From Candidatus Woesearchaeota archaeon (GTDB lineage: Archaea > Nanobdellota > Nanobdellia > Woesearchaeales > BM511), in NCBI GenBank assembly GCA_002867475.1, contig PKTL01000051.1, positions 4,640 to 68,639 of the forward strand: a stretch of 64,000 nucleotides of DNA, read 5' to 3'. Shown piece after piece: positions 1 to 64,000 of this stretch (positions are counted from its first letter, which is position 1; each line of letters starts with the position of its first letter). The notes beneath the pieces were generated by a model. The model was not told the origin of the DNA. It saw only the letters and a program-made list of their open reading frames with translations, and made no database searches. Made by a program: the position numbers and the translations under genes.

Positions 1-17
1 TTCCTGGATCAATAAAT

Positions 18-920
18 ATGCCAATTCTCGATAACCTTCAAAGACATATTGTTGGATACACCTATAAGCAAGTTAGCAAAGATGAAGCTTACAAAAAAGG
101 TTATGATATCCTTGAAGAAAAAATAAATGATTATGTCAACAAGCTTAAAAGTGTTAAATCGAGAATAGTTATATATTGTTTTAGAGGTGGGATGAGATCG
201 CGTGCTGTTGTTGAATACCTCAATAAGAGAGATGTTTCTTGCTATCAACTAAAAGACGGCTATAAGGCTTACAGAGAAAATGTTCTAAATAGATTAAAAG
301 GATTTGATTATAACAAAAAAAAGGTTTTCATACTCCATGGACTTACTGGCACTGCAAAGACCAAGATAATCAATAAGCTTGATGAAGGAATTGATCTAGA
401 AGGATTAGCAAATCACAGAAGTTCTCTTTTTGGTGCAGTTGGACTTAATCCTAACACGCAAAAATGGTTTGATTCACAATTGATTCTTGCTCTTGAAAAA
501 AGCGATAAGAATCTTATTTTTGAAGGTGAATCACTAAAGATAGGTGATGTTTTTATCCATAAAAGATTGTTTGATGCAATGGATAAAGCTATCGCTATAA
601 AGATAGAAATGTCATTGAACAAAAGAGTACAAAATATTCTTGATGATTATTTTGATACAGAAAAAAAGATTGGAGAAGTAAAAGAAATAATTCCAAAACT
701 AGCTCAAAAAATGGGCAATAAATGGGTTAATAACCTTTTGGAAATATTTGCAAAAAAAGATTATGAAAAAGTTGTTGAAATACTTTTAACAGAATATTAT
801 GATCTTTTATACGCTCATTTCCATAAGCATCATAGTCCTTCATATGAAATCATAATCACTACAGACGACATTGATGCTGCTGTAGGCAAAATAAAAGATT
901 TTATAAGAAATAAAAAATAA
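18..920 (+). CDS. selU: tRNA 2-selenouridine synthase-like protein (rhodanese domain + P-loop domain); reading frame is open back to the window start, so probably 5'-partial
   Basis: Rhodanese active-site motif CFRGGMRS followed by a P-loop-like GLTGTAKT, which is the SelU/MnmH architecture; no in-frame stop between position 3 and the first ATG. Confidence 0.5.
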   Translation: MPILDNLQRHIVGYTYKQVSKDEAYKKGYDILEEKINDYVNKLKSVKSRIVIYCFRGGMRSRAVVEYLNKRDVSCYQLKDGYKAYRENVLNRLKGFDYNKKKVFILHGLTGTAKTKIINKLDEGIDLEGLANHRSSLFGAVGLNPNTQKWFDSQLILALEKSDKNLIFEGESLKIGDVFIHKRLFDAMDKAIAIKIEMSLNKRVQNILDDYFDTEKKIGEVKEIIPKLAQKMGNKWVNNLLEIFAKKDYEKVVEILLTEYYDLLYAHFHKHHSPSYEIIITTDDIDAAVGKIKDFIRNKK

Positions 921-930
921 TTTTCTTTTT

Positions 931-1683
931 ATGTTTGTGAATAATCTTGATCCAGTCATATTCCCCATAGGTCCTGTTGCTATTACTTGGTATGGATTAG
1001 TTTATGCAATTGGTTTTCTTTTAGCAACACTTTTTCTTGCAAACATCGCTAAGAAAGGTAAAATAAAGAATCTTAATGAAAACAAAGCATATGATTTCAT
1101 GATCATCCTCATAGTTGGAAGCATCTTGACTGCTAGAATATTTTACATAATTTTCTATAATTTAAGGTTTTATATTGAAAACCCTCTCCAAGTTTTTGCG
1201 TTTTGGAATGGAGGTATGAGTTTTCATGGAGGTCTTATTGGTGCGATTGTTGCAACATATTATTTTTCGAGAAAACACAAGATTAGATTCTTACAACTTG
1301 CTGATTATCTTGTCATCCCTGCTGCATTGATGCTTGGTTTTGGAAGAATTGCTAATTTTATCAATAAAGAACTTATTGGCACAGTAACTGATATTTCTTG
1401 GTGTGTTGATTTTGGAGATGAAAAATGCAGGCATCCAGTACAGTTATATGCTAGCTTAAAGAATTTTTTCACATTTGGAGTTCTTTTCTTCGTTGAAAAA
1501 TATAAGGAATATAAAACTGGAACATTATTCTACCTTTTCCTCATATTATATGGTTTTGGAAGATTCATAATTGATTTCTTAAGAGTTCAGGAAGTATATA
1601 TCCTGTCTGTTGGTATTGGTCAGTGGATGAGTCTAATCATGGGAATTGTAGGTGCTTACTTTCTATTTAGAAATAAGGATTAG
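931..1683 (+). CDS. lgt: prolipoprotein diacylglyceryl transferase (Lgt) family membrane protein
   Basis: Polytopic membrane protein with Lgt signature region GGMSFHGGLIGAIVA...GRIANFINKELIG; length of 250 aa is typical. Confidence 0.65.
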   Translation: MFVNNLDPVIFPIGPVAITWYGLVYAIGFLLATLFLANIAKKGKIKNLNENKAYDFMIILIVGSILTARIFYIIFYNLRFYIENPLQVFAFWNGGMSFHGGLIGAIVATYYFSRKHKIRFLQLADYLVIPAALMLGFGRIANFINKELIGTVTDISWCVDFGDEKCRHPVQLYASLKNFFTFGVLFFVEKYKEYKTGTLFYLFLILYGFGRFIIDFLRVQEVYILSVGIGQWMSLIMGIVGAYFLFRNKD

Positions 1684-1719
1684 AAAGATTTAAAACCATC
1701 AACTATCATAATTATATTT

Positions 1720-2388
1720 ATGGATACACCAATTATTATTGTTAATTTCAAAACTTATGAACAAGCTACTGGGAAAAATTCTGTTTGGCTTGCAAAAGAA
1801 TTAGAAAAAGCAAGTATTGAATCTGGAAAAAGCGTTGCTATATCTGTTCAAGCAACAGACATATACAGAATAAAAGAATCAGTCAAAATTCCAGTGCTTG
1901 CTGAACACATTGACCCAGCTGGGCTTGGAGGTTACACCGGAAAAGTTACAGCATTAGCCTTGATTGAAAGTGGTGCAGAAGGATCACTCATAAACCATTC
2001 TGAAGACAGAAGTCCTTTTCAAGTAATTCAAGATGTTGTTGGTATATGCAAAGATAATAATCTATCAAGCATTGTTTGTGCTAAGGATGCTGAAGAAGCT
2101 AAAAAATTAGCTGTGCTTAGTCCCGACTTTATCGCAGTTGAGCCTCCTGAATTGATTGGCGGGGACGTGAGTGTTAGTTCTGCAAAGCCTGAAATAATCC
2201 ATAATACAGTTAAGCTTGTAAAGGAAGTAAATCCTGAAATTAAGGTTTTATGTGGTGCAGGTGTTAAGACAAAGGAAGATATAGTTGTTGCTTTACATCT
2301 TGGTGCAGATGGAATACTTCTTGCGTCAGGCATAACTAAAGCAGAAGATCCTAAAGGTAAAATGCTTGAATTATTAGAAGGATTATAA
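1720..2388 (+). CDS. tpiA: triose-phosphate isomerase, short archaeal type
   Basis: 222 aa; N-terminal IIVNFKTYEQATG and the INHSE catalytic loop are characteristic of archaeal TIM. Confidence 0.85.
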   Translation: MDTPIIIVNFKTYEQATGKNSVWLAKELEKASIESGKSVAISVQATDIYRIKESVKIPVLAEHIDPAGLGGYTGKVTALALIESGAEGSLINHSEDRSPFQVIQDVVGICKDNNLSSIVCAKDAEEAKKLAVLSPDFIAVEPPELIGGDVSVSSAKPEIIHNTVKLVKEVNPEIKVLCGAGVKTKEDIVVALHLGADGILLASGITKAEDPKGKMLELLEGL

Positions 2389-2420
2389 TATTAAAAAAAA
2401 TAGTATAAAAAAATAAATAT

Positions 2421-3080
2421 TTAATTTTTTACGTTTACAAATATTGATTGCTTCTGGTTGTAGAATAAACCGCCATCAGAATTTTCAGCAGTTAAAACTT
2501 TTGCTACAGTATTATCATCCATATTTGTTGAATAGTATACTGCTACTGTAAACATGTAAAGACCGTTTGGTACACCTTTTTGTACACCTACAGGTATTGG
2601 TTCTACAACATCCTCATTTACTTGCAAGGTATATGGAGCAGCATCAAGACCATTAGGAATCTGAGATATAGTCCATTTAGATGCGTTATCATAAGGATAA
2701 GGTATTGATAATTCATTATTTCTTTCATCAACTGCAGCAATCTTATCCTCAACTACCACAACATAATTTATAGGGGTAGAATATTTATTGATCAGACCTA
2801 GATAGAATATTCCTGAATCTCCTGCATCCATAGTTTTTTGGTTATAACCTATAGCAATAGGCTTGCCATTGGTCAGCATCTCACTCATTTCTTTCTCAAT
2901 ATCTTTATCCACTTCCCTTGTGTATTCAGTTCCTTTTGCAAACATATCATTTGCTAATTTGATACCAAACCCAAATACTATTATTGCAAAGATAAGCATT
3001 ACTAGAAAATTGACTTGAAGCTCTATACCTTTTTTATCTTTAAAGAATAAGTTTGATTTATTGACTTTTTTTGTTCTCAT
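2421..3080 (-). CDS. archaeal type IV pilin-like protein (class III signal peptide)
   Basis: N-terminus KKG|IELQVNFLVMLIFAIIVFGF has a positively charged stretch, G, then a hydrophobic helix (prepilin-like); otherwise a soluble Thr/Asn-rich domain. Confidence 0.45.
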   Translation of the reverse strand: MRTKKVNKSNLFFKDKKGIELQVNFLVMLIFAIIVFGFGIKLANDMFAKGTEYTREVDKDIEKEMSEMLTNGKPIAIGYNQKTMDAGDSGIFYLGLINKYSTPINYVVVVEDKIAAVDERNNELSIPYPYDNASKWTISQIPNGLDAAPYTLQVNEDVVEPIPVGVQKGVPNGLYMFTVAVYYSTNMDDNTVAKVLTAENSDGGLFYNQKQSIFVNVKN

Positions 3081-3119
3081 TTTTATCTAAAAATTAAATT
3101 TAAAAAAAATAATAAAAAA

Positions 3120-3338
3120 TTATTTTATTATCTCATATTCCTTGACTAGAAGTATCATCATTAATACAAGGATTATTGCACCTGCTATGAAAAGAAGGAA
3201 TCCTTTCAATAGATCTATTGCTCCAGTAAGAAGTGCATATAATGCTACTCCAAGGAGTGCAAATCCTAGCCATAAGAACTTGTCAAGGACTAGTTTCATT
3301 ATCTCAAATTCTTCACTTTGAGTTAGTCTTTTCTTCAT
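3120..3338 (-). CDS. small membrane protein (2 TM)
   Basis: 72-aa ORF with two hydrophobic helices, lying between two pilin-like genes on the same strand. Confidence 0.3.
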   Translation of the reverse strand: MKKRLTQSEEFEIMKLVLDKFLWLGFALLGVALYALLTGAIDLLKGFLLFIAGAIILVLMMILLVKEYEIIK

Positions 3339-3348
3339 TTTTTAACCT

Positions 3349-3879
3349 CTATTTTACGATTATGAAAAATGTTGCAGTATTGTTTATATCCCCACTATCT
3401 GCTTCTGCTAAAAGCCTACATGGAAACATATGACCTTTATCTGACGAAGTAGCTTCGATGATTATTGGTAATACTACTGAATCACTTCCTGGAATATCAT
3501 AATCTGGAACCACTTTAGGATTATTTGCAATATCTGTTGAACCATCATAGACTGATTCATCACAAGTAATATTAAAAGCATAATTTTCTTCTTGTGTATC
3601 AACATTTCTTGCACCAAAATAGATTATTTCTTCAGCTGGTGCTTTTATCTCAATTTCATCCTTACTTAATTCTAAATCATTTGATGAATCTTTCAACCTA
3701 TCTCTCATGTTCTTTTCCATCTCTCCACTTACATCTTCAAGTGCTTGGAGATTTCCGCCGAACATCTTATTCATAAAATTTAGTCCAAGACCAAGCATGG
3801 TAATTGCAAGTATCAGGACAACAATTGCGTTTATAGAAAGCTGCAATGCTCCTCTTTTCTGTCTGATTATTAAACTCAT
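3349..3879 (-). CDS. archaeal type IV pilin-like protein (class III signal peptide)
   Basis: N-terminus QKRG|ALQLSINAIVVLILAITMLGLGL is prepilin-like; paralogous organisation to 2421..3080. Confidence 0.45.
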   Translation of the reverse strand: MSLIIRQKRGALQLSINAIVVLILAITMLGLGLNFMNKMFGGNLQALEDVSGEMEKNMRDRLKDSSNDLELSKDEIEIKAPAEEIIYFGARNVDTQEENYAFNITCDESVYDGSTDIANNPKVVPDYDIPGSDSVVLPIIIEATSSDKGHMFPCRLLAEADSGDINNTATFFIIVK

Positions 3880-3971
3880 ATTATGACACCTCTAAAATAT
3901 GTATATGAATTTACTGACATTGGAGCTTTATAAATATTGCTATTTTACAGGATATATTCATCAATAATTGA

Positions 3972-5255
3972 TTAGAAATCTTCTAAACCCTTCTGGGGCC
4001 CAGTCTCTTTTGGTTTTGGAATCTTCTTATGATCATCTGGATTATACAAGATTATCCCATATTCGCCATCGAACCCAGGACTTACAATTATGTTATTTTT
4101 CCTATTTTTCATTATGAATTCTACAAGTTCTTCATCTATAACATCCAATAATTCTAATTTTTTTACATTAAGAAGAATGTTGAATTCATCATTGAAACTT
4201 TCAATCAATTTGTCATATATTTCCCAAACTGATTTTGTATTGACTCCTTTATCAAGATACTTTGCTATTATTTCTGAAAGAGGCATCAAAACATATTGAT
4301 TTACATTTTTTGGATTGTATTCTTCAGACCTATCTGCTAATTCTTCAACCCTTGAAGCAACACCAATAGTTAACTTTTTTCGACAAACCGGACAGATGCT
4401 GTTTCTTTTTGAAGATTCTTTTGGACTGAAAAAGATTCCACATTTCCTATGTCCATCAAAATGATACTTTCCATAATTTGGATCTGCTTCAATCGTTCCA
4501 ACTAAACCTTTTCCTGTATGTATTGCACTTATCAGATTATCATAATTTAATTCTTTAAGTTCAAAAATCGTTGCTTCTCTACCCAGTCGCCATGGCCAAT
4601 AACTATGATTATCAGAAAAAGATACTAAGTTATATTTATCAAGCCCACTAACTCTCCTATTCATAATTATATCACTTGATATTCCTGTCTCAAGACCATA
4701 AATATGTTTTGATTGATCCTTAAAGCATTCTTCAACAGTATTGAATTGATTATATTCTCCAAAAAGCGAGAAGTGTGGCGTCCATATATGTGCAGGTATC
4801 AATTCAATCCTTTCATTTATTTCTTTTAGATCTTTTACGAACTGATCTGAAGGTATCTTGAAAATTGGCCTCCCATCATAATCTATCCTTCCATGAGTAA
4901 GCAAATATTCAGTTATTTTATCAACAGTATCAAAATCAGGTGCTAGAACTACTATGTGTATCCTTCTTCCTTTACCTTCAGAACTGTATATCAAGGATAT
5001 TTCTGTCTGTAAAATGAATTTAAACCCGGTTTTTGTCTTTAATATACCTGAACCATCTTCTTTCAATTTTTCTTTTAACTCTTTTATCCATTTAGGGTGT
5101 GTGAAGTCCCCAGTTCCAAGAAGTGTTAACCCTTTTATCCTAGCCCATTTCTCTAAAGAATCAAGCCCCATCTCTTTACTGCAACCCCTAGAATGTTTTG
5201 AATGTATGTGCAGGTCTGCAATTATCTTATTTGTTTTCGGGTTCATGTTTAACAT
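3972..5255 (-). CDS. endoQ: PHP-domain endonuclease, EndoQ-like (deaminated-base endonuclease family)
   Basis: N-terminal PHP motif ADLHIHSKHSRGC; C-terminal zinc-finger-like C-x14-CPVC; ~425 aa as in archaeal EndoQ (TIGR00375-type). Confidence 0.55.
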   Translation of the reverse strand: MLNMNPKTNKIIADLHIHSKHSRGCSKEMGLDSLEKWARIKGLTLLGTGDFTHPKWIKELKEKLKEDGSGILKTKTGFKFILQTEISLIYSSEGKGRRIHIVVLAPDFDTVDKITEYLLTHGRIDYDGRPIFKIPSDQFVKDLKEINERIELIPAHIWTPHFSLFGEYNQFNTVEECFKDQSKHIYGLETGISSDIIMNRRVSGLDKYNLVSFSDNHSYWPWRLGREATIFELKELNYDNLISAIHTGKGLVGTIEADPNYGKYHFDGHRKCGIFFSPKESSKRNSICPVCRKKLTIGVASRVEELADRSEEYNPKNVNQYVLMPLSEIIAKYLDKGVNTKSVWEIYDKLIESFNDEFNILLNVKKLELLDVIDEELVEFIMKNRKNNIIVSPGFDGEYGIILYNPDDHKKIPKPKETGPQKGLEDF

Positions 5256-5880
5256 GGCCTTTTAGAAGCATTCGACCCATAGATGTAAGATGGATATAGC
5301 TTCTTCCTTTCTCTTCTCTTGAAGTCACAAGCCCAAGCTCCTTTAACCCTTCACTTTTTTGATTTCCATTTATATGATAGCTTATAAGAGGTAAGCTCAT
5401 ATTTGTCTTTTCGCTTAAGGTTTCAAGACCCATTTCTTGACCTTCTGCCTCAAAAAGTAATTCTAAAATCTCTTTTTTCTTATCTGTCAACTCCCTATAA
5501 TAAGTGAACTTGTATATAGGCAAAAGTATTAATTCATCGTTTTGTCTTGTGAATACTTTTATTCCTTTAGTGAATGCTGCAACAATCATGGCTGCACGAA
5601 AATCTCCTTTCACTAATGATACATCGATGAAGAAATTAGATTTAGAATCATCATAATTAGAAGTTACATTGTTTATTACTTCAAAACTTGATTCCCATAT
5701 ATCACCCAGATTTACTCTTTCGCTACCTATATCTTTCACACCTTGCTTATCTTCAGGTATTAAAAATTCATCTTTTATATCCTGTAAATAAATTATTTTT
5801 GAAGGATTCACTACTTCAACCGATTCAATCTTTGAATCTTTTATTGATCCATCTTCCACAGGAACTATTAATATTTCCAT
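5227..5880 (-). CDS. Csa3-like CARF-domain plus winged-HTH transcriptional regulator
   Basis: N-terminal Rossmann-like domain (ILIVPVED..., ...SLVKGDFRAAM, GIKVFTRQNDE) resembling the Csa3 CARF core (VVPS / DLTMGMR / RFTVYVRDE pattern); C-terminal wHTH LTDKKKEILELL...LGLVTSREEKGRSYI. Confidence 0.45.
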   Translation of the reverse strand: MEILIVPVEDGSIKDSKIESVEVVNPSKIIYLQDIKDEFLIPEDKQGVKDIGSERVNLGDIWESSFEVINNVTSNYDDSKSNFFIDVSLVKGDFRAAMIVAAFTKGIKVFTRQNDELILLPIYKFTYYRELTDKKKEILELLFEAEGQEMGLETLSEKTNMSLPLISYHINGNQKSEGLKELGLVTSREEKGRSYIHLTSMGRMLLKGHVKHEPENK

Positions 5881-5954
5881 ACTCTTACCAGAATATTGAT
5901 TACTTATAAATTTAATTGAATAAACTAGTTAGAAATTCAAAATAAAATATAAAA

Positions 5955-6605
5955 TTACTGATTGAAATAGCCTTTTACCAATAATTTGCCTAGATTTGAA
6001 AGTTTTATGAAGCTTCTTCCTTTCTCTTCTCTTGAAGTCACAAGCCCAAGCTCCTTTAATCCTTCACTTTTAAGATTCCCGTTTATATGGTAACTTATTA
6101 GAGGTAAGCTCATCTTTGTCTCATTGCTTATTGTTTCTAGATTAAGCTCGTTTCCATCTGATCCATATAGCAATTTCAATATCTGCATCTTTCTGTCAGT
6201 TAGAATCTTATAATATGAAAATTTGAGTATTGGAAGCATTAAGACTTCATCATTTTGGACAGTGAATGCACGAATCCCATTAACAAATGCTGCGCTTGTC
6301 ATAGCACACCTTATATCTTCATTGCCAGTAATCACATTTATTATTATCTCTTGGTCTTTATATAGCTCTTTTGTCTCAGATACTATCCTAAATGATTCTT
6401 CCCAAATATTACCTTCAATATAGACAATATTAGATGCTATCTTAAATTTTTCAAGATCTTCTTTTGTCTTATTTGCAATATTACTATCTTTATGTTGAGA
6501 TACTAATATGACTCTTTCTGCAGGAAATTCTTTCAACCCTAAAAAAAGCTGGTCCATATTATCTCCCACTGGAGCGATTAAGACGTTTTTCATTTTTTTC
6601 ACCAC
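5955..6605 (-). CDS. Csa3-like CARF-domain plus winged-HTH transcriptional regulator (paralog of 5227..5880)
   Basis: Same architecture: VLIAPVGDN...ERVILVSQ...NVITGNEDIRCAM...GIRAFTVQNDE plus C-terminal wHTH with a near-identical LKELGLVTSREEKGRS segment. Confidence 0.45.
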   Translation of the reverse strand: MVKKMKNVLIAPVGDNMDQLFLGLKEFPAERVILVSQHKDSNIANKTKEDLEKFKIASNIVYIEGNIWEESFRIVSETKELYKDQEIIINVITGNEDIRCAMTSAAFVNGIRAFTVQNDEVLMLPILKFSYYKILTDRKMQILKLLYGSDGNELNLETISNETKMSLPLISYHINGNLKSEGLKELGLVTSREEKGRSFIKLSNLGKLLVKGYFNQ

Positions 6606-6717
6606 ACATGCGTTTATGTTAATTGTTTGGTTTTCTTTGTATTTAAATATGATGTTTAATAAAACAAGAAAAAATTTAGATTAAAAAAAAAGATAAGATA
6701 CAAGCCCAGATATAAAC

Positions 6718-8388
6718 TCATATTTTGAATTCATTTATCATATGCTTCAATTCTTCAGCACTTCTTGAAAGATTCTGTGAGGCTGTTGCGACTTCTTGCA
6801 TGGAAGCAGTAGTTTGTTCTATACTTGCACTGACCTCTTCACTCGATGCGGCTGCTTCTTCTGAAACAGCTGAAACTTCACCCACCAATTTTTGAACCTT
6901 GTCTGAAGATATCAGTTGTTCATCTGTCAAAGCACTTATGTTTTCAATATGTTGTACTACATCAAGAACTTTATCTATTATAAGATCAAGAGACATTAAA
7001 GCTTCATTTACTACCTTGCTTCCCTCATCAACTTCTTTTGAGCCTGAATTCATTGTGTCTACAGCATTTTTAGTTGTACTATTTATCTCATTTACCATTT
7101 CTTCTATCTGCTTTGTTGCCTTTTGAGATTCTTCAGCAAGCTTCCTTACCTCATCAGCGACTACTGCAAACCCTTTGCCTGCTTCACCAGCTCGAGCTGC
7201 TTCTATCGCGGCGTTAAGCGCTAAAAGATTTGTCTGTTCAGATATACCATTAATGACATCTATAACCTTATTTATTTGCGTGCTTTTATCACCAAGATCT
7301 TTAACTACAGAAGCAGAATTTATTACTGTTTCACTTATGAGCTTCATTTTTTCCTCTGCATGCTTTGCAGCTTCACCACCTTTTTTGGCAGCTTCATTAG
7401 CTTCTTCAGCAATCTTTACTGAATCTTGAGCTGATATGTTTACCTTCTTTATTGATTCGATAAGTTTTTCAGTTTCCAGCTTAGAATCATTTGCTGATTT
7501 GCTTAAGTTCTGATTTCCAGATGCTATCTCTTGAATAGTTGAACTAACTTCTTCAGTTGATGCGTTGACTTCCTGAGTAGCTGCTGAAAGCTCTTCAGAT
7601 GTAGCAGCAGTTGTGTCTGCATTACTATTGATTCCAGAAATCAATTTTTTTAAGTTTATTATCATAGCATGGAAAGATTCAGTTAAACTCCAAAGCTCAT
7701 TTTGGCCCCCATATGTTCTGTCAAACTCAATTCGTAAGTCGCCACTTGCAACTATTTTCGCTTTTTCTTTTATATTATTTAATGAATCCACTATTTTTTT
7801 TATGTAAAAATATACAAATATGATTGATATTAATAGAGTTAATATTATTATATATATTACAGCTTTTCTAAGTATTTTTGGAGTATCAAGAAATTCATCC
7901 TCGAAGGCACTTGCTACAAGAATCAAATCTGTTCCTGCTATCGGTTTGAATGAGGCTATCTTATATGTGTTTGTTTTTGGTGAGAGATATCTATAATATC
8001 CTTCCTTATTATTTATTATATATTTGATAAATCCTTGATCTGCCCAATTTTCACCTTGAGCAACTGGGTGGAGTATGAAATCACCTTCAATGCTTACTAA
8101 AAACAAGAAACCTTCTTTTCCTATGACAACTTTTGAAAGCTCATCAAAAATCTCACCCTTAATATCCTCATAAGATTCTTTTTTGAGCATAGATTCCATA
8201 TAAGTCTCATATGCTGCGACGTTTTCACCTACTTGATCCTCTATCTGGTTTTTTATATTAGCATCAACAACTTGATAAGAGATTATACCCATAATAATTA
8301 ATGGAACTGTCACAAAAAAAATAGCCATGATTATAAGCTGAAACTTTATACTCAGGTCATTTAATCTAAATTTCTTGATTTTCACCAT
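6718..8388 (-). CDS. methyl-accepting chemotaxis protein with periplasmic Cache-like sensor and HAMP
   Basis: Two TM helices flank a ~150-aa extracytoplasmic domain; highly conserved MCP signalling region [38 protein letters not shown]. Confidence 0.8.
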
Positions 8389-8567
8389 TCACCTCATTTT
8401 TAATGAAATATTACCTATTCAATTCCGAATATATTAATATTGTTAATGATTATTAAATCATTGGTTGACTTTATAAACTTTATTATTTTAAAAAAAATCT
8501 TTAAAAAAATAATACCATTATATAATGACTATAAAAGTTTTTAAACGCACATCACTGACTTTTTCTT

Positions 8568-9125
8568 ATGAAAGAAATCAAGATTATAGGCAGAGGCGGC
8601 CAAGGTGGGAAAACTGCAGCCGAAATCATCGCTAAGATTGGACTCAACGAAGGTAAATTTATACAGAGCTTTCCAGAATATGGTGCTGAAAGGCAAGGTG
8701 CACCAGTTTTTGCATATACAAGGATAAGTGATGAAGAGATAACAATCCATAGCGATGTCAAAAATCCAGACATAATAGCTATAATTGATCCAACTTTGAT
8801 TATTCCTAAAATGGTTGAAGGAATAAAATCTGATGGGATTTTAATAGTGAATACTAATAAGACATCTGATGAAGTAAGAGATCATCTGAAGCTAAAATTA
8901 AAAGATATTTATACTGTTGATGCGACATCGATTTCTATCAAATATTTAGGAAAAAACATACCTAACACCCCTATGCTTGGAGCTATTTCAACTGCTACCG
9001 GTTTATTTTCTCTTAAAGATGTTGAGGAAGAGATAAAGCATAAGTTCCTAAAAAAGATAGGCCCTGAATTCACAAAGAAAAATATTGATTCTATTAGAGA
9101 AGCAAGTAAAGAGGTAAAACAATGA
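8568..9125 (+). CDS. porG: pyruvate:ferredoxin oxidoreductase gamma subunit
   Basis: IIGRGGQGGKTAAEIIA motif; first gene of the gamma-delta-alpha-beta operon. Confidence 0.8.
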   Translation: MKEIKIIGRGGQGGKTAAEIIAKIGLNEGKFIQSFPEYGAERQGAPVFAYTRISDEEITIHSDVKNPDIIAIIDPTLIIPKMVEGIKSDGILIVNTNKTSDEVRDHLKLKLKDIYTVDATSISIKYLGKNIPNTPMLGAISTATGLFSLKDVEEEIKHKFLKKIGPEFTKKNIDSIREASKEVKQ

Positions 9126-9418
9126 GTAAGAAATTGAAAAATTGGAAAGAGATCCCAATCGGAGGACTGATTGTTGAACCTGGAAACAGTAAAGAATACT
9201 TGACAGGAGACTGGAGAACATTTAGACCTGTTCATATTCCTGAGAAATGTATAAATTGCATGATATGCTGGGTGAATTGCCCAGATAGTTCTATTCTTTC
9301 AAAAAATGGGAATTTTGATAAGTTTGATTATGATCATTGTAAAGGATGTGGTATCTGTGCAAACAGTTGTCCAGTGAAAGCTATAGAAATGAAACCAGAG
9401 GTGGATTTTGATGAGTAA
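9122..9418 (+). CDS. porD: pyruvate:ferredoxin oxidoreductase delta subunit (2x[4Fe-4S] ferredoxin)
   Basis: Two CxxCxxCxxxCP clusters (CINCMICWVNCP, CKGCGICANSCP); 4-nt overlap with both neighbours. Confidence 0.8.
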   Translation: MSKKLKNWKEIPIGGLIVEPGNSKEYLTGDWRTFRPVHIPEKCINCMICWVNCPDSSILSKNGNFDKFDYDHCKGCGICANSCPVKAIEMKPEVDFDE

Positions 9419-10607
9419 GACAAAAATTGATAGGACGCCTCTTTCAGGTGCTGAAAGCGTAGCTCAAGCTATGAGACAAATAAATCCCGAAGTTGTTGCA
9501 GCATATCCAATAACCCCACAAACAGGGATTATGCATGCTTTTACAGCATTTGTAAATGATGGTGATGTTGATACTGAAATGATAAGGGTTGAATCAGAAC
9601 ATAGTGCTATGAGCGCCACTCTTGGTGCTAGTGCTGCAGGAGTTCGTGCAATTACAGCTACTTCCAGTAATGGTCTTGCTTTAATGCATGAAATAGTGTA
9701 TATCGCTGCATCAACAAGATTACCTATTGTAATGCCAGTAGTGAACAGAGCACTTAGTGGACCTATCAATATACATTGCGATCATTCAGATACTATGGCT
9801 GAACGTGATAGTGGTTGGGTTCAAATCTATTGTGAAAACAACCAAGAAGCGTATGAAATGACACTTCTTGCAATAAGGCTTGCTGAACACAAAGATATAC
9901 TTCTTCCAGTAATGGTATGTCAAGATGGTTTTATAACAAGCCATGGTGTTGAAGGTGTTAAATTATATAAGGATTCAATTGTGAAGAAATTCCTTGGCAA
10001 ATATAAACCAAAACATCCTCTTTTAGATACTAAAAACCCTATAACTATTGGCCCATTAGATTTTTATGATTATTATTTTGAACATAAAAGACAGCAAAGT
10101 GAAGCAATTCATAATGTCAGAAAAGTTTTCCCAAAACTCGTTAAAGAGTTTAAGAAAATTTCAGGAAAGGATTATGGTTTTATTGAAAGCTATATGATGG
10201 ATGATGCAAAAGAAGCTATAGTTGTTATGAGTAGCAGCGCAGGTACTACAAAAGAAGTAGTGGATCGATTAAGAAAAGAAGGAAGAAAGGTTGGAATGGT
10301 CAAGATAAGAATGTTTAGACCTTTCCCTATTTCAGAGATCAAAGAAGTTTTGAAAGGTGTTGATATCGTTGCGGTTCTTGACAGGGTTGAGAGTTTTGGC
10401 GCTGTTGGAGGACCTTTATTCAATGAGATAAGAAGCTCATTGTATGATTACAATAATAAACCCAAGATTGTTAATTATGTTTTTGGGCTTGGAGGACGAA
10501 GCTATACTCCTGAGCTTGGAAGACAGGTTTTTGATGAGATAAGTAAAGATAAAAACTCTAAGGATTATGAGCATAATCTTGTGAGATATCTTGTGGTGAG
10601 GAATTGA
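9408..10607 (+). CDS. porA: pyruvate:ferredoxin oxidoreductase alpha subunit
   Basis: 399 aa; conserved PorA N-terminus (AAYPITPQT...) and operon position. Confidence 0.85.
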   Translation: MMSKTKIDRTPLSGAESVAQAMRQINPEVVAAYPITPQTGIMHAFTAFVNDGDVDTEMIRVESEHSAMSATLGASAAGVRAITATSSNGLALMHEIVYIAASTRLPIVMPVVNRALSGPINIHCDHSDTMAERDSGWVQIYCENNQEAYEMTLLAIRLAEHKDILLPVMVCQDGFITSHGVEGVKLYKDSIVKKFLGKYKPKHPLLDTKNPITIGPLDFYDYYFEHKRQQSEAIHNVRKVFPKLVKEFKKISGKDYGFIESYMMDDAKEAIVVMSSSAGTTKEVVDRLRKEGRKVGMVKIRMFRPFPISEIKEVLKGVDIVAVLDRVESFGAVGGPLFNEIRSSLYDYNNKPKIVNYVFGLGGRSYTPELGRQVFDEISKDKNSKDYEHNLVRYLVVRN

Positions 10608-11560
10608 AAATGGTTGACACAAAAGAGATAAAGATCAAAAACTTAAAAGAATTATCTAAACAAAAAGAAAGGCTTGCTCCCGGCCATAGGATGTGCCCAG
10701 GTTGTGGTGCTGCAATAATTGCAAGAATGATAATGCATTCTACTGAAAATGAGATAGTTGTTGCAAATGCCACTGGTTGTTTAGAAGTTTCTACAACCAT
10801 ATATCCTTATACTAGTTGGAGAGTTCCTTGGATACATAACGCTTTTGAAAATGCAGCTGCAACGCTTAGCGGTGTAGAGACAGCTTTTAGGTCACTCAAG
10901 AAAAAAAATAAGACAAAAAAAGATATCAAGTTCTTAGCTTTTGGAGGGGACGGTGGAACCTATGATATAGGCCTTCAATCGCTTTCAGCTGCGCTTGAAA
11001 GAGGGCATGATTTTGTTTATGTTTGCTATGATAATGAAGCTTATATGAATACAGGGATCCAAAGAAGCAGTGCTACTCCTTATGGTGCAAGTACAAAGAC
11101 GGATCCTGCTGGAAAGGTTAGGCCTGGTAAGCTTGAGTTCAAAAAAGATTTGATGGAAGTTGTTGCTGGTCATGGTATTCCTTATCTTGCGCAAGCTAGT
11201 CCTCATAACTGGGCTGATCTTATGAAGAAAGCAAAAAAAGCTTTTGAGACTCCTGGACCTGCCTTTTTACTAGTCCTTAGTCCTTGTATTCCTGGTTGGG
11301 GTATGCCTAATAATAAGACTATTGAGATTGCAAAGCTCGCAGTTGATACTAATTTTTGGCCATTATATGAAATTGAGAAAGGAAAATATACTTTGAATTA
11401 TGATCCTAAGGATAAAGCGAAACCTATCATTGAATGGTTAAAATCTCAAAATAGATTCAAACATCTGCTTCTTCCTAAAAATTCAAGTATGATCCAAACT
11501 ATTCAAGATCATGCAGATAAAAAAATGAATTATCTCAGGATGAGGGCAAACGAAAAGTGA
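10604..11560 (+). CDS. porB: pyruvate:ferredoxin oxidoreductase beta subunit (TPP-binding)
   Basis: CPGCG plus GDG TPP-binding motif FGGDGGTYDIG; 318 aa. Confidence 0.85.
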   Translation: MKMVDTKEIKIKNLKELSKQKERLAPGHRMCPGCGAAIIARMIMHSTENEIVVANATGCLEVSTTIYPYTSWRVPWIHNAFENAAATLSGVETAFRSLKKKNKTKKDIKFLAFGGDGGTYDIGLQSLSAALERGHDFVYVCYDNEAYMNTGIQRSSATPYGASTKTDPAGKVRPGKLEFKKDLMEVVAGHGIPYLAQASPHNWADLMKKAKKAFETPGPAFLLVLSPCIPGWGMPNNKTIEIAKLAVDTNFWPLYEIEKGKYTLNYDPKDKAKPIIEWLKSQNRFKHLLLPKNSSMIQTIQDHADKKMNYLRMRANEK

Positions 11561-12204
11561 AACTGCTAGATCAAGATTCAACATTAAAACTGCTTAAAAA
11601 ATATAAGATACCTATTGCTAAGTCTAAAGTGTGTAAAAATCTTGAAGAATGTAAAAAGTTTTCAAAACAAAATGGTTTTCCAGTTGCAGTCAAGATAGAT
11701 AGTCCCGATATAGTTCATAAATCTGATGTTGGTGCTGTAAAAATAGGCATAAACAATGAAACTGATCTAAAAAAAGCGTATACTGGGATCATCTCTAACT
11801 GTAAAAAGTTCAAGAAAGATTTTTCTATGAATGGTATGCTTATACAAAAGCAATATGATGGGCATAATTTATTAGTCGGAATGAAAAGAGATGCTACTTT
11901 TGGTCCTGTTATAGTTTTTGGTATAGGAGGAGTAACTGTTGAACTTTTGAAGGATGTTAGTAGAAAGATTGCACCAATAACAAAGACTCAAGCCAAAGAG
12001 ATGGTCAAAGAGATAAAAATGTATAAGATCCTGGAAGGTTATCGTGGAGAAAAAGGCGCTCACATAGATTCATTGGTTAGCATTTTGCTAAAACTTAGCA
12101 TGTTATCTATGGAAAATGAAAAAGTGATGGAAATAGATTTTAATCCAATAATAAGTAATGATAAAAAAAGTGTTATTGTCGATGCTAGGGTGATGATAAA
12201 ATGA
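11557..12204 (+). CDS. acdB: acetyl-CoA synthetase (ADP-forming) beta subunit (ATP-grasp)
   Basis: 215-aa ATP-grasp-like subunit overlapping porB and acdA by 4 nt; ACD beta-like sequence. Confidence 0.7.
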   Translation: MKLLDQDSTLKLLKKYKIPIAKSKVCKNLEECKKFSKQNGFPVAVKIDSPDIVHKSDVGAVKIGINNETDLKKAYTGIISNCKKFKKDFSMNGMLIQKQYDGHNLLVGMKRDATFGPVIVFGIGGVTVELLKDVSRKIAPITKTQAKEMVKEIKMYKILEGYRGEKGAHIDSLVSILLKLSMLSMENEKVMEIDFNPIISNDKKSVIVDARVMIK

Positions 12205-13613
12205 CTAAGAAAAATCTTGATCAATTATTTGAGCCTAAATCTATAGCCGTGATTGGAGCTTCACGAAAACCTCATAGTGTTGGGCACGGCATAGTTCTTA
12301 GCCTGCTTAAAGGAGGTGTTTTTTCTTCGCATGATAATGTGGCATTTAAAGGAAAGCTTTTTTTGGTTAACCCTAATGCTAAAAGTATTCTTGGATATAA
12401 CTGCTATGATAGCGTTTTGGATATTGATTTAGATATTGATCTTGCAATCATATGTATTCCAGCTAGATTTGTTGTTCAAGCAATGAGGGAATGTGCTGTA
12501 AAGAAAGTTAAAAATATTATTATTATCAGTGCAGGTTTTAGTGAGATTGGAGGTGTTGGAGTTAAGCTGCAAGAAGAGGTTGTTCATATTGCAAAAAATA
12601 ATAATATGAGTGTCGTTGGTCCTAACTGTCTTGGAGTAATACGTCCGGGTGTTTTCAACGCTAGTTTTGCACCTTGCATGCCACCGAAAGGAGCTGTTGC
12701 TTTTATCAGTCAAAGCGGCGCTCTTGCTGATAGTATTATTGATTGGAGCGTTGATAATAGATATGGTATGAGCACAGTCATCAGCTATGGTAATAAGGCG
12801 GATATGGATGCACATGATTATATGAGATGGCTAAAGGATGATGAAGATACTAAAAGCATCGCATTATATCTTGAAGGTCTTACTGATGGAAAAGAATTCA
12901 TGAAAGTGGCAAAAGAAGTCACTAAGAAAAAACCAGTTATTGTATTGAAAGGAGGTCGTACTGCTAATGGACAAAAGGCTATAAGCAGCCATACAGGTAG
13001 CCTTGCTGGTAGTTTTGAAGTTTATAAGACTGCTTTTGACCAATCAGGAGTCATTGTTGCTGAAACTGTTGAGGATCTTTTTGATCTTGCAAAAGTGATG
13101 GCTTGTCAACCTGGAGCAAAGAAGAATTCTGTTGCTATCATAACAAATGGTGGTGGTGCTGGCGTTCTTTGCTCAGATTATTGTTATGAATTAGGTGTGA
13201 ATCTTGCTGAACTTAAAGAATCAACATTGAAGAAGCTTGATAATACAAAGCTTATGCATCCAGCTTATAGTAGGCGTAATCCTTTAGATATTGTTGGAGA
13301 TGCTTTGCCTAGTCGTTATGCTGCTGCTCTTGACATCTTACTTGGTGAGGATTATATTTCAGGCGTGATTGTTATGCAAACTTTACAGACAATGACTGAC
13401 CCTTTAGCGAACGCAGAGATTATTGCTGCTGCTAAGAAAAAGTATCCTGACAAACCAATCATTTGTACTTATATGGGTGGAAAGTTCACTAGTCGTGGAA
13501 TGAAATATCTTGATGAACATAATATTCCTGATTATAATGATCCTAGAAAAGCAGCTCGTGCAATGTGGGCACTGATACAGAAAGGTAAAATTGTCAAAGA
13601 AACGCTTAAATAA
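12201..13613 (+). CDS. acdA: acetyl-CoA synthetase (ADP-forming) alpha subunit (CoA-binding / succinyl-CoA-synthetase-like)
   Basis: N-terminal CoA-binding fold (SIAVIGAS...) and a ligase-CoA domain; 470 aa as in archaeal ACD alpha. Confidence 0.75.
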   Translation: MTKKNLDQLFEPKSIAVIGASRKPHSVGHGIVLSLLKGGVFSSHDNVAFKGKLFLVNPNAKSILGYNCYDSVLDIDLDIDLAIICIPARFVVQAMRECAVKKVKNIIIISAGFSEIGGVGVKLQEEVVHIAKNNNMSVVGPNCLGVIRPGVFNASFAPCMPPKGAVAFISQSGALADSIIDWSVDNRYGMSTVISYGNKADMDAHDYMRWLKDDEDTKSIALYLEGLTDGKEFMKVAKEVTKKKPVIVLKGGRTANGQKAISSHTGSLAGSFEVYKTAFDQSGVIVAETVEDLFDLAKVMACQPGAKKNSVAIITNGGGAGVLCSDYCYELGVNLAELKESTLKKLDNTKLMHPAYSRRNPLDIVGDALPSRYAAALDILLGEDYISGVIVMQTLQTMTDPLANAEIIAAAKKKYPDKPIICTYMGGKFTSRGMKYLDEHNIPDYNDPRKAARAMWALIQKGKIVKETLK

Positions 13614-13634
13614 TAATTCTCATTTGTCGCATTT

Positions 13635-14225
13635 ATGCCTAGTGAATATTTGATTCCAGAAGAGATCAAAGAAAAAACACAGATCGCTTTTGACAAAGCC
13701 AATAAAAATCTAGAAGAACCTCTAATCCATCAAGCTTCTATTACTTATTTTACACCTCACATTTTCAAGTTTAAACATTTCTATTCTAATGATAGGTCGC
13801 ATATATCCTTATATTTCACACTTGATGGCTTAGAAAAAGAGAATTTACCTTTTGATATAAATGATAAGGAAAAGAAAAAAGATGAGATTCATGATCTTAC
13901 TCAAATAATTTTTCAGATGGATTTTCCTAATAAAAAAATAAAAGAAGTTGAATGTAGGACTCTTGGAATAATTAGTCCTAAAGAGCAAATAGATATTATA
14001 TCACCTCACATGCTTGAGTATTTGATTAAGCTAGATTATGATCCTTCAGGGTTAAAATATGGAAGTGTTGAATGTTTTGATTTTGCTACAAAAATGATGA
14101 AATCATCTCTTAATAAGTATCCTTTGATAAAGGATCATTTGACACATCCTGAAAAGTTGAATTCAGAAAAAGATTCTTTTTGGAAAGGTCTTGGAAAATT
14201 ATTTCTTGATATTGCAAAACCCTAA
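13635..14225 (+). CDS. hypothetical protein
   Basis: 196-aa ORF with no overlap and no motif I recognise. Confidence 0.4.
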   Translation: MPSEYLIPEEIKEKTQIAFDKANKNLEEPLIHQASITYFTPHIFKFKHFYSNDRSHISLYFTLDGLEKENLPFDINDKEKKKDEIHDLTQIIFQMDFPNKKIKEVECRTLGIISPKEQIDIISPHMLEYLIKLDYDPSGLKYGSVECFDFATKMMKSSLNKYPLIKDHLTHPEKLNSEKDSFWKGLGKLFLDIAKP

Positions 14226-14362
14226 TTTATTTTTTTCATATAAAATAAACTTCAATTTTTGCAAGCAAAATATTAACTTATGAAGCTTTAAGCTTCAAAC
14301 TTACATTTTTACTGGTGTAAAAATAGTAACCTTTAAAAACAAACTCAGATTTCTCAATTTCT

Positions 14363-14674
14363 ATGCAGAAAGCAAGAATCAAATTAGCGAGTATTGACAT
14401 CCACAAGATCAATGAGACTTGTGATTTCATAAAAGATATTGCTGATAAGACAGGAGTAGAGATGAGAGGACCAATCCCATTACCTACCAAGAAGATGAAG
14501 CTTACTACCAGAAAAAGCCCTTGTGGTGATGGTACAGCAACTTGGGAAAGGTATGAGATGAGAGTCCACAAAAGACTTATCGATCTTGGAATTGATGATA
14601 GAGCTTTAAGGATGGTTATGAGAGTACCTATCCCAGAAGGTTTGAACATCGAAATCGAAATGATCGAAGCTTAA
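14363..14674 (+). CDS. rps10: 30S ribosomal protein S10 (uS10), archaeal type
   Basis: [24 protein letters not shown]...[10 protein letters not shown] signature. Confidence 0.85.
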
Positions 14675-14778
14675 GCATTTATTTGCTTATTTTCCCCACC
14701 ACTCAAAAAAACTTTTACAATCCTCCTATCTTAACGGAAGATTTTCTTAAATTTATTTCTAAAATTTTAAAAAAAAAA

Positions 14779-15189
14779 TTATAAATTGCTATTAAGTTGA
14801 ATATATATTTCTTGAAGATAAAAAATTAGGTCTTGAATATGTTCATATTCAATAATAAAATCAGATATACCTCTTGTTGTGTCTTTTATTTTTGTTCCTT
14901 TTTTCATAATAGAAATTATCTTTTTGTTTTGTGCAAATGCTATTCCTGCTTCTATTGCTCGCCCAGTTGGTTTACTAGTCATATCTATCAATAGAATATC
15001 GCATTTTTCTATCTCTTCTTTTGCTCGCTTCATCAATTCTTTTGGATCATGGAAGACTTTTTGATAGTTCTCTATATCTCTTATGAATGAAAAATCTTCA
15101 AAACCGCTTTCTCTTACTATTTCACATAATTTTTCTATCTCTTTTCTGTTTTCTCCATTCTTAAACGATGAAGTGATAAATATTTTCAT
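14779..15189 (-). CDS. nucleoside 2-deoxyribosyltransferase-like / MTH538-like Rossmann-fold protein
   Basis: KIFITSSF start strand, CDILLIDMT, and a GT..E.G-like motif PTGRAIEAGIAF typical of the NDT-like fold. Confidence 0.4.
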   Translation of the reverse strand: MKIFITSSFKNGENRKEIEKLCEIVRESGFEDFSFIRDIENYQKVFHDPKELMKRAKEEIEKCDILLIDMTSKPTGRAIEAGIAFAQNKKIISIMKKGTKIKDTTRGISDFIIEYEHIQDLIFYLQEIYIQLNSNL

Positions 15190-15271
15190 AATATATTCTC
15201 CATTCTTTTTTTATTTAAAATTTCCTAATATTTCCATTAATTACTTAAACAATTAACCTAACTCCAGTGTT

Positions 15272-15928
15272 ATGGCTTTGTATATTGTTGCTACACCAAT
15301 AGGGAACCTCGAAGATATGACTTACAGAGCAGTGCGAGTTTTAAGTGAAGTTGGTGGTGTTGTTAGTGAAGATACTAGACGAACAGGGTTACTCCTAAAA
15401 CATTATAACATTCCAAAAAAAGAATTTATTAGCTTTAATGACCATAATGCTAAAAGACAGACTCCAAAGATAATAGAACTGTTACTAGAAGGAAAAGATA
15501 TCGCTTTTACTAGCGATGCTGGAACTCCAGGGATAAGCGATCCTGGATTTTATCTGATAAGAGAAGCGGTTGCTAATAATATACAAATAGTTCCAATTCC
15601 GGGGGCTGTTGCAGCAATCAATGGATTAATTGGTAGCGGTCTACCCATAGACAAGTTCTTCTTCTATGGTTTTTTACCTAAAACAAGCGGTAAAAAACTT
15701 GATGCATTAAAATTAAGCAATGATTTTACTGTCGCGTATTATGAAAGCCCCCACAGGATAAAAAAAACTCTTGAACTCCTTTCTAAAGAAATGCCAGAAG
15801 TAAATGTTTGTGTTGCTAGAGAACTCACAAAGAAGTTTGAGGAGTTCATCAGAGGAAAACCTGAAGAGATTCTAAAAGTCGCCGATAAGATTAAAGGAGA
15901 GATAGTATTGATTCTTAGTTCTAAGTAA
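15272..15928 (+). CDS. rsmI: tetrapyrrole-methylase-family rRNA small-subunit methyltransferase I-like (RsmI-like)
   Basis: LYIVATPIGNLEDMTYRAVRVLSEVGGVVSEDTRRTG closely matches the bacterial RsmI N-terminus; the protein is short at 218 aa. Confidence 0.55.
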   Translation: MALYIVATPIGNLEDMTYRAVRVLSEVGGVVSEDTRRTGLLLKHYNIPKKEFISFNDHNAKRQTPKIIELLLEGKDIAFTSDAGTPGISDPGFYLIREAVANNIQIVPIPGAVAAINGLIGSGLPIDKFFFYGFLPKTSGKKLDALKLSNDFTVAYYESPHRIKKTLELLSKEMPEVNVCVARELTKKFEEFIRGKPEEILKVADKIKGEIVLILSSK

Positions 15929-15970
15929 GTAAATTTTATAAAGAAGTCACCATTTCATTTTTTTAATATT

Positions 15971-16079
15971 GCCACGATGGGACAATCTGGTACTCCGACA
16001 GACTGGAAATTGTTGTTTTCCAACTCTAGGTATCTGTTTTGCTTTGCATATCCCGGTTCAAATCCGGGTCGTGGCGCCA
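15971..16079 (+). tRNA. tRNA gene with a non-canonical intron (~33 nt extra), encoded CCA; possible anticodon GAA (Phe) from a CAGAC-UGGAAAU-UGUUG arm, but anticodon not firmly assigned
   Basis: 5' GCCACGA pairs with 3' TCGTGGC followed by discriminator G and CCA; perfect T-arm CCCGG-TTCAAAT-CCGGG; D-loop AATCTGGTA; a TATA-like AAATTTTATAAAG lies ~30 nt upstream. Confidence 0.6.
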
Positions 16080-16081
16080 TT

Positions 16082-16135
16082 TCTTATTAAATTAAATGTG
16101 AAATCTAAAAGGATTTGAATCGTCCCGGTTCATGT
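16082..16135 (+). repeat. 54-bp direct repeat, copy 1 (TCTTATTAAATTAAATGTGAAATCTAAAAGGATTTGAATCGTCCCGGTTCATGT)
   Basis: Identical 54-mer recurs at 18759..18812; it contains the T-stem 5' strand plus TTCA, identical to the tRNA at 15971. Confidence 0.8.
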
Positions 16136-16203
16136 ACGAATTATTTTACAATTCGACACACAGAAGAGTAAAACTCTTCTAGTGAATCCGGGTCGTGGCG
16201 TCA
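16124..16203 (+). other. tRNA 3'-end-like module: T-stem CCCGG / TTCA / ~52-nt structured insert / AAT / CCGGG / TCGTGGC-G-TCA (acceptor 3' strand identical to the tRNA at 15971); no matching 5' half nearby
   Basis: The insert carries two strong hairpins (CGAATT..AATTCG; AGAAGAGT..ACTCTTCT), consistent with a T-loop intron or an att-site remnant. Confidence 0.4.
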
Positions 16204-16353
16204 TTTATCTTTTGTTTATATACTCTCATCTAACTCGGACCAGTTTCCGTACTTTTTACAAATTTCTAAAATGTTATTCTAAAAAGAAATAGGTCGCCAT
16301 CATATATAAACGGATGTCGGATGTGAGGCATCACTAAGACACCTTTTAAAAAA

Positions 16354-17460
16354 TTATTTTAGTAATTGGACATTATAACAAGCTCTATCCATAAATTTAT
16401 ATTTTTCACTTGGTTTACCAACAAGTATTTTTTGTCCGACTAATTCTTTAACTTCTTCTCTAGGCATAACTCCAAAATCCACATAAATAGTTCCTTCTCT
16501 AGTATGAGCACCATATACTTTTCTTTCACCGCTAAAGAAATCATGTATTTCATACGCTAATAAAACAATTTCTAAACCTTCATTTAACTTTGAAAGGTCT
16601 TGTTGCCAATTAAAATTTCTAGCCCAATTAATGTATGCTGATTCAATCATAGAAGCAGTAAAAGAAGTATATGAATCAGGTAAACTTCTAACTTTTTCAA
16701 AAATTTTTTTCTGTTCTTCTGAAGAAAATTCAGTTTTTGCGCCAATATCAGCAAATCTAACAATATAATTTCTTTCATTACACTCTTCTATAGTTGGTTC
16801 TTCAGGTTCTGTATTATTAATTGCATAAAACAGTTCCCTCATAGCATTTTTTCCGAGAATGACATTTCTTGCAGCGGCTGCAAAACCTCGTGGACCATCA
16901 TATTCGCCCCAACTTCTAACTAAATCTTCATCCATTGATTCACAAACTTGGTCTAAATCTAAAATCATTGATTTATTTCTACTAGACCAATTATGAAATA
17001 TTTTTTGAACACCTTTTTTAATTAAGGGAATAGAATCATAGTTAGGTTCATTTCTCGATGCTATATTTTTGTAATTTGGATCAAAATATTTTATAAAATC
17101 AATAATCGCCCATTCTTCTTGAGATATTTCTGTAGGTTTTTCTCTTAAATATTCAAAATCTCTATGAGTGCATTCACCCAATAAATTTTCTAAATATCTC
17201 GCAACTAATAATTTTTCCCTCTTTTCAATTGGAGAAGTTGGATTTGATAGAACTTGAAAATTTCCTTTTTTTTGTGATGAACCATTACTCCAATAATCTA
17301 ATTTTTCTAAAATTATTTCTCTATTAAAATATAAACCAATAGGATTTAAATTCTTGTTAGTAACATCCAATACTAAATCTCCTAATTCTTCATTTAGAGA
17401 AATATTAAATTCTTCAGGACTTAAAAATGCCTTTTTTATATGAAAAACCAAATTATCCAT
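16354..17460 (-). CDS. hypothetical protein (368 aa) within the repeat-bounded segment
   Basis: Long non-overlapping ORF with no motif I recognise; a conserved ~25-nt motif lies upstream of its start. Confidence 0.5.
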   Translation of the reverse strand: MDNLVFHIKKAFLSPEEFNISLNEELGDLVLDVTNKNLNPIGLYFNREIILEKLDYWSNGSSQKKGNFQVLSNPTSPIEKREKLLVARYLENLLGECTHRDFEYLREKPTEISQEEWAIIDFIKYFDPNYKNIASRNEPNYDSIPLIKKGVQKIFHNWSSRNKSMILDLDQVCESMDEDLVRSWGEYDGPRGFAAAARNVILGKNAMRELFYAINNTEPEEPTIEECNERNYIVRFADIGAKTEFSSEEQKKIFEKVRSLPDSYTSFTASMIESAYINWARNFNWQQDLSKLNEGLEIVLLAYEIHDFFSGERKVYGAHTREGTIYVDFGVMPREEVKELVGQKILVGKPSEKYKFMDRACYNVQLLK

Positions 17461-17571
17461 ACTGTAAAAATATGTAACTACTATATAAAAGTAACTAATA
17501 CATTTATTTGCCGAGCCGAAATGGCGTTTTAATGAGGCAAGATTTATATGTCCATCAAATCTATTAACTAT

Positions 17572-18579
17572 TTAGTGCCCATATAAATTCATGAGTCTTT
17601 CAAATAAAAATTCCGTTAAAGGTATTGAATCACCCTCTCTTGACACTTCCATTAAGTCTGTAAATTCTATGTGATCTTCTGAAGGAAAATCTACAGGCGG
17701 TAAATTATTTTGAATTAGCATCCAGTTGAAAATTAATCTAGAAACTCTTCCATTTCCATCAATAAATGGATGAACCAATATGAAAGCAGAATGAAAAAGA
17801 ATTGTTTTTTCAAATAAAGATAATTTCGACTTATTATATTTATCAATAACTTCTTGAATGAGTTGCTTTATTTGTCTACCTCCTTTAGGAGGATAAAATT
17901 TTGAACCCATCATTGCTACATTTTGACCTTTTTTCCTATATTTACCTTCATTTTTTGGATTTTCTAAAGTATTTTTAGTTACAAGTTCATGCAACATTAA
18001 AATAAATTTATGATCTAACTCCCCTTTGTATGTCTCAATATATTCATAGGCTTTTACAGTATTTTCAATTTCATAAACTTCTCTCAAAGAATGAGATTTT
18101 GGGACAATACCTTTATTTAATATAAGTTCAGTCTCTTTTAAAGAGATTGTATTACCTTCAGCTTTATTTGTATTGTATGTGAATTTTATTAGAAACGATT
18201 CTCTAACTTTTTTTAAAACATCTTTATCAGTAAGTTTGATTTTTTCTTTATATTTTTCTTTAAGTGCAACAATTTTTTCAATTTGTTTAGAAGATAATAT
18301 ATTCTTTGAAAAATCTATATTCATTTCAAAAGTTTCTCTTTCAAGTTTTTCAAATAGTTTTATCTTAGTTTCAAGAAGCTTTTTCTTCTTAGTGATTAAA
18401 TATTCTAATTTTGTTTTATCAAGGTCAACACCCAAGAATACTCTAATTTTTTTATATTTAGAATCTAAATTGATAGTGTGTGCCAAATAAAAATACTTCT
18501 TTTTTCCTCTTTTTTGTATTTCTGTGTAGACCATATAATAATATATGTCCACAAAATATATAAATTTTTCTATGGACAT
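17572..18579 (-). CDS. Fic/Doc family protein (putative AMPylase / toxin-like)
   Basis: Canonical Fic motif HPFIDGNGRVSRL; N-terminal coiled-coil-rich extension. Confidence 0.8.
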   Translation of the reverse strand: MSIEKFIYFVDIYYYMVYTEIQKRGKKKYFYLAHTINLDSKYKKIRVFLGVDLDKTKLEYLITKKKKLLETKIKLFEKLERETFEMNIDFSKNILSSKQIEKIVALKEKYKEKIKLTDKDVLKKVRESFLIKFTYNTNKAEGNTISLKETELILNKGIVPKSHSLREVYEIENTVKAYEYIETYKGELDHKFILMLHELVTKNTLENPKNEGKYRKKGQNVAMMGSKFYPPKGGRQIKQLIQEVIDKYNKSKLSLFEKTILFHSAFILVHPFIDGNGRVSRLIFNWMLIQNNLPPVDFPSEDHIEFTDLMEVSREGDSIPLTEFLFERLMNLYGH

Positions 18580-18758
18580 ACATTTGCCGAGCCAGAATGG
18601 CGTTTTACTTGGCGAAACTATTTAAATGAAAGCACCCATTTATTAATCATGGCAAAACTTGACGTGCTTTTTCAAGCACTCCGCCAAAAAAAAATCAAGA
18701 ACACAGACAACAAATGCCCAATTTACAGGTAGAATTACGGGTGCGAAATCACGTTCTC

Positions 18759-18812
18759 TCTTATTAAATTAAATGTGAAATCTAAAAGGATTTGAATCGT
18801 CCCGGTTCATGT
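18759..18812 (+). repeat. 54-bp direct repeat, copy 2
   Basis: Identical to 16082..16135. Confidence 0.8.
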
Positions 18813-18875
18813 TATGAAGAGTCAAGCTCTTCAAAGTTCAAAGCAAAGCTTTAAACAATCCGGGCGTTAGCGCCA
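18799..18875 (+). other. second tRNA 3'-end-like module: CCCGG / TTCA / ~48-nt structured insert / AAT / CCGGG / CGTTAGC-G-CCA; acceptor 3' strand differs from copy 1
   Basis: Same architecture as 16124..16203 but with different insert hairpins (GAAGAG..CTCTTC; AAAGCTTT palindrome) and a different acceptor strand; no complementary 5' strand GCTAACG found nearby. Confidence 0.4.
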
Positions 18876-18925
18876 TTCAAATCATTCCATTAATTTTAAA
18901 AACCCTTAAATTCCTTTTAGATAAT

Positions 18926-19237
18926 ATGATAAAAAAGATTATCGCATTATTGATGCTTCCTTTAGCAATATTTATTATTCTTGAAGAGATAAATATTTTT
19001 TCATTGAATCTATTTGTTGATAAAGTCTTAATTGGAGCACTTGCAATGATTGCTTTTCAGATCACTAACTTAATATTTTTAAAAATACATAATGGACACC
19101 TTGGAATCTTACAAGTTACTACAAGTCTTTTGTTCATCATCCCAGGAATAGTTTATTTTCTTCCCTTTACTATTCTAAATATTAAACTTATTATTGGTGT
19201 CATGATGCTTGCTGAAAGCAGCTACGCGATGCATTGA
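18926..19237 (+). CDS. small integral membrane protein
   Basis: 103 aa with three hydrophobic helices. Confidence 0.3.
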   Translation: MIKKIIALLMLPLAIFIILEEINIFSLNLFVDKVLIGALAMIAFQITNLIFLKIHNGHLGILQVTTSLLFIIPGIVYFLPFTILNIKLIIGVMMLAESSYAMH

Positions 19238-19285
19238 TATTAGTATAACCACAAGTTTATAAAGAAAGATTTCCAAGAATTAAAT

Positions 19286-19709
19286 ATGGATCTAAGATGG
19301 ACTCTTGAAAGATTAAACAAAGAAAAAGATTATGAAGACAAATTAGTCTCTGACCTTTCAAATTATTTTATTACAAGTCTTGAAAATATTGAGGATATGA
19401 CTAATTCTGAAAAGCAAAAAGTTGATAGCAGCCTTAGGATAATAATTCGAGATAGTGAAAAGCATGCTGCTTATTTTGCACATATGATAAGTAAGGTGGT
19501 GAATCATGGAGAAGATGACTACTAGGGCGGAATTTATAGAACGATTAAAAGAGATTAGAGCAGTTGAGATTCTTGCTAGAAAAAGTTATTTGGAAGATGT
19601 TGCACTTTTCAAGAACTCCGAATTAAAAGTCAGAATCCAAGAAATCAAAGATGATGAAGATAAGCACATACTTATTCTTGAGCAATTGATTTACATGCTT
19701 GAAAACTGA
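19286..19709 (+). pseudogene. ferritin/rubrerythrin-like four-helix protein split into two overlapping ORFs (19286..19525 and 19506..19709); either a frameshift/pseudogene or a two-peptide arrangement
   Basis: Each half carries one E..H diiron-type motif (SEKHAAYFAH; DEDKHILILEQL); the ORFs overlap by 20 nt in different frames. Confidence 0.3.
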
Positions 19710-20193
19710 TAAGATAAACTTTATATATTTACTATTATTTAATAGTGTTATGAGAAGAATTATTCCAGCATTACTATTATATCTTGTTATCTTTGCAATT
19801 TTCTTTTTTCTGTCATTATATAATTATTATTTGAACAGGCCTTTTTTTGATATTGGGATACCAACAGAAACAACCAATATATTGATGATACTTCTTTCAG
19901 CTGGTGGAATAATCAAGACTGCATACCACATAATAAAAGTGTGATCTTAAAATCTTATACTTATCCACCTTTGACATTTCCTACAAAATAGAAATGGTTT
20001 TTCATCAACTAATCCTTGGTTTAATGGTTTCATCCAGGAAACACATCCTTCGTGTCTACACTCTTTTTTTGTCACTTTATAATTCGAAATTTTGAAGGGT
20101 TTATAATATTTTAGAAAAGATATAAAAAGAATTAACAGAAATTATTTAATATCTCACAAAAGATATAAAAAGGATTAGTTCAAGTGATAAATT

Positions 20194-22134
20194 ATGAAAA
20201 GATTATTCTTGATAATGTTGTTTATTCTTTTACCTTTTGCATTAGCTGATGAAGCTGAAGATATAATCTATGCTAATAAGCTAAAAACACATTTAACTAT
20301 ATCATCAAGTTTTGATATAATAAAAACAAAACCAAGTTATCAAATTGAATATGTCACTGTAAAATTATCTTATCTCCCATTAGCGTCGTATAGACAGGAG
20401 ATTGTTTCTCATATCACTTCACCTAAAAGTGTTGAGGAAGGAGATTATCTCTCATTCAATTGGAATAATCCCAGCATAGGAAATGAAGAATTTAGTTCTG
20501 AATATATTGTGTTAACAGAATCAAAATTTTTTCCTGTCACAAAAGAAGTGTCTTTTCCCATAATTAACCTCGATAAAGAATTCATACAATATATGAATCC
20601 AACCAAGCTTATTGACATTAATGAAGACATAAGAAAGCTTGCCAATGATATTCGTGGAAGCAATGATGACCTTTATAGCATTGTTTTTGATGCTGCTATT
20701 TGGGTCAATGAAAATATTGATTATGATCTTTCCACCGCTACTGCTGAAGCTAGTCTTTCATCTAGCTGGGTTCTTGAAAACAGGCGAGGTGTTTGTGATG
20801 AAATGACAAATCTTTTCATAAGCCTACTAAGAAGCCTAGGTATCCCTGCAAAATTTGTAAGCGGAATAAGCTATACAAATAGTGAGCAATTTACTGAACC
20901 TTGGGGACCTCATGGTTGGGCAGAAGTTTATTTTCCCGAATTTGGTTGGGTTCCTTTCGACCCCACATATGGACAATATGGTTTCGTTGATGCTAGCCAC
21001 ATAAAATTAAAGGAAAGTATTGATAGCGATAAATCAAGTATTGATTATGAATGGCTTAGTTCAGGAGTTGATATCCAAGGAAATATACCTGATAATGATA
21101 TTGAAGTTCTTGAGAAATATGGAAAGACAAGCTCAGGATTATCTTTTGAATTAGATACTTTGAAAGATGAAGTTGGTTTTGGATCATATGCAGTTGTGAG
21201 TGCTGAAATATCCAATCTATTTAATGAATATCGTACATTCAAGGTTGAACTTGTAGGCACTAAAGAAACAGGTATTGAAGACCAAGTAAAATATGTTATA
21301 TTGAAGCCAAAAAAAACAAAAGAGATAGCTTGGAAGATAAGATTTCCAACAAATCTTAATAAGGATAGCATTTACACTTTCCCTTTTAATGCATATGATA
21401 ATTATGGTAATTCATATGAGACTTCAATATTTGTTTCTCAAAAATTTATCATTATGGATGAAGAAATGGTTGATCTTTACATTGAATCATTGAATGAAAA
21501 TGAGATGTTGCTTGATGTAAAATTGGATTGTGTTTCTAAATCAAGCATCATGGTTGGTGAGAAAAATAATATCTCATGTTCAACGGAAGATTTAGAAGGG
21601 CTTACTGCTTGTTTAGATGATGAATGTAAGCCTGTTAAAGGAGATTTCTATTTTGAAAGATCTTATGAATCCGCAGGGGCATATCCTCTTCTTATATTGT
21701 TGAAAAAAGGTGAGCTTACCAAATCTTATTTTACCCAACTGCTTGTTCTTGATAACCCTCAAGTTGATGTTTCATGGGGGGAGTACAGCGACACGCTTCT
21801 TTTTAGTGAATCTACAAGAATCAGTTTTGAGATTGAAAGGACAAGTTTATCAAAGCCTTCAAACATGGAAGTTATCATAGAATATAATGGGCAATCATCA
21901 TCAAATCGTGTCGATGATTTTGAGGACTCAAAAATTATTCAATTAATATTAGAAGGAAGTGATCTTAATATCGGAAAAAATGATATTAAACTTCTCGTTA
22001 CTTATGAATACAATACAGGAAACAAATTTTCTCAAGAATTTTCAACAAGCATAAATATGAAAACTTCTAATTTTTGGGAATATCTCATGTCCAAATTAAA
22101 TTCATTTTCTATCTTTTTGTATAATCTTATGTAA
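20194..22134 (+). CDS. secreted transglutaminase-like cysteine protease domain protein
   Basis: Signal peptide; Cys-His-Asp core GVCDEMTNLF...GPHGWAEVYF...FDPTYG typical of transglutaminase-like domains. Confidence 0.65.
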   Translation: MKRLFLIMLFILLPFALADEAEDIIYANKLKTHLTISSSFDIIKTKPSYQIEYVTVKLSYLPLASYRQEIVSHITSPKSVEEGDYLSFNWNNPSIGNEEFSSEYIVLTESKFFPVTKEVSFPIINLDKEFIQYMNPTKLIDINEDIRKLANDIRGSNDDLYSIVFDAAIWVNENIDYDLSTATAEASLSSSWVLENRRGVCDEMTNLFISLLRSLGIPAKFVSGISYTNSEQFTEPWGPHGWAEVYFPEFGWVPFDPTYGQYGFVDASHIKLKESIDSDKSSIDYEWLSSGVDIQGNIPDNDIEVLEKYGKTSSGLSFELDTLKDEVGFGSYAVVSAEISNLFNEYRTFKVELVGTKETGIEDQVKYVILKPKKTKEIAWKIRFPTNLNKDSIYTFPFNAYDNYGNSYETSIFVSQKFIIMDEEMVDLYIESLNENEMLLDVKLDCVSKSSIMVGEKNNISCSTEDLEGLTACLDDECKPVKGDFYFERSYESAGAYPLLILLKKGELTKSYFTQLLVLDNPQVDVSWGEYSDTLLFSESTRISFEIERTSLSKPSNMEVIIEYNGQSSSNRVDDFEDSKIIQLILEGSDLNIGKNDIKLLVTYEYNTGNKFSQEFSTSINMKTSNFWEYLMSKLNSFSIFLYNLM

Positions 22135-22170
22135 ATATTTAAATAATAGTTCCAAATATTTCTTTCTATC

Positions 22171-23448
22171 ATGCTAGATATAAAATTATTGAGAGAAAAT
22201 CCTAAAGTTATAAGAGATGATTTAAAGAAGAGAAATGATAGTGAGAAGCTTAAGCTTCTTGATAAGACCATACAGCTTGACTCTGAATGGAGAGAAGAGC
22301 TAAAGAAAGTTGAAGCATTAAAGGCTGAACGTAATAAGCTTTCAAAACAGGTAAACCAGGTTAAAAAAGAAGGCGGCGATATAAAGCCTATCCTTGAGGA
22401 AGTTAAGGCTATTCCTGAAAAGATTGCTGAGATACAGGAAGGTGTTGATATCCTTTTCAAAACTATCAGATATAATCTTATGGCTTTGCCAAATATCCTT
22501 CACGAATCTGTCCCAATCGGTGCTAGTGATGAAGAGAATATTGAAGTTAGTACTTTTAATGATAAGCCAAAGCATGATTTTGAACTTATTAGCCACGTTG
22601 ATCTTTTACCTCAGATAGGTGCTGTCGATCTTGAGAGAGCAGCAAAGATTTCAGGCGCAAGATTTTATTTTTTAGAAGGAGATCTTGCAATGCTTGATTT
22701 TGCACTACAAAAATATGCTATCGATTTCATGAATAGTAAAGGTTTTAGGATTGTTTATCCTCCTTTCATGATGAACCGTGAAGCGTACGAAGGAGTCACT
22801 GACTTGGACGATTTTGAGGAAGTCATGTATAAGATTGAAGATGAGGATCTTTACTTGATAGCTACTAGCGAACATCCTATGACTGCAAGGTTTAAGGATG
22901 AAGTTCTTGATGCTAAAGACCTCCCTATAAAGAATGCTGGTATCAGTGCTTGTTTTAGAAAAGAGGCTGGTGCTCACGGAAAGGATCAGAAAGGAATATT
23001 TAGGGTTCATCAGTTCAATAAGATTGAGCAGATAGTTCTTTGCAATCAAGAGGATAGCTATACTTATTTTGATGAGATATTCAATAACGCGCTTGAGCTT
23101 TTCAAAAGCTTAGGTCTTCATGGAAGGGTTGTTAATGTCTGCACGGGTGACATGGGAACTGTTGCTGCAAAAAAGTTTGACATAGAAGTATGGTATCCTG
23201 TTCAAGATGCTTATAGAGAAGTTGTTAGTTGCAGTAATTGCACAGATTACCAGAGCAGACGACTTAATATCAAGTATAGGACTCCTGAAGGCAACAAACA
23301 GGTTCATACATTGAATAGCACTGCTATTGCTACAAGTAGAGCAGTTGTTGCAATTGTTGAGAATTTCCAAGATAAGGAAGGAAACATCCACATCCCCGAA
23401 GTTCTTTGGCCTTATATGAATGGTGTTAAGGTTATCAGCAAGAAATAA
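22171..23448 (+). CDS. serS: seryl-tRNA synthetase
   Basis: N-terminal coiled-coil tRNA-binding arm; class II motifs (FRKEAGAHGKD, GDMGTVAAKKFDIEVW). Confidence 0.9.
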   Translation: MLDIKLLRENPKVIRDDLKKRNDSEKLKLLDKTIQLDSEWREELKKVEALKAERNKLSKQVNQVKKEGGDIKPILEEVKAIPEKIAEIQEGVDILFKTIRYNLMALPNILHESVPIGASDEENIEVSTFNDKPKHDFELISHVDLLPQIGAVDLERAAKISGARFYFLEGDLAMLDFALQKYAIDFMNSKGFRIVYPPFMMNREAYEGVTDLDDFEEVMYKIEDEDLYLIATSEHPMTARFKDEVLDAKDLPIKNAGISACFRKEAGAHGKDQKGIFRVHQFNKIEQIVLCNQEDSYTYFDEIFNNALELFKSLGLHGRVVNVCTGDMGTVAAKKFDIEVWYPVQDAYREVVSCSNCTDYQSRRLNIKYRTPEGNKQVHTLNSTAIATSRAVVAIVENFQDKEGNIHIPEVLWPYMNGVKVISKK

Positions 23449-23497
23449 TATTTCTTTTTGATAAGTTTTATATACTCTTTTTATTCAAATTATTTTT

Positions 23498-23860
23498 ATG
23501 AGAGGTAAAGGCATTAGTCAGATAATTATTGGACTTTTTGTTTCTGCTATTAGTTTTTATATGAATTCATTGAATAAGGATAGCAAATTCACATTATTTC
23601 TCTATATTGGATTAATATTTTTTGGCTATGGAATTATAAAATTTGGAATCTATTTCTTGTTCTTTAGAGATAAGAAAGAAGAAAAAACTAAAGAGAAAAA
23701 AAATCCTAAAATGATGCACCCTCAAGAGGTTAAGCAATTCAAGAACCACAATAGTCCTATGGATAATCATCACCCCACAATTGTTGCTTGTCATGCGTGT
23801 CAGACAAAACATTATAGTACTGCTAATTTCTGTCAGATGTGCGGTGCTAAGATAAAATAG
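23498..23860 (+). CDS. membrane protein with C-terminal zinc ribbon
   Basis: Two TM helices plus CHACQ...CQMCG. Confidence 0.4.
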   Translation: MRGKGISQIIIGLFVSAISFYMNSLNKDSKFTLFLYIGLIFFGYGIIKFGIYFLFFRDKKEEKTKEKKNPKMMHPQEVKQFKNHNSPMDNHHPTIVACHACQTKHYSTANFCQMCGAKIK

Positions 23861-23869
23861 AAAAATAAG

Positions 23870-24667
23870 TTATATATTTTTATTTCTTTCATTATAAGGA
23901 GTATACCACCAAGGCTTCTGAAAACCAAATCTTGATAATTGGGCACCAGACTCATGGCTTACACCTCTTGAATGAATTACTTGATAAGATGCTAAATAAG
24001 GAAAATGCTTTGACACATGTCTATTCTCAAAATATCTATCAAGACCATCAATCAATTCACTATAGCTTACCTCATTCGTGTTTCCTGGTTTTCTTTGCAT
24101 GAAAAGTGCAAGATCTTCAATATCAGGATTGTTGTTAATTGCAAGTATCATCTCAATTATTCCAAGATTTGCTGTACAATCATGATTTTCTTGTTCGAGA
24201 TGGATGTCATAATCTGCTTCAGAAGGAGAAGGATATGTTGAATTAGTGTGAGTATGCATGGTGAGGACACGAAAACCGCATCTATCTTCACCCTTAATTG
24301 AAGGAAAACTTTTCCTATGCCCCTGATAAAATACCTCTTGTTTTTTTACAAATTCTAAGTAATCAAGGTCTTTTCTTAAATTGAGAACAAATGCAAGTTC
24401 AGGAATATAATCAACACCTTTATGATAAGCATAGTCCTGCATGACTCTCATCTCCCCACAGCACCAAAACTGGCTGACATAGGGTGGTGTGACCATATCT
24501 TCATCACCAATTATTATATCTTTTGAGAAACTAAATCCAAGTAGAGGATCATAGAATACTTCAAATAAGGTTTCAAAATTTGTAGCATTTGATATCTCTC
24601 CAGCTAGTGCTAATCCAGCTTTAAAATCAGAGTCCTTACACAAATTATTTAATGTTGTTACTTTCAA
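23870..24667 (-). CDS. JAB/MPN (JAMM)-like metalloprotease-domain protein, putative
   Basis: HTHTNSTYPSPSEAD resembles the JAMM H-x-H-x7-S-x2-D motif but has a one-residue insertion. Confidence 0.35.
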   Translation of the reverse strand: MKVTTLNNLCKDSDFKAGLALAGEISNATNFETLFEVFYDPLLGFSFSKDIIIGDEDMVTPPYVSQFWCCGEMRVMQDYAYHKGVDYIPELAFVLNLRKDLDYLEFVKKQEVFYQGHRKSFPSIKGEDRCGFRVLTMHTHTNSTYPSPSEADYDIHLEQENHDCTANLGIIEMILAINNNPDIEDLALFMQRKPGNTNEVSYSELIDGLDRYFENRHVSKHFPYLASYQVIHSRGVSHESGAQLSRFGFQKPWWYTPYNERNKNI

Positions 24668-24740
24668 ATTAGAAAATAAGATTTCATATTAATATAAAAA
24701 TTTAATTGTATTAAATTTTGTGGTCACTAAGATAAAATAA

Positions 24741-25850
24741 TCATAAATTTATGTTTTGATAGGAAATCTTATTCTCATCAAAAGTTATAATACCATATTT
24801 GCTATTATCTAAACAACCAGAATTCCAAAATAACTCATTATGAAATTCTCCTTGGACTAAAGGATTGCCTTGATTATCCGTTGCTCGATGACTGCTTTCA
24901 TGGAAATGGCCACTTACAGCTTTAGTTATTCCTAGTTCAGAATAAAGATCTCTTAAACCAACATTTCCCCTATTAGCTTTTCTCTCGACTGAAATCATAA
25001 CTTTTTCCTGAGCTTCTTTTTCCATAAGACTTACTGCTTCATCTAGAATCTCATCATCTGAAACACCAAATCCAAAAGTTTTTATTCCTTGAGCTTCTAT
25101 TTGTTTTCTTGGAATAACTCCGGGAACAACACTTATCTCAGTATATGTGAAGTTGTTAAAATCATTTCTAAAATCTCTATGATATGCTCTTTGTTCATGA
25201 AAATGAGCCATATCAACTCCTGTTTCTAGATTATCAAATCTTCTTGGAACATGACATACAACCACAGTCTTTTCTGAATCATTAACATGCTTTATTATAT
25301 CTTTTGGATTCTTATAGGATAAAAAGCCCTCAATAGGTTTAAACTCATCCATAAAATCTCGATGATCCTTAGAATTTACATGAAGATCAAAGTAAAAACC
25401 ATAATTTGCTGGAACCAATCCTTTAGAAGTTTTTATGTAAGTTCCTGTTTCTAAATCATCTGAAACTTGAAAATAGAATTCGCCACCTGCATTCCAATCC
25501 GAACCAGGAATAAATAGAACATCACTTCCTCCTATTTTCACTTTATCAGTTTCTAAAAGATCTATAAGATTTGAATACTTGCTTGAAAAATGATCAATCA
25601 CTGGTTTATATGAGCCATATGTCTCATGACTTCCTGGTTGTACCATCACTTCCATCCCTGTTTGTGATAGAAAGCTGAATATCCTAGCATACATTTCTTG
25701 ACTATCTTTTAAAGTACGTTGAGAATCACATATATCCCCATTAAGTATTACTTTTTTTATTCCTTCATCTTGAAATCTTCTAAAAGCGTCACCATATGCT
25801 TGAAAATAATTATGGACATCAGAAATGATGCCTACTTTTTCTTTTACCAT
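24741..25850 (-). CDS. calcineurin-like metallophosphoesterase
   Basis: GIISDVH...NGDICD...GSHE motifs. Confidence 0.7.
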   Translation of the reverse strand: MVKEKVGIISDVHNYFQAYGDAFRRFQDEGIKKVILNGDICDSQRTLKDSQEMYARIFSFLSQTGMEVMVQPGSHETYGSYKPVIDHFSSKYSNLIDLLETDKVKIGGSDVLFIPGSDWNAGGEFYFQVSDDLETGTYIKTSKGLVPANYGFYFDLHVNSKDHRDFMDEFKPIEGFLSYKNPKDIIKHVNDSEKTVVVCHVPRRFDNLETGVDMAHFHEQRAYHRDFRNDFNNFTYTEISVVPGVIPRKQIEAQGIKTFGFGVSDDEILDEAVSLMEKEAQEKVMISVERKANRGNVGLRDLYSELGITKAVSGHFHESSHRATDNQGNPLVQGEFHNELFWNSGCLDNSKYGIITFDENKISYQNINL

Positions 25851-25977
25851 ATATTTTGGTAAATTTAAACATATATAAACATTTTGTTTTTGTTATCACT
25901 AATAAGTAGTTTAATAGTTTTATAGATTTTAGATAGAAATGAATCAAACCAATAAAAATAAAATATAGAATAAGAGC

Positions 25978-26145
25978 TTATTTGCTCTTTGTAAAAGTAT
26001 AGGTTCTCATCTTTGGACCATTTCCATAGCCACATGACGAGCAAACTTTTTTAGTCTTATGATAGGTATGTCCTCCACATCTTCTGCACATGATGTGGGT
26101 TTTCCCTTTGGAATGCTTTCCTTGACTTGCTGTTCCTTTACTCAT
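25978..26145 (-). CDS. rpl37e: 50S ribosomal protein L37e
   Basis: 55-aa ORF (below the ORF-track cutoff): MSKGTASQGKHSKGKTHIMCRRCGGHTYHKTKKVCSSCGYGNG... with a C4 zinc ribbon; classic LSm–L37e adjacency. Confidence 0.75.
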   Translation of the reverse strand: MSKGTASQGKHSKGKTHIMCRRCGGHTYHKTKKVCSSCGYGNGPKMRTYTFTKSK

Positions 26146-26154
26146 TTATATCAC

Positions 26155-26379
26155 TTAAGCTGGATTTATTATTGTGATTGTATCTCCTCTAATAAAAACA
26201 GTTCCAAGTTTTCTTTTTAGTTCGCCATCAACTTTTTCTTCTGTTTCTTCTAGGACGATATTTATGTGAATGTCAAATGCTTTCAATACTCCAACGTATT
26301 GCCTGTTATTTTTTAGTTCTACAATTACTCTTTTATTTCTTGAACTGTTTAATGCGTCTAATGGTCTTGATGCTTCCAT
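26155..26379 (-). CDS. Sm-like archaeal protein (LSm/SmAP)
   Basis: PLDALNSSRNKRVIVELKNNRQYVGVLKAFDIHINIVL Sm1/Sm2 fold. Confidence 0.8.
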   Translation of the reverse strand: MEASRPLDALNSSRNKRVIVELKNNRQYVGVLKAFDIHINIVLEETEEKVDGELKRKLGTVFIRGDTITIINPA

Positions 26380-26495
26380 ATTATTTTACACCTCGTGTGT
26401 AAATTGAAGGAATTGTCATCCATATATAAATGTTTTGAATATTTGTCGCTGTTTATTAAGGAAGTTTTTTATATATATCCTCTGCACAAGGAAAT

Positions 26496-27131
26496 ATGGA
26501 AAAATTAAGAAAGATTGAAACTGCAGATGGTTCAATTACCTATTTCAATCCGAAATTTGGTGAAGCATATCACAGCATCACTGTCGGTGCGATGGATGAG
26601 GCACGAGTAAAATATGTTGAGCCTGCAGATATAAAAAGTGGTGATAAAGTTCTTGATTTTTGTTTTGGTCTTGGATATAATAGTCTTTTAGCAATTGAAT
26701 TAGTTAAAGACATACAAATTGTAGGTATTGAAAAAGACAAAGGAATACTAAAAGAAATTCTTGATAATAAGCCTCCAAAATATGATGAATCTTATGAGAA
26801 AATTAAATCTGCTGTTCTTGATACATTAAATGATAGAGAGAACAATAATGTAAATATTATTTTGGGTGATGGATTAGAAGAAGCTAAAAAATTAAAAAAT
26901 AAGTATTTTGATGCAATATTGTTTGACCCTTTCAGTCCGGGAAAACACCCCGAACTTTGGTCAAAAGAAGTTTTCAATGAAATGTTTAGGGTCATGAAAA
27001 AAGGTGCAAAGCTTACAACTTATAGTTGTGCGACCTGGATACGGAATAATATGAGAGAAGCAGGTTTTGAAGTGGTGGATGGACCAATATTTGGTCGTAA
27101 AAGCGCTAGTACAGTCGCGATAAAACCTTAA
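26496..27131 (+). CDS. SAM-dependent methyltransferase, MnmC methyltransferase-domain-like (DUF752)
   Basis: VLDFCFGLGYN SAM motif; DPFSPGKHPELWSKEVF matches the MnmC MTase-domain signature. Confidence 0.6.
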   Translation: MEKLRKIETADGSITYFNPKFGEAYHSITVGAMDEARVKYVEPADIKSGDKVLDFCFGLGYNSLLAIELVKDIQIVGIEKDKGILKEILDNKPPKYDESYEKIKSAVLDTLNDRENNNVNIILGDGLEEAKKLKNKYFDAILFDPFSPGKHPELWSKEVFNEMFRVMKKGAKLTTYSCATWIRNNMREAGFEVVDGPIFGRKSASTVAIKP

Positions 27132-27136
27132 TTAAA

Positions 27137-27508
27137 TCAATATATTTTTAATTCATCCACCATTATAACAAGGCCATACTTGTCCTCGTCAACTTTTCCA
27201 GTAAACTCTATTAATTGATTTTCTTCCAAAGCAATTTCTAGCTTTTCAAAGCCTGTTATCTTGAATTTGTACTCTTTTGGATATATTGTGAAACTTTCAT
27301 TATAATATTTGACACTACTAACCCTTACTTTGCTTTGGAGAGTTTTCCCAATATGTGTCTCGTCTATATTTCCTGGTTCGATTCTAGGAATCTCACTGTT
27401 TAGAAATATTAGATATAATAATATGAGACCTATTAAAGATACTGAAACACTCACTTTTTTAAGATCCATAATGTTTGTTTTAAAAAAAAGATTTAAATAG
27501 TTAATCAT
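27137..27508 (-). CDS. membrane-anchored hypothetical protein
   Basis: N-terminal TM helix followed by a beta-rich domain. Confidence 0.3.
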   Translation of the reverse strand: MINYLNLFFKTNIMDLKKVSVSVSLIGLILLYLIFLNSEIPRIEPGNIDETHIGKTLQSKVRVSSVKYYNESFTIYPKEYKFKITGFEKLEIALEENQLIEFTGKVDEDKYGLVIMVDELKIY

Positions 27509-27521
27509 AATATATTAATGA

Positions 27522-28097
27522 ATGGCATTTGATATAAGAAAAATTTTTGTTATACTTGCAGTGGCAATACTTTTTACACTATTTAGCTTTGCGCTTTTTG
27601 AAGCATTCTACCCAAATATTGAATGGAATGACTATTGTGAAGATAAATTTTACCAATCAATAAATGGGTCAGGTGAGTGTGAAGCTTATGGAGGTAAATG
27701 GACAAATTATGATGTTCGGGTTCCAGTTGAGAAACAAAGCATAGAAAATGGATACTGTGACATAAACTATTATTGCAACGAAGATTATGATGAAGCTAGA
27801 GATCAAAGATATTATTATGGTTTTATTTTTTTATCTATACTTGGAGCAATAGCTATAGTTTTAGGCATAAATCTCCCTTTAACAAATCCAATAAATGAAT
27901 GGATAGGTACTGGTTTTATGCTTGGAGGCTTGTTCAATATTTTCCTTGGAACCGCCATGTATTATCAAGATTTAAGCAGGTATATGAAGCCAATAGTTCT
28001 TTTCCTTGAACTTGCACTTGTTATCTTCTTGACATACAAAAAGCTTGGTGAAGAAAAAGAAAGAAAAAAGAAGAAAAAAAAATTTTTCTTTTTTTAA
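27522..28097 (+). CDS. Cys-rich membrane protein
   Basis: N-terminal TM, a Cys-rich extracellular segment, and three C-terminal TM helices. Confidence 0.35.
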   Translation: MAFDIRKIFVILAVAILFTLFSFALFEAFYPNIEWNDYCEDKFYQSINGSGECEAYGGKWTNYDVRVPVEKQSIENGYCDINYYCNEDYDEARDQRYYYGFIFLSILGAIAIVLGINLPLTNPINEWIGTGFMLGGLFNIFLGTAMYYQDLSRYMKPIVLFLELALVIFLTYKKLGEEKERKKKKKKFFFF

Positions 28098-28381
28098 TAT
28101 TTACTTTACTTTTTTTATTTAATTTATAATTCTAAAAGTTATTAAATTCGAAACATTTATATATAACTGCACCTATACTAATATACATAAATGTATACTG
28201 GGTTTGGTAGAAAGGGCAGAAATACTCAAAAAAAATCAATAAAAAAATTGAGGTGAAGTCCATGGCAATAGTAAGTTTAGAAGACTACAAAGAATTAATG
28301 GAAGAATTTGGGTTTGAAGAATAAACCCTTCCTTTTCTTTTTTATAGAAATTTTTTTATATATAAATAATTTATAGAATTT

Positions 28382-28783
28382 ATGAGTAATAAATTTAAAT
28401 TTTTTGTTCGAGGTTATGAAGTAATCATCCCAATGCCTTTTGCCATATTTGTTGAAGAATATAAAGAAAATATGAAAATTTCTCCAGTATTATATACAAT
28501 CGAAAAAAATATTATAAATGAAGAGGATAAAACTCAACTGGAGATAAAGACTATCCTAAAATGTGCTGAATCCCAATTTATAGATAAAGAAGATACTCTA
28601 GAAGGGATAGCAAAAGGATTATCTTACCATATTAAAGGAACTTTTGTAATAAAAAATGATGGTTCTTCAATTTCAAATAAGGACTTCCAAGATTATTTAA
28701 GCGAATTATTATCTAATCCTATCTCAAGAATAATGCATTTCGGAATGGTTATCAAGGAGACTTACATAACTAAAACTCAGTAA
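28382..28783 (+). CDS. hypothetical protein
   Basis: 133-aa ORF with no overlap. Confidence 0.35.
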   Translation: MSNKFKFFVRGYEVIIPMPFAIFVEEYKENMKISPVLYTIEKNIINEEDKTQLEIKTILKCAESQFIDKEDTLEGIAKGLSYHIKGTFVIKNDGSSISNKDFQDYLSELLSNPISRIMHFGMVIKETYITKTQ

Positions 28784-29994
28784 ACATTATAATAATCCTC
28801 TAAGATTATTTTATCCATATTCTTCAAGTCTTTTATCAGATAGAATTTTCCTTCGCCAACATCACTTATCTTTCTAGCAAGCTTTTCTCCAACACCATCA
28901 AGGTTTATTCCTGCAATACTCACAGTTATACCTGCAGCTTTTGCTTTAGCAACCTCTCCAAGAACCTCTTTTTCAGGATCAAGACCCACTGTTGGCATCG
29001 CGTCAGTTATCAGCATCAAGTGTTTTGTCATGTCTCCTGGACTAAACATCTCAACTGATTCACCAATTGTCAAAGCTAAATCTGTTTCGCTTGATGCTTT
29101 CACTTTTGCAAGACTTCGTAAAATACTCATAAAATCTTTTGTTGGATAAATCTTTTCCTTAACCTCTTTACCAAAAACAACCACTCCAACCTTATCTTTT
29201 TTCTCAATAGCTTTGAATGCGAGTGCGATTCCAGCCTTTTTACTCATACCTATCTTGTCACCCTTCATGCTTCCGCTAGCATCAATAGCGTAAACTATTT
29301 CTGTGCTTGCCTTATTTTGTCTTGTGAAAACTTTTAGATCATCTTTAGTGAGTTCAGAGTGACCTCTTCTTATAGCAGTCTTTACGCTTTTCTTGATATC
29401 AATATCCTTAAATCTATCTTCAGACTTATAGTTCTTTATATTATTACGTTCACCATAGATACTATCTTTCTTATTAGGTCTCTCTCCAAGAAAACCACTT
29501 GTCTTCAGATTATCAAGCTCTTGAGCATACATTACAAGACTACTTAATTCATAACCTTTCTCTAGAATATTCCCTTCTCTGTCAACCAAACCTTTTCGTC
29601 TAAGATCATCAAATTTTTCCTTTATCCTTTTCTCAACTTCTCTTCTAAATTCAGGAATAACAATATTTTTTTCGACATAACTTGGATCATATCCACTAAG
29701 AGCTCGAACCATGCTTTCCCCATATATCTGTTCTGCTTGCTTATAGTTTTGGACCATCTTATCAAACATGACATCCGGTGTGAAGCTCCCCATACCTTGG
29801 TTGATACTATCAGTTATTACTTGCCCATCATCTATTTCATTCTTATCATTTTCAAGAACACTTTTCATTAGTTTATCTTCTTCAGACTGACTGTCAAGCT
29901 TCCAAGTTTTCTCCTCACTTTTATCCATATCTCTCGGTGGAGGAACATTTACTTTCTCGTCGGTTTCTAATTCAAAGTCTTCAGGGAGCGTCAC
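28777..29994 (-). CDS. von Willebrand factor A domain protein (ChlD-like partner of the AAA+ ATPase)
   Basis: vWA MIDAS motif VYAIDASGSMKG; acidic N-terminus; overlaps the upstream AAA+ gene by 14 nt. Confidence 0.65.
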   Translation of the reverse strand: MTLPEDFELETDEKVNVPPPRDMDKSEEKTWKLDSQSEEDKLMKSVLENDKNEIDDGQVITDSINQGMGSFTPDVMFDKMVQNYKQAEQIYGESMVRALSGYDPSYVEKNIVIPEFRREVEKRIKEKFDDLRRKGLVDREGNILEKGYELSSLVMYAQELDNLKTSGFLGERPNKKDSIYGERNNIKNYKSEDRFKDIDIKKSVKTAIRRGHSELTKDDLKVFTRQNKASTEIVYAIDASGSMKGDKIGMSKKAGIALAFKAIEKKDKVGVVVFGKEVKEKIYPTKDFMSILRSLAKVKASSETDLALTIGESVEMFSPGDMTKHLMLITDAMPTVGLDPEKEVLGEVAKAKAAGITVSIAGINLDGVGEKLARKISDVGEGKFYLIKDLKNMDKIILEDYYNVY

Positions 29995-31003
29995 CCTCTT
30001 CGTTTTCAGAATTACTCATATCATTAACTTTAGCATATGTTTCGAATTTCTCCTTGATGTAATCAGTAGGACTAGTCAAGTATTTAACACTTGGTTTTAG
30101 TTTTATCCTGTGACTAATAACGCTTTGAACAGCTTTATGTATATCTTCATAAGATACTTTCTCACTTCCCCTTAAAATCGCGTTGCTTTGCGCTCTTTCA
30201 TAAAGACCTATGCTTGCTCTAACACCTGGATGTTTTTCAAGATCTTTATCATCCCTTAATTCTCTTACGAACTCAACAGTGTGATGAAGAAGTTTCACTG
30301 GAAACTCAACACCCAACTTATTACCATAGGTTTTTACTATGTTCATCTCAGTTGTTATCTTCTTTGGATAATTCATATAGATTAGATCAAATATATCAAG
30401 GAAAACATGGCTTAATGTTTCAGTGCTTTCATCTTCAGGGTTCATTGTCCCTATAAATATGAAATCAGCATCGAAATCGAACTCATAACTACCTATAGTT
30501 ACTTTTTTCTCTTGTAATACTTGAAGCATGGCGTTTTGTAATTTTTCACTACACCTATTTACTTCGTCAAAAAATAATATCCCATTATTTGCTCTAAATA
30601 TTTTTCCTGGCGTGAATGCTTCAACACTTAAAGGCCCATATTTTAATGCTTTTATTGGATCAATATCCCCAAGTAAGTCTTCAGCTGTCAAATCTGGACT
30701 ACCTTGAACCCTTATAAAAAGATCATCTCCTTCAAATTCCTTTGTCTCCATGCTTTTAGTCTTGCATTCTGGACAGACAGGGTTTTTTGGATCACAATGA
30801 AAATTGCAATCATTTAGAACTCTTTTTGGCATCAAGTCAGCAACATTTTTTGCTATTGTTGTCTTTCCTGCTCCTGGAGGACCTACTATTATAACGTGCC
30901 TTCTTGCTAATAGAGCACTTTTTAGGTCGTGTTTAAGCTCGCTTTGTCCGTATATCTTACTAAAATCTGTTTTTATTACCTGGTTTGAAAATTCGTCTAA
31001 CAT
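29981..31003 (-). CDS. AAA+ ATPase, ChlI/MoxR-like, with a zinc-ribbon insertion
   Basis: Walker A GPPGAGKTT; Walker B ILFFDEVN; inserted CNFHCDPKNPVCPEC. Confidence 0.7.
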   Translation of the reverse strand: MLDEFSNQVIKTDFSKIYGQSELKHDLKSALLARRHVIIVGPPGAGKTTIAKNVADLMPKRVLNDCNFHCDPKNPVCPECKTKSMETKEFEGDDLFIRVQGSPDLTAEDLLGDIDPIKALKYGPLSVEAFTPGKIFRANNGILFFDEVNRCSEKLQNAMLQVLQEKKVTIGSYEFDFDADFIFIGTMNPEDESTETLSHVFLDIFDLIYMNYPKKITTEMNIVKTYGNKLGVEFPVKLLHHTVEFVRELRDDKDLEKHPGVRASIGLYERAQSNAILRGSEKVSYEDIHKAVQSVISHRIKLKPSVKYLTSPTDYIKEKFETYAKVNDMSNSENEEGDAP

Positions 31004-31038
31004 GCAACAAATAAGAAAAAAGGAGTGCTTTATAAATT

Positions 31039-31221
31039 TTACTTAATTGTACTAAAATTATCTTCTTTTGAACTTCTTATTTTGAGTTATTGCCTTTATA
31101 TTTGTTGAACCACATTCTTTGCACATCCAAGTAGTTGTGGATTTAGAATTTTTACCATGACTATGATTGGTTCTTGATCGTATATTTGTACTTTTACAGC
31201 TTTCACATATATTATTTCCCA
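31039..31221 (-). CDS. small zinc-ribbon protein (about 60 aa), tentative
   Basis: Hand translation gives MGNNICESCK...WMCKECGST (two CxxC pairs); not present in the ORF track, so coordinates are approximate. Confidence 0.25.
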
Positions 31222-31224
31222 TTT

Positions 31225-31449
31225 TTAGAACCTATCCTCTCTATGTTTACTAAAGCAATTTCTACAATATACTGGTTTTCCTTCTGTTGGTCTAAATGGT
31301 ACTTCGCATTCTTGCTTGCAATCAGAACAAGTTGCTTTATGCATTTCTCTTTGCACATTATTAAAATGTCTGTTTGATCCGCCAAATTGCTTATCAAATC
31401 CTTCTCCTCTTCTAGAATCTCCCCTATTTCGATTATTTTCTCTTCTCAT
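31225..31449 (-). CDS. small zinc-ribbon protein (CxxC-x17-CxxC), Arg-rich N-terminus
   Basis: CSDCKQECEVPFRPTEGKPVYCRNC. Confidence 0.45.
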   Translation of the reverse strand: MRRENNRNRGDSRRGEGFDKQFGGSNRHFNNVQREMHKATCSDCKQECEVPFRPTEGKPVYCRNCFSKHREDRF

Positions 31450-31621
31450 ATTATCACTGATTTGTTTTTAGAAACAGTAAAAAAATCACATTAAAATCTT
31501 AAATTAACAAAATCCCAACATCATTACGAATGTCTCTTATTTTTAGTAAATCCCTTCTCTTTATAAAAATATGTTTTGATAAAATTTTACTAAAATAAAC
31601 TAAACTTTTAATAATGAATAT

Positions 31622-32281
31622 GTGATTAGATACTATATGAGTGATTATTATAAAATTAAATTAATAAAAAAAGAAAAAGTTGCTAAAGATATTTTTAAAT
31701 TTGTTTTTGAACCAAGTGAAAAATTTAGTTTTCTCCCTGGGAATTATGTTTTGATGTTCAATAATAAGAATTCTAATACTGCTGGGATTTCTAGACCTTT
31801 TACTATTGCTTCAACTCCCAAGGGTGAAAATATCAAATTTTTAATAAAAAAAGTCGGTGTTTTTACTACAGAACTTGAAAAATTAGAAATAGGCGAATCA
31901 TTAGATATTGAAGCCCCTCTTGGTAGCTTATCTTATAAACCTGAGCATTATGGAAAAAATATCATTTTTATTGCAGGAGGCACAGGAATAACCCCTTACT
32001 TATCCATGAAGAAATATTCAGATAAAGAAAAACATAATACAAATTTCAAGATTTTCTATTCAGTAAAAGAAAAAGATGAGATGATAACTGAAGATGTAGA
32101 TAAGGTTGTAGTTTCTAATGAAGGAAAAAGGATTGATGAAAGTTTCTTAAAAGAAAACATTAGCGAAGAAGAACTAACAAATTCTTTTATCTTTGTTTGT
32201 GGACCTCCACCAATGGAAAAAGCTATTGAAGAAATATTGATTGATCTTGGTGCAAAGAATATTATTATAGAAGGAAATTAA
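31622..32281 (+). CDS. FAD/NAD(P)-binding oxidoreductase (ferredoxin-reductase-like / PyrK-like fold without an Fe-S domain)
   Basis: RPFTIAS FAD-binding motif and GGTGITP NAD-binding motif. Confidence 0.55.
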   Translation: MIRYYMSDYYKIKLIKKEKVAKDIFKFVFEPSEKFSFLPGNYVLMFNNKNSNTAGISRPFTIASTPKGENIKFLIKKVGVFTTELEKLEIGESLDIEAPLGSLSYKPEHYGKNIIFIAGGTGITPYLSMKKYSDKEKHNTNFKIFYSVKEKDEMITEDVDKVVVSNEGKRIDESFLKENISEEELTNSFIFVCGPPPMEKAIEEILIDLGAKNIIIEGN

Positions 32282-32781
32282 TTGATTATCAATTCTTTAA
32301 AATCTTTATACATATATTTGTTTGATGGTTCTATCTTATTATTCTTGATAAAATCATCCAATTCAGATAAATGAATAAAGAAACCTTTCTCGATTTCCTC
32401 TTCTTGGATTTTGACATTTTCATCAGAAATTAATCTGTAAAGTTTACCAAACCAGTCATCACTCCTTGTTTGATACCTAAAATATTTTAAGAATTCTAAC
32501 TTATCAGCCTTGATACCTGATTCTTCTTCTAATTCCCGTAAAGCTGCTTCATCATGACTTTCTCCAGCATCAACAAAACCACCAAAAAGAAAAGCCCAAT
32601 AACCTGGATAAGCTTTTTTATCTAAGGATCTTTGATGGACAAATATTTCATCTTTTGAATTAAATAAAATAATATTAACCCCTCTATGAGGCAGAACTTG
32701 TTCCATCACTTCTTTTTTTGTTTTAGTATCAATTACTTCATCATTATCATCAACAACATCAATCAAATCATCATAAGACAT
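32278..32781 (-). CDS. Nudix hydrolase
   Basis: Nudix box GGFVDAGESHDEAALRELEEESG. Confidence 0.75.
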   Translation of the reverse strand: MSYDDLIDVVDDNDEVIDTKTKKEVMEQVLPHRGVNIILFNSKDEIFVHQRSLDKKAYPGYWAFLFGGFVDAGESHDEAALRELEEESGIKADKLEFLKYFRYQTRSDDWFGKLYRLISDENVKIQEEEIEKGFFIHLSELDDFIKNNKIEPSNKYMYKDFKELIIN

Positions 32782-32790
32782 TTTAATTTT

Positions 32791-34155
32791 TTAGAATTTA
32801 AACCCTTTAGGCATGCCACCTTTGCCCATTCGTTTCATCATTTTTTCCATGCCTTTCTCACTCATGTCTCCACCTTTGAACATCTTCATCATCTTCTTTG
32901 ATTGTTTATATTGTTTCATTAGGCTTCGTACTTCTGAATCAGGAACTCCAGCACCATTTGCTATTCGTTCAATTCTTGTACCACTAATAATTTCAGGGTC
33001 TTCAAGCTCTTTTTTTGTACATGAATCCATGATGAATTTCCAAACTTCCATTTTTTCCTGCTGGACATCTAATGCTTCTTTAGGTATCTTCATGTTTCCC
33101 ATTCCAGGAATCATATTCATTATCTTGCTCAAAGATCCCATCTTCTTTACAGACTCCATCTGTTCATACATGTCGATAAGATTAAATTCGCCTTTTAGAA
33201 ATTTCTTACCTAAGTCTTTTGCTTTATCTTCATCGATTGCTTCCTTTGCTTTTTCAAGAAGTCCTTCTAAGTCTCCCATTCCAAGAAGCTTACCAACAAA
33301 ACGTTTCGGATCAAACTCTTCTAGGTCATCGATCTTTTCTCCAATACCAATGAAACGAACGCTTGCGCCAGTTACTGAGCAAGCTGCTAGAGCACCACCA
33401 CCTTTAGCACTACCTTCCATCTTTGTGATTATAACACCTGTAATATCGCATTTCTCATGGAACATTAATGCTTGTTTTTCTGTTGCTTGACCGATGTCAG
33501 CACCTACTACAAGGAATGATTCGTCAGGTTTCACAATTTTATTGATGTTATCGATCTCATCGATCAATTCATCATTTAAGCTGTCTCTTCCTGCTGTATC
33601 TATTATTACAACGTCAAACTTGCTTAATTCTTTCTCGTTATCCTTGTATATTTTAGTTGGATCTTTTTGTTTTGGGTCACCAAATACTGGAACATTTATG
33701 CTTTTACCTAATTGTTCTAATTGCTTGAAAGCAGCAGGCCTCCAAGTGTCTGTTGAAATAAGTGCAACTTTTTTTCCTCTTTTTGTAAAGAATTTTGCTA
33801 GTTTTCCTGCAGTTGTTGTTTTACCATTACCAAAAAGTCCAACAAGCATCAACTTGTATGGTTTTTTTGAAAGATCAATCTTATGACCTTCGCCACCAAG
33901 AAAATTTGTAAGCTCTTCATAAACGATATTTACAATATGATCTTTTTTTGATAGACTAGGAATCTTTTCGTCCAAAGCTCTTTCCTTTATCCTTTTTGTC
34001 AATTCAAAAACCATCTTGACATTGACGTCTGATTGCAGTAAGCTTCTTTGGATATCTTTGATTAATTCATTTATGAGTTTCTCATCGACAAATACAGCTT
34101 TAGCTATCTTAGAAAGAGTGTTTTTTAGTGAATCTCCTAGCTTATCTAGTACCAT
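32791..34155 (-). CDS. srp54: signal recognition particle protein SRP54
   Basis: N domain, G domain (GLFGNGKTTTAGKLA, DTAGR) and a Met-rich M domain. Confidence 0.9.
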   Translation of the reverse strand: MVLDKLGDSLKNTLSKIAKAVFVDEKLINELIKDIQRSLLQSDVNVKMVFELTKRIKERALDEKIPSLSKKDHIVNIVYEELTNFLGGEGHKIDLSKKPYKLMLVGLFGNGKTTTAGKLAKFFTKRGKKVALISTDTWRPAAFKQLEQLGKSINVPVFGDPKQKDPTKIYKDNEKELSKFDVVIIDTAGRDSLNDELIDEIDNINKIVKPDESFLVVGADIGQATEKQALMFHEKCDITGVIITKMEGSAKGGGALAACSVTGASVRFIGIGEKIDDLEEFDPKRFVGKLLGMGDLEGLLEKAKEAIDEDKAKDLGKKFLKGEFNLIDMYEQMESVKKMGSLSKIMNMIPGMGNMKIPKEALDVQQEKMEVWKFIMDSCTKKELEDPEIISGTRIERIANGAGVPDSEVRSLMKQYKQSKKMMKMFKGGDMSEKGMEKMMKRMGKGGMPKGFKF

Positions 34156-34229
34156 TGATTGAAAAAGAAAGAAGGGTTATTTATTTAATTATTGGTTTAT
34201 AATAATTAAATGCTTGAATTACTCTCTAA

Positions 34230-34480
34230 TTCATTGTAAAAGTTTTTTCTCTTCTGGTTCTCTCGACGGACGGATTTCCTGAAATTATCATTGTCTATTT
34301 CATCGATCCTCTCTTTATAGTTGCTCCAATCCAGGAAATCGCCCTTTTGATCATCCATCATAACCACGCGTCACTAAAGACCAGATCTATCCCTCTGTCG
34401 AGGCGCTTAACAGAGAGATTTCTGATCTGTTTGTAGAATAATTCTTCGATTGTTTTATGTGTCGTATCTATCATTTTATA
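34230..34480. ncRNA. GC-richer structured intergenic region; candidate ncRNA (possibly SRP RNA-like) of undetermined strand and identity
   Basis: Long-range complementary segments CUCUCGACGG/CUGUCGAGG and AUUUCCUG/CAGGAAAU; GC content well above the genome background; no ORF of 60 aa or more. Confidence 0.25.
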
Positions 34481-34552
34481 TCACCTAAAAAGAATAGGAT
34501 TCTTTTTTCTTTATAAACCTCAAATGACAATGTCCAGTGGGTAAATTGTCCA

Positions 34553-35755
34553 GTGGAAAATTATAAAAAGGAGTTAAATCAAGATTGTATTATGGATTTT
34601 TATACTTTAGATGGATTGAAAGTTGAAGGGAAGAAAGTTATAGTTAGATGTGAATTTAATGTCCCAATTGACAAAGAGGGAAACATCACTGATGATTTCA
34701 GGATAAAGAAAAGTCTTCCGACAATCAAGTATCTTCTTGACAACGGTGCAAAGCAAGTTGTTTTGATGAGCCATCTTGGAAAACCAAAAGGAGTTGTCAT
34801 AGATATCTTGAAGATGAATAGGGTTGCGAGCAGATTGCAGCAATTGCTTGGTGTTGAGGTTATAAAAGTTGATGACTCTGTTGACATAACATTGCCTGAT
34901 TCAAGAATTATTCTTTTAGAAAACCTTAGGTTCAATCCTGGTGAGAAAGAAAACAGGGAGGAGTTTGCAAAAAAGTTAGCTAGTTATGCTGATATTTATG
35001 TTAATGATGCTTTTGGCACATGTCACAGAAGCCATGCGTCAGTTGATGCAATAACCAAATATTTGCCTAGCGTTGCAGGTTTCTTGGTTGAAAAAGAGGT
35101 CGAAATGCTAAGCCTTGAAATTCCTGATAGACCTTTTGTTGCTGTTCTTGGTTGTGCAAAGATTAGCGATAAGATAAAGATGATTGAAAACCTTCTTAGC
35201 AAAGTTGATGTTTTACTTCTTGGTGGAGCGATAGTTTTTACTTTTCTAAAAGCTAAAGGTTTAGAAATTGGTAAAAGCTTGGTTGAGGATGAGCAATTGC
35301 AAACCGCAAAAGATTTGCTCTATAATAGGAAAATTGTTCTACCAACTGATATTGTTGTAAGTAATGAGATTAGTGAAAATAGTAAGAATTGGGTTGTTAA
35401 GGCTGAAAACATTCCTAAAGATGCTATAGGTCTTGATATTGGTCCTGATTCAATTCAACTTTTTTCTAACATGATAAAAACTGGACAGACAATATTTTGG
35501 AATGGACCTGTCGGCGTGTTTGAAGTTCCACCTTATGACAATGGAACTAAAGAACTTGCAAAGATAATCACAAACACCTCTGCTAAAACTATTGTTGGCG
35601 GCGGTGACACTGCTAGCGCTGTTCGTCACATCGGGCTTGATGAAAGGTTCAGCCATGTAAGTACTGGTGGCGGTGCAAGTATTGAGATGATCCAAGGAAA
35701 TGAGCTTCCCGGAATCAAAGCATTGATTGAGAACAAAAAGAATTTTATCCTATGA
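34553..35755 (+). CDS. pgk: phosphoglycerate kinase
   Basis: KVIVRCEFNVP N-terminal motif; GGGASIEMI C-terminal motif. Confidence 0.85.
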   Translation: MENYKKELNQDCIMDFYTLDGLKVEGKKVIVRCEFNVPIDKEGNITDDFRIKKSLPTIKYLLDNGAKQVVLMSHLGKPKGVVIDILKMNRVASRLQQLLGVEVIKVDDSVDITLPDSRIILLENLRFNPGEKENREEFAKKLASYADIYVNDAFGTCHRSHASVDAITKYLPSVAGFLVEKEVEMLSLEIPDRPFVAVLGCAKISDKIKMIENLLSKVDVLLLGGAIVFTFLKAKGLEIGKSLVEDEQLQTAKDLLYNRKIVLPTDIVVSNEISENSKNWVVKAENIPKDAIGLDIGPDSIQLFSNMIKTGQTIFWNGPVGVFEVPPYDNGTKELAKIITNTSAKTIVGGGDTASAVRHIGLDERFSHVSTGGGASIEMIQGNELPGIKALIENKKNFIL

Positions 35756-36184
35756 TTTTTTCCCAGGATAAAGCTCTAATAATAAATCATACCTAAAGTT
35801 TAATTTAGGATCATATTCATGAAGTATGCCATCAAGCTTATCTATAAGATAATTCTTTTTTGCAAGTACATCATCCAAATCTTGACCTTCACATATTATA
35901 AATTCTAAAGGAGTTTCATCTGAGAATTTTCTTTCAAAACCTCCTTCTTCAATTGCTGAGTAAAGCCTTTTTTCGATGGTGGTTGTAATTTCTATTTTAT
36001 CTCTTATCTCTTCTAATTTTAGATGAAAAGGCCTAAACATATTTTTAGCAAGTCTAACAAACTTAAACTTTGAGACATTGTTGACTTTATTATAATGAGC
36101 ATTTCCTGCATGAAATGCATAATCTGAAATGTTCCCATACTCACCAAAACCTGGTTGCTCAAGCTTAATTACTGCTTTTCTCAT
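35750..36184 (-). CDS. hypothetical protein
   Basis: 144-aa ORF with a 6-nt tail overlap with pgk. Confidence 0.35.
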   Translation of the reverse strand: MRKAVIKLEQPGFGEYGNISDYAFHAGNAHYNKVNNVSKFKFVRLAKNMFRPFHLKLEEIRDKIEITTTIEKRLYSAIEEGGFERKFSDETPLEFIICEGQDLDDVLAKKNYLIDKLDGILHEYDPKLNFRYDLLLELYPGKKS

Positions 36185-36250
36185 ATTTTTTAGAACTGAA
36201 AATAAATATATAAAGATTATTATTTATACCACTATCCAATAGATAATAAA

Positions 36251-36841
36251 TTAAAGTTTGATAATTCTACCTTTCGGTCCAGGATTCAAAACTATTGTAT
36301 CTCCAATCTTGTCTTTTTTTCCGAAATGCTCATGTAAATGACCACTTAGTGCATAAAGAGGCTTGTAATCTTTTATGAAATCCTTTATGTTCATGTTCCC
36401 AACATTCTTGCCATGGACAATATCTATAGTTGTATTGAAAGGTGGTTGATGCGTTAAAAGGATCAGTTTTTTTGCTTCGACAAGCTCTCTTTGAAAATGT
36501 ACAACAACTTCATCAAATTCTGGATCATCAATAAGAAATCCCCCAGCCCCATATGAGAAAAAAGTTATTCCTTCTATTTCCATCAAATCCTTATGGAAAT
36601 ACTTTACATGCTTTGTTTTCTTGCAGAATTCTTTTAATGTTTCTTCATCCTCATGATTTCCAGGAAGCATCAAAACAGTTTTGCCGATTGTGTCAAGGTC
36701 TTCTAAGATCAGATCTAGTGCGTGCTCAAAAAAAGTCACATCACCAAGACATACCACAAGGTCTGCCTTTTTGGATTTTTCTATAACTTTCATTATATCT
36801 GCCTTGTTTGAGTGGCTGTCTGCAAAAAATAGCACTTTCAT
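36251..36841 (-). CDS. metallophosphoesterase (YfcE-like phosphodiesterase)
   Basis: MKVLFFADSHSN, LGDVT, GNHED motifs. Confidence 0.7.
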   Translation of the reverse strand: MKVLFFADSHSNKADIMKVIEKSKKADLVVCLGDVTFFEHALDLILEDLDTIGKTVLMLPGNHEDEETLKEFCKKTKHVKYFHKDLMEIEGITFFSYGAGGFLIDDPEFDEVVVHFQRELVEAKKLILLTHQPPFNTTIDIVHGKNVGNMNIKDFIKDYKPLYALSGHLHEHFGKKDKIGDTIVLNPGPKGRIIKL

Positions 36842-36937
36842 AAGTTATTAGTATTTATAATTCATATAAAAAAATTGCTTTTAAGGATAGTGCAGAAGTA
36901 CAGAAAATTTTATAATTAGATAATTAATAGAAGTCTT

Positions 36938-37462
36938 ATGGTTAAAGTTATTGTCGGTTCAAAAAACCCTATTAAGATAGAAGCTGTAAAAGCAGCGTTC
37001 TCAAACTATTTTAAAGAATTGAAAGTAATTGGAATAAGTGTTGAGAGTGACGTCAGTGATCAACCAAAGGATTATGATGAAACCCTTCAAGGAGCAAGAA
37101 ACAGGGTTTTAAACCTGAGAAAAGAAAACGATGCTGATTTCTTTGTCGGTATTGAAGGAGGAATGGATAAGAAGCAAGATAAGTGGTTTTCTTACGGTTG
37201 CATCGTAGTATTAGATTCTTCTGGCAATGAAGGCGTAGGTCTTTCATCTCATTTTGAGACTCCAAAAAAGATTGTTAAAGAATTATTTAATGGAAAAGAG
37301 CTTGGCCATGTTATTGATGACTTATCCAGCAATTCTAATTCTAAGCAGAAAGGTGGCGCTAGTGCTTTTTTAACAAATGGAGTATTGCATCGAAAAGATC
37401 TGTACTATCCTGGAATAATCTGTGCACTTGCCCCATTGATTAATAAAAAAATATATTCTTGA
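36938..37462 (+). CDS. inosine/xanthosine triphosphatase (YjjX/DUF84 family non-canonical NTPase)
   Basis: Close match to YjjX throughout (SKNPIKIEAVKAAF...QGARNRV...FFVGIEGG...YPGIICALAPL). Confidence 0.75.
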   Translation: MVKVIVGSKNPIKIEAVKAAFSNYFKELKVIGISVESDVSDQPKDYDETLQGARNRVLNLRKENDADFFVGIEGGMDKKQDKWFSYGCIVVLDSSGNEGVGLSSHFETPKKIVKELFNGKELGHVIDDLSSNSNSKQKGGASAFLTNGVLHRKDLYYPGIICALAPLINKKIYS

Positions 37463-37803
37463 GTAGATTAGAAAATGTTATAAATCATTTAGTTCATAAA
37501 ATGTTTATGGCAAAAAATATAGATTTTAATGAAGTCATGGAAAAAGTAAAGAAATTCTTCAATGATTTGCCAGAAAATATGAAAAAATGGTCAAATGATT
37601 TCAATAAATGGCTAAATGACCTCCCTCAAAATATGAAGAAATGGTGGGCAGAATTTCAAGTTTGGGTAAAGAATCTTCCTGAAAACACTAAGAAACTTAT
37701 TGAAAAGATCAAAAATTATCCTCCTGATAAGCAAGCAGCAGTTGGAGCTATAGGTTTAGGTTTTATCCTTGTAATAACCTCAATTTTCATGTTTATCTTT
37801 TAA
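37459..37803 (+). CDS. small C-terminally membrane-anchored protein with three LPxNMKKW repeats
   Basis: DLPENMKKW / DLPQNMKKW / NLPENTKKL repeats plus a C-terminal TM helix. Confidence 0.35.
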   Translation: MSRLENVINHLVHKMFMAKNIDFNEVMEKVKKFFNDLPENMKKWSNDFNKWLNDLPQNMKKWWAEFQVWVKNLPENTKKLIEKIKNYPPDKQAAVGAIGLGFILVITSIFMFIF

Positions 37804-38280
37804 TCTTCTTCTATATATTTTAACAGTATGATACGCCGCATGATATGATAATACAGTTATTATAGCATCAAGAATAAGAATCCCTATAATGAATGGCTTA
37901 CTGAGCATCATTGTTGTGTTGAGTATGCTTCCATCCCAAATTATCTTGAAACCGTCATTAAGGATCAATTTTCCAAAATATATTGCACCTATATAGATAG
38001 GAGTTTTTACTATTCCATTGAATACAAAAAAAGCAGTGAAAAGGGCATATTTGCTAACCTTTGGAAATATCAAGATTATCAATAATCCAAGAAGTATATT
38101 GAATCCTGGTGTTGGAAGAATAGTTATGAAAGTGCCGATTGCAAAACCTATTGCTATGCTTCGTAGACCTCTTTTTGTCCTTAATACTTCATCGAAGTGT
38201 TCCTTGAATCTTCTCTTGAACTTTTTTATCACCATAAACCTTGCATGTTTTACAGATTTATAAATGAATTGTTTTGTCAC
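37780..38280 (-). CDS. DUF2062-like membrane protein
   Basis: RSIAIGFAIGTFITILPTPGFNILLGLLI pattern. Confidence 0.4.
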   Translation of the reverse strand: MTKQFIYKSVKHARFMVIKKFKRRFKEHFDEVLRTKRGLRSIAIGFAIGTFITILPTPGFNILLGLLIILIFPKVSKYALFTAFFVFNGIVKTPIYIGAIYFGKLILNDGFKIIWDGSILNTTMMLSKPFIIGILILDAIITVLSYHAAYHTVKIYRRRLKDKHEN

Positions 38281-39364
38281 TATTTAATAAAAACATTTAA
38301 ATATTAATTTGATATACATCATTTTATGAAAATAAAAGTATTGAATCAAGGCTCAGATGGGCAGATCAGACTTGAATCTAAAGGAACTATCAAAGAAGTT
38401 ATGATAAATGAAGACTTCTTCCATCCTGAAGATGAGACAATCGCAATTGGTTTCAAAGGAAGAAACACAAGCGGATTAATAGAGTTCACTTCAAAGGAAC
38501 TTGAAGAATTATTGAAAGAAGTGAAGAAAAGAACCCATCTGATAAAAGATTTCAAGGTATTGAAGGAATAAATTTAATTAGTGATATGAAAAGAGGTTTT
38601 TCTATGGCAATCCACGCATATGTATTAAAAAAAGATGTTGATTTTCTTAGAGAAAATAATTTTTTGATAAGAGGAAGAGCTGGTCACACAGCATCTGACA
38701 GATTCAAAAATGAACTTGATAAAGAAATATTTCAAGCTACTATATCAGATATTGATAACTTTGATAAATTAAGATCAAGATTCACGCTTGTGGAACTTAT
38801 TGATAATGAAGGCTTTATAGATATTAAAGGAGATAATAAATACAGAGATATGCTTGATATGCACAATAATATTGTGCCAGGATATAAAAAATATACATCC
38901 AATCCAAAACCAAGTTTACTTATCTCTACAAATCAAAAAGAGATACCAATCTATGCTAATTTGAACAAGCAAAATACTATAGTCCAAAGAATATTTCATG
39001 CTTATCTAATATCTCTAAGTCGTGATGAAAATTCTAAACCCTTATTAATCTATGAAAAAGGAACCTGGTAAAAATTATTTTCTTTCATAGAAATATGCGA
39101 TGAGTCCCATACAAGTTATCCCTATCGCTAGAAGTATAAGGCTTACTATGATTCCACTCTTATCATCTGAACCAAGTGAGTAGTTTAATTCCCTACCACC
39201 AACACCAATGGAAATCACACCTATTCCTGCAAGGATAAACCAGATGATAGCTTTGCCTAATTCTTTCAAATCCTTTTTTAGATCCTTGCTCATATAATAC
39301 CATATATTATTTTAGTTTAAAATATTATCTATAATGTAAGAAATATTTATATATCTTTGATTTC

Positions 39365-40642
39365 ATGATGTTGTTGATGAGAAAGATAATCCTCCTTATT
39401 TTATTGCTATTGATATCCTTATCGGTCAATGCTGCTTATGTTGATAAGCTAAATGGTGATGGTAAGTTCGATGACTCGGGCGATTTCAGCAGTTGGACTA
39501 TAACTAATGGTCTTGATGATGGAAACTTCATAACAAGCCCGGATACCACAACATATCTTGCCGGTGGAGGATCATTGCAAGCATTTTTGTCAGGAAACAA
39601 TAAGGACTTGAATCTGGATTATATAGAATATTCAGTGGCAGTAACTGGAGGTTATGATGTTATGTTGAACTTTTCATGGCGAAAAGGATATTCTTCATCA
39701 GCTCCAGCATATAATTATCTTTATATCAATATTATAAATCCTAGCTTAAGCGACCAAGAGGTATGGAGCGACCTTACTGGCACATATGACACTTGGACAA
39801 ACGAATCAATAAATCTTACTTCTTACTTTACAGCAACAGGAACATACACAATAAAGATAATCCCTGAGATGCATACCAATTCAGGAGATAGCGGCCAGGA
39901 ACAATATTCTTGGATAGATGAGCTTTTCTTGTACGTTGATGAACCAGATACTACAGCTCCAGCAACAGTTACAAGCCTTGGAGAAACTGACTATGATACT
40001 GATTGGATTCTTTGGAACTGGACAAATCCTGCGGATGGAGATTTTGATTATAACATAATATATATTGATGGGACTTGGGAAGCGAATACTTCAAATGAAT
40101 ATTATAATGTCACAGGACTTAGTTCTGGAACAACTTATAATATCACAATAAATACTATTGATACTACTGGAAATATAAATGATACTAATGTCACAGATGA
40201 AGCGACAACATCATCAGGTGCTGCAAGTGTCAGTTTCAGCGTTGCGTATCCATCAAGCGGTTGCTCAGAAAATTATGGATGTACTACTGGAAGCTGTACA
40301 GCATGCACCTATTGTCATTTCAATGCAAGCGTAAATACTATTAGCGATCTCAAATGTACAGGGCAAACTTCTGGTACAAGCTTTTGGACCATAACAAATG
40401 ATGGAGATATCTCAATGGATATAAACATAAGTATCAATCAGACATTGCCTGGAACAATTTCATTTAAGCTAGATACAGATAATGATCCAAGCGGTGCTAC
40501 TACAATAACAACAGCTTCACAACTTCTTTGCTCAAGTATTCCTACAAGCTCATCATGTACTTTATGGGGTTGGGCGGATTATGTTGCTGCAACTGCTCAA
40601 ACAACAGATAGAGATATGTTAATCAATGCAACCCAATCATAA
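39365..40642 (+). CDS. secreted surface protein, rich in N-glycosylation sequons
   Basis: Signal peptide; at least 15 N-x-S/T sequons; Ser/Thr-rich; Cys-rich C-terminal region. Confidence 0.5.
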   Translation: MMLLMRKIILLILLLLISLSVNAAYVDKLNGDGKFDDSGDFSSWTITNGLDDGNFITSPDTTTYLAGGGSLQAFLSGNNKDLNLDYIEYSVAVTGGYDVMLNFSWRKGYSSSAPAYNYLYINIINPSLSDQEVWSDLTGTYDTWTNESINLTSYFTATGTYTIKIIPEMHTNSGDSGQEQYSWIDELFLYVDEPDTTAPATVTSLGETDYDTDWILWNWTNPADGDFDYNIIYIDGTWEANTSNEYYNVTGLSSGTTYNITINTIDTTGNINDTNVTDEATTSSGAASVSFSVAYPSSGCSENYGCTTGSCTACTYCHFNASVNTISDLKCTGQTSGTSFWTITNDGDISMDINISINQTLPGTISFKLDTDNDPSGATTITTASQLLCSSIPTSSSCTLWGWADYVAATAQTTDRDMLINATQS

Positions 40643-40770
40643 AAATTTATAATTTGTAATTATTTTTTTTAATGAAAATTAATATCTACCTCTTTAATTT
40701 ATCAAAACATTTATATACTATTAAATTAAGAAATATGTAAACTTTAAAGTTAATTTAATTAACATAGAAG

Positions 40771-41289
40771 ATGGGTGTAAAAATGGTACGAAAAATAACA
40801 ATGATTTTTTTGGTTTTAGTGCTTATGCAATTCTCGTTTGCACTAACCGATACATATACGACAATAAGATTTGAAGTTACTTCTTCAACAAGTATGAGTG
40901 TTTCATACCAATCCCCATGCACGCAATCAAGTTTTGCATGTAGATGGAATGGAGGAACCATGACTGAGATAAACATAACTGCTAATGATGGTAGTGAATG
41001 TCAAAATGGTGCTGATTACGCTTTAAGGATTACAAATGATGGTACTATCCCAATAGATGTCGCTATGAATCTAAATGAGTCTACATCAGGAGTAACTTTG
41101 AAATATAGTACAGGTTCATATGATTATGCAGGAGCATCAACAATAACAACAACTTCAGCAGATACAACAACATCTTTAGGTGTTTCTTCTGACGCTGATT
41201 ATTGGTTCTGGTGTGATTTTTCAAATTTCAACTCAGGAGCTTCAGGTTATGTTGATTCATTGCTGTTCCATAACGCTACAGCAAGTTAA
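40771..41289 (+). CDS. secreted sequon-rich protein
   Basis: Signal peptide; Thr/Ser-rich; Cys pairs. Confidence 0.45.
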   Translation: MGVKMVRKITMIFLVLVLMQFSFALTDTYTTIRFEVTSSTSMSVSYQSPCTQSSFACRWNGGTMTEINITANDGSECQNGADYALRITNDGTIPIDVAMNLNESTSGVTLKYSTGSYDYAGASTITTTSADTTTSLGVSSDADYWFWCDFSNFNSGASGYVDSLLFHNATAS

Positions 41290-41346
41290 ATGATCTAAAG
41301 ATCATTTATATTTTATTTTTTTAAAATTTTTTGAAGGTGGGGTTTA

Positions 41347-42270
41347 ATGAAGAAAAAAAGGGTTCAAAAGAAAAAATTAGTTACAAAAAAAACTGATAAC
41401 AAAATTCTATATGCAATATCTGCAACAATAATAATTTTAACCATAATTCTATTGATATTTCAACAAACAGATTCAGATGAAGAAGAGATTACAGAGATAA
41501 ATTTAGATAACCTAGAAACTGGAGCTATCTCAAAAATTAGAGATCTTTATCAACCAGAAAGAGACAAATATGGAAAAGTTACTAATAGTAATATAGCAAT
41601 AAAAGATCTCATTGAAAAAGAATTACCTCCTTTACCTGAAGATTTCTGGAAAATAAAATATGCTTTTATCAATTATCAAGAAGATAAACAACTTTGTGAT
41701 ATAGAAGAGAAATATTACCTTCAACCTGAATGGATAGGACAACCAAGCAAATTTGTAGATATTCAGATTCCTTATTACAAGGAAGGTTTTGAAAAAACTA
41801 ATTGGTATAGGGAAGGTTATGGAGGTTACCCCGCAATACATAGGATAACCACTCAACCAGGTGAAGAATTTAGGATATGCACTTACATGTTTACAGGTTG
41901 GAGAGTTGAAACATACCAAGGTATAAATCTTGAACCAATAATGGTTGATAAGATAATCTGGGATGATAACTATGAAAATGTCATTCTTGATGAAGGGTCA
42001 AATTTTATAAGCATTAGTTTGGAAGAACCAGAATTCCTACTAGAACCGGTTTATCCCCTCTTTAAGGAAGGATGGATAAAAAAGGTTGTTATGACTGTTA
42101 AAATAGATGAAAATGCAAATATTGGAACTTATGGTTATAAGCTTAATGTTTTGACTCCAAGCATTGAAAACAGTGAAAAATGGGTTTCGGAATACAAAGA
42201 GCTATATGCTCACGCAAGTTTTGTATCAAGCAGCGTCCCAGCTTTCCAAGCGATTATAGATATCCAATAA
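41347..42270 (+). CDS. N-terminally membrane-anchored extracellular protein
   Basis: Lys-rich N-terminus then a TM helix; stop codon TAA overlaps the ATG of the next gene (TAATG). Confidence 0.45.
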   Translation: MKKKRVQKKKLVTKKTDNKILYAISATIIILTIILLIFQQTDSDEEEITEINLDNLETGAISKIRDLYQPERDKYGKVTNSNIAIKDLIEKELPPLPEDFWKIKYAFINYQEDKQLCDIEEKYYLQPEWIGQPSKFVDIQIPYYKEGFEKTNWYREGYGGYPAIHRITTQPGEEFRICTYMFTGWRVETYQGINLEPIMVDKIIWDDNYENVILDEGSNFISISLEEPEFLLEPVYPLFKEGWIKKVVMTVKIDENANIGTYGYKLNVLTPSIENSEKWVSEYKELYAHASFVSSSVPAFQAIIDIQ

Positions 42271-45200
42271 TGAGATTCTTTAAGATCTCCTTATTTTTCT
42301 TTTTATCTATAATATTACTAGTTGTTAGTGTATCTGCTATCAATACAGATATAAGATTTCATAATCTAAATATCACAGAATATTGTTCTGATTTTATATG
42401 CAATGGTGATGAGACCTGTGAGACCTGCCCCACAGATTGCGGAACTTGCTCTGTTAAAAAACCAAGTGGAGGAGGCGGTTCATCGATAACTGGATTTGTA
42501 GTTTCTGAAGATCCTATTGAAGAAGAAAATGAGATTGAAGAAAAAGAATATACCTTCTTCTCATTAGATAAGAATTACATAACTTCCATATTATTCATTG
42601 ACCATAATTATTCTGAAGAAGTCAATCTAAAAAACCTTCAAAATAAAAGTATCATATTAAACATTAACACTAAAGGAGATATTGAAGATATTTTGTCCTT
42701 AGAAAAACCCGATCTGATTCTTGAACCAAACCAAAACTATAGCTTAAAAATTGACCTACACCCTGATTCAAGTCTTATCCAAAAATCTTATTCTGGCGAA
42801 TTAGTATTTTCTGATGGGAAAAATAATAGTGAATCATTAAAATTAAACCTAGAATTAGTGGATAAAGAAAACCCGCCTTTACTCATAAGTTTTGAAGATA
42901 TTAATATCTCTACACCTAAAGATAATTACATATTAAATATTTATAATCCTCTCTCTAGTCTTTTGATTTTAAAGCTTGAAGGAGATATCATTGATTCAAA
43001 CACGAATCTTTCTGTACAGAAAATATATGATGAGATCCTTGTAGATTCATTCTATCCTTATGATATCACAATCAATTCTGCAGATGTTAACACTTCATAT
43101 CTTTTAGATCTTAAAGCAACCTATTTTATCAAGGATTCATTCATCGAACAAGAAATTGTTGAAGAATTACCACAGATTATTGAATCTATTCCTAAAGGAT
43201 CTTCTGATATGGTGGCATTTATATTACTTTTAATTATTATCCTGGCAGTTGTTGTTGGTAAATATTATTTTTCTTCACTTGCCCAACATGAAAAATCAAC
43301 TACTCAGATTACAGATTATAAACATAAAACTGACCAAGCTGATCATGTAATTAAAGAAGTTGCTAAATTACAACATGAAATTAAAAAATTGAAAGAAGAA
43401 AAAGAGAAAGAAGAAGAAAAACTGGCAAAGAAAATTGAAAAGCTTGAAAAAGAAAAAATTGATCATGATTATTTTATAAAATCAAAAATGGATTTGATTA
43501 AAGAAAAAGAAAAAGAATTTACCCATTTAAAATCAGAATTTGATATTGAAAAAGGAGAGCTTGAAAAGTTTAAAAAAGATTTATACCTTGAGAAGAAAAA
43601 TTTGGATATTGAAAAAGAGTTAACATCTAAAGACAAAGAAGCTTATGATAAATTAAAAGTGAGATCTGATAGGGAACTAAGAGATAGAGAGAACCATATT
43701 AAAAGTTTGGAAAAGGATTTTGAAAATAAGAATAAATCTATTGATAAAAAAATTAAAGAGATTGGCGAGCTTGAAATGGAGTTAAAGCTCAAACAAAAAG
43801 ATCTGGATTATGATGAACAAATTATTGATGAAAAAAAATCTGAGATCACTGATAAAAAATTAAGTATTGAAGATAAAGAGAAAAAAATTGATGATATTCT
43901 TGAAAATTATAAGAAGAAAGAGAAAGAGATTAGTGAAGCAGAAGAAGAAACCCTCAAACTCCAAAAAGAAGCCGAGAAAACAAAAACCGAAATAGAAAAA
44001 GAAAGACAAACCCTAGAACAAGAAAAAAACCAAGCAGAAGAAGATAAAAAAATTGAAGAATTAATTAAAAATACAATTGACAATTCTATAAATAACCTCC
44101 CCATAGATTCACAAATTAAAAGTGCTATCTCTAATATTGGAGAAAATGATCTTGTTGAAGAAAAAATCCATAAAGAAATAGATGAAAAATTAGATGAAAA
44201 TAATCTAAGTGAAAAAATTGAAAATAAAATCAACAAATCTATAGAATATCTTAACCTTAATCAAAAATTAGATGAATCCATAAATAATAATCCCCATATC
44301 AATGAAAAAATAGATAAACGAATTGAAAACTCAATCGAAGAAGTCCACATTCAAGAAAAAGTAAAAGAAGAAATCAACAACAACCACATAGATGAACAAA
44401 TCAAAAATTCGATTGAAAACGCACATATAAATAAAGAGATAGATGAAAAATTAAACAAGATCCTTACTGAAAATAACACAGATGAAAAAGTTGAAAATAA
44501 AATCAACAAATCAATAGAAGATCTAAATCTTAATCAAAAATTGAATGAAGCGATTGAAAAAAATAATATAAACGAAAAAATTGAAAATTCTATTAAAGAA
44601 GTTCATATTGAAGAAAAAATAAAAGATGCAATCAATAATAACCACATAGATGAACAAATCAGTGAGAAAATCAAAACTGCTATAGAAAATATTCATTTAG
44701 ATGAAAAAGTTGAAGGAAAAATAAATGAATCAATAAATAATAACCATATCGATGAAAAAATAGGTAAAGAAATTGAAAACTCAATTGAAGACGTCCATAT
44801 TGAAGAAAAAGTAAAAGAAGAAATCAATAATAACCACATAGATGAACAAATCAAAAATTCAATTGAAAACGCTCAAGTTAATGAAAAAGTTGAAAATGCA
44901 CTTAATGGTGCTATTGAAAATGCCCATATTGAAAGTAAAATAAAAAAAATTATTGATTCTGCTAAATTCGCTGTATCAATGAAAACTGATGAAGATATCA
45001 ATGGAACCCACAACATATTACCCAAAAATATGGTTGAAAATGAAGAAATATTAGAACCTTCACCAGAGCAAATCCAATCAAATATTGAATTAGCACCTCC
45101 TGTAGAAGAACCATTGATTGAAGAACCTAATGGAAAAGAATTGAATGATGATTTAGATCTTGATAGCGACCTAGATGATGATGACCTATTAAATGAAACA

Positions 45201-45608
45201 GCCCCAGTTCAAGAACCAACACCTCAAGAACCTGTTGTTGAACAACCAGTCGAACCACAAAAAATACCAACTTGGCAAGAGATAAAAGAAGAATATATCA
45301 AGATGGTATCTTCTGATGAAAAGATAAATTACCTTACTGAAAAAGAGTCTATTCTCCCAAATGAAGTCAATATAAAATTTGCACTAGGTATTGAATTCAA
45401 TAAGAAAAAAGATTATGCTAATGCTGAAAAGAAATATATTGAGACCTTAAACTTGACCCCTCATAACAACAAAATTCTCATATATCTTGGCAAAGTTCAA
45501 AAAGCTTTAGGTAAAAAAGATGAAGCAATTGCAAGCTTCAATAAAGTTCTTGAAACAGATCCAAATAATGAAGAAGCAAAAAATAACATCTCTAGCCTTC
45601 AGAATTGA
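42270..45608 (+). CDS. large surface/membrane protein: signal peptide, Cys-rich module, extracellular domain, TM helix, long coiled coil with tandem repeats, C-terminal TPR repeats (start revised from the track's 42180)
   Basis: MRFFKISLFFFLSIILLVVSVSA signal peptide begins at 42270; TM helix MVAFILLLIIILAVVVG; EK-rich heptads; repeated ...EEKVKEEINNNHIDEQIKNSIENA...; TPR-like C-terminus. Confidence 0.6.
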   Translation: MRFFKISLFFFLSIILLVVSVSAINTDIRFHNLNITEYCSDFICNGDETCETCPTDCGTCSVKKPSGGGGSSITGFVVSEDPIEEENEIEEKEYTFFSLDKNYITSILFIDHNYSEEVNLKNLQNKSIILNINTKGDIEDILSLEKPDLILEPNQNYSLKIDLHPDSSLIQKSYSGELVFSDGKNNSESLKLNLELVDKENPPLLISFEDINISTPKDNYILNIYNPLSSLLILKLEGDIIDSNTNLSVQKIYDEILVDSFYPYDITINSADVNTSYLLDLKATYFIKDSFIEQEIVEELPQIIESIPKGSSDMVAFILLLIIILAVVVGKYYFSSLAQHEKSTTQITDYKHKTDQADHVIKEVAKLQHEIKKLKEEKEKEEEKLAKKIEKLEKEKIDHDYFIKSKMDLIKEKEKEFTHLKSEFDIEKGELEKFKKDLYLEKKNLDIEKELTSKDKEAYDKLKVRSDRELRDRENHIKSLEKDFENKNKSIDKKIKEIGELEMELKLKQKDLDYDEQIIDEKKSEITDKKLSIEDKEKKIDDILENYKKKEKEISEAEEETLKLQKEAEKTKTEIEKERQTLEQEKNQAEEDKKIEELIKNTIDNSINNLPIDSQIKSAISNIGENDLVEEKIHKEIDEKLDENNLSEKIENKINKSIEYLNLNQKLDESINNNPHINEKIDKRIENSIEEVHIQEKVKEEINNNHIDEQIKNSIENAHINKEIDEKLNKILTENNTDEKVENKINKSIEDLNLNQKLNEAIEKNNINEKIENSIKEVHIEEKIKDAINNNHIDEQISEKIKTAIENIHLDEKVEGKINESINNNHIDEKIGKEIENSIEDVHIEEKVKEEINNNHIDEQIKNSIENAQVNEKVENALNGAIENAHIESKIKKIIDSAKFAVSMKTDEDINGTHNILPKNMVENEEILEPSPEQIQSNIELAPPVEEPLIEEPNGKELNDDLDLDSDLDDDDLLNETAPVQEPTPQEPVVEQPVEPQKIPTWQEIKEEYIKMVSSDEKINYLTEKESILPNEVNIKFALGIEFNKKKDYANAEKKYIETLNLTPHNNKILIYLGKVQKALGKKDEAIASFNKVLETDPNNEEAKNNISSLQN
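44290..44900 (+). repeat. intragenic tandem repeat array (period ~450 nt with ~75-nt sub-repeats) encoding the coiled-coil repeats
   Basis: Near-identical stretches, e.g. gaagaaaaagtaaaagaagaaatcaacaacaaccacatagatgaacaaatcaaaaattc, at ~44350 and ~44800. Confidence 0.5.
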
Positions 45609-45649
45609 TTTCAACAATCTTTTTATATAAGTACTGAATCAATATTTCT

Positions 45650-47545
45650 ATGGTAGAAGTAACTTTTCCAGACGGTAAGAAAAAAAAGTATGAAAAAGGA
45701 GTTACCGCACTTGATGTAGCTCAAAGTATCAGCGAAGGATTAGCACGAGAGATCGTCGCATGCGAGTTAGATGGCGAAACAAAAGACTTGACAACAACAC
45801 TGGAAAAGGACACAACAATAAATTTCTTGAAACCAAGCACTAAAGAAGGATTAGAAGTACTTAGGCACTCAACTGCTCACATAATGGCTGAAGCAGTGCT
45901 AAAAGTTAGACCAGATGCTAAAATGACAATTGGTCCAGTGATCGAAGACGGTTTCTTTTATGATTTTGATACAGAACCTTTCACTCCTGAAGATCTGACC
46001 AAGATTGAAGCAGAGATGAAAAAGATAGTGAAAGAAAAAAAGGTCTTCAAAAGGATTGAAGTCTCTAAAGCTGACGCTAAAAAAGAATTCAAGGGCAATA
46101 AGTACAAAGAAGAACTTATTGATGAATTGGAAGAAGGTACTGTAACAATCTATCAGCATGATGATTTTAAGGATCTTTGCCGTGGGCCACACATACAAAA
46201 TACTGGCCAAGCAAAGAACTTCAAAGCTATGAAAGTAGCAGCAGCATACTGGAGAGGAGACGCGAAAAACACTCAACTTCAAAGGATATACGGGACAGTC
46301 TTTGCAACAAAAGAAGACTTACAAAATTATATTACAAGAATTGAAGAAGCAGAAAAAAGAGACCATAGAAAACTTGGTAAAAAACTAGAACTTTTCAGCT
46401 TCCATGAAGAAGCACCTGGTTGTCCTTTCTGGCATCCTAAAGGTATGACTCTTAGAAGTGTTTTAACTGATTATTGGAGAAAAGAACACCAAAAAGAAGG
46501 TTATGTTGAGATCAACACACCAATCATATTGAACCGGAAGCTTTGGGAGACAAGCGGTCACTGGGAAAACTACAAAGAAAACATGTACACCACAAAAATT
46601 GATGGTGAAGATTTCGCAGTTAAACCTATGAATTGTCCTGGAGGAATGCTTCAATATAAGGAAAAAGTGCATTCATATAAGGAATTCCCTCTTCGAGTTG
46701 GTGAATTAGGACTTGTCCATAGACATGAACTTTCTGGAGCATTAAGCGGTCTTTTTAGAGTTAGAATGTTCACTCAAGACGATTCACACATATTCATGAC
46801 TCCCAATCAAATAACTGGAGAGATTGCAAGATTGATAAGATTTGTTGATAGGATATACAAGCAGTTTGGTTTTGAGTATCATGTTGAGCTTTCAACCAGA
46901 CCTGATAAATCGATTGGCTCTGATAAGCAATGGGAGCTTGCAACTAATGGTCTTAAAGACGGTATCAAAGCAGCAGGCCTAGATTATGAAATCAATGAAG
47001 GAGATGGAGCTTTTTACGGACCAAAAATTGATTTTCATATCAAAGATGCAATTGGTAGAACTTGGCAATGTGGAACTATCCAGCTTGACATGAGCCTTCC
47101 CGAAAGGTTCGATTTAACATATACTGGCGAAGATGGAAATAATGACCACAGGCCTGTAATGATACATAGAGTTATTTATGGAAGCTTTGAAAGATTCATT
47201 GGAATACTTATCGAGCATTACGCTGGAAAATTCCCTTTATGGCTTAGCCCAGTCCAAGTAAGAGTGTTAACTGTTGCTGATAGACATAAGGATTTTGCTG
47301 AAGAAGTAAAATTAAATTATGAGAAATCAGGACTTCGTGTTGAGATTGATAACAGGACTGAAACAATCGGCAAGAAAGTCAGAGAGGCTCAACTTGACCA
47401 AATAAACTATATCCTTGTCGTTGGTGATCAGGAAATCGAAAAACAAACAGTAACTGTAAGAACACGTAACAACGAAGTTGTTGGTCAAAAGGATGTTTCT
47501 AAATTCAGAGATGAACTCTTGAAAGAAGTAAATAAGAAAGAATAA
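45650..47545 (+). CDS. thrS: threonyl-tRNA synthetase
   Basis: TGS-like N-terminus, editing domain, class II core (FRVRMFTQDDSHIF), anticodon-binding domain. Confidence 0.9.
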   Translation: MVEVTFPDGKKKKYEKGVTALDVAQSISEGLAREIVACELDGETKDLTTTLEKDTTINFLKPSTKEGLEVLRHSTAHIMAEAVLKVRPDAKMTIGPVIEDGFFYDFDTEPFTPEDLTKIEAEMKKIVKEKKVFKRIEVSKADAKKEFKGNKYKEELIDELEEGTVTIYQHDDFKDLCRGPHIQNTGQAKNFKAMKVAAAYWRGDAKNTQLQRIYGTVFATKEDLQNYITRIEEAEKRDHRKLGKKLELFSFHEEAPGCPFWHPKGMTLRSVLTDYWRKEHQKEGYVEINTPIILNRKLWETSGHWENYKENMYTTKIDGEDFAVKPMNCPGGMLQYKEKVHSYKEFPLRVGELGLVHRHELSGALSGLFRVRMFTQDDSHIFMTPNQITGEIARLIRFVDRIYKQFGFEYHVELSTRPDKSIGSDKQWELATNGLKDGIKAAGLDYEINEGDGAFYGPKIDFHIKDAIGRTWQCGTIQLDMSLPERFDLTYTGEDGNNDHRPVMIHRVIYGSFERFIGILIEHYAGKFPLWLSPVQVRVLTVADRHKDFAEEVKLNYEKSGLRVEIDNRTETIGKKVREAQLDQINYILVVGDQEIEKQTVTVRTRNNEVVGQKDVSKFRDELLKEVNKKE

Positions 47546-47553
47546 ATTATAAA

Positions 47554-47973
47554 ATGTCTTTAAGAAATAATTTGATGAATGTTTTGATTGAACATTACGA
47601 TTTCTATGAAAAAGGATTATTATCAAAAGAAGTCAGTTCAGATTTTCAAGTTTATTCAAGACAACCTTGGTTACTCTTTGAATGTAAAGAGAATCCATCT
47701 CTTTCATTTCGAGCTCATGATCTAGAATTAGGGACTGAAGAAGCTGCGTATTGGCATAGTGTTGGTCAAAGAGAAAGAAGAGTGGAATTTGAAGGCTTTA
47801 AGAGCATTATCCCTTATAATACTAAGTTAAGAGGAATATTCAGGGTTCCAGGAGAACGTAGTGTTGGAATGAGCTCTTATGATAATAGATTAAATACTAT
47901 CAATAATGAATTAAAGGTTGTAGATCCTGCTTTTTTCGGGTTTGTATCTGATTGTGTAAGTGTATTAAAATAA
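47554..47973 (+). CDS. hypothetical protein
   Basis: 139-aa ORF lying 9 nt downstream of thrS. Confidence 0.35.
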   Translation: MSLRNNLMNVLIEHYDFYEKGLLSKEVSSDFQVYSRQPWLLFECKENPSLSFRAHDLELGTEEAAYWHSVGQRERRVEFEGFKSIIPYNTKLRGIFRVPGERSVGMSSYDNRLNTINNELKVVDPAFFGFVSDCVSVLK

Positions 47974-48048
47974 GAAATAATTTTTTTTTATTTTTATTAT
48001 ATTTATTTTTTAGTAAGCTTTATTTATATTAATTCAATTCTTTTTTTA

Positions 48049-48621
48049 ATGCAAAGATTTAGTGATTACTATGAATTTGATTTTTTAGAACGGATTAATA
48101 TTTATAGATATGAAAAAGAGAATAGAACAAAGCTGTATGTTACAGACAGTATAGATGATATATTTGAAAGCATCAATGGAAAACAAAAAGTAAAATATGG
48201 AAAGAATAATCTCATCCAGATTCATTTGCCAGGTTTTGCAAAAGTATTGATGGACACTAAAACTAAAGAGAAATTATTAATCACTAGTGATAAAAGATTG
48301 AATGATATGATAAAAAGATACAGAAAGATCATGCTGTTAGACTATGATGATATTGTCGAACCTTATGTTTCAACTTTATCTTGTTTTGAATTTCAGCAAG
48401 AGCCTCATATGACTCATAGATTTGCAATTAACACAAGTATAGAGAAAAAATTGTTTGAAAATGTTACTTCAGACAACATAACTTATATCCAAGACATGGT
48501 TTTTTCACATTGCATCAATGACCCACACCCTATTCTACAAACATATAATAGTCAGATAAGTGGTAAAAAAAAGAAAAAAGAAAAACCTCTTTTGGTTCTT
48601 AAAAAAGCCTTAGAGTTTTAA
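48049..48621 (+). CDS. hypothetical protein
   Basis: 190-aa ORF. Confidence 0.35.
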   Translation: MQRFSDYYEFDFLERINIYRYEKENRTKLYVTDSIDDIFESINGKQKVKYGKNNLIQIHLPGFAKVLMDTKTKEKLLITSDKRLNDMIKRYRKIMLLDYDDIVEPYVSTLSCFEFQQEPHMTHRFAINTSIEKKLFENVTSDNITYIQDMVFSHCINDPHPILQTYNSQISGKKKKKEKPLLVLKKALEF

Positions 48622-49838
48622 ATTGCAGCTCTGACTCCAAGCATGTCTTCACCTTTGCTTCTGTCTCGCATCCTTTCAAGGGTTGTTTGCATCTGCTTTT
48701 CTAGAAGTCTTGCAACCTCATTAGCACATTGTACAACTCCAAATTCCTCGTTTGATGCTACAAAGGTACCGAAGTCACTTGAGATTCGTGCTCTGATATA
48801 ATACATATCAACTCCACGAGTCTTTCCTTTATTCAATCTGCCTTTATGCTTCTTGACATAGATAAATGCGTGACCTTCACCAATCTGTTCCTCATGCCTT
48901 TTCAACAGTTCATCAAACTCATTTATCACTTCAGCTTTTATATGTGGTTCAAGCTCGTTTGCTTGACCTCGTAACTGGATAAATCTTTTCTGTTCTTGAG
49001 CGTGACTCACAATTGCTGCAAGTGGTTCAAGAAGATCTTTTTTCGTTACTATGCCACTAAGCTTATCTTCTGCATCAACTAATATAACACTGTTCATACT
49101 ACGTTCATGCATCAAACTTATAGCTTTTTCAACAGTATCATTAGGCATTAAAGTCCTTAACGGATATCCCATTATGCTGTCCACCCCATTATTAAGCAAG
49201 GTGCTTCTATCATCAAAATCTGCAAAGCTCATAGTATTGTTTGATACTAAAACTTTTGTAACAATATCATGCTTTGAGACTATACCTACAGGTTTTCCAT
49301 CCTTTACAACAGGAACCCTGCTTATAGCTGCTTCATTGAATAAGTGCATCACAGTTGCAATTTTTTCATCAGCTTGCACTATTCTTGGTGCACCTGACAT
49401 GAATCTTCTTATTGGAAGATCACCTATATTTGTAGCTTCAATTGATTTCATCAAAACATCATTTGCTGTTACGATTCCAAGTATTGATTCCCCATCAAAA
49501 ACTGGAAGATGTTTCATATTGCTATCAAGCATTAGCTTTGCAGCATGGAATATGTCTGTGTCTTTTTCTAGCTTTGGTGCTTTAACTGCTAGATTCTTAA
49601 CTTTTGTATGATCTGATTGATTTCCACTTCTAAAAATTATACGTTCTGTAACTACCCCCACATATCGGTTCTCGTCGTCAAAGACTAGTAATGTCCTTGG
49701 ACGCGTATCTTTAGCGAATTTTGCAACAGCATCCTTTACTGTCTCATCGCTCTGTATGGTGTCATATTCTACTTTAACTAATTCATCAATTTTGTGTTCC
49801 ATACTTACTACCTCTCTAAAAGCTGATCGCTTTTTCAA
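48618..49838 (-). CDS. four-CBS-domain protein with a C-terminal HPF/RaiA (ribosome hibernation factor)-like domain
   Basis: Four CBS repeats; the C-terminal ~100 aa (RFIQLRGQANELEPHIKAEVINEFDELLKR...HAFIYV...MYYIRARISSDFGTFVASNEEFGVVQCANEVARLLEKQ) follow the HPF beta-alpha-beta-beta-beta-alpha pattern. Confidence 0.45.
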   Translation of the reverse strand: MKKRSAFREVVSMEHKIDELVKVEYDTIQSDETVKDAVAKFAKDTRPRTLLVFDDENRYVGVVTERIIFRSGNQSDHTKVKNLAVKAPKLEKDTDIFHAAKLMLDSNMKHLPVFDGESILGIVTANDVLMKSIEATNIGDLPIRRFMSGAPRIVQADEKIATVMHLFNEAAISRVPVVKDGKPVGIVSKHDIVTKVLVSNNTMSFADFDDRSTLLNNGVDSIMGYPLRTLMPNDTVEKAISLMHERSMNSVILVDAEDKLSGIVTKKDLLEPLAAIVSHAQEQKRFIQLRGQANELEPHIKAEVINEFDELLKRHEEQIGEGHAFIYVKKHKGRLNKGKTRGVDMYYIRARISSDFGTFVASNEEFGVVQCANEVARLLEKQMQTTLERMRDRSKGEDMLGVRAAI

Positions 49839-50094
49839 TATCTTGCCTGCAAACAGGACAAATTAAAATCTCTGTCTTTATTCTTTCTCCACAATTTGGA
49901 CAAAGCCTCGTTCCTTCATACTCTTTTGTAGGATGATCTAACTCTTCATCATATCCTTTCAAGAAAGCTTCTTCAAAATCGGTTATCTCATCACCATCCA
50001 TTAGTTCATCGACAACTTGCTTGTCATATATATCTTCTTCGAAATCTTCTTCATAGAATTCCTTATCTTCCATCTGTTCTCTCATCTCTATCAC
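49816..50094 (-). CDS. acidic protein with a C-terminal zinc ribbon
   Basis: CPNCG...CPVCRQD; 23-nt overlap with the CBS-HPF gene. Confidence 0.4.
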   Translation of the reverse strand: MIEMREQMEDKEFYEEDFEEDIYDKQVVDELMDGDEITDFEEAFLKGYDEELDHPTKEYEGTRLCPNCGERIKTEILICPVCRQDIEKAISF

Positions 50095-50182
50095 CCACCC
50101 TATATATGTAATTTATTATTTATATAGTTAGTGTTTAAGAAATGGGAAGATTATAACAAAAAAGAAAAAAGAATATTAAAAA

Positions 50183-50893
50183 TTAAGCTTCAACTTCAAT
50201 TATGTTGGAAGAATTATCAACCATGCCCGAGTTTATCTTGCACCTTTCGAAAAGATTTGACAATAGATTAAAGCATTTCTGGCTGTCTTTTCCATCGACT
50301 ATAATATTAATCTCTTCGCCACAACTATGAGCTTGTACAAAATTTATATGGTTCATTGAAAGCTCATTGACCAAGGTTAAAAGAACTCCTGGAGTTTCTC
50401 TTGATTCAAATGGCATTGCAATAATGAACTCAGATAAGCCTTTATGACTTCTAATTATCTTTCCATGGAATAGATCAAATATTTTATCTAGATTTATTTC
50501 TTCAACAATTGCGTGAAGAACCGTATGTCCTTTAATTAACCGAAATAAGTCATTATTATTATATACTTCATTGATCTTGAATGATTTATTTATAAGATGT
50601 AATGTTGATTCATCTTTTTTGAATTCTAACTTGACCATGTTGCTTCTTACATGAAGATATGATTTTGCTAAGATATCTTGTGCACTATGGAAAAGATTGC
50701 TTTCTTTTTTTGATCTTTTAAGCCGCCTTATTGCAGTTCTCAAGGATTCATGCTTTATGTCTTCTCCTGGATTATTATTCATTATGTGCTTTGCAAGACT
50801 TGTTGCACTAATTAAGTTCCTTTCGAAACCTATTTTTAGTACTGGGTCGTCTTCAAGTGCTTTTTTTATTAGGTAATTCATGTTTTGTTCCAT
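50183..50893 (-). CDS. putative regulator with a C-terminal ACT-like domain
   Basis: C-terminal GVLLTLVNELSMNHINFVQAHS ACT-like pattern. Confidence 0.35.
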   Translation of the reverse strand: MEQNMNYLIKKALEDDPVLKIGFERNLISATSLAKHIMNNNPGEDIKHESLRTAIRRLKRSKKESNLFHSAQDILAKSYLHVRSNMVKLEFKKDESTLHLINKSFKINEVYNNNDLFRLIKGHTVLHAIVEEINLDKIFDLFHGKIIRSHKGLSEFIIAMPFESRETPGVLLTLVNELSMNHINFVQAHSCGEEINIIVDGKDSQKCFNLLSNLFERCKINSGMVDNSSNIIEVEA

Positions 50894-51125
50894 TTTACAT
50901 CACCGTTGTTATCATTTAGTGGTAAAAAAATAAACTAATATATAAATATTTCGGTTTTTTCACTACTTTTTGGTACTAACTGACCCAAAAATAGCAAATT
51001 TTAACGATTTTCACCACCAATTTAGGTTCAACAAGCTTTAGATTGGTACAAACGATTCAAAAACGGAGCAAGCATTTATATATTTGGTTTGTTATTACTA
51101 CTAGATAACAACATAAGAGGTTATT

Positions 51126-51596
51126 ATGGTACACAACATAAACAAGAAAGATATACAAATAATATCTCACTTAAGAGAAGATGCAAGAATGAGTTTGACT
51201 CAGATGAGCAAAAGCACAAGAATTCCTGTTAGCACAATCTTTGATAGGATCAAAAGCAACGATTTCATAGTGAAACACACAGCACTTCTAGATTTTGCTA
51301 AACTTGGATATTTTACAAGAGCAAACATATCCATAAAAGTAGACAGAGAAGATAAAGAAGAATTAAAAAAATTCTTGCTAAAAAATAATCATGTGAACTC
51401 ATTATATAGAATAAATGATAACTTTGATTTTTTGATAGAAGGAATCTTTATACACATAAGCGATATGGAAGAATTTATTGATATGATGGAATCAAGATTC
51501 AAGATAATAGAGAAAAAAACACAATATATCCTTGAAGATATAAAAAGAGAAGGATTCATGTCAACCATGAACTACCCCTTCATCAATTCTCAATAA
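51126..51596 (+). CDS. Lrp/AsnC family transcriptional regulator
   Basis: N-terminal HTH (DIQIISHLREDARMSLTQMSKSTRIPVSTIFDRI) plus a RAM domain. Confidence 0.6.
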   Translation: MVHNINKKDIQIISHLREDARMSLTQMSKSTRIPVSTIFDRIKSNDFIVKHTALLDFAKLGYFTRANISIKVDREDKEELKKFLLKNNHVNSLYRINDNFDFLIEGIFIHISDMEEFIDMMESRFKIIEKKTQYILEDIKREGFMSTMNYPFINSQ

Positions 51597-51712
51597 ACAT
51601 CTGATTAAATTTAGTAAAGTTTAAAAACAAAAGATAAATTCTTTTTCAAATTAGGTGTTTATGTCCAGAATAGCAATGCTGTTGCTGGTATTCATTTACA
51701 AACAATGGCACC

Positions 51713-51727
51713 GCCCAGGTCGCATAG
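51713..51727 (+). repeat. 15-nt duplicate of the tRNA 5' end (GCCCAGGTCGCATAG) lying 80 nt upstream of the tRNA
   Basis: Exact match to 51793..51807. Confidence 0.5.
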
Positions 51728-51792
51728 CTCACGACCTTTTAATAAAGCTCGAGCAAAACAAGGCGAGTTAAAACTCACCATTTGGCGTTCAT

Positions 51793-51953
51793 GCCCAGGT
51801 CGCATAGTCTGGTATTGCGCAGACACAAATGAAAACATTTTCTTTGTGGCGTAAGATTGCTAAGTACTACGTCAGTGCTTATGATAACCTGACTATATCC
51901 GCAAGGATCCTGTCCCATCGGGATCATGGGTTCAAATCCCATCCTGGGCGCCA
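51793..51953 (+). tRNA. tRNA gene (161 nt) with long non-canonical intron(s), a class-II-like extra arm, and encoded CCA; anticodon not assigned
   Basis: 5' GCCCAGG pairs with 3' CCTGGGC followed by G and CCA; T-arm ATGGG-TTCAAAT-CCCAT; D-loop AGTCTGGTA; extra hairpin ATCC-GCAA-GGAT. Confidence 0.6.
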
Positions 51954-52028
51954 TTTTTTATTCTTGATAAAATAATATTTAGAAACAAATAGACTAAAGA
52001 AAATAAAAAAATAAAATAAATTAGTTCT

Positions 52029-52850
52029 TTATGCTTTATGCAGATGCACGTCCATTTGTGGATAAGGTATTCCGATTCCTTTTTTATCGAACTCTTCTTT
52101 CACTGATTCGGTGATGTCGAAGTAGACTCCCCAGTAATCTGCACTTTCAACCCAAGCTCTAACCTTGAAATTGACAGAATTATCTCCAAGTTCAGCAACC
52201 CGTATGAATGGTTCTGGATCTTTCAAAACTTTCTTATGCTTTGAGACAATATCTGTTAGAATCTTTTTTGCATCTTTCATATTATCATCATAACCGATAC
52301 CAAAAACAAGGTCAACTCTTCTTCTTTTCTCTCTTGAAAAATTAGTTATATTACCATTTGCAAGAGCACCGTTAGGTATTATTATTGTCTTGTTGTCTGG
52401 CGTTAGAAGTGTTGTTGTGAATATCTGTATCGCTTCTACAGTTCCACTCTCACCTTGTGCTGTTATGAATTCCCCTTTAGCGATCGGTCTAAAAAGTAGT
52501 ATCAGTACTCCTCCTGCAAAGTTTGAAAGACTCCCTTGTAATGCTAAGCCTACTGCGAAACCCATAGCAGCAAGGACTGCAACAAATGAAGCAGTCTCGA
52601 CTCCTAACATTCCAATAATAGCAATAAATAATATTACTTTCAATAATGCATTTGTCAAGCTTAACAAAAATCCTTTCAATGTTGGTTCTACTTTTTTCCT
52701 TGTTAGACCTTTGCCCATCCCTTTAGTCAACAATCTAATTATCCATAATCCTATAATCAGAGTGATTATTGCAAGGATAACTTTTGGTATGTAGACTAGG
52801 GCAAGATCTGTCATTTTTGTAATGATTGTATTTAAATCCATCTTTTTCAC
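52029..52850 (-). CDS. MscS-family small-conductance mechanosensitive channel
   Basis: Three TM helices plus the conserved MscS beta-domain (…GSLSNFAGGVLILLFRP…). Confidence 0.75.
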   Translation of the reverse strand: MKKMDLNTIITKMTDLALVYIPKVILAIITLIIGLWIIRLLTKGMGKGLTRKKVEPTLKGFLLSLTNALLKVILFIAIIGMLGVETASFVAVLAAMGFAVGLALQGSLSNFAGGVLILLFRPIAKGEFITAQGESGTVEAIQIFTTTLLTPDNKTIIIPNGALANGNITNFSREKRRRVDLVFGIGYDDNMKDAKKILTDIVSKHKKVLKDPEPFIRVAELGDNSVNFKVRAWVESADYWGVYFDITESVKEEFDKKGIGIPYPQMDVHLHKA

Positions 52851-52952
52851 CCAATATATTTATTAAGAAAACTATTAATGTTTAATATTTAAATTTTTGT
52901 TTTAATAACAAGCAAAAGAAAAATTTATAATGAAAATGATCTAAAAAAAATT

Positions 52953-53630
52953 ATGGATTTCAAGACAATCATCTCTAGTCTAGATAATTTTAAGAAATTT
53001 ATTCCAATAATCCTTATTTTATTAACATTCTTCATACTCATATCAATAGTCATTTATGCAAGGAATAAAAGAACCAAAAAGATAAAAGAAATAGCTGAAA
53101 GCAAAGGATATAAGTTTACATTAAAATCAAATGAGATAGATAAAAGATTTCATTTAGATTTTCTAGAAATAAGCTTTAATACGAGATTTAAAAATATAGT
53201 CGAATTCAAACAAAAAAATCATAAAGTGCTTATATGTGATTACATTTATAGTGTGGGAAGAAGCTCAAGAACACAAACTATTGCAATAATCACTAATTTT
53301 AAAGCTCCGGATTTTAATCTCACTATTGAAAATTCAAGAAATAGATTATGGGATAAATTTTCTAATGAAGATATTGATTTTGAGGATGATGAATTATTTT
53401 CTTATAATTTTAGATTGATAAGTGAATATGAAAAAAGAACAAGAAACTTTTTTGATTCATCATTGAGGCAATTTTTACTTAATCATAAACAGGATTATAA
53501 GATGAAAAACAACAATCTTATGATCTATAAATATTACAAAGTTATCCCATTTAAGGAATTTGAGGAATACCTAATAACTCTAAATGAAATAATAGCTCGT
53601 TTTGAAAAAGACCAAGTAGAATTATACTAA
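52953..53630 (+). CDS. hypothetical N-terminally anchored protein
   Basis: TM helix followed by a 190-aa domain. Confidence 0.3.
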   Translation: MDFKTIISSLDNFKKFIPIILILLTFFILISIVIYARNKRTKKIKEIAESKGYKFTLKSNEIDKRFHLDFLEISFNTRFKNIVEFKQKNHKVLICDYIYSVGRSSRTQTIAIITNFKAPDFNLTIENSRNRLWDKFSNEDIDFEDDELFSYNFRLISEYEKRTRNFFDSSLRQFLLNHKQDYKMKNNNLMIYKYYKVIPFKEFEEYLITLNEIIARFEKDQVELY

Positions 53631-53716
53631 AACTCCAGATTATGAGTATTTGCTCTTCAATATTATTTCACTGCAAAAAGTAAATTATTTAAACTGGCAA
53701 ACTCAATTATTCTGTT

Positions 53717-55183
53717 ATGGCAACAGAAAAAGAACTTCTAAAATCATTAAATGATAAGCAAAAGGCTTATGTCGACTTAAAGCTCAAAAATCCTAAAAAT
53801 GGAGAATACATGTTAGGTGTTTTCCATATGCTCCCTGGTGGGGATTTGAACATGCTTCAAGCAGCAGCAGAAATCGCTGCAGAAAGCAGTACAGGAACCA
53901 ATTTTAAGGTTCAAACCGAAACCCCTTTCAGTAGAGAGATGAACGCACTTGTTTACAAACTTGATCTAAAGAAAGATCTTGTTTGGATAGCTTATCCTTG
54001 GAGGCTTTTTGATAGGATTGGTAATGTTCAAAACATCCTAACATATATTGTTGGTAATGTGCTTGGTATGAAAGAAGTCAATGCATTGAAATTACTTGAT
54101 GTATGGTTTCCGCCAGCTTTTTTAGAACAGTATGATGGTCCTAGCTATACTATTGATGATATGAGAAAATATTTGGATGTTTATGATAGGCCGATTTTAG
54201 GAACAATAGTTAAGCCAAAGATGGGACTAACAAGTGCTGAATACGCAGAAGTTGCATATGATTTTTGGGTTGGCGGAGGAGACTTTGTTAAAAATGATGA
54301 ACCTCAAGCAGACCAAGATTTTTGCCCATATGACAAAATGGTAAAACATGTTAAGGAAGCTATGGATAAAGCTGTTAAAGAAACTGGAAAAAAGAAAGTC
54401 CATTCATTTAATGTTTCAGCAAGTGATTTTGATACTATGATTAAAAGATGTGAAATGATAATTAGTGCAGGTTTTGAACCAGGTAGTTTTGCTTTTTTAA
54501 TTGATGGGATAACTGCTGGTTGGATGGCTGTTCAGACACTTAGAAGAAGATATCCAAATGTTTTTATTCATTTCCATAGAGCGGCTCATGGAGCATTTAC
54601 TAGACCTGAAAATCCTTTTGGTTTTAGTGTTTTAGTTCTCTCAAAATTTGCTAGACTCGCTGGTGCTAGCGGCATCCACACAGGCACTGCAGGCGTTGGT
54701 AAAATGGCTGGAACCCCAACAGAAGACATCACCGCAGCACATAATATTTTGAAATTTGTTAGTGACGGTCATTTTTTCAATCAGGAATGGGCAAAAGTTC
54801 CAGAAAATGATGAAGATGCAATAAAAATTGTTCATGAAGATGAAGCGCACCACATAATACTTGAAGATGATAGTTGGAGAGGAATGAAAAAATGCTGCCC
54901 TATAATTTCGGGCGGACTTAACCCAACTCTTTTGAAGCCTTTTATTGATGTTATGGGTAGCACTGACTTCATAACCACAATGGGTGCTGGTTGTCATGCT
55001 CATCCTAAAGGCACTAAGTCAGGGGCTGCTGCTCTTGTTCAATCATGCGAAGCATATCTTAAAGGTATAAGCATTGAGGAATATGCTAAGACCCATAATG
55101 AATTGAAAAAAGCTATAGATTTTTTCTCAAAAAAGAAAAATAAAAGTGTTGAGCAAGCTGAGAAAACTGAAAGTAGTAGCTAA
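53717..55183 (+). CDS. rbcL: ribulose-1,5-bisphosphate carboxylase/oxygenase large subunit, form III (archaeal)
   Basis: GVFHMLPGG..., GGDFVKNDE, catalytic-Lys region, GGLNP motifs; Lys-rich C-terminal extension. Confidence 0.9.
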   Translation: MATEKELLKSLNDKQKAYVDLKLKNPKNGEYMLGVFHMLPGGDLNMLQAAAEIAAESSTGTNFKVQTETPFSREMNALVYKLDLKKDLVWIAYPWRLFDRIGNVQNILTYIVGNVLGMKEVNALKLLDVWFPPAFLEQYDGPSYTIDDMRKYLDVYDRPILGTIVKPKMGLTSAEYAEVAYDFWVGGGDFVKNDEPQADQDFCPYDKMVKHVKEAMDKAVKETGKKKVHSFNVSASDFDTMIKRCEMIISAGFEPGSFAFLIDGITAGWMAVQTLRRRYPNVFIHFHRAAHGAFTRPENPFGFSVLVLSKFARLAGASGIHTGTAGVGKMAGTPTEDITAAHNILKFVSDGHFFNQEWAKVPENDEDAIKIVHEDEAHHIILEDDSWRGMKKCCPIISGGLNPTLLKPFIDVMGSTDFITTMGAGCHAHPKGTKSGAAALVQSCEAYLKGISIEEYAKTHNELKKAIDFFSKKKNKSVEQAEKTESSS

Positions 55184-55373
55184 TAACAATTTATACTTAC
55201 AGCAAGTAAGTCTAAAGTCGCGTAATCGCAACTTTTATACAAACAGAGCCAAGCTCTGTGTATTATCTTTCCATTTGGAAAGATTTATATCGTCAAATTA
55301 GCTATTTCTGATTTGGATTTAAAAGTTTGTTTTAGAAACTTTTATAAAGAAACCAGATTTCCTAACTCATAAA

Positions 55374-55754
55374 ATGGTTATTATTCAATCTAAAAGTAAA
55401 AAAAAACCTAGTGGTGCTAGAAATACTACTCATCAGAAAAAAAGATCTTATGAGAAAGGTAGCAGCCCTACACTTCCTAAAGTTGGTGCTGTCAAGAAAA
55501 GAGTTGACAGAACTATTGGTGGAAATGAAAAAGTTAAGCTGTTACAGGCTGAAATTGCTAATGTTCTTAATCCTAAGACTAAAAAATATTCTAAGATGAA
55601 AATCCTTAGCGTGGTTGAAAATCCTGCTAATAGACATTATGTTAGAAGGAACATCTTGACTAAAGGTACAGTTTTTGCAACTGATAAAGGTAACGCAAAG
55701 GTTACTAATAAGCCAGGTCAGGAAGGAACTGTTAATGCTGTTTTTTTAGAATAA
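55374..55754 (+). CDS. rps8e: 30S ribosomal protein S8e
   Basis: KKPSGAR...KVKLLQAEIANVLNPKTKK...; 126 aa. Confidence 0.8.
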   Translation: MVIIQSKSKKKPSGARNTTHQKKRSYEKGSSPTLPKVGAVKKRVDRTIGGNEKVKLLQAEIANVLNPKTKKYSKMKILSVVENPANRHYVRRNILTKGTVFATDKGNAKVTNKPGQEGTVNAVFLE

Positions 55755-55832
55755 TTCTTTTATTTTTCTTCAAATATTTTTTATTTATAGCTATAATGCA
55801 ATAGTTTATATGTAACTTTTATTTTTTATCTT

Positions 55833-56618
55833 GTGATGTTGGATAAAAAGATTAGAAATCTTAGGAAATGTTATAATTTTATATCTCAAAACGAATTTGA
55901 GCTTGCAGTCAATAATCTATTCAACTCAAAAAAGACTGATGGGATGGATACTTTGTTTGATATGGATCATTCCCATTATTATATTTGTGAAAATCTTGAA
56001 AATTATTTGTTGAAAGGAAGAATTGTTGGAAACTTTGAAAGAGTTATTTCTACAAAGCGTTTTCAAATACCTCCTAAATATCTTAATCGTCTCCCTTATT
56101 TTGGAGTTAAATCCCAATTAGAGACTAAAGATAAACAAGATGAAAAGAAACCTTTGATATCTTATTTTTGTAATGGTTTAGAGAATAGTTATCCTTCAAA
56201 AGAGCTTCTTATGCATCTTTCCCCTATAGAAATAATATCTTTATTCTCAATGGTTGGAAAATGGAAAGAAGATATGGATGGAAAAGAATCTAAAGATATT
56301 TTAACTAAAACTAAAGCTAGTGATGCCCTTACTACATTTATTCATGCAGGTTATGACAGTGGTATAAAAAATCATTATGAATATTTTCCCATATCTGATA
56401 TGAAAGATATAAGACAAGGATTTATAGATAGGGTTGAACAGGTTACTCATAACCTTATATCTATTAAAGCACTTCAAGAGTTTAAGGAAAGCCTTTATGA
56501 AAAACAAGTTAGAGATTATAGCGGACTAGATACTGATAAACAGTTGAATAATATCTATTTAAAGCTTGGAAAACTAGATCTGACAAGTAATAACCACCAA
56601 TTAGTGATAACAGAATAG
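55833..56618 (+). CDS. hypothetical protein (paralog A)
   Basis: 261 aa; shares a segment pattern (…TFIHAGYDSGIKNHYEYF…) with the next ORF. Confidence 0.4.
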   Translation: MMLDKKIRNLRKCYNFISQNEFELAVNNLFNSKKTDGMDTLFDMDHSHYYICENLENYLLKGRIVGNFERVISTKRFQIPPKYLNRLPYFGVKSQLETKDKQDEKKPLISYFCNGLENSYPSKELLMHLSPIEIISLFSMVGKWKEDMDGKESKDILTKTKASDALTTFIHAGYDSGIKNHYEYFPISDMKDIRQGFIDRVEQVTHNLISIKALQEFKESLYEKQVRDYSGLDTDKQLNNIYLKLGKLDLTSNNHQLVITE

Positions 56619-56653
56619 AAAGATTTATATAATATTAAATCGATAAAAACACT

Positions 56654-57334
56654 ATGGAAACTGAAAAATTTGAAAGAATCGACGAATTGCTTTCACAAAT
56701 TTCAGAAAAAACTTATCTTAGAGCAGAAGATGATCTCTTAAAAATAGGTATTAACCCCCACATAGATATTGATTCTTTAGAACAAAAATTAGAAGAAGAA
56801 ATAGTAAAAACACCAAGATCAGAACCTGAAAAAGTGTTAAAGAATTATGGTCTCACACATGATTATTTAAGTAATTGTGAAAAGAAAAATTTCTTAAAAG
56901 AAACATATCTTGGATTGATGAATATTTCAACAAACCATGATCTTCTCTCAAATCTCAACCCTACCGAAGTAATAGCTCTTGGTTATGCTGCTTATAAACT
57001 AAAAAAAGATTCCAGCTTCAATGAAAAAATACAAAATGAAGCTAGAGGAGAAAATGCTTCTAAAACCATAGCAAAAATTATCGGAACAGGATATGAAAAT
57101 GGGAACATACTAAATTTTTTAAAAATAGATCCAAAGCCACATAGCACAGATAGTGGATCACTTGTTAAAAGACTCCATGAGAATGTTGGTTGTAAGACAT
57201 TAAAAGATCTAGCAACAAGCTTATTTAGACCTTACAGAGAAATACATGACAATCATGAAGATAGTATAAGCCCTAAATGGTATAGGATGGGAATAAATAA
57301 GATTGCAAGTTCAGCATATAATACCCGAAAATAA
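56654..57334 (+). CDS. hypothetical protein (paralog B)
   Basis: 226 aa; …KIIGTGYENGNILNFLKI…. Confidence 0.4.
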   Translation: METEKFERIDELLSQISEKTYLRAEDDLLKIGINPHIDIDSLEQKLEEEIVKTPRSEPEKVLKNYGLTHDYLSNCEKKNFLKETYLGLMNISTNHDLLSNLNPTEVIALGYAAYKLKKDSSFNEKIQNEARGENASKTIAKIIGTGYENGNILNFLKIDPKPHSTDSGSLVKRLHENVGCKTLKDLATSLFRPYREIHDNHEDSISPKWYRMGINKIASSAYNTRK

Positions 57335-57346
57335 TAAAAATTATCA

Positions 57347-58048
57347 ATGTTTAATAATATATTCATGGATAAGATTAATAAAATATTTAACAGATTATTT
57401 GCTCACTTTGGCCCTCTTGGTTGGTGGCCAGTAACACGACATAATCCCTATCCTGAATATCTTGGTGGCCCAATCAATGATAAAGAGCGTTTTGAAATTG
57501 TGATCGGTGCAATCCTAACGCAAAACACGACTTGGAAGAATGTTGAGAAAGCACTCATAAATTTAAACAAAAAAAATCTTTTTAATCCTAAAAAAATCAT
57601 CGACATATCTAAAGAAGAGCTTGGAGAAATCATTCGATCCGCAGGATATTATAATCAAAAATCAAAGAAATTGAAAGAAATATCCCAATTTATCATTGAT
57701 AACAAGAATCTAGAAAAATTAGAAGTTTCTACTCTTAGAGAAAAGCTTCTTGAAATTAAAGGAGTTGGTCCTGAAACGGGTGATTCCATTGTTCTTTATG
57801 CTTTCAATAAGCCTACATCTGTGGTTGATACATACACTAAAAGAATATTTAGTAGGATTGGTCTAATGGATGAAAAAAGATCTTATGAGGATTTTAAGCT
57901 ATTTCAAGAAGAAAATTTTTCAGTTGAGCCTTACAAATTACAAGAGCTTCATGCTCTTTTGGTTGAGCATGCAAAAGAATTCTGCACTAAAAATAATCCT
58001 GATTGCATGATGTGTCCATTATATGAATTATGCGATAAAAATTATTAA
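57347..58048 (+). CDS. HhH-GPD superfamily DNA glycosylase (EndoIII-like, with a C-terminal Fe-S Cys cluster)
   Basis: HhH motif LLEIKGVGPETGDSIVLYAF, catalytic Asp region VDTYTKR, C-x5-C-x2-C-x5-C. Confidence 0.7.
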   Translation: MFNNIFMDKINKIFNRLFAHFGPLGWWPVTRHNPYPEYLGGPINDKERFEIVIGAILTQNTTWKNVEKALINLNKKNLFNPKKIIDISKEELGEIIRSAGYYNQKSKKLKEISQFIIDNKNLEKLEVSTLREKLLEIKGVGPETGDSIVLYAFNKPTSVVDTYTKRIFSRIGLMDEKRSYEDFKLFQEENFSVEPYKLQELHALLVEHAKEFCTKNNPDCMMCPLYELCDKNY

Positions 58049-58060
58049 AAAAAATAAAAC

Positions 58061-58720
58061 TTAAGATTCTATTTCTTCTGCTCTTCCTTTCCTAACAAGA
58101 ACTCCAACTACTTTTTCTGGAAGGTTTGCCATATCCTCAGGTTCATATGGTCCAAAAACGTTTCCATCCGGCCCTACAAATTTTGGAACTGGGTAAAGGA
58201 ATCTTACAAGCTTATAGTCTTTAGGTACCATATCAGAAACTTTTTTTACTTGCTCCTTTGGTTTTTCACCCGAATCCTCTTCAGGCAACACTTCTTGTTT
58301 CATATCTTTTGGTATCAATCCATTTGATATTCTTTTTACTATATTATCCCTATAGCTTTTGAAAAGATTTGATATGGATACAAAATATTTTTTTTCAGTG
58401 TCTAACAAAAGTGATTTATCATAGACCATATTTTCTGTTCGAGACATATTCATAGCGAGGATTATCAGCTTCTTTTCTCTTCTATCGAAAAGCTCTTTTA
58501 TCATCTTTCTGATGTTGTTTATTTGAACTCTTGTCTTTTCAAGCTCTGATTCTGTAAAAAGATCCTTGTTCTCATTATTCAATATCTTCTTTTTCTCTTC
58601 TAGATATTCAGTAACATCAGTGAAAAATGTTAATGGAAGCTTTTGTAGTTCATCCTTTTGCTTCTCATTTCGAAGCATTTCATAAAGGGTTTCATAGGTT
58701 ATCCTTACTTCTTCACTCAT
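58061..58720 (-). CDS. GINS subunit (Gins51/Gins15-like), putative
   Basis: Helical A-domain plus a C-terminal B-domain-like YKLVRFLYPVPKFVGPDGNVFGPYEPEDMANLPEKVVGVLVRKGRA. Confidence 0.45.
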   Translation of the reverse strand: MSEEVRITYETLYEMLRNEKQKDELQKLPLTFFTDVTEYLEEKKKILNNENKDLFTESELEKTRVQINNIRKMIKELFDRREKKLIILAMNMSRTENMVYDKSLLLDTEKKYFVSISNLFKSYRDNIVKRISNGLIPKDMKQEVLPEEDSGEKPKEQVKKVSDMVPKDYKLVRFLYPVPKFVGPDGNVFGPYEPEDMANLPEKVVGVLVRKGRAEEIES

Positions 58721-58768
58721 GGAATCTTCAAAAAAATATTAAATATATAAACCTATTGGGTTTTCTAA

Positions 58769-59977
58769 ATGAATATGATAGAGAGAAGCTATGAGCAGCT
58801 AAAGTTCATTGATAAGCCTGAAAAGAAACTTGTGGAGATTATTTTTCTTGATCATTTCTATTTTAATATAGATTATGATGAACTTGAAATACTTGGTAAT
58901 TTTAAGGTTGAGAAAGGAAATTTTCTTTTTGAAAGAAAAGAAACAAAGTTTGACCATATAATTGACAGAGGTTTTTCTGACCTGAAATCTCGAATAACCG
59001 GGAAAAAAGTTATTTATGTTCATAAGAATAGTAATATCCCTCTAATTGGGAATGGCAGTTTTGGTATTGTTGACAGAGGAACTAATGTTATTGAGATAAA
59101 GCCTGTTTGTGGGTGTAATATTGATTGTGTTTATTGCAGTGTTGATGAGAATAGGAGAGGGGTCGATTTTGTAGTTGAAAAGGATTATTTGGTTGATGAA
59201 CTGGAAAAAGTTGTTGCTATCAAAAAGCATCCTGTTGAAATCCATATAGGTTGTCAGGGTGAACCTCTTTTGTATAGTCCTTTGGTTGAGCTTATTAGAG
59301 GATGTTCAAATATATCAAACGTTAAAAAGATTAGTATTGATACAAATGTGACCTTACTCAATGAGAAAAGGATTGATGATATGATTGAAGCAGGACTCAC
59401 ACAGTTTAATAGTAGTCTTAATTCTCTTGATAAAAATAGATCTATTAAAATTGCTAACTCTAAATATAATATTGATCATGTCGAAAAGATGATTAGATAC
59501 ATATCAACAAAGCCCGTAACTCAAGTTATTGCTCCAGTGTGGGTGCAAAGCTTAAATGATGAGGATATTGAGCCTATAATCGAGCTTTGTAAGGAAACCA
59601 ATTCGATTTGTGGAATTCAGAATTACCTTAGTTATTCTCTGGGTAAGAATGCTGGGAAAAGCATCACTATGGAAAATTTTTATGATAAGCTCAAGATATT
59701 GGAAAAAAAGCATGATATCAAGCTTATTATCAGCTTAAAAGATGATTTTGGAATCGTTCCAGATGCCCCAATTCCAAGAATTTTCAAGAAAGGAGATGTT
59801 ATCAATGTTGAAATTGTTTCACCTGGAAGGATGGGAAATGAGATGATTGGAATTGCTGAAGGAAGGAGCATATCAATCTATGATAATAAAAAAGAGATAA
59901 ATAAGAAGATAGGGAAAATTATCCCTGTAAAGATCATTCGAAGCAAACATAATATTTATGCAGGCGAACCTGTGTAA
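58769..59977 (+). CDS. radical SAM domain protein with a C-terminal TRAM-like beta-barrel
   Basis: CGCNIDCVYCS cluster motif; C-terminal GDVINVEIVSPGRMGNEMIG. Confidence 0.6.
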   Translation: MNMIERSYEQLKFIDKPEKKLVEIIFLDHFYFNIDYDELEILGNFKVEKGNFLFERKETKFDHIIDRGFSDLKSRITGKKVIYVHKNSNIPLIGNGSFGIVDRGTNVIEIKPVCGCNIDCVYCSVDENRRGVDFVVEKDYLVDELEKVVAIKKHPVEIHIGCQGEPLLYSPLVELIRGCSNISNVKKISIDTNVTLLNEKRIDDMIEAGLTQFNSSLNSLDKNRSIKIANSKYNIDHVEKMIRYISTKPVTQVIAPVWVQSLNDEDIEPIIELCKETNSICGIQNYLSYSLGKNAGKSITMENFYDKLKILEKKHDIKLIISLKDDFGIVPDAPIPRIFKKGDVINVEIVSPGRMGNEMIGIAEGRSISIYDNKKEINKKIGKIIPVKIIRSKHNIYAGEPV

Positions 59978-59981
59978 AGAA

Positions 59982-60572
59982 TTATTTATATGCAACTTTT
60001 CTTATTTCATTGCAAGGAACTTTATCAGCCGAATAGATCATTGCAGAATGAATTTTTTCAAATTTAGGCTTGTGCTTTTTTAACATATTAAAGGGTAACA
60101 GTCTCATCTCCAATGAATAAGTATCTTTACCAATTTCGATATCACAGAGAGGTATGCTTTCTTCTAAAGAAAATTCTTTTTCTTCTTTTTTTATTGAAAA
60201 AAGTTCATATATCGAAATATTAAACCCGTTTTCTACCTTATTTAATGTTGAAATTAAAGGTAATAACCTTTTACTACCTGAAATATATTTTTCAGTTTTT
60301 GAATCACAAACATCACATCTGCCATATGTTGACCATATTTCTAGAACTACATCTGCAAGATAATTATCGTTTTCTTCTTCTCTGGGCACTTTTTTTATGA
60401 TTTCATATACGGTTTTCACTGCTTCTTCATGGTTTAATTTTCCCGAATTTGTTGTTTTAGATAACATGTGATGCTGCAGCCATCTTGAAAAATCAGGATT
60501 TAGCTCGTGTGATCCATTTGAAAGATCCGATTCTTTAAATTTCGAAGTCATAAATTTTAGTGAAAAAGCCAC
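59982..60572 (-). CDS. hypothetical protein with a CxxC motif
   Basis: 196-aa ORF; CDVCDSK. Confidence 0.3.
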   Translation of the reverse strand: MAFSLKFMTSKFKESDLSNGSHELNPDFSRWLQHHMLSKTTNSGKLNHEEAVKTVYEIIKKVPREEENDNYLADVVLEIWSTYGRCDVCDSKTEKYISGSKRLLPLISTLNKVENGFNISIYELFSIKKEEKEFSLEESIPLCDIEIGKDTYSLEMRLLPFNMLKKHKPKFEKIHSAMIYSADKVPCNEIRKVAYK

Positions 60573-60625
60573 ATATTTAAAAGTTACTATTAAAAAAGAG
60601 TAAAAAAATAAATGCGTATAAAAGA

Positions 60626-61186
60626 CTAATCAGCGAAAAGCTTATACTTTTCAGTTCCTTCCAATTCTTTCATTATCCTTTTGATAACAAGCTTTTTTGG
60701 ATCTGGAATAAGCTTAACTCTTTCTTTTAGGTCTTGGAATGATTTGAAAGGATCACCTTTTCTCTCATCGATTATCTCCCACATGTGCTTCTTTCCAAGT
60801 CCAGGTAGAAGCTCAAGCTGATGCATTCTCATAGATAATGCTTGACTATTATTGAAGAAATCAACAAACCGAGTCTCATCATTAGTGACTATCTCATTAA
60901 CAATGAACTCTGCTTCCATCCTAGCATTGCCTGTAAGTTTACTTAGTGGAATTTTTCCATTTATATGATGTATTTCTTCTCTTTTTCCTTCACCAATGTA
61001 AACTTCTTGATGAGGCATTAGATGTACATACTTTTTTGGGACTAATTCTAACAAAGTGAATTTTGTTGTGCCTATAGCTTGAGCTATTGCTGTCTTCTTA
61101 TGGCTTGGAGTCTTGTCAAAAGGATAACCGTTTGGCAAGAAATCAAGGACTATTGCTTTTTCTTCTCTTTGAGTAGTCTGTGTCAT
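60626..61186 (-). CDS. DUF655-family protein (conserved archaeal, HhH-containing)
   Basis: …LLPGLGKKHMWEIIDER… HhH; conserved position downstream of rpoF and L21e. Confidence 0.6.
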   Translation of the reverse strand: MTQTTQREEKAIVLDFLPNGYPFDKTPSHKKTAIAQAIGTTKFTLLELVPKKYVHLMPHQEVYIGEGKREEIHHINGKIPLSKLTGNARMEAEFIVNEIVTNDETRFVDFFNNSQALSMRMHQLELLPGLGKKHMWEIIDERKGDPFKSFQDLKERVKLIPDPKKLVIKRIMKELEGTEKYKLFAD

Positions 61187-61251
61187 ATAAATCCCCCTAT
61201 CCTATATTCTTTAGTGAAATGTAAATTTATAAAGTTTTTGATTAGTAGGCC

Positions 61252-61596
61252 TTATTTCCTATAATCATCAACTACATCAACAATCTTTTTTAAGTTGTCA
61301 TTTGTTACGCTTACAGGATAAGCGCTTAGAATAGATTTTAGTTCCTCGACACTAATGGGCATTGTATCTATAACTTTTATTATATGATTTTCCTTAAATC
61401 TAGGAATCTCCAGTTCGACAATCTTTTGTTTTAATTCTTGAGCTTTTTTTGCTGTTGATATAAGAGTATTATGTGTTAGATAATCTTGAGTCTTTTGAGC
61501 TCTGAAACTTAATTCCGAATCTTTTTTTATCTTATCTAGCCTTTCTTTAACTTCGACCATACTTATCGATTCTTCAGATATCATTTCAGGATTCAT
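61252..61596 (-). CDS. rpoF: DNA-directed RNA polymerase subunit F (Rpo4)
   Basis: Size and L21e–RpoF–DUF655 synteny; helical HRDC-like C-terminus. Confidence 0.55.
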   Translation of the reverse strand: MNPEMISEESISMVEVKERLDKIKKDSELSFRAQKTQDYLTHNTLISTAKKAQELKQKIVELEIPRFKENHIIKVIDTMPISVEELKSILSAYPVSVTNDNLKKIVDVVDDYRK

Positions 61597-61613
61597 ATTA
61601 GCACCTCAAAATA

Positions 61614-61913
61614 TTAGTTTTTAAGTAGATGTACTGGGTGAACAATTATTGTTTTTTCCAATTTTCCATCTTTGATTGTTACTTCATAGCATGCTCCTCT
61701 TTTGGATTTAACAATTCCGCTTTTTCCATGAAATCTTGGAAAATACATGCCTTTTTGTACTGCTGGTTCACATTTTAGAACACATCTTTCTCCAGTTTCA
61801 AATTCCTGGAAGTACTTCTTTAATGATACTTTTCCTTTTTGTCTAATGTTCTTTGACAGTTTATGTCGTGTTTTCCTTTTGAATCCACCAGTTCTTGTTA
61901 CCATAATAATCAC
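61614..61913 (-). CDS. rpl21e: 50S ribosomal protein L21e
   Basis: GFKRKTRHKLSKNIRQKGK...FHGKSGIV... signature. Confidence 0.85.
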   Translation of the reverse strand: MIIMVTRTGGFKRKTRHKLSKNIRQKGKVSLKKYFQEFETGERCVLKCEPAVQKGMYFPRFHGKSGIVKSKRGACYEVTIKDGKLEKTIIVHPVHLLKN

Positions 61914-61985
61914 TAATATAATTGAATGAAATTGAGGAAATATGTTTTCTTTATAAAACTTTCTAAATATGTAAAATAAGCTTAT

Positions 61986-63197
61986 CTAGAATTCCCAAAG
62001 CTTCTTCTGCTCTTTTTTTTCTTTCAATAGCTTACTTGATTGAATAAGAGACTGTAGATTATATTGGAATTTCTTCTTGCCTAATTTTCTTACATATTCA
62101 AGCATGAGCTCTTTCGAATCAAAAATTATAGGTTTATTCGCTAATGCTTTTCGTACCGCTTCTCTCACAACCCAAACGCCAAGAGGTGCCCAATAATCAT
62201 CTGTGATAAACCTAAGAACCAAACATGTGGCTTGTCTTTTCTCATTATTAAGAGCTTCCATTATTGGCAATCTTGCTGCGTAATATCCTCCTGCTGTTGT
62301 TTCAGCATAGCTTTTTCTTCCGTCAAACCCTTCAACATCTGTTGCATACCCAATATGACTTGTATGCATCTCAAAAAGTTCATACCCCCAGACATCTGGA
62401 AACATCAAGATTGCAAAGAAATTTCCTAAATGACCTCCAAAATATGCACAAAACTCATTTATTGCTGGATAATCTATCAACTTCTTATAGAGCGTTTTTC
62501 CCATGGCATCATCAACTGCAGTGATTGCCCACCTAGTAGGTACCAGTTTTCTCGCGTTTCCAACACCTAGATTTCCAACTGAAAGAAGTTTTGTTAGTTC
62601 ATGTTCAGAATATCCATGCTTTTGAAGATAGTTTATCGCATTTATACTTTTAAGATCTGTATCGGTAACTACCTTATCCACTTTTTTTGGTACATGAACA
62701 TTGCTTGTTATCTGGATCTTTTCAAGCTTGACATTTGATCCATGAGGAGTTATATCCTGATTGAAAGTTATATTGAATTCAGGTTTTTTTGATAGTTCAA
62801 TATCCACATCAACGGGTTTTACTGATTGACTGACTTCCTTACTCATCTCAAGAAGCCTATCATTGAAACCTTTAATATCAGCCTTGAATGTGGAATTGAC
62901 CATCTCTGTTCTTTTATCTATAACATTTTGGATCCCATATTCTTTCTTGCTCCATGTAGAAGGTTCATCGTGCTCATCATACATTTTTGTGGATAGAAAA
63001 CCTACATTGACTTTAGGATATCCTGCCCTACCTACAAATATATTAGGTGAGTCTCCTGAGAAATCCTTGCTTGATTCGATATTTACCTTTTTTTGGATTT
63101 TCATCTTCTGCATCAATGGACAAAAGGGTCTTCCGCAAAAATTTCTTCCTTTGCAACGTACACATTCAAGATTCATATTATAATTAAAAATATACAA
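61986..63197 (-). CDS. NreA-like DNA repair protein (archaeal Nre family), putative, with a C-terminal PIP-like motif
   Basis: N-terminal C-x2-C-KGR-x2-CG-x3-CP zinc motif (CVRCKGRNFCGRPFCP); C-terminal QKKLWEF. Confidence 0.4.
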   Translation of the reverse strand: MYIFNYNMNLECVRCKGRNFCGRPFCPLMQKMKIQKKVNIESSKDFSGDSPNIFVGRAGYPKVNVGFLSTKMYDEHDEPSTWSKKEYGIQNVIDKRTEMVNSTFKADIKGFNDRLLEMSKEVSQSVKPVDVDIELSKKPEFNITFNQDITPHGSNVKLEKIQITSNVHVPKKVDKVVTDTDLKSINAINYLQKHGYSEHELTKLLSVGNLGVGNARKLVPTRWAITAVDDAMGKTLYKKLIDYPAINEFCAYFGGHLGNFFAILMFPDVWGYELFEMHTSHIGYATDVEGFDGRKSYAETTAGGYYAARLPIMEALNNEKRQATCLVLRFITDDYWAPLGVWVVREAVRKALANKPIIFDSKELMLEYVRKLGKKKFQYNLQSLIQSSKLLKEKKEQKKLWEF

Positions 63198-63936
63198 ATT
63201 TATATTGTTTTTTAATTGTGACTACATCAATTTTTTGAATAATATCATAAAAGTCATCTTTTAGTTGATTAATTATTTTATCAAATTCTATTTCATTGCT
63301 TACTTCAAATTCAGGTTCAAATTCCCAGTTTGATAGTACTTTTGCGATGTGAATAACATTAGGATTTTGTTCCAAACTTGCTTTTAGTTTTTTGACTCTT
63401 TCAATTTTTGGATTATCTATGTGAATAAATGCCTTATAGAATCTTAATTTTAATTTTTCATAATTTATAGATATTTTAAATGCTAATATTATTTTTTGTT
63501 TTACTAGTTGTTGTATCCGGTATTGAATTACTCTTGCTGTTGTTTTTAATTCACTTGCAATTTCAATTAAGGATTTTCGTGAATTTACGGATAATATTTT
63601 TAGAATTTTATAATCAAGCTCATCAATTCTTACTATTTCATCCTTTTTCATAAGAATATTTTTTTTAGTGTTGTTATATTTTTTATCAAGTAGGTAATCT
63701 CTGTCATGTACTGTTCCTTCTACAAGGATAGCGATTGATTTTTTATCTAGGTGACCTTCAAATAATCCTAATACCTTATTTTTTATATAATCTATTTCTT
63801 CGAAAGTTTTTGTTTCAAGAGATATTATCATGTCCCATGAACCATTACATGAAACAACCCATTTTGTTTCTTCTAATTCTTTTAATTTAATTATTATTTC
63901 TTCTAGTTTTTTTGTTGTTATGTGTTGAAAAGCCAT
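63184..63936 (-). CDS. Lrp/AsnC-like regulator with an additional N-terminal domain
   Basis: Central AsnC-type HTH (DYKILKILSVNSRKSLIEIASELKTTARVIQYRI) flanked by RAM-like domains. Confidence 0.45.
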   Translation of the reverse strand: MAFQHITTKKLEEIIIKLKELEETKWVVSCNGSWDMIISLETKTFEEIDYIKNKVLGLFEGHLDKKSIAILVEGTVHDRDYLLDKKYNNTKKNILMKKDEIVRIDELDYKILKILSVNSRKSLIEIASELKTTARVIQYRIQQLVKQKIILAFKISINYEKLKLRFYKAFIHIDNPKIERVKKLKASLEQNPNVIHIAKVLSNWEFEPEFEVSNEIEFDKIINQLKDDFYDIIQKIDVVTIKKQYKFVYF

Positions 63937-64000
63937 ACATATTTTAAATTGATAGATGCCTAATTTGGATAGATTGATTATGGTTTGGTATCCTGTTATG

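Follow-up and report, generated by a model that had tools for sequence, protein, structure and literature searches.

We favour, with modest confidence, a reading in which the 2.7-kb segment described here is the inner part of a decayed, multi-layer tandem att array that lies 3' of a Woesearchaeal tRNA-Ser(GGA) gene. A tandem att array is the best fit because the locus holds several same-strand tRNA-Ser 3' ends of two alleles, because its cargo differs between conserved ends and because the copy number of a repeated module varies between assemblies. What remains today is a tRNA-anchored accessory slot that contains no integrase, has conserved ends (C1 and C2) and carries exchangeable single-gene cargo. 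Throughout, "the window" denotes the whole 64-kb stretch of DNA that was analysed, and positions are counted from its first nucleotide.

A tRNA-Ser(GGA) gene and its repeated 3' ends

The tRNA-Ser(GGA) gene that anchors the locus contains an intron of approximately 23-25 nt at the canonical position (23 nt according to ARAGORN with introns allowed). A local Infernal scan matched RF00005 to positions 15971-16076 at 41.9 bits; default ARAGORN and Rfam scans of the whole 64-kb window missed the gene. The features of the locus are listed below in order of position.

15971-16079, plus strand: tRNA-Ser(GGA), CCA encoded, acceptor stem GCCACGA/TCGTGGC (Infernal RF00005, 41.9 bits; ARAGORN -i)
16061-16082, plus strand: att-like copy 0, made up of the final 19 nt of the tRNA and TTT, repeated at 16185-16206 (21/22)
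16082-16135, plus strand: first copy of the 54-mer, a T-rich tRNA trailer plus a conserved block
16107-16135, plus strand: the 29-nt part of the 54-mer with the strongest conservation (97% identity with sister strain L042)
16136-16184, plus strand: hairpin pair A (hp1-ACACAC-hp2-AGTG), positioned where the T-loop would be
16185-16206, plus strand: tRNA-Ser 3'-end fragment 1 (AATCCGGGTCGTGGCGTCA+TTT), of the window's own allele type
16204-16353: C1, conserved non-coding block, 86% identical in L042 and 81% in L043
16354-17460, minus strand: gene for a 368-aa orphan protein with no family match
17500-17531, plus strand: D5-A, a repeat of 32 nt that matches D5-B at 28/32 positions and lies upstream of the TATA box of the 368-aa gene
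17572-18534, minus strand: gene for a 320-aa class II Fic protein that combines HPFIDGNGRVSR with an inhibitory motif, TNKAEG
18542-18580: TATGTCCAC...TGGACATA, a palindrome that surrounds the TATA box of Fic and is conserved along with the gene in L050, L055 and L058
18576-18607, plus strand: D5-B, second copy of the 32-nt repeat
18608-18758: C2, conserved non-coding block, also upstream of cargo in L043, L050 and L058
18759-18812, plus strand: second copy of the 54-mer
18813-18856, plus strand: hairpin pair B
18857-18876, plus strand: tRNA-Ser 3'-end fragment 2 (AATCCGGGCGTTAGCGCCA+T), identical at 20/20 positions to the 3' end of the L042 tRNA-Ser(GGA)

The original prediction had described an intron-containing tRNA at 15971-16079, an identical pair of 54-mers that each hold the T-stem 5' strand plus TTCA and are each followed by a tRNA 3'-end-like stretch, and, between them, two minus-strand genes (a 368-aa unknown and a Fic-motif protein) with no integrase. 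All of these elements were recovered, the 3'-end-like stretches being the fragments that begin at 16185 and 18857. The 54-mer TCTTATTAAATTAAATGTGAAATCTAAAAGGATTTGAATCGTCCCGGTTCATGT occurs at 16082-16135 and 18759-18812 with 100% identity (0 expected by chance), and no third copy exists in the 64 kb with up to 3 mismatches allowed. It begins 3 nt past the CCA, that is, just outside the tRNA, and each copy ends in TCCCGGTTCA, the T-stem 5' strand plus TTCA. Within the 29-nt block, the palindrome TGAATCG-TCC-CGGTTCA (16116-16132) has a 3' arm that mimics the T-stem 5' strand. Judged by sequence, the two 54-mers each form the proximal half of a junction module of 100-124 bp, which runs from the tRNA trailer through the conserved 29-nt block with its palindrome and a pair of hairpins to the terminal 19-22 nt of tRNA-Ser.

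Besides the genuine 3' end of the tRNA, the locus has two clear partial copies, both on the same strand as the tRNA. The pattern AATCCGGG+7nt+G+NCA has three occurrences where 0.1 would be expected, one in the tRNA itself at 16061 and the others at 16185 and 18857. The direct repeats include the 3' part of the target tRNA, as a 22-bp repeat (21/22) and as the 19-nt 3' end in three copies. Two weaker copies of the tRNA 3' end probably flank Fic. D5-A in particular is probably a decayed tRNA 3' end plus trailer: the D5 repeat found on the flanks of Fic in both the window and L050 aligns with the tRNA 3' end and trailer of L058. This alignment is short and weak, which counts against the att-array reading. 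On the evidence of L058, the assignment of D5 to the D-arm of a class-II tRNA was dropped. The idea that a decayed tRNA 3' end lies just before the second 54-mer was likewise abandoned, the homologous C2 ends in L050 and L058 not being tRNA-like. As a separate observation, unitig L003 ends at 16068, an end for which a AAATCCGGG/CGTTAGCGCCA junction would account.

All three module cores, two in the window and one in L042, are predicted to fold into a four-way junction with a closing stem (GGAUU/AAUCC), the palindrome hairpin and two more hairpins (-26.5, -22.9 and -25.5 kcal/mol; z-scores of approximately -4; MFE identical to the centroid). A MAFFT alignment of the modules is inconsistent with this structure, the hairpins being unrelated; hairpin pair A shares 53% identity with its L042 counterpart, with fold and length unchanged. 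Such a fold would suit modules that are genes for structured RNAs, or 3' parts of split or T-loop-intron tRNA-Ser, the 54-mer being conserved as part of the RNA. So would the comparison of W1 and L042, in which the hairpins are unrelated yet the fold and length (52 nt) are kept beside a flanking 29 nt that is 97% identical, and a bulge-helix-bulge drawn by hand in the T-loop insert of the L058 tRNA-Ser, the removal of which restores UUCAAAU, although the ViennaRNA MFE folds otherwise. Nevertheless, we regard this explanation as improbable. Neither hand drawing nor a script yielded a bulge-helix-bulge for any of the three modules; the criteria of the script were so strict that it also missed two accepted introns, and on this point it is therefore the hand analysis that carries the weight. 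There is no matching tRNA 5' half, and the L042 T-stem would contain a C-A mismatch. Moreover, Rfam searches up to E = 10 matched the tRNA alone and no known RNA family for the modules, a regex scan located no further module copies in the window or in any fetched locus, and covariation evidence from only three sequences is thin. A T-loop intron or split tRNA was rejected on the basis of the missing 5' half and the lack of a fitting bulge-helix-bulge in the three modules.

Allele replacement and cargo differences among relatives

Sister strain L042, from the same metagenome sample, encodes an RsmI protein with 89% identity to that of the window. Between the two, the flanks of the tRNA are 83-86% identical and the tRNA only 68%, indicating that the tRNA allele has been replaced at this site. 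The fragment at 18857-18876 matches at 20/20 positions the 3' end of the intact tRNA-Ser(GGA) of L042, which is an allele other than the window's own, and L042 bears a 21/22 fragment of the window's allele before C1. In L043 (RsmI 69% identity) the tRNA leads straight into C1 without the 124-bp module; C1 is followed by a different gene of 166 aa, then by C2 and then by a decayed tRNA 3' fragment. Homology between the window and L043 ends within one codon of the stop of each cargo ORF. Fic adjoins tRNA-Ser(GGA) in three other lineages (L055/L056, L058 and L047, where it is a pseudogene fragment) and is located away from it in L050-L054.

A comparison of relatives had been proposed as a check for an empty site. 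It produced L043, which lacks the 124-bp module and holds other cargo between C1 and C2, and no empty site: none of the relatives compared has the tRNA joined directly to 18876 onward, and neither an empty site nor a circular junction for the 2.7-kb segment emerged from comparison of the assembled sequences. Among the GTDB representative genomes, none contains the core of the 54-mer or that of C1. A metagenome scan with the tRNA 3' end returned almost exclusively chance matches in high-GC bacteria, together with two unrelated DPANN tRNA-Ser genes.

The source contig is metagenome-assembled and module copy number varies among assemblies, which might suggest that the repeat is an assembly artefact. 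We find this scarcely credible, because the 54-mer pair is present with the same gene order in three independent assemblies (JGI, ENA and NCBI) and Logan unitigs agree. ENA contig L002, from the same strain, is 99.98-100% identical to the window over 9.9 kb, yet contains the 124-bp module twice, and a Logan unitig begins exactly at the predicted branch 31-mer. The 124-bp difference in copy number could itself reflect assembler collapse of a tandem repeat.

Conservation of C1 exceeds that of the neighbouring RsmI gene, and the fact that C1 and C2 are better conserved than coding DNA suggests that they serve the host or the element in some way besides being scars. Because these ends have co-diverged with the host in three genomes, the islet must be old. 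The neutral parts of the module differ by approximately 30% between the sister strains, and identity of the 54-mers within one genome therefore points to recent recombination or gene conversion. The original prediction had held that so perfect a repeat was either recent or under selection; a recent event is indeed required, but a recent first arrival is not, since the islet is old and conversion or recombination between its repeats is what their identity demands.

Much of this could be accommodated without any mobile element, if the site were an old, fast-evolving intergenic slot in which local duplication, and gene conversion between two homologous junction modules, gave rise to the repeats and cargo was swapped by ordinary homologous recombination with DNA from related cells. 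The co-divergence of C1 and C2 with the host in three genomes, the failure to find an integrase, the coincidence of cargo boundaries with ORF ends and the perfect 54-bp identity beside diverged flanks, which has the look of a short conversion tract, are all consistent with such a slot. We consider it unlikely, however, as it does not explain why the repeated pieces are the 3' ends of two tRNA alleles, all in the orientation of the tRNA, why Fic is found beside tRNA-Ser(GGA) in four lineages, or why the same C2-Fic-D5 module occurs in the unrelated context of L050.

Cargo genes and the search for a recombinase

Both cargo genes are typical of accessory DNA. The 368-aa protein has no match in Pfam, NCBIfam, PADLOC, PHROG or PDB, and two AlphaFold runs gave pLDDT values of 43 and 35. 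Its sole relative among 1.8 billion representatives is the remote P0122 (28% identity), the gene for which adjoins that of an HD-domain protein and is itself an insertion between rpL15 and secY. Fic matches PF02661 (6.5e-17) and candidate-defence models of PADLOC, and belongs to a Woesearchaeota-specific clade (59-81% identity, approximately 37 clusters). Its translation, from which HPFIDGNGRVSR and TNKAEG were read, combines HxFx(D/E)GNGRxxR with an N-terminal (S/T)xxxE(G/N) in one chain, as predicted for a class II Fic/Doc protein. Compared with class II Fic AMP-transferases, it shares the active-site motif and the inhibitory motif in the same chain, and its gene has a palindromic operator-like sequence of its own; an imperfect relative of this promoter palindrome lies at 17545-17585, at the 3' end of Fic. 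No upstream ORF shares an operon with Fic, as would be seen in a Fic/Doc toxin-antitoxin pair, and its 368-aa neighbour matches no antitoxin and has a separate promoter.

Neither the segment nor the scanned ORFs of at least 190 aa across the 64 kb showed an integrase or transposase domain in Pfam searches, and in this same set no tyrosine or serine recombinase gene, whether inside the segment or split across its ends, was detected. A split ('suicidal') integrase remnant was rejected for the repeat modules themselves, which are overlapped only by ORFs of 49 aa or less; an ORF of 84 aa spans the Fic promoter and C2. An origin from a virus or plasmid was likewise rejected, with no match in IMG/VR (DNA pattern and protein), INPHARED phages or PLSDB plasmids; the same three collections contain no free element, virus or plasmid with the 54-mer, C1, C2, Fic or the orphan gene. 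The segment has att-like repeats at each end and no recombination genes, the features of a cis-mobilizable element (CIME).

The arrangement of the cargo also invites comparison with integrons. Like integron gene-cassette arrays, the locus has single-gene units in a row, in one orientation, separated by foldable repeated sites. A homologous D5-plus-promoter block precedes each cargo gene, D5 direct repeats bracket the Fic cassette in the window (D5-A and D5-B, 28/32, 1076 bp from start to start) and in L050 (27/27), and L043 has one D5 and one gene. D5, the modules or both might then be recombination sites between single-gene cassettes, with the recombinase encoded elsewhere in the genome. Unlike integron arrays, however, the locus has no IntI-like gene and no attI, and each cargo unit has its own archaeal promoter. 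By inspection, D5 lacks the imperfect palindrome of attC and no attC-like repeat architecture is evident; Fic homologues in L051-L056 lack D5, and only four loci enter the comparison. We therefore judge an integron-like platform to be very improbable.

Proposed history and likeness to known systems

The original prediction left a choice between a cassette mobilised in trans and a tandem att array. The array fits best; a single cassette with the 54-mers as its att cores was not substantiated, given that the 54-mer lies just outside the tRNA and that the islet is old, with neither an empty site nor a circle junction found. In the history that we envisage for the array, small elements, each with a copy of the tRNA-Ser 3' region in its attachment site, would have recombined repeatedly with the tRNA 3' end, each event leaving behind a partial tRNA 3' copy, and the recombinase genes may have been lost or may never have been present on the elements. 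Recombination between direct repeats, whether homologous or driven by an integrase in trans, could delete, duplicate or circularise the DNA between them. The repeats, the tRNA fragments, the exchange of alleles and the differences in cargo and in copy number are observed; the history of integration and any present-day mobility are what we infer from them. Some observations count against the att-array reading, besides the failure to find an integrase in the ORFs scanned, a free element, an empty site or a circular junction: the identical repeat is located outside the tRNA, C1 and C2 are conserved beyond coding DNA, and the differences between the two intact tRNA alleles extend to their 5' halves, which goes beyond what simple integration at the 3' end can account for. 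A rather unlikely extension is that the junction modules work as recombination sites for promoter-bearing cassettes of Woesearchaeota that lack an integrase, are anchored at tRNA-Ser(GGA) and depend on a putative recombinase acting in trans.

Elements integrated into archaeal tRNA genes use SSV-type 'suicidal' or pNOB8-type 'classical' integrases (reviewed in PMC8371274). The locus resembles them in being adjacent to a tRNA, in its direct repeats of the tRNA 3' part, in its accessory cargo and in tandem stacking at one tRNA with module exchange. It differs from them in having neither an integrase gene nor an int(N) or int(C) remnant, in its Woesearchaeal host, in a longest perfect repeat that lies just outside the tRNA and in the two hairpins that interrupt the tRNA-like junctions at the T-loop position.

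The closest published case is tRNA-Thr(GGU) in a Caldiarchaeum subterraneum population, where two alleles exist and a fragment of one lies beside the other, intact, with inserted DNA between them (Sugahara et al. 2012, PMC3293823). An integrated element with an attP bearing extra intron-like sequence inside the tRNA homology was proposed there (PMC3293823). Our locus shares this pattern of two alleles plus fragment; in C. subterraneum, however, the fragment is a 5' one and the 1.8-kb insert encodes a recombinase (PMC3293823), whereas the window has 3' fragments in several layers and no recombinase. A further parallel is offered by streptococcal CIMEs and accretion at tRNA or fda sites (reviewed in PMC5704250), which are also att-flanked, form tandem arrays and lack recombination genes of their own, and are thought to be moved by the integrase of a neighbouring or incoming element (PMC5704250). 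CIMEs are bacterial and come from conjugative elements (PMC5704250), whereas our islet is archaeal and resembles them in its sequence layout.

Taken together, the islet looks like the scar of repeated insertions of mobile DNA at one hotspot, of a kind already known. Intron-containing tRNAs that anchor such islets escape standard tRNA and RNA scans, a lesson for annotation. Mobile DNA in DPANN archaea is little documented, and the locus provides a concrete example at the level of a population, in which a single tRNA gene serves as a hotspot of recombination and shows swapped alleles, stacked scars of tRNA ends, exchangeable cargo and a 124-bp module of variable copy number. It bears on the proposal that disruption of archaeal tRNA genes, and tRNA fragments, stem from the integration of mobile elements (PMC3293823). 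The compact, structured junction module is a candidate recombination site and, if the modules do work in this way, the locus would be an archaeal equivalent, anchored at a tRNA, of the cassette arrays of integrons or CIMEs.

tRNA-Ser(GGA) and its repeated 3' end

The two copies of the 54-mer are 100% identical, with no further copy in the window and none expected by chance. The original prediction had placed the first of them just after an intron-containing tRNA, which a local Infernal scan (RF00005, 41.9 bits) and ARAGORN with introns allowed both confirmed. The tRNA 3'-end-like module foreseen after each repeat is likewise present, the last 19 nt of the tRNA recurring at 16185 (TCGTGGCGTCA) and, with a differing acceptor strand, at 18857 (CGTTAGCGCCA). 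The features of the locus are as follows.

15971-16079: tRNA-Ser(GGA), 23-nt intron
16082-16135 and 18759-18812: the two 54-mers
16204-16353: C1, left-end conserved non-coding block
minus strand: 368-aa ORF, no family match
17500 and 18576: D5 repeat pair, 32 nt, 28/32 identical
17572-18534, minus strand: Fic CDS, PF02661 at 6.5e-17
18608-18758: C2, right-end conserved non-coding block

Default ARAGORN and whole-window Rfam overlook this tRNA. Over the full 64 kb they return zero RNA genes (gathering threshold and E ≤ 0.01) despite two intron-containing tRNAs, which are detectable only by intron-aware settings or by scanning a short stretch. The second, tRNA-Leu(CAA) (51793-51953, 67-nt intron), is preceded at 80 nt by an exact 15-nt duplicate of its 5' end (GCCCAGGTCGCATAG), and the stretch between holds small hairpins (region 51713-51953). 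This mirrors the tRNA-Ser 3' scar, so that each of the two window tRNA genes has one of its ends partly duplicated.

Positions 16061-16082 (tRNA 3' end plus TTT) match 16185-16206 at 21/22, which defines a 124-bp unit, or junction module, of 54-mer, two hairpins and tRNA 3' end. An ENA contig is 99.98-100% identical to the window over 9.9 kb but carries this unit twice in tandem. The Logan unitig L006 starts with the exact 31-mer expected past a branch after ...GTCATTT, which fits at least two units in a third sample. The difference may be either real copy-number variation or tandem-repeat collapse in the one-copy assemblies. L006 ends at window 16177, and a second unitig, L003, breaks off at 16068, precisely where AATCCGGG of the tRNA T-arm ends; an alternative path may lead on from there, for instance into the CGTTAGC fragment at 18865.

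Swapped tRNA alleles in a co-occurring strain

Orthologues of RsmI, the gene upstream of the tRNA, led to the relatives. One locus, L042, shares its JGI sample with the window's strain (RsmI protein 89% identical) and repeats the window layout up to its contig end: RsmI, tRNA-Ser(GGA), 54-mer-like trailer, two hairpins, tRNA 3' fragment and C1. Its tRNA is the other allele (acceptor GCTAACG/CGTTAGC, 42.1 bits) and its fragment after the hairpins is of the window's allele type (AATCCAGGTCGTGGCGCCA); reciprocally, the window fragment at 18857-18876 is identical to the L042 tRNA 3' end at 20/20 positions.

Identity between the window and L042, by block
RsmI: 83%
tRNA: 68%
54-mer, first 25 nt: 68%
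54-mer, last 29 nt: 97%
Hairpin insert: 53%
3' fragment: 89%
C1: 86%

These block-wise identities indicate that the tRNA was replaced at a conserved position, and the 97% identity of the 29-nt block, with its palindrome TGAAYCG..CGGTTCA, argues that this block is under constraint. The intact tRNA-Ser alleles differ in their 5' halves also, so that simple 3'-end integration is insufficient and whole-gene replacement is needed; the new tRNA gene could have been carried in on an element or acquired through homologous exchange.

Between the window and L042 the module hairpins keep their fold and 52-nt length, not their sequence. All three module cores share the same four-way junction fold (z-scores about -4), with which a fold closed through T-stem-like arms competes. 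Across these three sequences, the predicted fold may be either a selected RNA/DNA structure or an inherited attachment-site arm. We also considered the modules as a bulge-helix-bulge intron, for which no motif was found by hand or by a script strict enough to miss two accepted introns too, and as part of a split tRNA, for which no 5' partner was found and the L042 T-stem would be mismatched. They match nothing in Rfam, and no integrase remnant overlaps them, only ORFs of ≤49 aa.

Cargo genes between conserved ends

The host is a Candidatus Woesearchaeota MAG, and the islet is flanked by archaeal housekeeping genes (uS10, SerRS, PFOR and ADP-forming acetyl-CoA synthetase). Both predicted minus-strand genes are present, the Fic gene being secured by its PF02661 match. 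Its canonical motif HPFIDGNGRVSR is accompanied by an N-terminal inhibitory motif, TNKAEG, which marks the predicted protein as a self-inhibited class II enzyme and not a toxin held in check by an antitoxin of its own gene. PADLOC candidate-defence Fic models match it as well. The Fic promoter sits within a palindrome, TATGTCCAC...TGGACATA, with an imperfect related copy at the Fic 3' end. For the 368-aa protein the family search proposed originally gave no match, and 1.84 billion representatives held a single remote homologue, P0122 (28% identity, E = 1.7e-26); searches for a structure or function found none. P0122 is paired with an HD-domain protein (L049, 2166-4394). The two genes are inserted together into a ribosomal gene cluster, where they separate rpL15 from secY, and this points to a mobile accessory module made up of the pair.

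At the more distant locus L043 (RsmI 69% identical) the tRNA-Ser is of the window's allele type and continues straight into C1; the 124-bp unit is absent. There follow a different 166-aa minus-strand gene, one D5, C2, a degenerate 3' fragment (AATTCGGGCGCAAGGCACA) and two genes orthologous to those of 79 aa and 67 aa in the window, and homology to the window ends within one codon of the stop of the cargo ORF. C1 (150 nt) is conserved above the neighbouring protein gene, at 81% over 178 nt versus 67% for RsmI in L043 and 86% versus 83% in L042. Within C1 two TATA-like boxes point towards one another and AAATAGGTCGCCATCAT is invariant; Rfam gives no match. A C2 hairpin (18640-18700) has the stem CTTGA/TCAAG in the window, ATGCAA/TTGCAT in L043 and GTCC/GGAC in a further locus, L050, with the loop CGT..TTTT and the following A-run kept in all three; it may be a minus-strand terminator or insulator. 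Relatives still further off, L045 and L047, retain the RsmI-tRNA-Ser(GGA) arrangement and lack C1 and C2. In L047 a Fic pseudogene fragment (FVDGNGRVGR) lies immediately after the tRNA, on its strand; this tRNA (3937-4140) has two introns, in the D-arm/anticodon-stem region and at the canonical position.

Both cargo genes have a D5 copy directly before their TATA box, and the two copies frame Fic. Fic orthologues form about 37 clusters (59-81% identity), all named ones from Woesearchaeota. That of L050 (76% identity) stands in the window's order of C2, D5, palindrome, Fic and D5, then another unrelated gene, with 27/27 identical D5 copies and no tRNA nearby. This contig, which holds the closest long-context C2-Fic-D5 copy, also encodes (4733-5521) a protein whose domains include Sigma70_r2 and r4. 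An archaeon would not be expected to have such a protein; the contig could be of bacterial origin, or the gene could have arrived by transfer. tRNA-Ser(GGA) lies 1.1 kb upstream of Fic in L055/L056, and the Fic context holds no tRNA in L051-L054. L058 has a tRNA-Ser 3' part that matches the L047 tRNA at E = 3e-5 and stops 19 nt from the 3' palindrome of Fic. Since this end ('...GGCGGCG TTTTTTCTATGATTGGATT') can be aligned to D5-A in both the window and L050, we read D5, with moderate confidence from alignment, as a putative decayed tRNA 3' end plus trailer. The Fic cassette would then itself have att-like remnants on either side, and L043, where a single D5 is present and Fic is absent, would represent the unoccupied state.

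The L058 tRNA-Ser (reverse strand 90-170) has a 27-nt insert in its T-loop, at position 59/60. By hand it can be drawn as a bulge-helix-bulge (central helix UUCA/UGAG, bulges AAC and AGU), and UUCAAAU is restored when each bulge is cut behind its second base; the ViennaRNA MFE is a different fold with shifted pairing. Non-canonical T-loop introns probably exist in this Woesearchaeal clade.

A probable tRNA-linked integration hotspot

The locus fits a tRNA-Ser(GGA) integration hotspot with a stack of att-like tRNA-end remnants, which would run: tRNA, module 1, window-allele fragment, C1, orphan gene, D5, Fic, D5, C2, module 2, other-allele fragment. As predicted for the segment, no integrase or transposase domain was found in the scanned window ORFs of ≥190 aa, several of which have no match at all. 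Searches of viral contigs, phages, plasmids and GTDB representative genomes turned up nothing related, and a metagenome scan with the tRNA 3' end as pattern gave essentially chance matches.

Because C1 and C2 diverged in step with the host, the islet is old, and perfect 54-mer identity therefore reflects a recent conversion or recombination event and not the first arrival. Of the original choice between a cassette mobilised in trans and a tandem att array, the array, in decayed form, fits best. The nearest parallel in the literature is the tRNA-Thr locus of Caldiarchaeum, where a single population contains two alleles as well as a fragment, explained by the authors through an integrating element whose attP held extra sequence inside the tRNA homology (PMC3293823). 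Other archaeal elements undergo tandem integration and then homologous module exchange (PMC8371274), and bacterial CIMEs are att-flanked islets without an integrase (PMC5704250).

Taken together, the feature is real and well defined. In general terms its kind is known: a tandem att array in decay, or an islet lacking an integrase, beside a tRNA; any present-day mobility of the 2.7-kb segment would be putative. Its unusual traits are junction modules interrupted at the T-loop position with conserved structure, reciprocal tRNA allele fragments in co-occurring strains, and ORF-precise exchange of cargo between conserved non-coding ends.

Follow-up and report, generated by a model that had tools for sequence, protein, structure and literature searches.

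Two short modules that resemble tRNA 3' halves in the genome of a Candidatus Woesearchaeota archaeon (DPANN) are, in our assessment, probably relics of recombination junctions, that is to say displaced 3' ends of a tRNA-Ser gene, rather than genes for tRNA halves; we place the probability of this reading at roughly 0.7. The stretch of DNA analysed, hereafter the window, is 64 kb long, and the locus within it runs in the order RsmI, tRNA-Ser(GGA), variable genes, a transglutaminase and SerRS, with the modules bracketing a 2.7-kb island that holds a Fic gene and an ORFan. The reading starts from what is directly observed, namely the identity of the tRNA fragments in the modules, their orthology with functional alleles of the gene, the variation in module copy number, and the absence of splice geometry at the module junctions. 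The initial annotation of this DNA had weighed split or trans-spliced tRNA 3' halves with a T-loop intron against remnants of a tRNA gene used as an att site. The latter alternative is backed by the comparative evidence from two related loci (those on contigs L008 and L009), and the former, as detailed below, is not supported.

Architecture of the two modules

Both modules are built alike, and consist of a 54-nt repeat, CCCGG-TTCA, an insert with two hairpins, AAT-CCGGG and a 7-nt acceptor 3' strand. They are present as originally described, namely as T-arms broken after TTCA by an insert, and the span given for copy 1 holds; the start proposed for copy 2 (18799), however, lies 2 nt early, and the proposed insert length of 48–52 nt does not extend to copy 2, in which the insert is 47 nt long. 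The 54-nt repeat, recovered by a repeat search and by a pattern search with shuffles and then located by its coordinates, is an exact direct repeat on the forward strand with copies at 16082..16135 and 18759..18812. These are 100% identical to each other, and no shuffle produced a single match. Copy 1 starts four bases past the tRNA-Ser(GGA) gene and is made up of an AT-rich leader, a hairpin (AAATC/GATTT), an inverted copy of the T-arm (GGATTTGAATCG, 16111-16122), CCCGGTTCA (16124-16132) and TGT; the corresponding positions in copy 2 are 18788-18799 for the inverted T-arm copy and 18801-18809 for CCCGGTTCA. A TATA-like TTAAATTAAAT (16087-16097 and 18764-18774) ends 26 nt ahead of the CCCGG, in agreement with the 25–30 nt first reported for it; in L008 the leader has been conserved only in part. 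The 54-nt repeat as a whole is a candidate recombination core.

Insert 1 (52 nt, 16133..16184, forward strand) is composed of TGTA, a hairpin CGAATT/AATTCG, ACACAC, a hairpin AGAAGAG/CTCTTCT and AGTG, and L008 has the same linkers with other stems. Insert 2 (47 nt, 18810..18856, forward strand) opens with a hairpin GAAGAG/CTCTTC, which resembles the second hairpin of insert 1, followed by a hairpin GTTCAAAGC/GCTTTAAAC. Folding bears out the earlier description of two hairpins per insert that are unlike between the copies, with fold z-scores ranging from -2.8 to -4.8.

The fragment of copy 1 (16185..16203, forward strand) reads AATCCGGGTCGTGGCG-TCA, i.e. AAT-CCGGG-TCGTGGC-G-TCA, and corresponds to a displaced 3' end of a type-A tRNA-Ser (types A and B denote the two acceptor forms given below). 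It duplicates 16061-16076 and is joined to the ancestral downstream flank, being collinear with the intact tRNA 3' end and flank of L009. The fragment of copy 2 (AATCCGGGCGTTAGCGCCA, 18857..18875, forward strand), i.e. AAT-CCGGG-CGTTAGC-G-CCA, has an intact T-stem and an encoded CCA, and is the 3' end of a type-B tRNA-Ser(GGA), matching the 3' end of the functional L008 tRNA at 19/19 positions. The two fragments diverge past AATCCGGG. Signs of decay are apparent in the TCA that replaces CCA in copy 1 and in a T-stem mismatch (CCAGG) in the module of L008.

Resident tRNA genes

Default ARAGORN, as well as Rfam at the gathering threshold, returned no tRNAs in the window. With its intron option ARAGORN recovered a functional tRNA-Ser(GGA) at 15971..16079 on the forward strand, which is matched by the Rfam tRNA model (RF00005) with 41.9 bits under relaxed filters. 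It has a long variable arm and a 23-nt canonical intron at 37/38, whose bulge-helix-bulge (BHB) has a 4/4 core and a 6-bp outer helix, and its acceptor, GCCACGA/TCGTGGC-G-CCA, defines type A. The end of copy 1 was thus rightly matched to the upstream tRNA in the initial annotation, TCGTGGC being the acceptor strand of this gene. Allowing introns also revealed a tRNA-Leu(CAA), with an intron of 67 nt, at 51793-51953. From the 5' part of the tRNA-Leu gene, 15 nt are duplicated 80 nt upstream of it, and hence short tRNA-gene duplications happen elsewhere in this genome too.

Comparison with related loci and assemblies

The relatives compared were the contigs that carry homologues of the upstream RsmI gene (L008, L009, L011 and L095). 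The RsmI of the window itself shows 100% identity to an NCBI MAG protein recorded for Candidatus Woesearchaeota. L008 represents a sister lineage from the same JGI sample, with an RsmI 89% identical to that of the window, followed by an orthologous class-II tRNA that has the anticodon loop CTGGAA and a canonical intron. In the ARAGORN output it appears as Thr(GGT), owing to a one-base shift in where the intron is set; its long variable arm and its homology mark it as Ser(GGA). Its acceptor, GCTAACG/CGTTAGC-G-CCA (type B), is that of the copy 2 fragment in the window. What had been taken for a different tRNA identity in copy 2 is hence the L008 allele of the same tRNA-Ser(GGA) gene. The L008 tRNA is in turn followed by a module of the same build, which ends in AATCCAGG-TCGTGGC-G-CCA, i.e. 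with the acceptor type of the window, and then by the same flank. This mirror arrangement means that the co-occurring lineages hold each other's tRNA 3' ends as fragments.

In L009, where RsmI identity is 69%, the 3' end of the type-A tRNA passes straight into the shared flank without a module. This implies that the 3' piece of copy 1 is the ancestral end of the gene, displaced by ~124 nt; the ~124 nt of inserted sequence would have supplied the new T-stem 3' strand, acceptor strand and CCA. At the position of window copy 2, L009 has a decayed fragment, AATTCGGGCGCAAGGCACA, which lies beyond a different cargo gene, a 166-aa ORF set between the same conserved flanks. L011 and L095 (RsmI 62%) keep the RsmI-tRNA-Ser synteny without modules and have other content past the tRNA, and the acceptor of L095, CGTTGGC, is near type B. 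Between lineages the tRNA-Ser exons are 77% identical, as against 81-86% for the adjacent non-coding DNA, and the alleles are mosaic, with L009 combining acceptor A with an L008-like body.

The module instances available number three and come from two lineages (window copies 1 and 2, and L008). An exact scan of metagenome and genome contig collections with the module core GATTTGAATCGTCCCGGTTCA gave no matches, these collections being evidently without the lineage, and a scan of metagenome contigs with the conserved flank motif gave none either. In an RsmI profile search of genome contigs, bacterial RsmI swamped the list and no Woesearchaeota appeared, and the contigs of further RsmI relatives (P0004, P0005, P0015, P0018 and P0101) are too short or are without the tRNA-Ser synteny.

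Over the module region the JGI contig has an arrangement identical to that of the window, and an ENA contig (L002) equals the window on both sides save for one extra tandem copy of the 124-nt unit. Given that both contigs carry the arrangement, an assembly artefact is ruled out. Short-read contigs end within the repeats. The module is present once or twice among assemblies that are otherwise identical.

The island between the repeats

Downstream of copy 1 lies a conserved non-coding left flank (16204..16353), in which alignment reveals the blocks CATCTAACTCGGACCA and AAATAGGTCGCCATCATATATAA common to L008 and L009, and which is 81% identical to L008 and 75% to L009. The cargo that follows comprises two genes on the reverse strand. 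One (16354..17460) encodes a 368-aa ORFan: profile searches against Pfam, NCBIfam and PADLOC assigned it to no family with a score above the curated cut-off (the best NCBIfam match, to XopAG, is far sub-threshold at 14.6 bits versus a cut-off of 400), and homologue searches found no relative among 5.8 billion proteins. The other (17572..18579, with its start at 18534 according to gene callers) encodes a Fic/DOC-family protein (Pfam PF02661, E = 7e-17; PADLOC PDC-S04, E = 3e-32) that resembles the candidate defence families PDC-S04 and SoFic. The island closes with a conserved non-coding right region (18580..18758), which is common to L009 by alignment and holds a Fic promoter-proximal motif, picked up by motif search, and a short ORF (18649-18732, forward strand). 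For a 103-aa ORF no relatives were found.

Pfam searches detected no integrase or recombinase domain in the island or in 36 other ORFs of the window, and the Pfam table for the window between ~5.3 and 25.9 kb (about 24 called genes) lists no integrase. Comparison of the island with phage and plasmid records by blastn gave no match, and scans of viral contigs gave no episomal or viral counterpart. The 21 matches obtained in one such scan proved on inspection to be ordinary minus-strand tRNA genes or phage tail genes.

Probable displacement of tRNA gene ends by recombination

In the scenario that we favour, each exchange would leave a complete tRNA gene beside the native promoter and would push the 3' end of the prior gene, from T-loop position 58 onward, downstream. 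Copy 1 would then be the displaced end of the type-A gene and copy 2 a type-B end at the far border of the island, with the 54-mer as the shared core through which the island, or a circle carrying it, might recently have joined the chromosome, and via which it could be lost again. Since the 54-mer is identical at both sites and the inserts and fragments that follow it differ, we infer that the latest event was a recombination within the 54-mer; it would have joined a segment comprising insert 1, the type-A fragment, the flank, the cargo and the right region to a chromosome with the order tRNA-A, 54-mer, insert 2 and type-B fragment. If the repeated ends underwent unequal exchange, this would account for the 124-nt unit being found once or twice. 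The junctions may have been made by a site-specific recombinase that acts elsewhere or acted in the past, with the 54-mer as its putative core site. This scenario is favoured by the mirror arrangement of functional and fragment acceptor types in L008, by the module-free passage from tRNA to flank and the decayed copy 2 counterpart in L009, by the extra 124-nt unit of L002, by the decay of the fragments, by the bracketing of accessory cargo (the Fic gene and the ORFan) along with the different cargo of L009 between the same flanks, and by alleles that are mosaic and whose exons are less alike between lineages than the flanks are. Against it stand the lack of a recombinase in the island or the scanned ORFs of the window and of an episomal or viral counterpart, and the restriction of the module instances to three from two lineages.

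In the classic model of integration into a tRNA gene, the displaced fragment lies directly after the DNA of the element. This model does not predict the second CCCGGTTCA that is situated 47-52 nt upstream of the fragment, the inverted T-arm copy or the structured inserts. Likewise, a crossover in the T-loop, as in the classic model, cannot on its own alter the 5' acceptor strand; as L008 and the window differ on both acceptor strands, whole-gene replacement or an additional exchange is needed. Integrases that target tRNA genes are known to leave a regenerated gene and a displaced fragment at the ends of islands (PMC4383910), and the T stem-loop is counted among the three known regions of crossover, with tandem integrations on record in archaea (PMC8371274). 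Like the islands of the Islander type, which involve tyrosine integrases and a crossover in the T-stem-loop or at the 3' end, the present locus has a complete tRNA gene followed by 3' fragments on the same strand (16185-16203 and 18857-18875, each extending to the 3' end of the gene). These begin in the T-loop and bracket accessory DNA, the content between conserved flanks varies (as in L009, and also in the other content of L011 and L095), tandem or serial events are seen at one tRNA, and a fragment keeps the older allele. Unlike in those islands, no integrase is encoded inside this one, and what is perfectly shared is the 54-mer, which precedes the fragments, and not a segment of the tRNA. 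Furthermore, between the fragment and a second T-stem 5' strand there is a two-hairpin insert of 47-52 nt, the T-arm also occurs as an inverted copy, and the proximal "element" measures no more than about 105 nt.

The closest precedent is the tRNA-Thr(GGU) locus of Caldiarchaeum subterraneum (PMC3293823), where co-occurring strains likewise possess different versions of the gene together with a stranded fragment of the other version. The population-level heterogeneity of tRNA allele, fragment and intron in that organism has been attributed to a mobile element (PMC3293823), with integration followed by recombination, and an attP copy of the tRNA segment that may bear additional inserted sequence was proposed (Sugahara et al. 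2012, PMC3293823). The Caldiarchaeum locus differs in having a 5' fragment, a recombinase gene between the fragment and the gene, and a true BHB intron in the functional tRNA, whereas here the inserts reside in non-functional 3' fragments and are accompanied by neither BHB geometry nor a recombinase.

A predicted four-way junction

The leader of the module holds GGATTTGAA(Y)CG(G), which is the reverse complement of the T-arm, and in L008 the inverted copy is that of its own tRNA T-arm, exact over 13 nt. Within the inverted copy, the 3' part is paired to CCCGGTTCA and the 5' part (GGATT) to the five bases that open the fragment (AATCC); together with the two hairpins of the insert, these pairings form a predicted four-way junction, which has no unpaired junction nucleotide in copy 1 and L008. 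When the leader is included, no predicted fold of copy 2 or of the L008 module has a lower energy than this one, whether RNA or DNA parameters are used, and in copy 1 it comes to within 1.7 kcal/mol of the optimum. Common to the window and L008 are the linkers TGTA, ACACAC and TAGTG, which pair as TGT:ACA and CAC:GTG. The stems that these linkers enclose are wholly different between the window and L008, yet perfectly paired, and a MAFFT alignment of the three modules misaligns these variable hairpins. The mutation in the L008 fragment breaks the T-stem reading (-18.7 vs -27.7 kcal/mol) and spares both the GGATT:AATCC helix and the four-way fold. On these predicted folds, the module hints at selection on a folded form, be it RNA or single-stranded/cruciform DNA.

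Alternative explanations

We consider it highly improbable that transcripts of the modules serve as the 3' halves of split or trans-spliced tRNAs, with a T-loop intron cut by the splicing endonuclease and with 5' halves encoded elsewhere. Archaeal tRNAs are known to be split at 37/38, 29/30 and 25/26. The module shares with the split tRNA genes of Nanoarchaeum equitans and Caldivirga the archaeal (DPANN) setting and a promoter-like AT-rich leader before the tRNA 3' portion, and with the non-canonical T-loop introns of Thermoproteales the interruption within the T-loop; unlike these, it has no BHB and, within the window, no cognate 5' half and no complementary leader or trailer. The TATA-like box 26 nt upstream of the CCCGG and the intact T-stem and encoded CCA of copy 2 would be in keeping with transcribed halves, as would the occurrence of split tRNAs and broad-specificity endonucleases in DPANN archaea (PMC3239211; preprint 10.64898/2026.05.13.725050). 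Moreover, copy 1 and L008 have inserts that end, as the canonical introns here do, in CTAG-TG or TTAG-TG ahead of an A, whereas the insert of copy 2 (TTAA-AC ahead of an A) does not. However, in a junction-specific BHB test, which used the canonical introns of three tRNA-Ser genes as positive controls, all three controls gave 4/4 central-helix pairs and a 6-bp outer helix, and the inserts of all three modules gave 0/4 and 0 bp, so that the geometry expected of the T-loop intron proposed at the outset is absent from every insert junction. In folds with the T-stem pairing CCCGG:CCGGG, an uninterrupted TTCA/TGAA helix encloses the junctions of copy 1 and of L008, though not those of copy 2. The earlier statement that neither copy has a 5' acceptor strand nearby stands for copy 2, GCTAACG being absent from the + strand across the 64-kb window, but not for copy 1, as GCCACGA is the 5' end of tRNA-Ser(GGA), this complete gene being its sole occurrence in the window. 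The copy 2 acceptor, which is the orthologous allele of the sister lineage, pairs with the resident 5' strand at just 3/7 positions. Split tRNAs are further set apart from the modules by the isoacceptor, which is here encoded intact next door (15971-16079), type B being the L008 allele of the same tRNA-Ser(GGA). Since both acceptor types have one and the same leader, it can be specific to neither. The reading as tRNA halves is also at odds with the decay of the fragments, i.e. the broken T-stem in the L008 module and the TCA in copy 1, and with a module copy number that differs between otherwise identical strains. An origin as decayed paralogues is distinctly unlikely, if less so than an origin as tRNA halves: here a tRNA-Ser with a T-loop insertion would have been duplicated by slippage or unequal crossing-over and its 5' parts lost, with neither site-specific recombination nor a mobile element taking part. 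The 124-nt unit is indeed found duplicated in tandem, in L002, and the tRNA-Leu gene has its duplicated 5' fragment, but such an origin leaves without account the swapped fragment types of the window and L008, the bracketing of variable accessory genes by the copies, and the presence of a perfect 54-nt non-tRNA leader beside differing inserts. Certain other candidates were rejected, namely IS200/IS605, IS91 or Helitron-like mini-elements inserted after TTCA/GTTC (the three inserts do not go back to one copied sequence, and their ends mismatch one another), a miniature casposon (there are no terminal inverted repeats), a permuted tRNA (no 5' part comes after the fragment), and an interrupted SRP or other known RNA (there is no Rfam match).

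Somewhat less improbable than either, though still unlikely, is that the module folds into an element with a function of its own, be it an RNA or a recombination site acting as single-stranded or cruciform DNA, in which case the tRNA-like pieces would be kept by selection and would not be fossils. The inverted copy would then rebuild a duplex mimicking the T-arm, from which the two variable hairpins would protrude. In integron attC sites and the attP of CTX phage, imperfect inverted repeats fold and rebuild the duplex site of the recombinase. The module resembles these in retaining structure as the sequence varies and in its variable protruding structure; unlike them, it comes with no IntI or Xer-type enzyme and no R/L box consensus, and the likeness is an architectural one, drawn from the predicted four-way fold and the variation of the stems. 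Such an element would be consistent with the energies of the four-way junction (lowest in copy 2 and L008, near-optimal in copy 1), with conserved linkers around different but paired stems, with the 13-nt match of the L008 inverted copy to its own T-arm, and with an L008 mutation that abolishes T-stem pairing and leaves GGATT:AATCC untouched. The hairpin loop of 3 versus 4 nt between lineages would, in addition, be awkward for a dimer binding duplex DNA. On the other side, the three instances from two lineages make the covariation anecdotal, the conserved linkers are missing in copy 2, and the structured part is dispensable for the locus, as L009 has the island without it. There is also no Rfam family match for the module, no recombinase candidate and no sign of a single-stranded stage. 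We accordingly see an outside chance that the module could be a new kind of folded recombination site or small structured RNA, through which co-occurring DPANN strains would swap cassettes and whole tRNA-Ser alleles with no integrase encoded locally.

Conclusions

Reading the modules as displaced gene ends removes a tempting false positive, in that they do not represent a new class of split tRNA. Island borders with displaced tRNA-gene ends are of a known kind, and the twist in this case is that they come with no integrase, with reciprocal swapping of alleles and with a structured junction module. The last of these, with its inverted T-arm copy, paired hairpins of changing sequence and perfect 54-nt core, may be the part that is new. 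The locus documents the replacement of tRNA-gene alleles, with stranded fragments, in a DPANN population, and illustrates one route by which sequences that look like tRNA halves arise in archaeal genomes, which bears on the debate as to whether split tRNAs are ancient or derived from the activity of mobile elements. If the module were an active recombination site or RNA, it would provide a mechanism for the exchange of cassettes and tRNA alleles in ultra-small archaea that are without obvious on-site integrases.

The island locus in related genomes and in a second assembly

The non-coding stretches on either side of the island cargo (16204-16353 and 18580-18758) are retained as far as L009, a contig from a relative with no more than 69% RsmI identity to the window, and the cargo ORFs lying between these conserved flanks differ between the two. 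Both stretches align with L009; the identity of 75% over 114 aligned nucleotides applies to the left stretch only. The right stretch includes a short plus-strand ORF of 27 aa (18649-18732), and a similar basic peptide is found in L009. The two island genes, which are encoded on the minus strand, also possess a common upstream architecture. This comprises a motif of the form TTGCCGAGCC(RR)AATGGCGTTTTA (plus-strand reading; 17508-17531 and 18584-18607), followed by a palindrome, TATGTCCA...TGGACATA (17547-17585 and 18542-18580), which at both genes covers a TTTATATA box immediately ahead of the ATG. This arrangement looks like a promoter and operator common to two unrelated cargo genes, and a diverged version of it is present in L009.

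In L095, a contig from another relative (RsmI 62% identical), the non-coding DNA downstream of tRNA-Ser retains, in frame, a short vestige of the active-site motif of Fic proteins (FVDGNGRVGR; L095 4100-4140). Hence, Fic genes may be recurrent at the tRNA-Ser(GGA) hot spot. The ENA contig of the same strain, L002, is identical to the window at every base apart from a second 124-nt unit, such that two tandem copies of this unit (leader, CCCGGTTCA, insert and tRNA-Ser fragment) occupy its positions 1461-1708. Searches against approximately 5.8 billion proteins with the 368-aa island protein (16354-17460) and with a 103-aa membrane-like protein encoded just past copy 2, the downstream module (18926-19237), recovered in each case the query itself and no other homolog.

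Downstream of the tRNA-Ser(GGA) hot spot, at a distance of 6 kb, a seryl-tRNA synthetase gene (22171-23448) follows a transglutaminase-like gene. A transglutaminase-like gene is also found downstream of tRNA-Ser in L095, a contig that stops short of any position where the synthetase might be expected. The linkage of tRNA-Ser(GGA) with its synthetase gene is probably coincidental.

Stranded fragments and the detection of intron-containing tRNA genes

The first 15 nt of the tRNA-Leu(CAA) gene (51793-51953; intron of 67 nt), spanning the acceptor 5' strand to the D-loop (GCCCAGGTCGCATAG), recur 80 nt upstream (51713-51727), with the GGTCG of this duplicate forming a hairpin with a neighboring CGACC. 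Thus, the second tRNA gene of the window is likewise accompanied by a stranded fragment, here a 5' piece. Because of their introns, neither this gene nor tRNA-Ser(GGA) (15971-16079) was called by ARAGORN with default settings or by Rfam at the gathering threshold. Routine annotation will under-count tRNAs in such genomes, and this under-counting could give stray fragments the appearance of "missing halves". A "tRNA-Ser(ACT)" that ARAGORN reported at lowered stringency (54456-54654; intron of 112 nt) falls within a gene for the RuBisCO large subunit (Pfam PF00016, E = 1.8e-90; 53717-55183) and is a false positive.

Follow-up and report, generated by a model that had tools for sequence, protein, structure and literature searches.

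The gap between the genes for SRP54 and phosphoglycerate kinase (pgk) in the 64-kb stretch of Woesearchaeota DNA analysed here (the window) very probably harbors an archaeal transcription unit that is complete in itself and is read from the minus strand (34206-34560); its message would encode two translationally coupled micro-proteins. Judged by comparison across genomes, the product of the first gene, ORF1, is a member of a conserved, unannotated DPANN micro-protein family (family A) with a distinctive conserved promoter motif. By the same comparison, the product of the second, ORF2, belongs to a less conserved family (family B) that accompanies family A in several lineages. An initial annotation of the gap, which favored a structured RNA and held a small protein pair in reserve, correctly reported that no open reading frame of 60 aa or more is present between SRP54 and pgk, and that two small minus-strand ORFs, measured here at 38 and 51-53 codons, are joined by an ATGA, which lies at 34358-34361. 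Of its suggestions it is the protein pair that agrees with the homology searches, which identify clear protein homologues for both ORF products.

ORF1 (34358-34474, minus strand) specifies 38 aa and a stop codon (MIDTTHKTIEELFYKQIRNLSVKRLDRGIDLVFSDAWL) and matches the family HMM with E=8e-19, yet was omitted by the JGI gene caller in both the window genome and a related strain. With the fused ORFs as query, HMMER run exhaustively over 1.84 billion cluster representatives yielded four ORF1 homologues of 38-52 aa, and a follow-up profile search enlarged family A to at least 41 protein clusters with cores of 36-55 aa; the organism names attached to its members are Woesearchaeota and Nanoarchaeota only. 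In the family consensus, MVDLSxKTIKELFYKQIxxLTxKT(linker)SFDxQFSDRW[LIM], conservation is concentrated in two blocks, of which the first is a helix at the N-terminus (..KTIKELFYKQI..LT.K) and the second an aromatic/acidic motif at the C-terminus (SFDYQFSDRW[LIM]). Most of the 41 clusters stop 0-4 residues past the W[LIM], and the longer entries mostly reflect a start called too far upstream, with the Shine-Dalgarno region translated as ..EVI... The family profile ([HNT]KTI..LF.[KQ]Q together with F[DE].QFSD.W[LIM]) is represented in ORF1 by HKTIEELFYKQI and FSDAWL. ORF1 is a divergent member, having I29 and V32 where more than 90% of the family have F and Q.

Family-A lineages share just about 40-60% identity, distributed in the manner of a coding sequence. 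Across 11 genes from independent contigs, identity at the three codon positions is 0.64/0.74/0.39, third positions being the lowest, and the invariant serine of the FSD motif is encoded by AGT, AGC, TCT or TCA depending on the lineage. This codon-position pattern and the switches between AGY and TCN serine codons point to selection acting on a protein. DPANN archaea have very small genomes, and the retention of the protein, its ribosome-binding site and its upstream motif across divergent lineages suggests that family A is likely important to them.

The family has escaped existing resources. Searches of Pfam, NCBIfam, PHROGs and PADLOC with family A, ORF1, ORF2 and the fusion of both yielded no match apart from one sub-threshold PHROG of unknown function (E=0.029), and a profile search of the PDB gave nothing under E=0.35. 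With the fused ORFs as query, a word-indexed search of 5.8 billion proteins recovered the query itself only, and peptide-pattern scans of metagenome and viral contigs produced no confirmed relatives. Nothing relevant was found in the literature on the upstream motif or on DPANN small proteins. The present description corrects an annotation gap in which ORF1 went uncalled and family A was missing from all domain libraries.

An AlphaFold2 model based on a 34-sequence alignment of family A predicts a single helix over residues 6-27 followed by an unstructured C-terminal motif (mean pLDDT 73.5); the single-sequence model of fused A and B is uninformative (pLDDT 51.7). A helix joined to a short docking motif is, as a best guess from this model, the architecture of a small adaptor. 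Protein A would then probably act as a small adaptor or regulator, its helix pairing with a partner that may be protein B and its C-terminal motif docking on another protein. The PIP-box consensus is Qxx[LIM]xx[FWY][FWYL], and its spacing does not appear to fit QFSDRW[LIM], so a PIP-box reading of the C-terminal motif was rejected. A type II toxin-antitoxin pair was likewise set aside, as Pfam, NCBIfam and PADLOC have no match for ORF1, ORF2 or the fusion, and the DUF7557-PemK pair described below for a related strain is a separate insertion.

ORF2 (34206-34361, minus strand) encodes 51 aa from the ATG at 34361, with a second ATG at 34358; its longest form, of 53 codons, begins at 34367. It is conserved over codons 1-40 (to ~34243) and not over the final 11, and its identity by codon position is 0.46/0.62/0.34. 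BLASTP aligns it with a micro-ORF of L173 at 52% identity over 31 aa (E=1e-10); the family-B homologues of L173 and L168 match each other (E=1e-8), and the link from L168 to ORF2 is transitive only. Family B, which is defined from 4 sequences, is recognized by the motif F[LVM]DW[SDN].Y[KQ][EK][RH][IL][DN] beside a family-A gene, an arrangement present in ORF2. Homologues of ORF2 are found in these two other lineages only, and a family-B profile search of called proteins returned the query itself alone.

The two window genes meet in an ATGA (34358-34361, minus strand) in which the ORF1 stop codon, TGA, shares bases with the ORF2 start codon, ATG, set in the -1 frame, forming a putative translational-coupling junction. 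The same junction occurs in L083, L168 and L169-172, and as TGATG in L174. In L168 the -1-frame ORF that overlaps the family-A gene shares F[VL]DW..Y.[KE]R with window ORF2. In L173 the family-B gene lies two micro-ORFs downstream of A and has its own ribosome-binding site, GGGGTGA. The micro-ORF overlapping gene A in L169-172 and L174 is a different one (..EEGFMQGYLSA / ..HFIDEYAQEAYL), to which ORFs in L167 and L168 are akin. No partner accompanies gene A in L165 and L176, where a T-run or hairpin comes directly after it. Across these loci, a family-A gene coupled to a second micro-ORF appears as a recurrent layout in which the partner varies and A is constant. Such an arrangement resembles the coupled small-ORF operons of archaea and bacteria that rely on AUGA reinitiation, in that the ATGA is shared, a first cistron led by a Shine-Dalgarno sequence feeds the next, and the organization is conserved in several lineages. 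It differs in the size of the two window products, micro-proteins of 38 and 51 aa, and in their families, which have no Pfam, NCBIfam, PHROGs, PADLOC or PDB entry.

Upstream of ORF1 the minus strand carries the signals expected of an independent gene. A Shine-Dalgarno sequence, GGTGAT, is located 5 nt before the ATG (34480-34485), and the arrangement (GA)GGTGAT, 5 nt, ATG is found in all family-A lineages examined. The TATA box of the ORF1-ORF2 unit, TTTATAAA, lies ~35 nt upstream of the ATG (34510-34517), and TATA-like boxes occur at the matching position relative to the upstream motif in nine other lineages. That motif, CACTGGACA, is present twice on the minus strand of the window. The proximal copy (34531-34539) is followed by a T, 12 nt and then the TATA box, and the distal copy (34547-34555), which reads TGTCCAGTGGAAA on the plus strand (34547-34559), abuts the pgk TATA box. 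One to three copies precede gene A at every locus examined, in exact form in the window, L083, L165, L167, L168, L169-172, L173, L175 and L176-179, with one-mismatch variants in L164 and L174, against a random background rate of 0.08 per kb. Of 12 contexts inspected, 11 have the last copy ahead of the TATA box by 12-14 nt; a TATA-like box can be located after the motif in the window, L083, L165, L167, L169-172, L173, L174, L175 and L176-179. The window thus combines the Shine-Dalgarno sequence with a motif at the family spacing of 12-14 nt from the TATA box. One further copy, at 9368, falls inside a coding sequence without a TATA box and was judged a chance occurrence.

These elements suggest how the unit would be expressed. 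Transcription would probably begin ~25 nt past the TATA box (34510-34517), ribosomes would bind GGTGAT and translate ORF1, and on reaching its UGA they could restart at the AUG of ORF2, which overlaps it. A dedicated DNA-binding factor probably controls expression by recognizing the CACTGGACA repeats, whose placement 12-14 nt upstream of the TATA box corresponds to an activator-type position. In the window these repeats would moreover overlap the BRE/TATA region of pgk, whose promoter faces the other way.

The unit is bounded by two Pfam-confirmed genes, SRP54 on the minus strand (32791-34155) and pgk on the plus strand at the other flank of the gap. The closest matches to this SRP54 among 185,579 species genomes are Woesearchaeota and Nanoarchaeota MAGs with at most 71% identity, which places the window in a DPANN archaeon, and a second metagenome scan with SRP54 found nothing above 71%. 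Between the ORF2 stop and the SRP54 ATG lies an AT-rich spacer (34156-34205) that on the minus strand contains a TATA-like TTATTATAAA and a T-run. On the pgk side, a TATA-like ATTATAAAA on the plus strand (34560-34568) is probably the TATA box of the divergent gene, which places the pgk start at ATG 34593 rather than GTG 34553; the versions on record are 387 aa (ENA call) and 400 aa (JGI call). No tRNA or tmRNA was detected by scanning.

The upstream motif resembles the mini-ORB elements bound by Orc1/Cdc6, which makes an Orc1/Cdc6-type winged-helix protein the leading candidate for the regulator. The Orc1/Cdc6 site of Pyrococcus abyssi, the mini-ORB, is TTCCAGTGGAACT, and ORB and mini-ORB elements have perfectly conserved 'TTCC' and 'GAA' core motifs (PMC1904270). 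The distal window copy, TGTCCAGTGGAAA, shares TCCAGTGGAA, 10 consecutive bases, with the Pyrococcus mini-ORB, and as with ORB elements the window-type repeats are clustered and follow immediately on cdc6 in two related lineages. The likeness is partial. The distal copy (GTCCAGTGGAAA) retains 'GAA', yet of 'TTCC' it keeps 'TCC' with a G in place of the first T, and the proximal copy (GTCCAGTGGGTA) and most homologous loci are without 'GAA'. Copies of CACTGGACA also differ from ORB elements in being mostly direct, not inverted, and in keeping a set distance from the TATA box.

Genes for cdc6 usually neighbour archaeal origins (PMC2643942). In L165/L166 and in L177, cdc6 ends immediately before the repeats, and Sua5/YrdC follows the micro-ORFs in L165, L168, L169-172 and L176. 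It is conceivable, if rather unlikely, that in DPANN archaea families A and B constitute a module under Orc1/Cdc6 control with a link to the cell cycle or to replication. The repeats would then be mini-ORB-type Orc1 sites serving as a promoter element, the ancestral gene order would be cdc6 - A(-B) - sua5 beside an origin, and the docking partner of the SFDYQFSDRW[LIM] peptide would be a factor of replication or of translation modification. To our knowledge, there are no experimental studies of origins or gene regulation in DPANN archaea, and the mini-ORB likeness together with the recurrent cdc6 and Sua5 neighbours may offer a concrete, testable lead on both. The Orc1/Cdc6 connection, read from these sequences, is a lead and not a result.

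The coding unit proposed here could also act at the level of its nucleotides, and it is the comparison with a closely related strain that raises this question. Database entries for the ORF2 product come from three contigs. Two of these, L081 and L082, belong to the window's own genome (99.98% identity), and the third, L083, is from a related strain in which the 5' part of SRP54 is 90.3% identical in DNA and 98.7% in protein. A block of 240 nt (34243-34482), spanning the ORF1 ATG to the L083 ORF2 stop, is 95.8% identical between the two. Within it the ORF1 protein is 100% identical despite 5 nt changes, three at third positions plus an AGT->TCT exchange at a serine codon; all four substitution events are protein-silent. 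ORF2 shows two non-synonymous changes and one synonymous change, and the L083 copy ends at KRKK*, so the final 11 codons of window ORF2 appear unconstrained. An antisense open frame on the plus strand (~63 codons, hydrophobic) was rejected as a gene, since it has no start codon in the window and each of the four substitution events in it alters an amino acid. L083 also differs by a 47-nt insertion in the 5' leader, by ~600 nt inserted between ORF2 and SRP54, with genes for an antitoxin-like DUF7557 protein and for a toxin of the PemK/MazF type, and by a gene other than pgk upstream of the promoter.

Synonymous divergence from L083 is much lower in the micro-ORFs than in their neighbour. Changes affect 4 of ~42 synonymous sites in ORF1 and ORF2 combined and 41.5 of 102 in SRP54 (Fisher p=1.5e-4, from two strains), with pS values of 0.13 for ORF1, 0.055 for ORF2 and 0.41 for SRP54. 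On this two-strain comparison, protein selection alone does not account for the low value. A coding mRNA with an additional role, either as a dual-function sRNA or as a cis-acting leader of SRP54, would explain it, and the unit does lie directly upstream of SRP54 on the same strand. Such a role is nonetheless improbable. In L083 the ~600-nt toxin-antitoxin pair separates ORF2 from SRP54, the unit is followed elsewhere not by SRP54 but by Sua5/YrdC, a glycosyltransferase or some other gene, and no conserved helices were found. The 5' end of SRP54 is also unusually similar between the strains, the first ~120 nt of the aligned block (a 37-nt leader and ~28 codons) containing two substitutions when three mismatches at the insertion junction are excluded, so that a recent recombination tract explains the low divergence equally well. 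Two explanations for the low divergence remain, either a recent recombination tract, in which the ORF2 tail was replaced at the toxin-antitoxin insertion, or an extra nucleotide-level constraint.

Arrest and regulatory peptides are encoded upstream of secretion genes in several systems, as in SecM-secA, MifM-yidC2 and VemP-secDF2. Family A resembles them in general outline, being a short ORF with a highly conserved C-terminal peptide at or near the stop that lies directly upstream of a gene for protein targeting. It differs in that its position upstream of SRP54 is confined to the window lineage, where a toxin-antitoxin pair even intervenes in L083, and in that gene A has its own promoter and elsewhere precedes Sua5/YrdC or other genes.

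The initial annotation had also offered a frameshifted gene of ~90 aa. A single ancestral gene would then underlie both ORFs, each being one half of it, and would be a frameshifted pseudogene or be read by programmed -1 frameshifting, as the -1 frame of ORF2 and its overlap with the end of ORF1 might suggest. In addition, the family-A ORF of L164 runs in frame into ...QKPTALDW, which is similar to the ORF2 start ..QKGDFLDW, but L164 is a 541-nt contig at just 1.4x coverage. A single gene is highly unlikely given that the two-ORF layout with its ATGA overlap is kept in at least four lineages and that most family-A clusters end 0-4 residues past the W[LIM]. Gene A is moreover solitary in L165 and L176, and in L173 gene B is a separate gene, placed two genes after A and provided with a ribosome-binding site of its own. 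No slippery heptamer (X XXY YYZ) occurs in the overlap GCGTGGTTATGA, just 2 codons of open frame precede the ORF2 GTG, and no ~90-aa homologue was found with the fused query, either among the 5.8 billion word-indexed proteins or among the 1.84 billion representatives searched with HMMER.

The CACTGGACA/TGTCCAGTGG repeats might instead be ORB elements of a replication origin situated between ORF1 and pgk. The 10-base identity with the P. abyssi mini-ORB, the position of the repeats directly after cdc6 in L165 and L177, a cumulative GC skew that reaches its window minimum near 34 kb and the divergent orientation of the flanking genes would all suit an origin, which is nevertheless very improbable here. 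ORB repeats at an origin form a cluster, typically inverted, around an AT-rich region beside cdc6. The window has just two copies, which share one orientation within an intergenic spacer of 118 nt and lack both an inverted partner and an extended AT-rich unwinding region, and a lone mini-ORB is insufficient for Cdc6 binding in vivo in Pyrococcus (PMC1904270). Neither cdc6 nor sua5 homologues occur in the 64 kb, and adjacency to cdc6 is limited to L165 and L177. The skew follows gene orientation and has other minima of similar depth, and the 12-14 nt spacing to the TATA box is the behaviour of a promoter element. The lack of cdc6 and sua5, the two direct repeats and the indistinct skew minimum are the reasons for reading the repeats not as an origin but as a promoter element that an Orc1-type protein may bind.

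The structured RNA preferred in the initial annotation, be it SRP RNA, RNase P RNA, a C/D-box sRNA or a new family filling 34200-34500 with accidental small ORFs, is essentially refuted. It drew on the neighbouring SRP54, on the local GC content and on complementary segments, and further weight might come from the 240-nt block, more similar to L083 (95.8%) than the SRP54 coding sequence is (90.3%). The strings it quoted are present (at 34260, 34364 and 34391) and so are its pairs, CTCGACGG (34262) with CTGTCGAG (34395), 8 bp including one G-U on the plus strand, and ATTTCCTG (34274) with CAGGAAAT (34332), a perfect match that extends to 9 bp. As a sign of nested helices they fall to chance level, since stems this long arise in 14-23% of shuffles. 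A perfect stem of at least 9 bp occurs in 23% of dinucleotide shuffles, a single stem of at least 8 bp is observed against a shuffle mean of 0.87, and the longest stem allowing G-U, 12 bp, is reached by 14%. Minimum free energy z-scores are -0.86 for the plus and -1.64 for the minus strand. The helix arms carry no substitutions in L083, the only close relative, which consequently gives no covariation information, and the helices are not kept in L168 and L173, where 2-4 of 8-9 positions pair and no compensatory changes are seen. Conservation across the family follows codon positions and amino acid motifs instead, including the repeated switches of serine codon family.

Rfam has no match at gathering score anywhere in the 64 kb. 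A local scan of 34100-34620 with E up to 10 gave six weak matches, led by SNORD111 (E=0.25; 21.9 bits where the cutoff is 46), and neither Archaea_SRP nor RNase P was among them. Similarity to Archaea_SRP is limited to the SRP54 neighbourhood and a size of ~300 nt; the region has no covariance-model match, GC of just 0.355, unconserved helices and, as the initial annotation had itself remarked, no helix-8 motifs. A C/D-box sRNA was considered because of a terminal stem (TTTCCTG/CAGGAAA) and discarded, as the C box (RUGAUGA) at the 5' end and the D box (CUGA) at the 3' end are missing on both strands and the covariance-model score is under half of the cutoff. Similar sequence is found beside SRP54 in none of 160 related loci; tblastn, blastn and nhmmer searches of the region against 80 SRP54 loci, and the family-A HMM against all 179 loci, detect no relative beside SRP54 outside the window's species. 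The structured-RNA reading fails on the grounds that its own proposal had named, the lack of an Rfam hit and of conserved complementary segments and the existence of clear protein homologues for the micro-ORFs.

The GC-rich character of the gap holds locally and not overall. The quoted strings fall in a region where GC is locally 0.42-0.45 (34250-34450), and the conserved block 34243-34482 has a GC of 0.388, a value equaled or exceeded by 8% of 240-nt windows in the 64 kb. Taken as a whole, the GC of 34200-34500 (0.355) is close to that of SRP54 (0.356) and pgk (0.37) in a window averaging ~0.32, and is thus an ordinary coding-type composition. Mildly GC-richer gaps in AT-rich genomes, such as this one, can be unannotated small coding genes.

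In a comparison of window positions 34243-34482 with the corresponding block of L083 (774-1013), a contig from a related strain, synonymous divergence in the two micro-ORFs is 3-7 times below that of SRP54, the gene next to them (p = 1.5e-4). Within the aligned SRP54 block, the initial ~120 nt, comprising a 37-nt leader and about 28 codons, are likewise unusually similar in the two contigs. Either a recombination tract or extra constraint could account for the low synonymous divergence of the micro-ORFs. A hydrophobic open frame of about 63 codons also runs antisense across both of them (34233-34433, plus strand), appearing in L083 as a 71-aa ORF with an ATG start. This frame is probably a by-product of sense-gene codon usage: the window version has no start codon, and each of the four substitution events that separate it from L083 is non-synonymous.

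The micro-ORF locus appears to be a hotspot of rearrangement and insertion. Relative to position ~34200 of the window, L083 carries an insertion between ORF2, the family-B gene, and SRP54 (L083:1091-1619), which encodes a DUF7557 antitoxin-like gene and a PemK/MazF toxin gene. Upstream, the neighbour in L083 is not pgk; the position is occupied by an unrelated gene of 195+ aa with weak similarity to the MjaI restriction enzyme.

In other lineages, family A recurs in the gene order cdc6 - family A - Sua5/YrdC - metallophosphoesterase (L165:2812-5400, L176/L177). In the window, positions 36251-36841 encode a metallophosphoesterase with 26% identity to its L165 counterpart, but cdc6 and sua5 are both absent. 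Further micro-ORF families, for example those ending ..EEGFMQGYLSA, lie beside family A in variable order, each with its own ribosome-binding site (SD) or an overlapping start (L167:453-557; L168:218-361; L174:3111-3224; L169:3126-3251; L173:3234-3326). DPANN genomes seem to hold a cluster of several 30-47-aa genes at the family-A locus. On a 541-nt contig of 1.4x coverage, the family-A ORF continues without a frame change into residues that look like the beginning of family B, ..QKPTALDW* (L164:368-526), reflecting either an assembly error or a real fusion. One 43-aa family-A member, P0006 (L167:275-406), is labelled 'putative NIF3 family GTP cyclohydrolase 1 type 2' by JGI, a name supported by neither its sequence nor Pfam.

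The family-A 5' leader in other lineages spans 100-220 nt and includes a GC-rich hairpin bearing CCUCC-type runs, such as GGCAGGACCCCCTCCC...GTCCTGCC (L165:3925-3975; L173:2885-2925; L176:130-170). Such runs could base-pair to the GAGGTGAT ribosome-binding site. The leader in the window is short and has no such hairpin. Across the window (1-64000; 64 kb of archaeal genome), no tRNA, tmRNA or Rfam family was detected at gathering score.

For pgk, the mechanical ORF list and JGI place the start at GTG 34553 (400 aa), whereas ENA places it at ATG 34593 (387 aa). The latter is more plausible, because GTG 34553 lies upstream of the probable pgk TATA box at 34560-34568.

What the first reader, a model, noticed from the sequence alone, without database searches (positions are those of the whole stretch)
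48618..50094. Four-CBS-domain protein fused to a bacterial-type HPF/RaiA-like ribosome-hibernation domain, co-transcribed with an acidic zinc-ribbon protein
Seen in sequence: the 406-aa protein has four CBS repeats. Its C-terminal ~100 aa tracks the HPF/YfiA fold pattern position by position: RFIQLRGQANELEPHIKAEVINEFDELLKR aligns with the canonical MQLNITGHNVEITEALREFVTAKFAKLE, and the closing helix GVVQCANEVARLLEKQ aligns with LYAAIDLAVDKLERQL. A 92-aa acidic zinc-ribbon gene overlaps its start by 23 nt. Established knowledge: CBS pairs bind adenine nucleotides, HPF/RaiA dimerises or silences ribosomes in bacteria, and bona fide HPF homologs are essentially unreported in archaea. Inference: an energy-charge-gated ribosome-hibernation factor in an archaeon, possibly acquired from bacteria or representing an undescribed archaeal family.
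Basis: partly seen in the sequence, partly recalled or inferred. Interest (0 to 1): 0.55.

Follow-up and report, generated by a model that had tools for sequence, protein, structure and literature searches.

The report
Woesearchaeal HibA/AHA ribosome hibernation factor

Summary
The gene at 48618-49802 (-) encodes four CBS domains (Pfam E 2e-38) followed by a C-terminal domain of about 120 aa. [quoted passage not shown] Its 31 best Foldseek matches in the PDB are all HPF/RaiA/YfiA/pY proteins.

The whole protein aligns end to end with Pyrococcus abyssi HibA (PDB 9SR9, E 1.4e-46). HibA is a hibernation factor solved by cryo-EM on the 70S ribosome, and the same family is called AHA in Haloferax. 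The window comes from a Candidatus Woesearchaeota MAG. This is a new member of a known kind.

Corrections:
- The true start is ATG 49802, giving 394 aa rather than 406.
- The two genes do not overlap. A 13-nt spacer carrying a GAGGT Shine-Dalgarno lies between them.
- The window's own sequence does not reach Pfam PF02482. The link to that family is by fold and by profile.

Residual novelty: the acidic zinc-ribbon gene (pI 4.1) sits directly upstream of HibA in six related lineages. One of these has lost the CBS module and keeps only a standalone HPF. Relatives of the acidic motif that lack the zinc ribbon are never next to HibA. A functional partnership is possible but unproven.

The parts
48618..49802 (-). 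hibA/AHA orthologue: 394 codons plus a TAA stop. It is deposited as hypothetical protein C0585_04970 of a Candidatus Woesearchaeota MAG.
   Evidence: ORF. P0001 is 394 aa and 100% identical. Full-length phmmer match to P. abyssi HibA 9SR9_H at E 1.4e-46, query residues 5-380 against chain residues 6-377.
48987..49802 (-). CBS module, residues 1-272: four tandem CBS domains forming two Bateman pairs. The G-h-h-T/S-x-x-D motif is complete in CBS2 (G109-D115), CBS3 (G173-D179) and CBS4 (G250-D256). It is degenerate in CBS1 (G49...I55). The h-y-y'-h-P motif is present in CBS2 (M96-P100) and CBS3 (I160-P164).
   Evidence: Pfam PF00571, four stretches, E 2.1e-38. Invariant columns S161, P164, G173, D179, G250, T253, D256. 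Motif definitions and the CBS3/4 ATP/AMP site in HibA come from the paper and its supplement.
49191..49247 (-). Long loop inserted between CBS3 and CBS4, residues about 186-204 (VSNNTMSFADFDDRSTLLN). It is positionally equivalent to the HibA 'PTC loop' (P. abyssi residues 190-207). It is one residue shorter and less basic.
   Evidence: Pairwise alignment with 9SR9_H. Alignment A1. Description of the PTC loop.
48621..48986 (-). HPF/RaiA-like domain plus C-terminal tail, residues 273-394, pI 8.8. Elements: beta1 273-279, alpha1 286-302, beta2 310-319, beta3 331-342, beta4 345-354, long alpha2 356-387.
   Evidence: AF2 pLDDT 85.1, pTM 0.78. Foldseek PDB ranks 1-31 are all HPF/RaiA/YfiA/pY, E 8e-7 to 4e-3. 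Phmmer of this piece alone hits HibA residues 271-377 at E 1.5e-10. The family profile hits bacterial HPFs at E 2.8e-5 to 7.8e-4.
48813..48845 (-). Basic beta2-beta3 hairpin loop KGRLNKGKTRG, residues 320-330. It corresponds to the archaea-specific beta14-beta15 insertion of HibA, which contacts uS12 and the decoding bases. In this clade it is 5 residues longer than in P. abyssi.
   Evidence: Gap pattern in the alignment with 9SR9_H and in A1. Unstructured loop in the model. Role of the insertion in HibA.
49803..49815 (-). 13-nt spacer between the zinc-ribbon stop (TAG 49816-49818) and the hibA ATG. It carries a GAGGT Shine-Dalgarno at 49810-49814 and leaves no room for a promoter or terminator.
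   Evidence: Sequence read directly. The same GAGGTG precedes hibA in L081-L085, where the gaps are 26-103 nt.
49816..50085 (-). Acidic zinc-ribbon gene: 89 aa from ATG 50085, with an alternative ATG at 50073. The longest ORF starts at GTG 50094. The N-terminal roughly 57 aa has net charge -20 and carries the conserved motif DEIxxxEEAFLKGYD. The C-terminus is CPNCG-x10-CPVC.
   Evidence: Charge. Homologues P0010-P0014 and conserved columns. AF2 gives a disordered N-terminus, a helix on the motif and a ribbon at pLDDT about 87.
50091..50126 (-). Putative promoter and leader of the two-gene unit (inferred). There is a TATATAAA at 50119-50126, a second TATATA at 50101-50106, and a GGTGA Shine-Dalgarno-like element at 50091-50095.
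   Evidence: Read from the sequence. No archaeal promoter tool was available, so this is inference only.
48565..48606 (-). Four oligo-T runs (T6, T5, T6, T8) starting 12 nt after the hibA stop. This is the archaeal type of intrinsic terminator signal and probably marks the end of the transcription unit.
   Evidence: Sequence read directly. That oligo-T tracts terminate archaeal transcription is established knowledge, not tested here.

Best explanation
The gene at 48618-49802 (-) is the Woesearchaeota orthologue of the archaeal ribosome hibernation factor HibA, also called AHA.

By homology with the cryo-EM structures of P. abyssi HibA and H. volcanii AHA, the proposed mechanism is as follows. 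The basic C-terminal HPF/RaiA-like domain binds the small subunit in the mRNA/tRNA channel, at the decoding centre, h44, uS12 and the uS19 tail. There it blocks mRNA and the A- and P-site tRNAs. The four-CBS disc is tethered to it and occupies vacant tRNA sites on the large subunit (PTC, uL5 or the L1 stalk), with its long CBS3-CBS4 loop able to reach the peptidyl-transferase centre. Together the two domains clamp an idle 70S ribosome, silence it and protect it during starvation or stress. The CBS3/CBS4 pair probably binds one adenine nucleotide, with AMP preferred.

What is shown here: the domain architecture, the fold, the collinear homology and the conserved nucleotide-site motifs.

What is inferred from the family: ribosome binding, inhibition of translation and nucleotide binding.

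The gene is very probably transcribed together with the upstream acidic zinc-ribbon gene. The role of that gene is open.
For: - Four CBS domains.
- The full-length protein matches HibA 9SR9_H at E 1.4e-46 over residues 5-380, and 9l96_a, a 406-aa CBS protein, at E 1.2e-33. 9SR9 is 'HibA-ATP' in PMC13324472.
- The C-terminal piece alone hits the HibA C-terminal domain at E 1.5e-10.
- The AF2 model is b-a-b-b-b-a with pLDDT 85. Foldseek ranks 1-31 are all HPF/RaiA/YfiA/pY, with TM-score normalised to the target up to 0.85.
- A profile of the domain finds 339 cluster representatives, both fused forms of about 370-400 aa and standalone forms of about 100-140 aa.
- 20 of 52 standalone relatives hit PF02482, best E 3e-9. 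The family profile reaches E. coli, Acinetobacter and Bacillus HPFs at E 3e-5 to 8e-4 across the whole domain.
- The CBS3/4 nucleotide motifs are invariant, matching the published ATP/AMP site.
- The PTC-loop equivalent and both archaeal insertions are present.
- The function of the family is documented by cryo-EM, in vitro inhibition and deletion phenotypes.
- The family is already reported as widespread in archaea, DPANN included.
Against: - No experiment exists for this protein or for any DPANN member.
- Identity to P. abyssi HibA is low, so conservation of individual ribosome contacts was not verified. The HibA authors themselves note that the CBS surface contacts are not conserved.
- The window's own C-terminal domain gives no PF02482 hit.
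- The PTC-loop equivalent is acidic or neutral (SFADFDDRS), whereas in P. abyssi it is basic. The PTC-inserted state may therefore differ or be absent.
- Nucleotide gating of ribosome binding was not seen for HibA.
Confidence: 0.88

Rival explanations
1. The acidic zinc-ribbon gene is only a syntenic neighbour. It belongs to a broader family of small acidic DPANN proteins that happens to lie upstream of hibA in this clade. It is co-transcribed for reasons of genome compaction and has no specific role in hibernation.
For: - The metagenome scan found about 25 small proteins that share only the N-terminal motif DE[IL]xxxE[ED]AF[LM]KGY. None of them has a zinc ribbon, and none has a HibA/HPF gene within 2.5 kb.
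- These relatives lie next to ArgRS, ThrRS, GyrB or a PhoU/AbrB-like gene.
- ThrRS is also near the pair in the window, L083 and L084, so this neighbourhood is broadly syntenic.
- 78 of 80 more distant HibA loci have no upstream zinc-ribbon ORF.
- Reconstituted HibA needs no extra factor to bind ribosomes.
- In L082 the spacer is 103 nt, AT-rich and T-rich, which would allow a separate promoter.
Against: - The pair is directly adjacent, with 13-103 nt gaps, in all six lineages where the zinc-ribbon version exists. This holds although ThrRS identity between three of these genomes (window, L083, L084) is only 55-72%, and the genes between hibA and ThrRS vary from 0 to 3.
- The pair survives loss of the CBS module in L084/L085.
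- The zinc ribbon is found only in the copies that precede HibA/HPF (7 of 7 against 0 of 25).
Confidence: 0.6
2. The acidic zinc-ribbon protein is a dedicated partner of the HPF domain. Its disordered tail (net charge about -20) and short helix mimic nucleic acid and bind the basic rRNA-binding face of the HPF domain. This would sequester HibA away from ribosomes during growth, or help release it on recovery, making it a sequestering or anti-hibernation factor.
For: - Tight, conserved adjacency in six lineages, including one with a CBS-less standalone HPF.
- Complementary charge: zinc-ribbon protein pI 4.1, HPF domain pI 8.8, and pI 10.0 for the standalone form.
- The AF2 model shows a disordered acidic N-terminus with a short helix on the conserved motif, typical of a region that folds on binding.
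- The HibA authors explicitly propose an unidentified 'sequestering partner' whose interaction might depend on nucleotides.
Against: - All the evidence is contextual.
- The association is confined to what is probably a single clade, so the 7/7 against 0/25 contrast may reflect one evolutionary event.
- Relatives of the motif occur without HibA.
- No interface prediction could be run.
- The published HibA, AHA and ARC studies mention no zinc-ribbon partner.
Confidence: 0.2
3. The protein is a CBS-domain regulator with a non-ribosomal role, for example a transcription regulator like the CM-3/HhpR family or a binder of replication and recombination proteins. In that case the HPF-like domain would have been re-used for another nucleic-acid target.
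For: - NCBIfam gives sub-threshold CBS-only similarity to HhpR and other CBS regulators.
- One homologue carries the JGI label 'predicted transcriptional regulator'.
- HibA was pulled down with replication and recombination proteins in Thermococcales.
Against: - Every NCBIfam hit lies far below its cut-off and covers CBS repeats only.
- The best and only full-length match is HibA.
- The HPF domain retains the family's fold and insertions.
- HhpR-type CM-3 proteins lack an HPF domain.
Confidence: 0.04
4. The HPF-like domain was acquired recently from bacteria by this DPANN lineage.
For: The HibA paper favours a bacterial origin for the archaeal HPF domain, but as an early, ancient transfer.
Against: - The closest relatives of the domain are archaeal HibA and HPF-like proteins: E 1e-26 for HibA against 3e-5 for the best bacterial HPF.
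- The window's own domain does not reach the bacterial Pfam model.
- The AHA study finds clean domain-level separation with no intermixing.
- Local GC of 0.34 matches the window's range of 0.29-0.35.
Confidence: 0.03

Closest known systems
HibA (Pyrococcus abyssi PAB0961 / Q9UYR4, Thermococcus barophilus; PDB 9SR9-9SRF, 9T7H; Madru et al., Nat Commun 2026, PMC13324472)
   Same: - Same architecture: a four-CBS module of about 270 aa followed by an HPF/RaiA-like b-a-b-b-b-a domain.
- Collinear alignment over residues 5-380 at E 1.4e-46.
- A long CBS3-CBS4 loop is present.
- Both archaea-specific insertions in the HPF domain are present.
- The CBS3/4 adenine-nucleotide motifs are conserved.
   Different: - Sequence identity is low.
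- The PTC-loop equivalent is one residue shorter and acidic or neutral rather than basic.
- The beta14-beta15 insertion is 5 residues longer and very basic (KGRLNKGKTRG).
- The host is a mesophilic DPANN organism with about 32% GC.
- An acidic zinc-ribbon gene precedes it, which is not reported for HibA.
- It has not been tested experimentally.
AHA (AMPKgamma-HPF from Archaea; Haloferax volcanii HVO_2384; Souza et al. 2026 preprint, PMC12934967)
   Same: [quoted passage not shown] A loop in the third CBS reaches the PTC, and AMP is bound in the CBS tetrad.
   Different: - AHA was seen with two AMP molecules, whereas HibA binds one nucleotide. How many sites are used here is unknown. Three of the four G-h-h-T/S-x-x-D motifs are intact.
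- The PDB chain 9l96_a (406 aa, E 1.2e-33) is a second structurally solved relative. I could not find its paper.
Bacterial HPF / RaiA (YfiA, protein Y) / plastid PSRP1 (Pfam PF02482 Ribosomal_S30AE)
   Same: - Same fold: Foldseek ranks 1-31, for example E. coli HPF 2rql at TM-score 0.74 normalised to the target, and Listeria HPF 8uu4 at 0.84.
- Profile-level homology in the same register.
- The binding site on the 30S subunit is the same in the characterised archaeal homologues.
   Different: - The window's sequence does not reach the Pfam model.
- Its terminal helix is longer, and it carries two archaeal insertions.
- It is fused to a CBS module rather than being standalone or carrying the long-HPF dimerisation domain.
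- No 100S-type dimerisation is implied.
Standalone or double CBS-module hibernation factors: SriA-SriD (M. acetivorans, PDB 9ZNF/9ZNG/9ZNI, PMC13454478), ARC-P/ARC-A (Methanolobus, 10.64898/2026.01.19.700304), Dri
   Same: The four-CBS modules are related. 9znf_4 matches residues 28-260 at E 1.9e-23. They bind ribosomes and are linked to energy status.
   Different: - These factors lack the HPF domain and block the ribosome with other 'occlusion elements'.
- ARC-A is a CBS protein, not a zinc ribbon, so it is not the counterpart of the acidic neighbour here.
- Their phyletic distribution largely excludes HibA.
E. coli RMF + short HPF (a small co-factor acting with an HPF-fold protein)
   Same: This is a conceptual parallel only: a small protein encoded or acting alongside an HPF-fold factor. 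The comparison rests on my own knowledge and was not tested here.
   Different: RMF is small and basic and binds the 30S subunit near the anti-Shine-Dalgarno region. The neighbour here is highly acidic (pI 4.1), has a zinc ribbon and shows no sequence similarity to RMF. No membership is claimed.

Membership tests
HibA / AHA (archaeal CBS-HPF hibernation factors) | N-terminal module of four tandem CBS domains (about 270 aa) | tested here: met
   Pfam PF00571, four stretches, E 2.1e-38. Aligns with HibA residues 6-269.
HibA / AHA (archaeal CBS-HPF hibernation factors) | C-terminal domain with the b-a-b-b-b-a HPF/RaiA fold | tested here: met
   AF2 pLDDT 85 with elements E5-11, H18-34, E42-51, E63-74, E77-86, H88-119. 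Foldseek ranks 1-31 are all HPF/RaiA family.
HibA / AHA (archaeal CBS-HPF hibernation factors) | Collinear full-length homology to a structurally characterised member | tested here: met
   9SR9_H at E 1.4e-46, residues 5-380 against 6-377. 9l96_a at E 1.2e-33. The C-terminal piece alone gives E 1.5e-10.
HibA / AHA (archaeal CBS-HPF hibernation factors) | Long loop inserted between CBS3 and CBS4 ('PTC loop' / 'loop 3') | tested here: met
   Residues about 186-204 align with P. abyssi 190-207 with a single 1-residue gap. The composition differs, and whether the loop reaches the PTC cannot be tested.
HibA / AHA (archaeal CBS-HPF hibernation factors) | Two archaea-specific insertions in the HPF domain (beta13-alpha11 and beta14-beta15) | tested here: met
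   Both regions are present. The second is 5 residues longer than in P. abyssi.
HibA / AHA (archaeal CBS-HPF hibernation factors) | Adenine-nucleotide site at the CBS3/CBS4 interface (h-y-y'-h-P and G-h-h'-T/S-x-x'-D/N motifs) | tested here: met
   ISRVP (160-164), GIVSKHD (173-179) and GIVTKKD (250-256). S161, P164, G173, D179, G250, T253 and D256 are invariant in A1. The motifs are as defined. Actual binding was not tested.
HibA / AHA (archaeal CBS-HPF hibernation factors) | Binds the 30S mRNA/tRNA channel, stabilises idle 70S ribosomes and inhibits translation | not testable with these tools
   This needs co-sedimentation, cryo-EM or in vitro translation. It is known only for P. abyssi, T. 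barophilus and H. volcanii.
Pfam PF02482 Ribosomal_S30AE (bacterial HPF/RaiA/YfiA) | Sequence scores above the Pfam gathering threshold | tested here: not met
   No PF02482 hit for the whole protein at E<=1 or for the C-terminal 126 aa at E<=10.
Pfam PF02482 Ribosomal_S30AE (bacterial HPF/RaiA/YfiA) | Homology detectable through intermediate sequences or profiles | tested here: met
   20 of 52 standalone relatives hit PF02482, best E 3.1e-9. The A4 profile hits bacterial HPF chains at E 2.8e-5 to 7.8e-4 over the whole domain.
Pfam PF02482 Ribosomal_S30AE (bacterial HPF/RaiA/YfiA) | Standalone protein of about 95-115 aa, or a long HPF with a C-terminal dimerisation domain | tested here: not met
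   The domain is C-terminal to a 272-aa CBS module and no dimerisation domain follows it. A standalone derivative does exist in the relative L084.
Standalone CBS-module hibernation factors (SriA-D, ARC-P/ARC-A, CM-1/2/4/5) | A four-CBS protein without an HPF domain | tested here: not met
   PDB chains 9znf, 9zni and 9zng match only residues about 28-260. The window protein has the HPF domain.
Zinc-ribbon small proteins (the upstream gene; Pfam Zn_Ribbon_1 / DZR-like) | Four-Cys CxxC-x(n)-CxxC knuckle pair scoring above a family threshold | tested here: inconclusive
   CPNCG-x10-CPVC is invariant in 7 homologues. AF2 gives the ribbon pLDDT about 87. All Pfam and NCBIfam zinc-ribbon hits are below their cut-offs.

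The most novel reading that the evidence does not exclude
In one Woesearchaeota clade, HibA (or its CBS-less HPF derivative) works as a two-gene module with a dedicated acidic zinc-ribbon protein. The disordered polyanionic tail of that protein would mimic rRNA or mRNA and bind the HPF domain. It would act as the 'sequestering partner' or release factor that the HibA authors postulated but did not identify. This would be the first protein antagonist or chaperone of an archaeal hibernation factor. In addition, the motif DEIxxxEEAF[LM]KGY would define an undescribed family of small acidic DPANN proteins.
Probability: 0.17. Interest if true: 0.6.

Novelty: new member of a known kind. Interest (0 to 1): 0.3.

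Why it matters
That prediction matches discoveries published independently in 2025-2026 as HibA and AHA.

For biology, this locus adds little to the main story. The family is already reported in about 47% of archaeal genomes, with HPF-like derivatives common in DPANN.

Three things are useful:
1. It is a clear DPANN (Woesearchaeota) example with clade-specific features: a longer basic uS12-facing hairpin and a non-basic PTC loop.
2. A close relative documents a recent loss of the CBS module, which supports the published 'HibA to standalone HPF' scenario.
3. A conserved upstream acidic zinc-ribbon gene offers a concrete, testable candidate for the unidentified partner that may control when HibA engages or leaves the ribosome. 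That question is still open for the whole family.

Tried and rejected
- The word-indexed homologue search with the C-terminal 126 aa found nothing. The exhaustive profile search was needed instead.
- Direct Pfam scans for PF02482 were negative.
- I considered that the acidic neighbour might be ARC-A of the 'dual-factor' ARC complex. I rejected this because ARC-A is itself a four-CBS protein.
- I searched the HibA and AHA papers for zinc, operon, synteny and neighbour. Nothing relevant turned up.
- I tried to model a linker-fused zinc-ribbon plus HPF chain to probe an interface. The zinc-ribbon protein alone gave a low-confidence model (pLDDT 65), so I ran no fold search on it.
- Upstream zinc-ribbon ORFs occur at two distant HibA loci: L001 (acidic, about 270 nt upstream) and L118 (an uncalled double zinc ribbon). 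I judged these compatible with chance. Only 1 of the 80 genome loci has one, and about 4% of small ORFs in the window match the same Cys pattern.
- I could not find the paper behind PDB 9L96.
- There are no tRNA or Rfam features anywhere in the window.
- There is no second HibA/HPF gene and no second motif-bearing ORF in the window.
- The bacterial sigma-70 promoter scanner was not used, because it does not apply to archaea.


Full report
**What is at the coordinates**

The minus strand carries a long ORF at 48618-49838 and a small ORF at 49816-50094 just upstream. The window is AT-rich (GC 0.29-0.35), and the region does not stand out in composition.

The long ORF's product is identical to a deposited 394-aa protein, 'hypothetical protein C0585_04970 [Candidatus Woesearchaeota archaeon]' (P0001, 100% identity and coverage). 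The window therefore comes from a DPANN archaeal MAG.

The 406-aa reading from a TTG start is an artefact of taking the longest ORF, for three reasons:
- The deposited protein starts at the ATG at 49802.
- All homologues start at the equivalent Met.
- A GAGGT lies 7 nt upstream of that ATG.

The upstream ORF stops at TAG 49816-49818. The two genes are therefore separated by 13 nt and do not overlap by 23 nt. The small gene most likely starts at ATG 50085 (89 aa, preceded by GGTGA) or at ATG 50073 (85 aa, as in P0010).

**Checking the observation**

Pfam finds four CBS stretches (E 2.1e-38). NCBIfam gives only sub-threshold, CBS-only similarities.

The C-terminal 126 aa gives no Pfam hit at all, PF02482 included, even at E<=10. 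A word-indexed homologue search with it also found nothing.

A phmmer search of PDB sequences was more informative. The C-terminal piece alone matches residues 271-377 of chain 9sr9_H at E 1.5e-10. The full protein matches the same chain end to end, residues 5-380 against 6-377, at E 1.4e-46. It also matches 9l96_a, a 406-aa 'CBS domain-containing protein', at E 1.2e-33.

**What those PDB entries are**

9SR9-9SRF and 9T7H are the cryo-EM structures of HibA from Pyrococcus abyssi (Madru et al., Nat Commun 2026, PMC13324472).

HibA is described as a module of four CBS domains (residues 1-269) fused to a b-a-b-b-b-a HPF/RaiA-like domain (residues 270-392). The paper reports the following:
- The C-terminal domain sits in the 30S mRNA/tRNA channel.
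- The CBS module occupies one of three positions on the 50S subunit: the PTC, uL5 or the L1 stalk.
- A long loop (residues 190-207) reaches the peptidyl-transferase centre.
- The CBS module binds one adenine nucleotide at the CBS3/4 interface, with Kd of 12 uM for AMP, 65 uM for ADP and 113 uM for ATP.
- Neither AMP nor ATP noticeably changed ribosome binding.

The same family was found independently in Haloferax volcanii as AHA (HVO_2384). There it has two bound AMP molecules and a deletion phenotype.

HibA is reported in 47% of archaeal genomes. Standalone HPF/RaiA-like derivatives are reported in 8%, 'mostly DPANN and Nitrososphaerales'. The AHA study counts 3,160 homologues across 17 phyla.

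**Independent tests of the HPF claim on this protein**

- *Structure.* An AlphaFold2 model of residues 269-394, built from a six-sequence alignment (A3), has pLDDT 85.1 and pTM 0.78. Its order of elements is b-a-b-b-b-a with a long final helix.
- *Fold search.* Foldseek against the PDB returns HPF, RaiA/YfiA, protein Y, PSRP1 and RafH chains at ranks 1-31. E-values run from 8e-7 to 4e-3, probability is 1.00, and TM-score normalised to the target reaches 0.85. The first unrelated protein appears at rank 32.
- *Family size.* The A3 profile finds 339 cluster representatives at E<=1e-3 among 1.84 billion. They are a mix of proteins of about 370-400 aa with the domain at roughly 270-380, and standalone proteins of about 100-140 aa.
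- *Link to Pfam.* Of 52 standalone relatives, 20 hit PF02482, best E 3.1e-9.
- *Link to bacterial HPFs.* A profile of those relatives hits HibA (E 1.5e-26), 9l96_a (E 4e-24) and then bacterial HPFs, including E. coli HPF, at E 2.8e-5 to 7.8e-4 across the whole domain.

The domain is an HPF/RaiA homologue by fold and by profile, even though its own sequence is too divergent for the Pfam model.

**Finer anatomy**

*CBS motifs.* The G-h-h-T/S-x-x-D motif is intact in CBS2 (G109-D115), CBS3 (G173-D179) and CBS4 (G250-D256). It is degenerate in CBS1. The h-y-y'-h-P motif is present in CBS2 and CBS3. The CBS3/4 residues S161, P164, G173, D179, G250, T253 and D256 are invariant among seven homologues. 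They correspond to the published nucleotide site.

*PTC-loop equivalent.* The loop is present at residues about 186-204. It is one residue shorter than in P. abyssi and is acidic or neutral rather than basic.

*HPF insertions.* Both archaea-specific insertions of the HPF domain are present. The beta14-beta15 hairpin binds uS12 near the decoding bases in HibA. Here it is five residues longer and very basic (KGRLNKGKTRG).

*Charge.* The HPF domain is basic (pI 8.8) and the CBS module is mildly acidic.

*Terminator.* Four oligo-T runs follow the stop codon at 48565-48606, which is the usual archaeal terminator signal.

**The acidic zinc-ribbon neighbour**

The product has pI 4.09 and net charge -19, and the N-terminal 57 aa carries -20. 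AF2 predicts a disordered N-terminus, a short helix on the conserved EEAFLKGY motif, and a confident zinc ribbon.

The HibA and AHA papers mention no zinc-ribbon partner, and in the ARC paper the partner ARC-A is itself a CBS protein.

Homologues are few, about 85-90 aa long and 38-78% identical to one another. Wherever flanking DNA is available, a HibA-type gene follows directly:
- L081 and L082.
- L083.
- L086.
- The window itself.

The gaps are 13-103 nt, and a GAGGTG Shine-Dalgarno usually precedes hibA.

In L084 and L085 the zinc-ribbon gene is followed by a standalone 131-aa HPF-like protein (pI 10.0) that has lost the CBS module. The ThrRS of L084 is the closest of all to the window's, at 72% identity. 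ThrRS identities among the three genomes compared (window, L083, L084) are 55-72%. So the pair has persisted over substantial divergence and through a change of domain architecture.

Two observations argue against a dedicated partnership:
- Among 80 more distant HibA loci (Bathyarchaeia, Thermoplasmata and others, 27-34% identical), only one has any upstream CxxC...CxxC ORF. One further case, L118, has an unrelated double zinc ribbon.
- A metagenome scan with the zinc-ribbon alignment recovered about 25 small acidic proteins that share only the N-terminal motif DE[IL]xxxE[ED]AF[LM]KGY. They have no zinc ribbon and no HibA/HPF gene within 2.5 kb. They lie next to ArgRS, ThrRS, GyrB or a PhoU/AbrB-like gene, and they match no Pfam family.

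The zinc-ribbon form thus occurs only where HibA/HPF follows (7 of 7 against 0 of 25). This may reflect a single clade and a single evolutionary event.

My estimates are about 0.6 for inherited synteny without a specific function and about 0.2 for a real partnership. The most attractive form of a partnership is a polyanionic mimic that binds the basic HPF face. This would be the 'sequestering partner' the HibA authors hypothesise.

**Verdict**

The protein is a member of the HibA/AHA family, with every sequence-testable defining feature met. Its function follows by homology.

The parts of the interpretation that do not hold are as follows:
- 'Energy-charge gating' remains unproven for the family as a whole.
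- 'Undescribed family' and 'unreported in archaea' are out of date.
- A recent bacterial origin is unlikely, because the nearest relatives of the domain are archaeal.

Novelty: a new member of a known kind. The only new lead is the clade-restricted acidic zinc-ribbon neighbour, together with the broader uncharacterised acidic-motif family.

Noticed in passing
L087-L117 (metagenome contigs), e.g. L098:458-652, L109:691-891, L092:2498-2755: This is an apparently undescribed family of small (45-110 aa), very acidic proteins sharing the motif DE[IL]xxxE[ED]AF[LM]KGY. They have no Pfam match and no zinc ribbon. They recur next to ArgRS (L096, L099, L100, L102), ThrRS (L092, L093, L097), GyrB (L087, L090, L111) or a divergently transcribed PhoU/AbrB-like gene (7 loci). 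The window's zinc-ribbon protein is the zinc-ribbon-bearing branch of this family.
   Followed up: partly
L084:698-1093 and L085:481-876: This is a standalone 131-aa HPF-like protein (pI 10.0) that has cleanly lost the CBS module. It sits directly after the zinc-ribbon gene, in a Woesearchaeota MAG (GCA_018221135.1) whose ThrRS is 72% identical to the window's. It is a recent example of the published 'HibA loses its CBS module' scenario.
   Followed up: partly
window 48049-48621 (+): A 190-aa ORF with no family match converges on hibA and overlaps its stop codon by 4 nt. Its lysine-rich C-terminus (SGKKKKKEK...) is encoded by the complement of hibA's oligo-T terminator-like runs. Its 3' end may therefore be over-called, or the two genes may share a bidirectional terminator.
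   Followed up: no
window 50183-50893 (-): A 236-aa ORF lies 97 nt upstream of the zinc-ribbon gene on the same strand. It shows only weak, sub-threshold similarity to ACT domains and to the C-terminal regulatory region of aspartate kinase (Pfam E 0.03; NCBIfam E 8e-4). It could be a small-molecule-binding regulatory protein.
   Followed up: no
L118:2168-2383 and L001:10-192: Unrelated small zinc-ribbon ORFs lie upstream of two distant HibA genes. One is an uncalled double zinc ribbon 118 nt upstream of P0015. The other is an acidic CPSCG...CPFC protein about 270 nt upstream of a Methanosarcinales HibA. Both are probably chance, but they would be worth a systematic count.
   Followed up: partly
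window 1-64000: There are no tRNA genes (ARAGORN) and no Rfam family at gathering score anywhere in the 64 kb. This is unusually RNA-gene-poor for a stretch of this length.
   Followed up: no
window 51126-51596 (+): An Lrp/AsnC-type winged-helix regulator (HTH_24 E 8e-6, sub-threshold AsnC_trans_reg) lies about 1 kb upstream of the unit on the opposite strand. It is a possible local regulator but was not examined.
   Followed up: no
window 25981-26145 (-), 31061-31467 (-): There are three small basic CxxC...CxxC ORFs of 54-74 aa. From my own knowledge, the one at 25981-26145 resembles ribosomal protein eL37. They were seen only in a regex count of zinc-ribbon ORFs and were not scanned against any library.
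   Followed up: no
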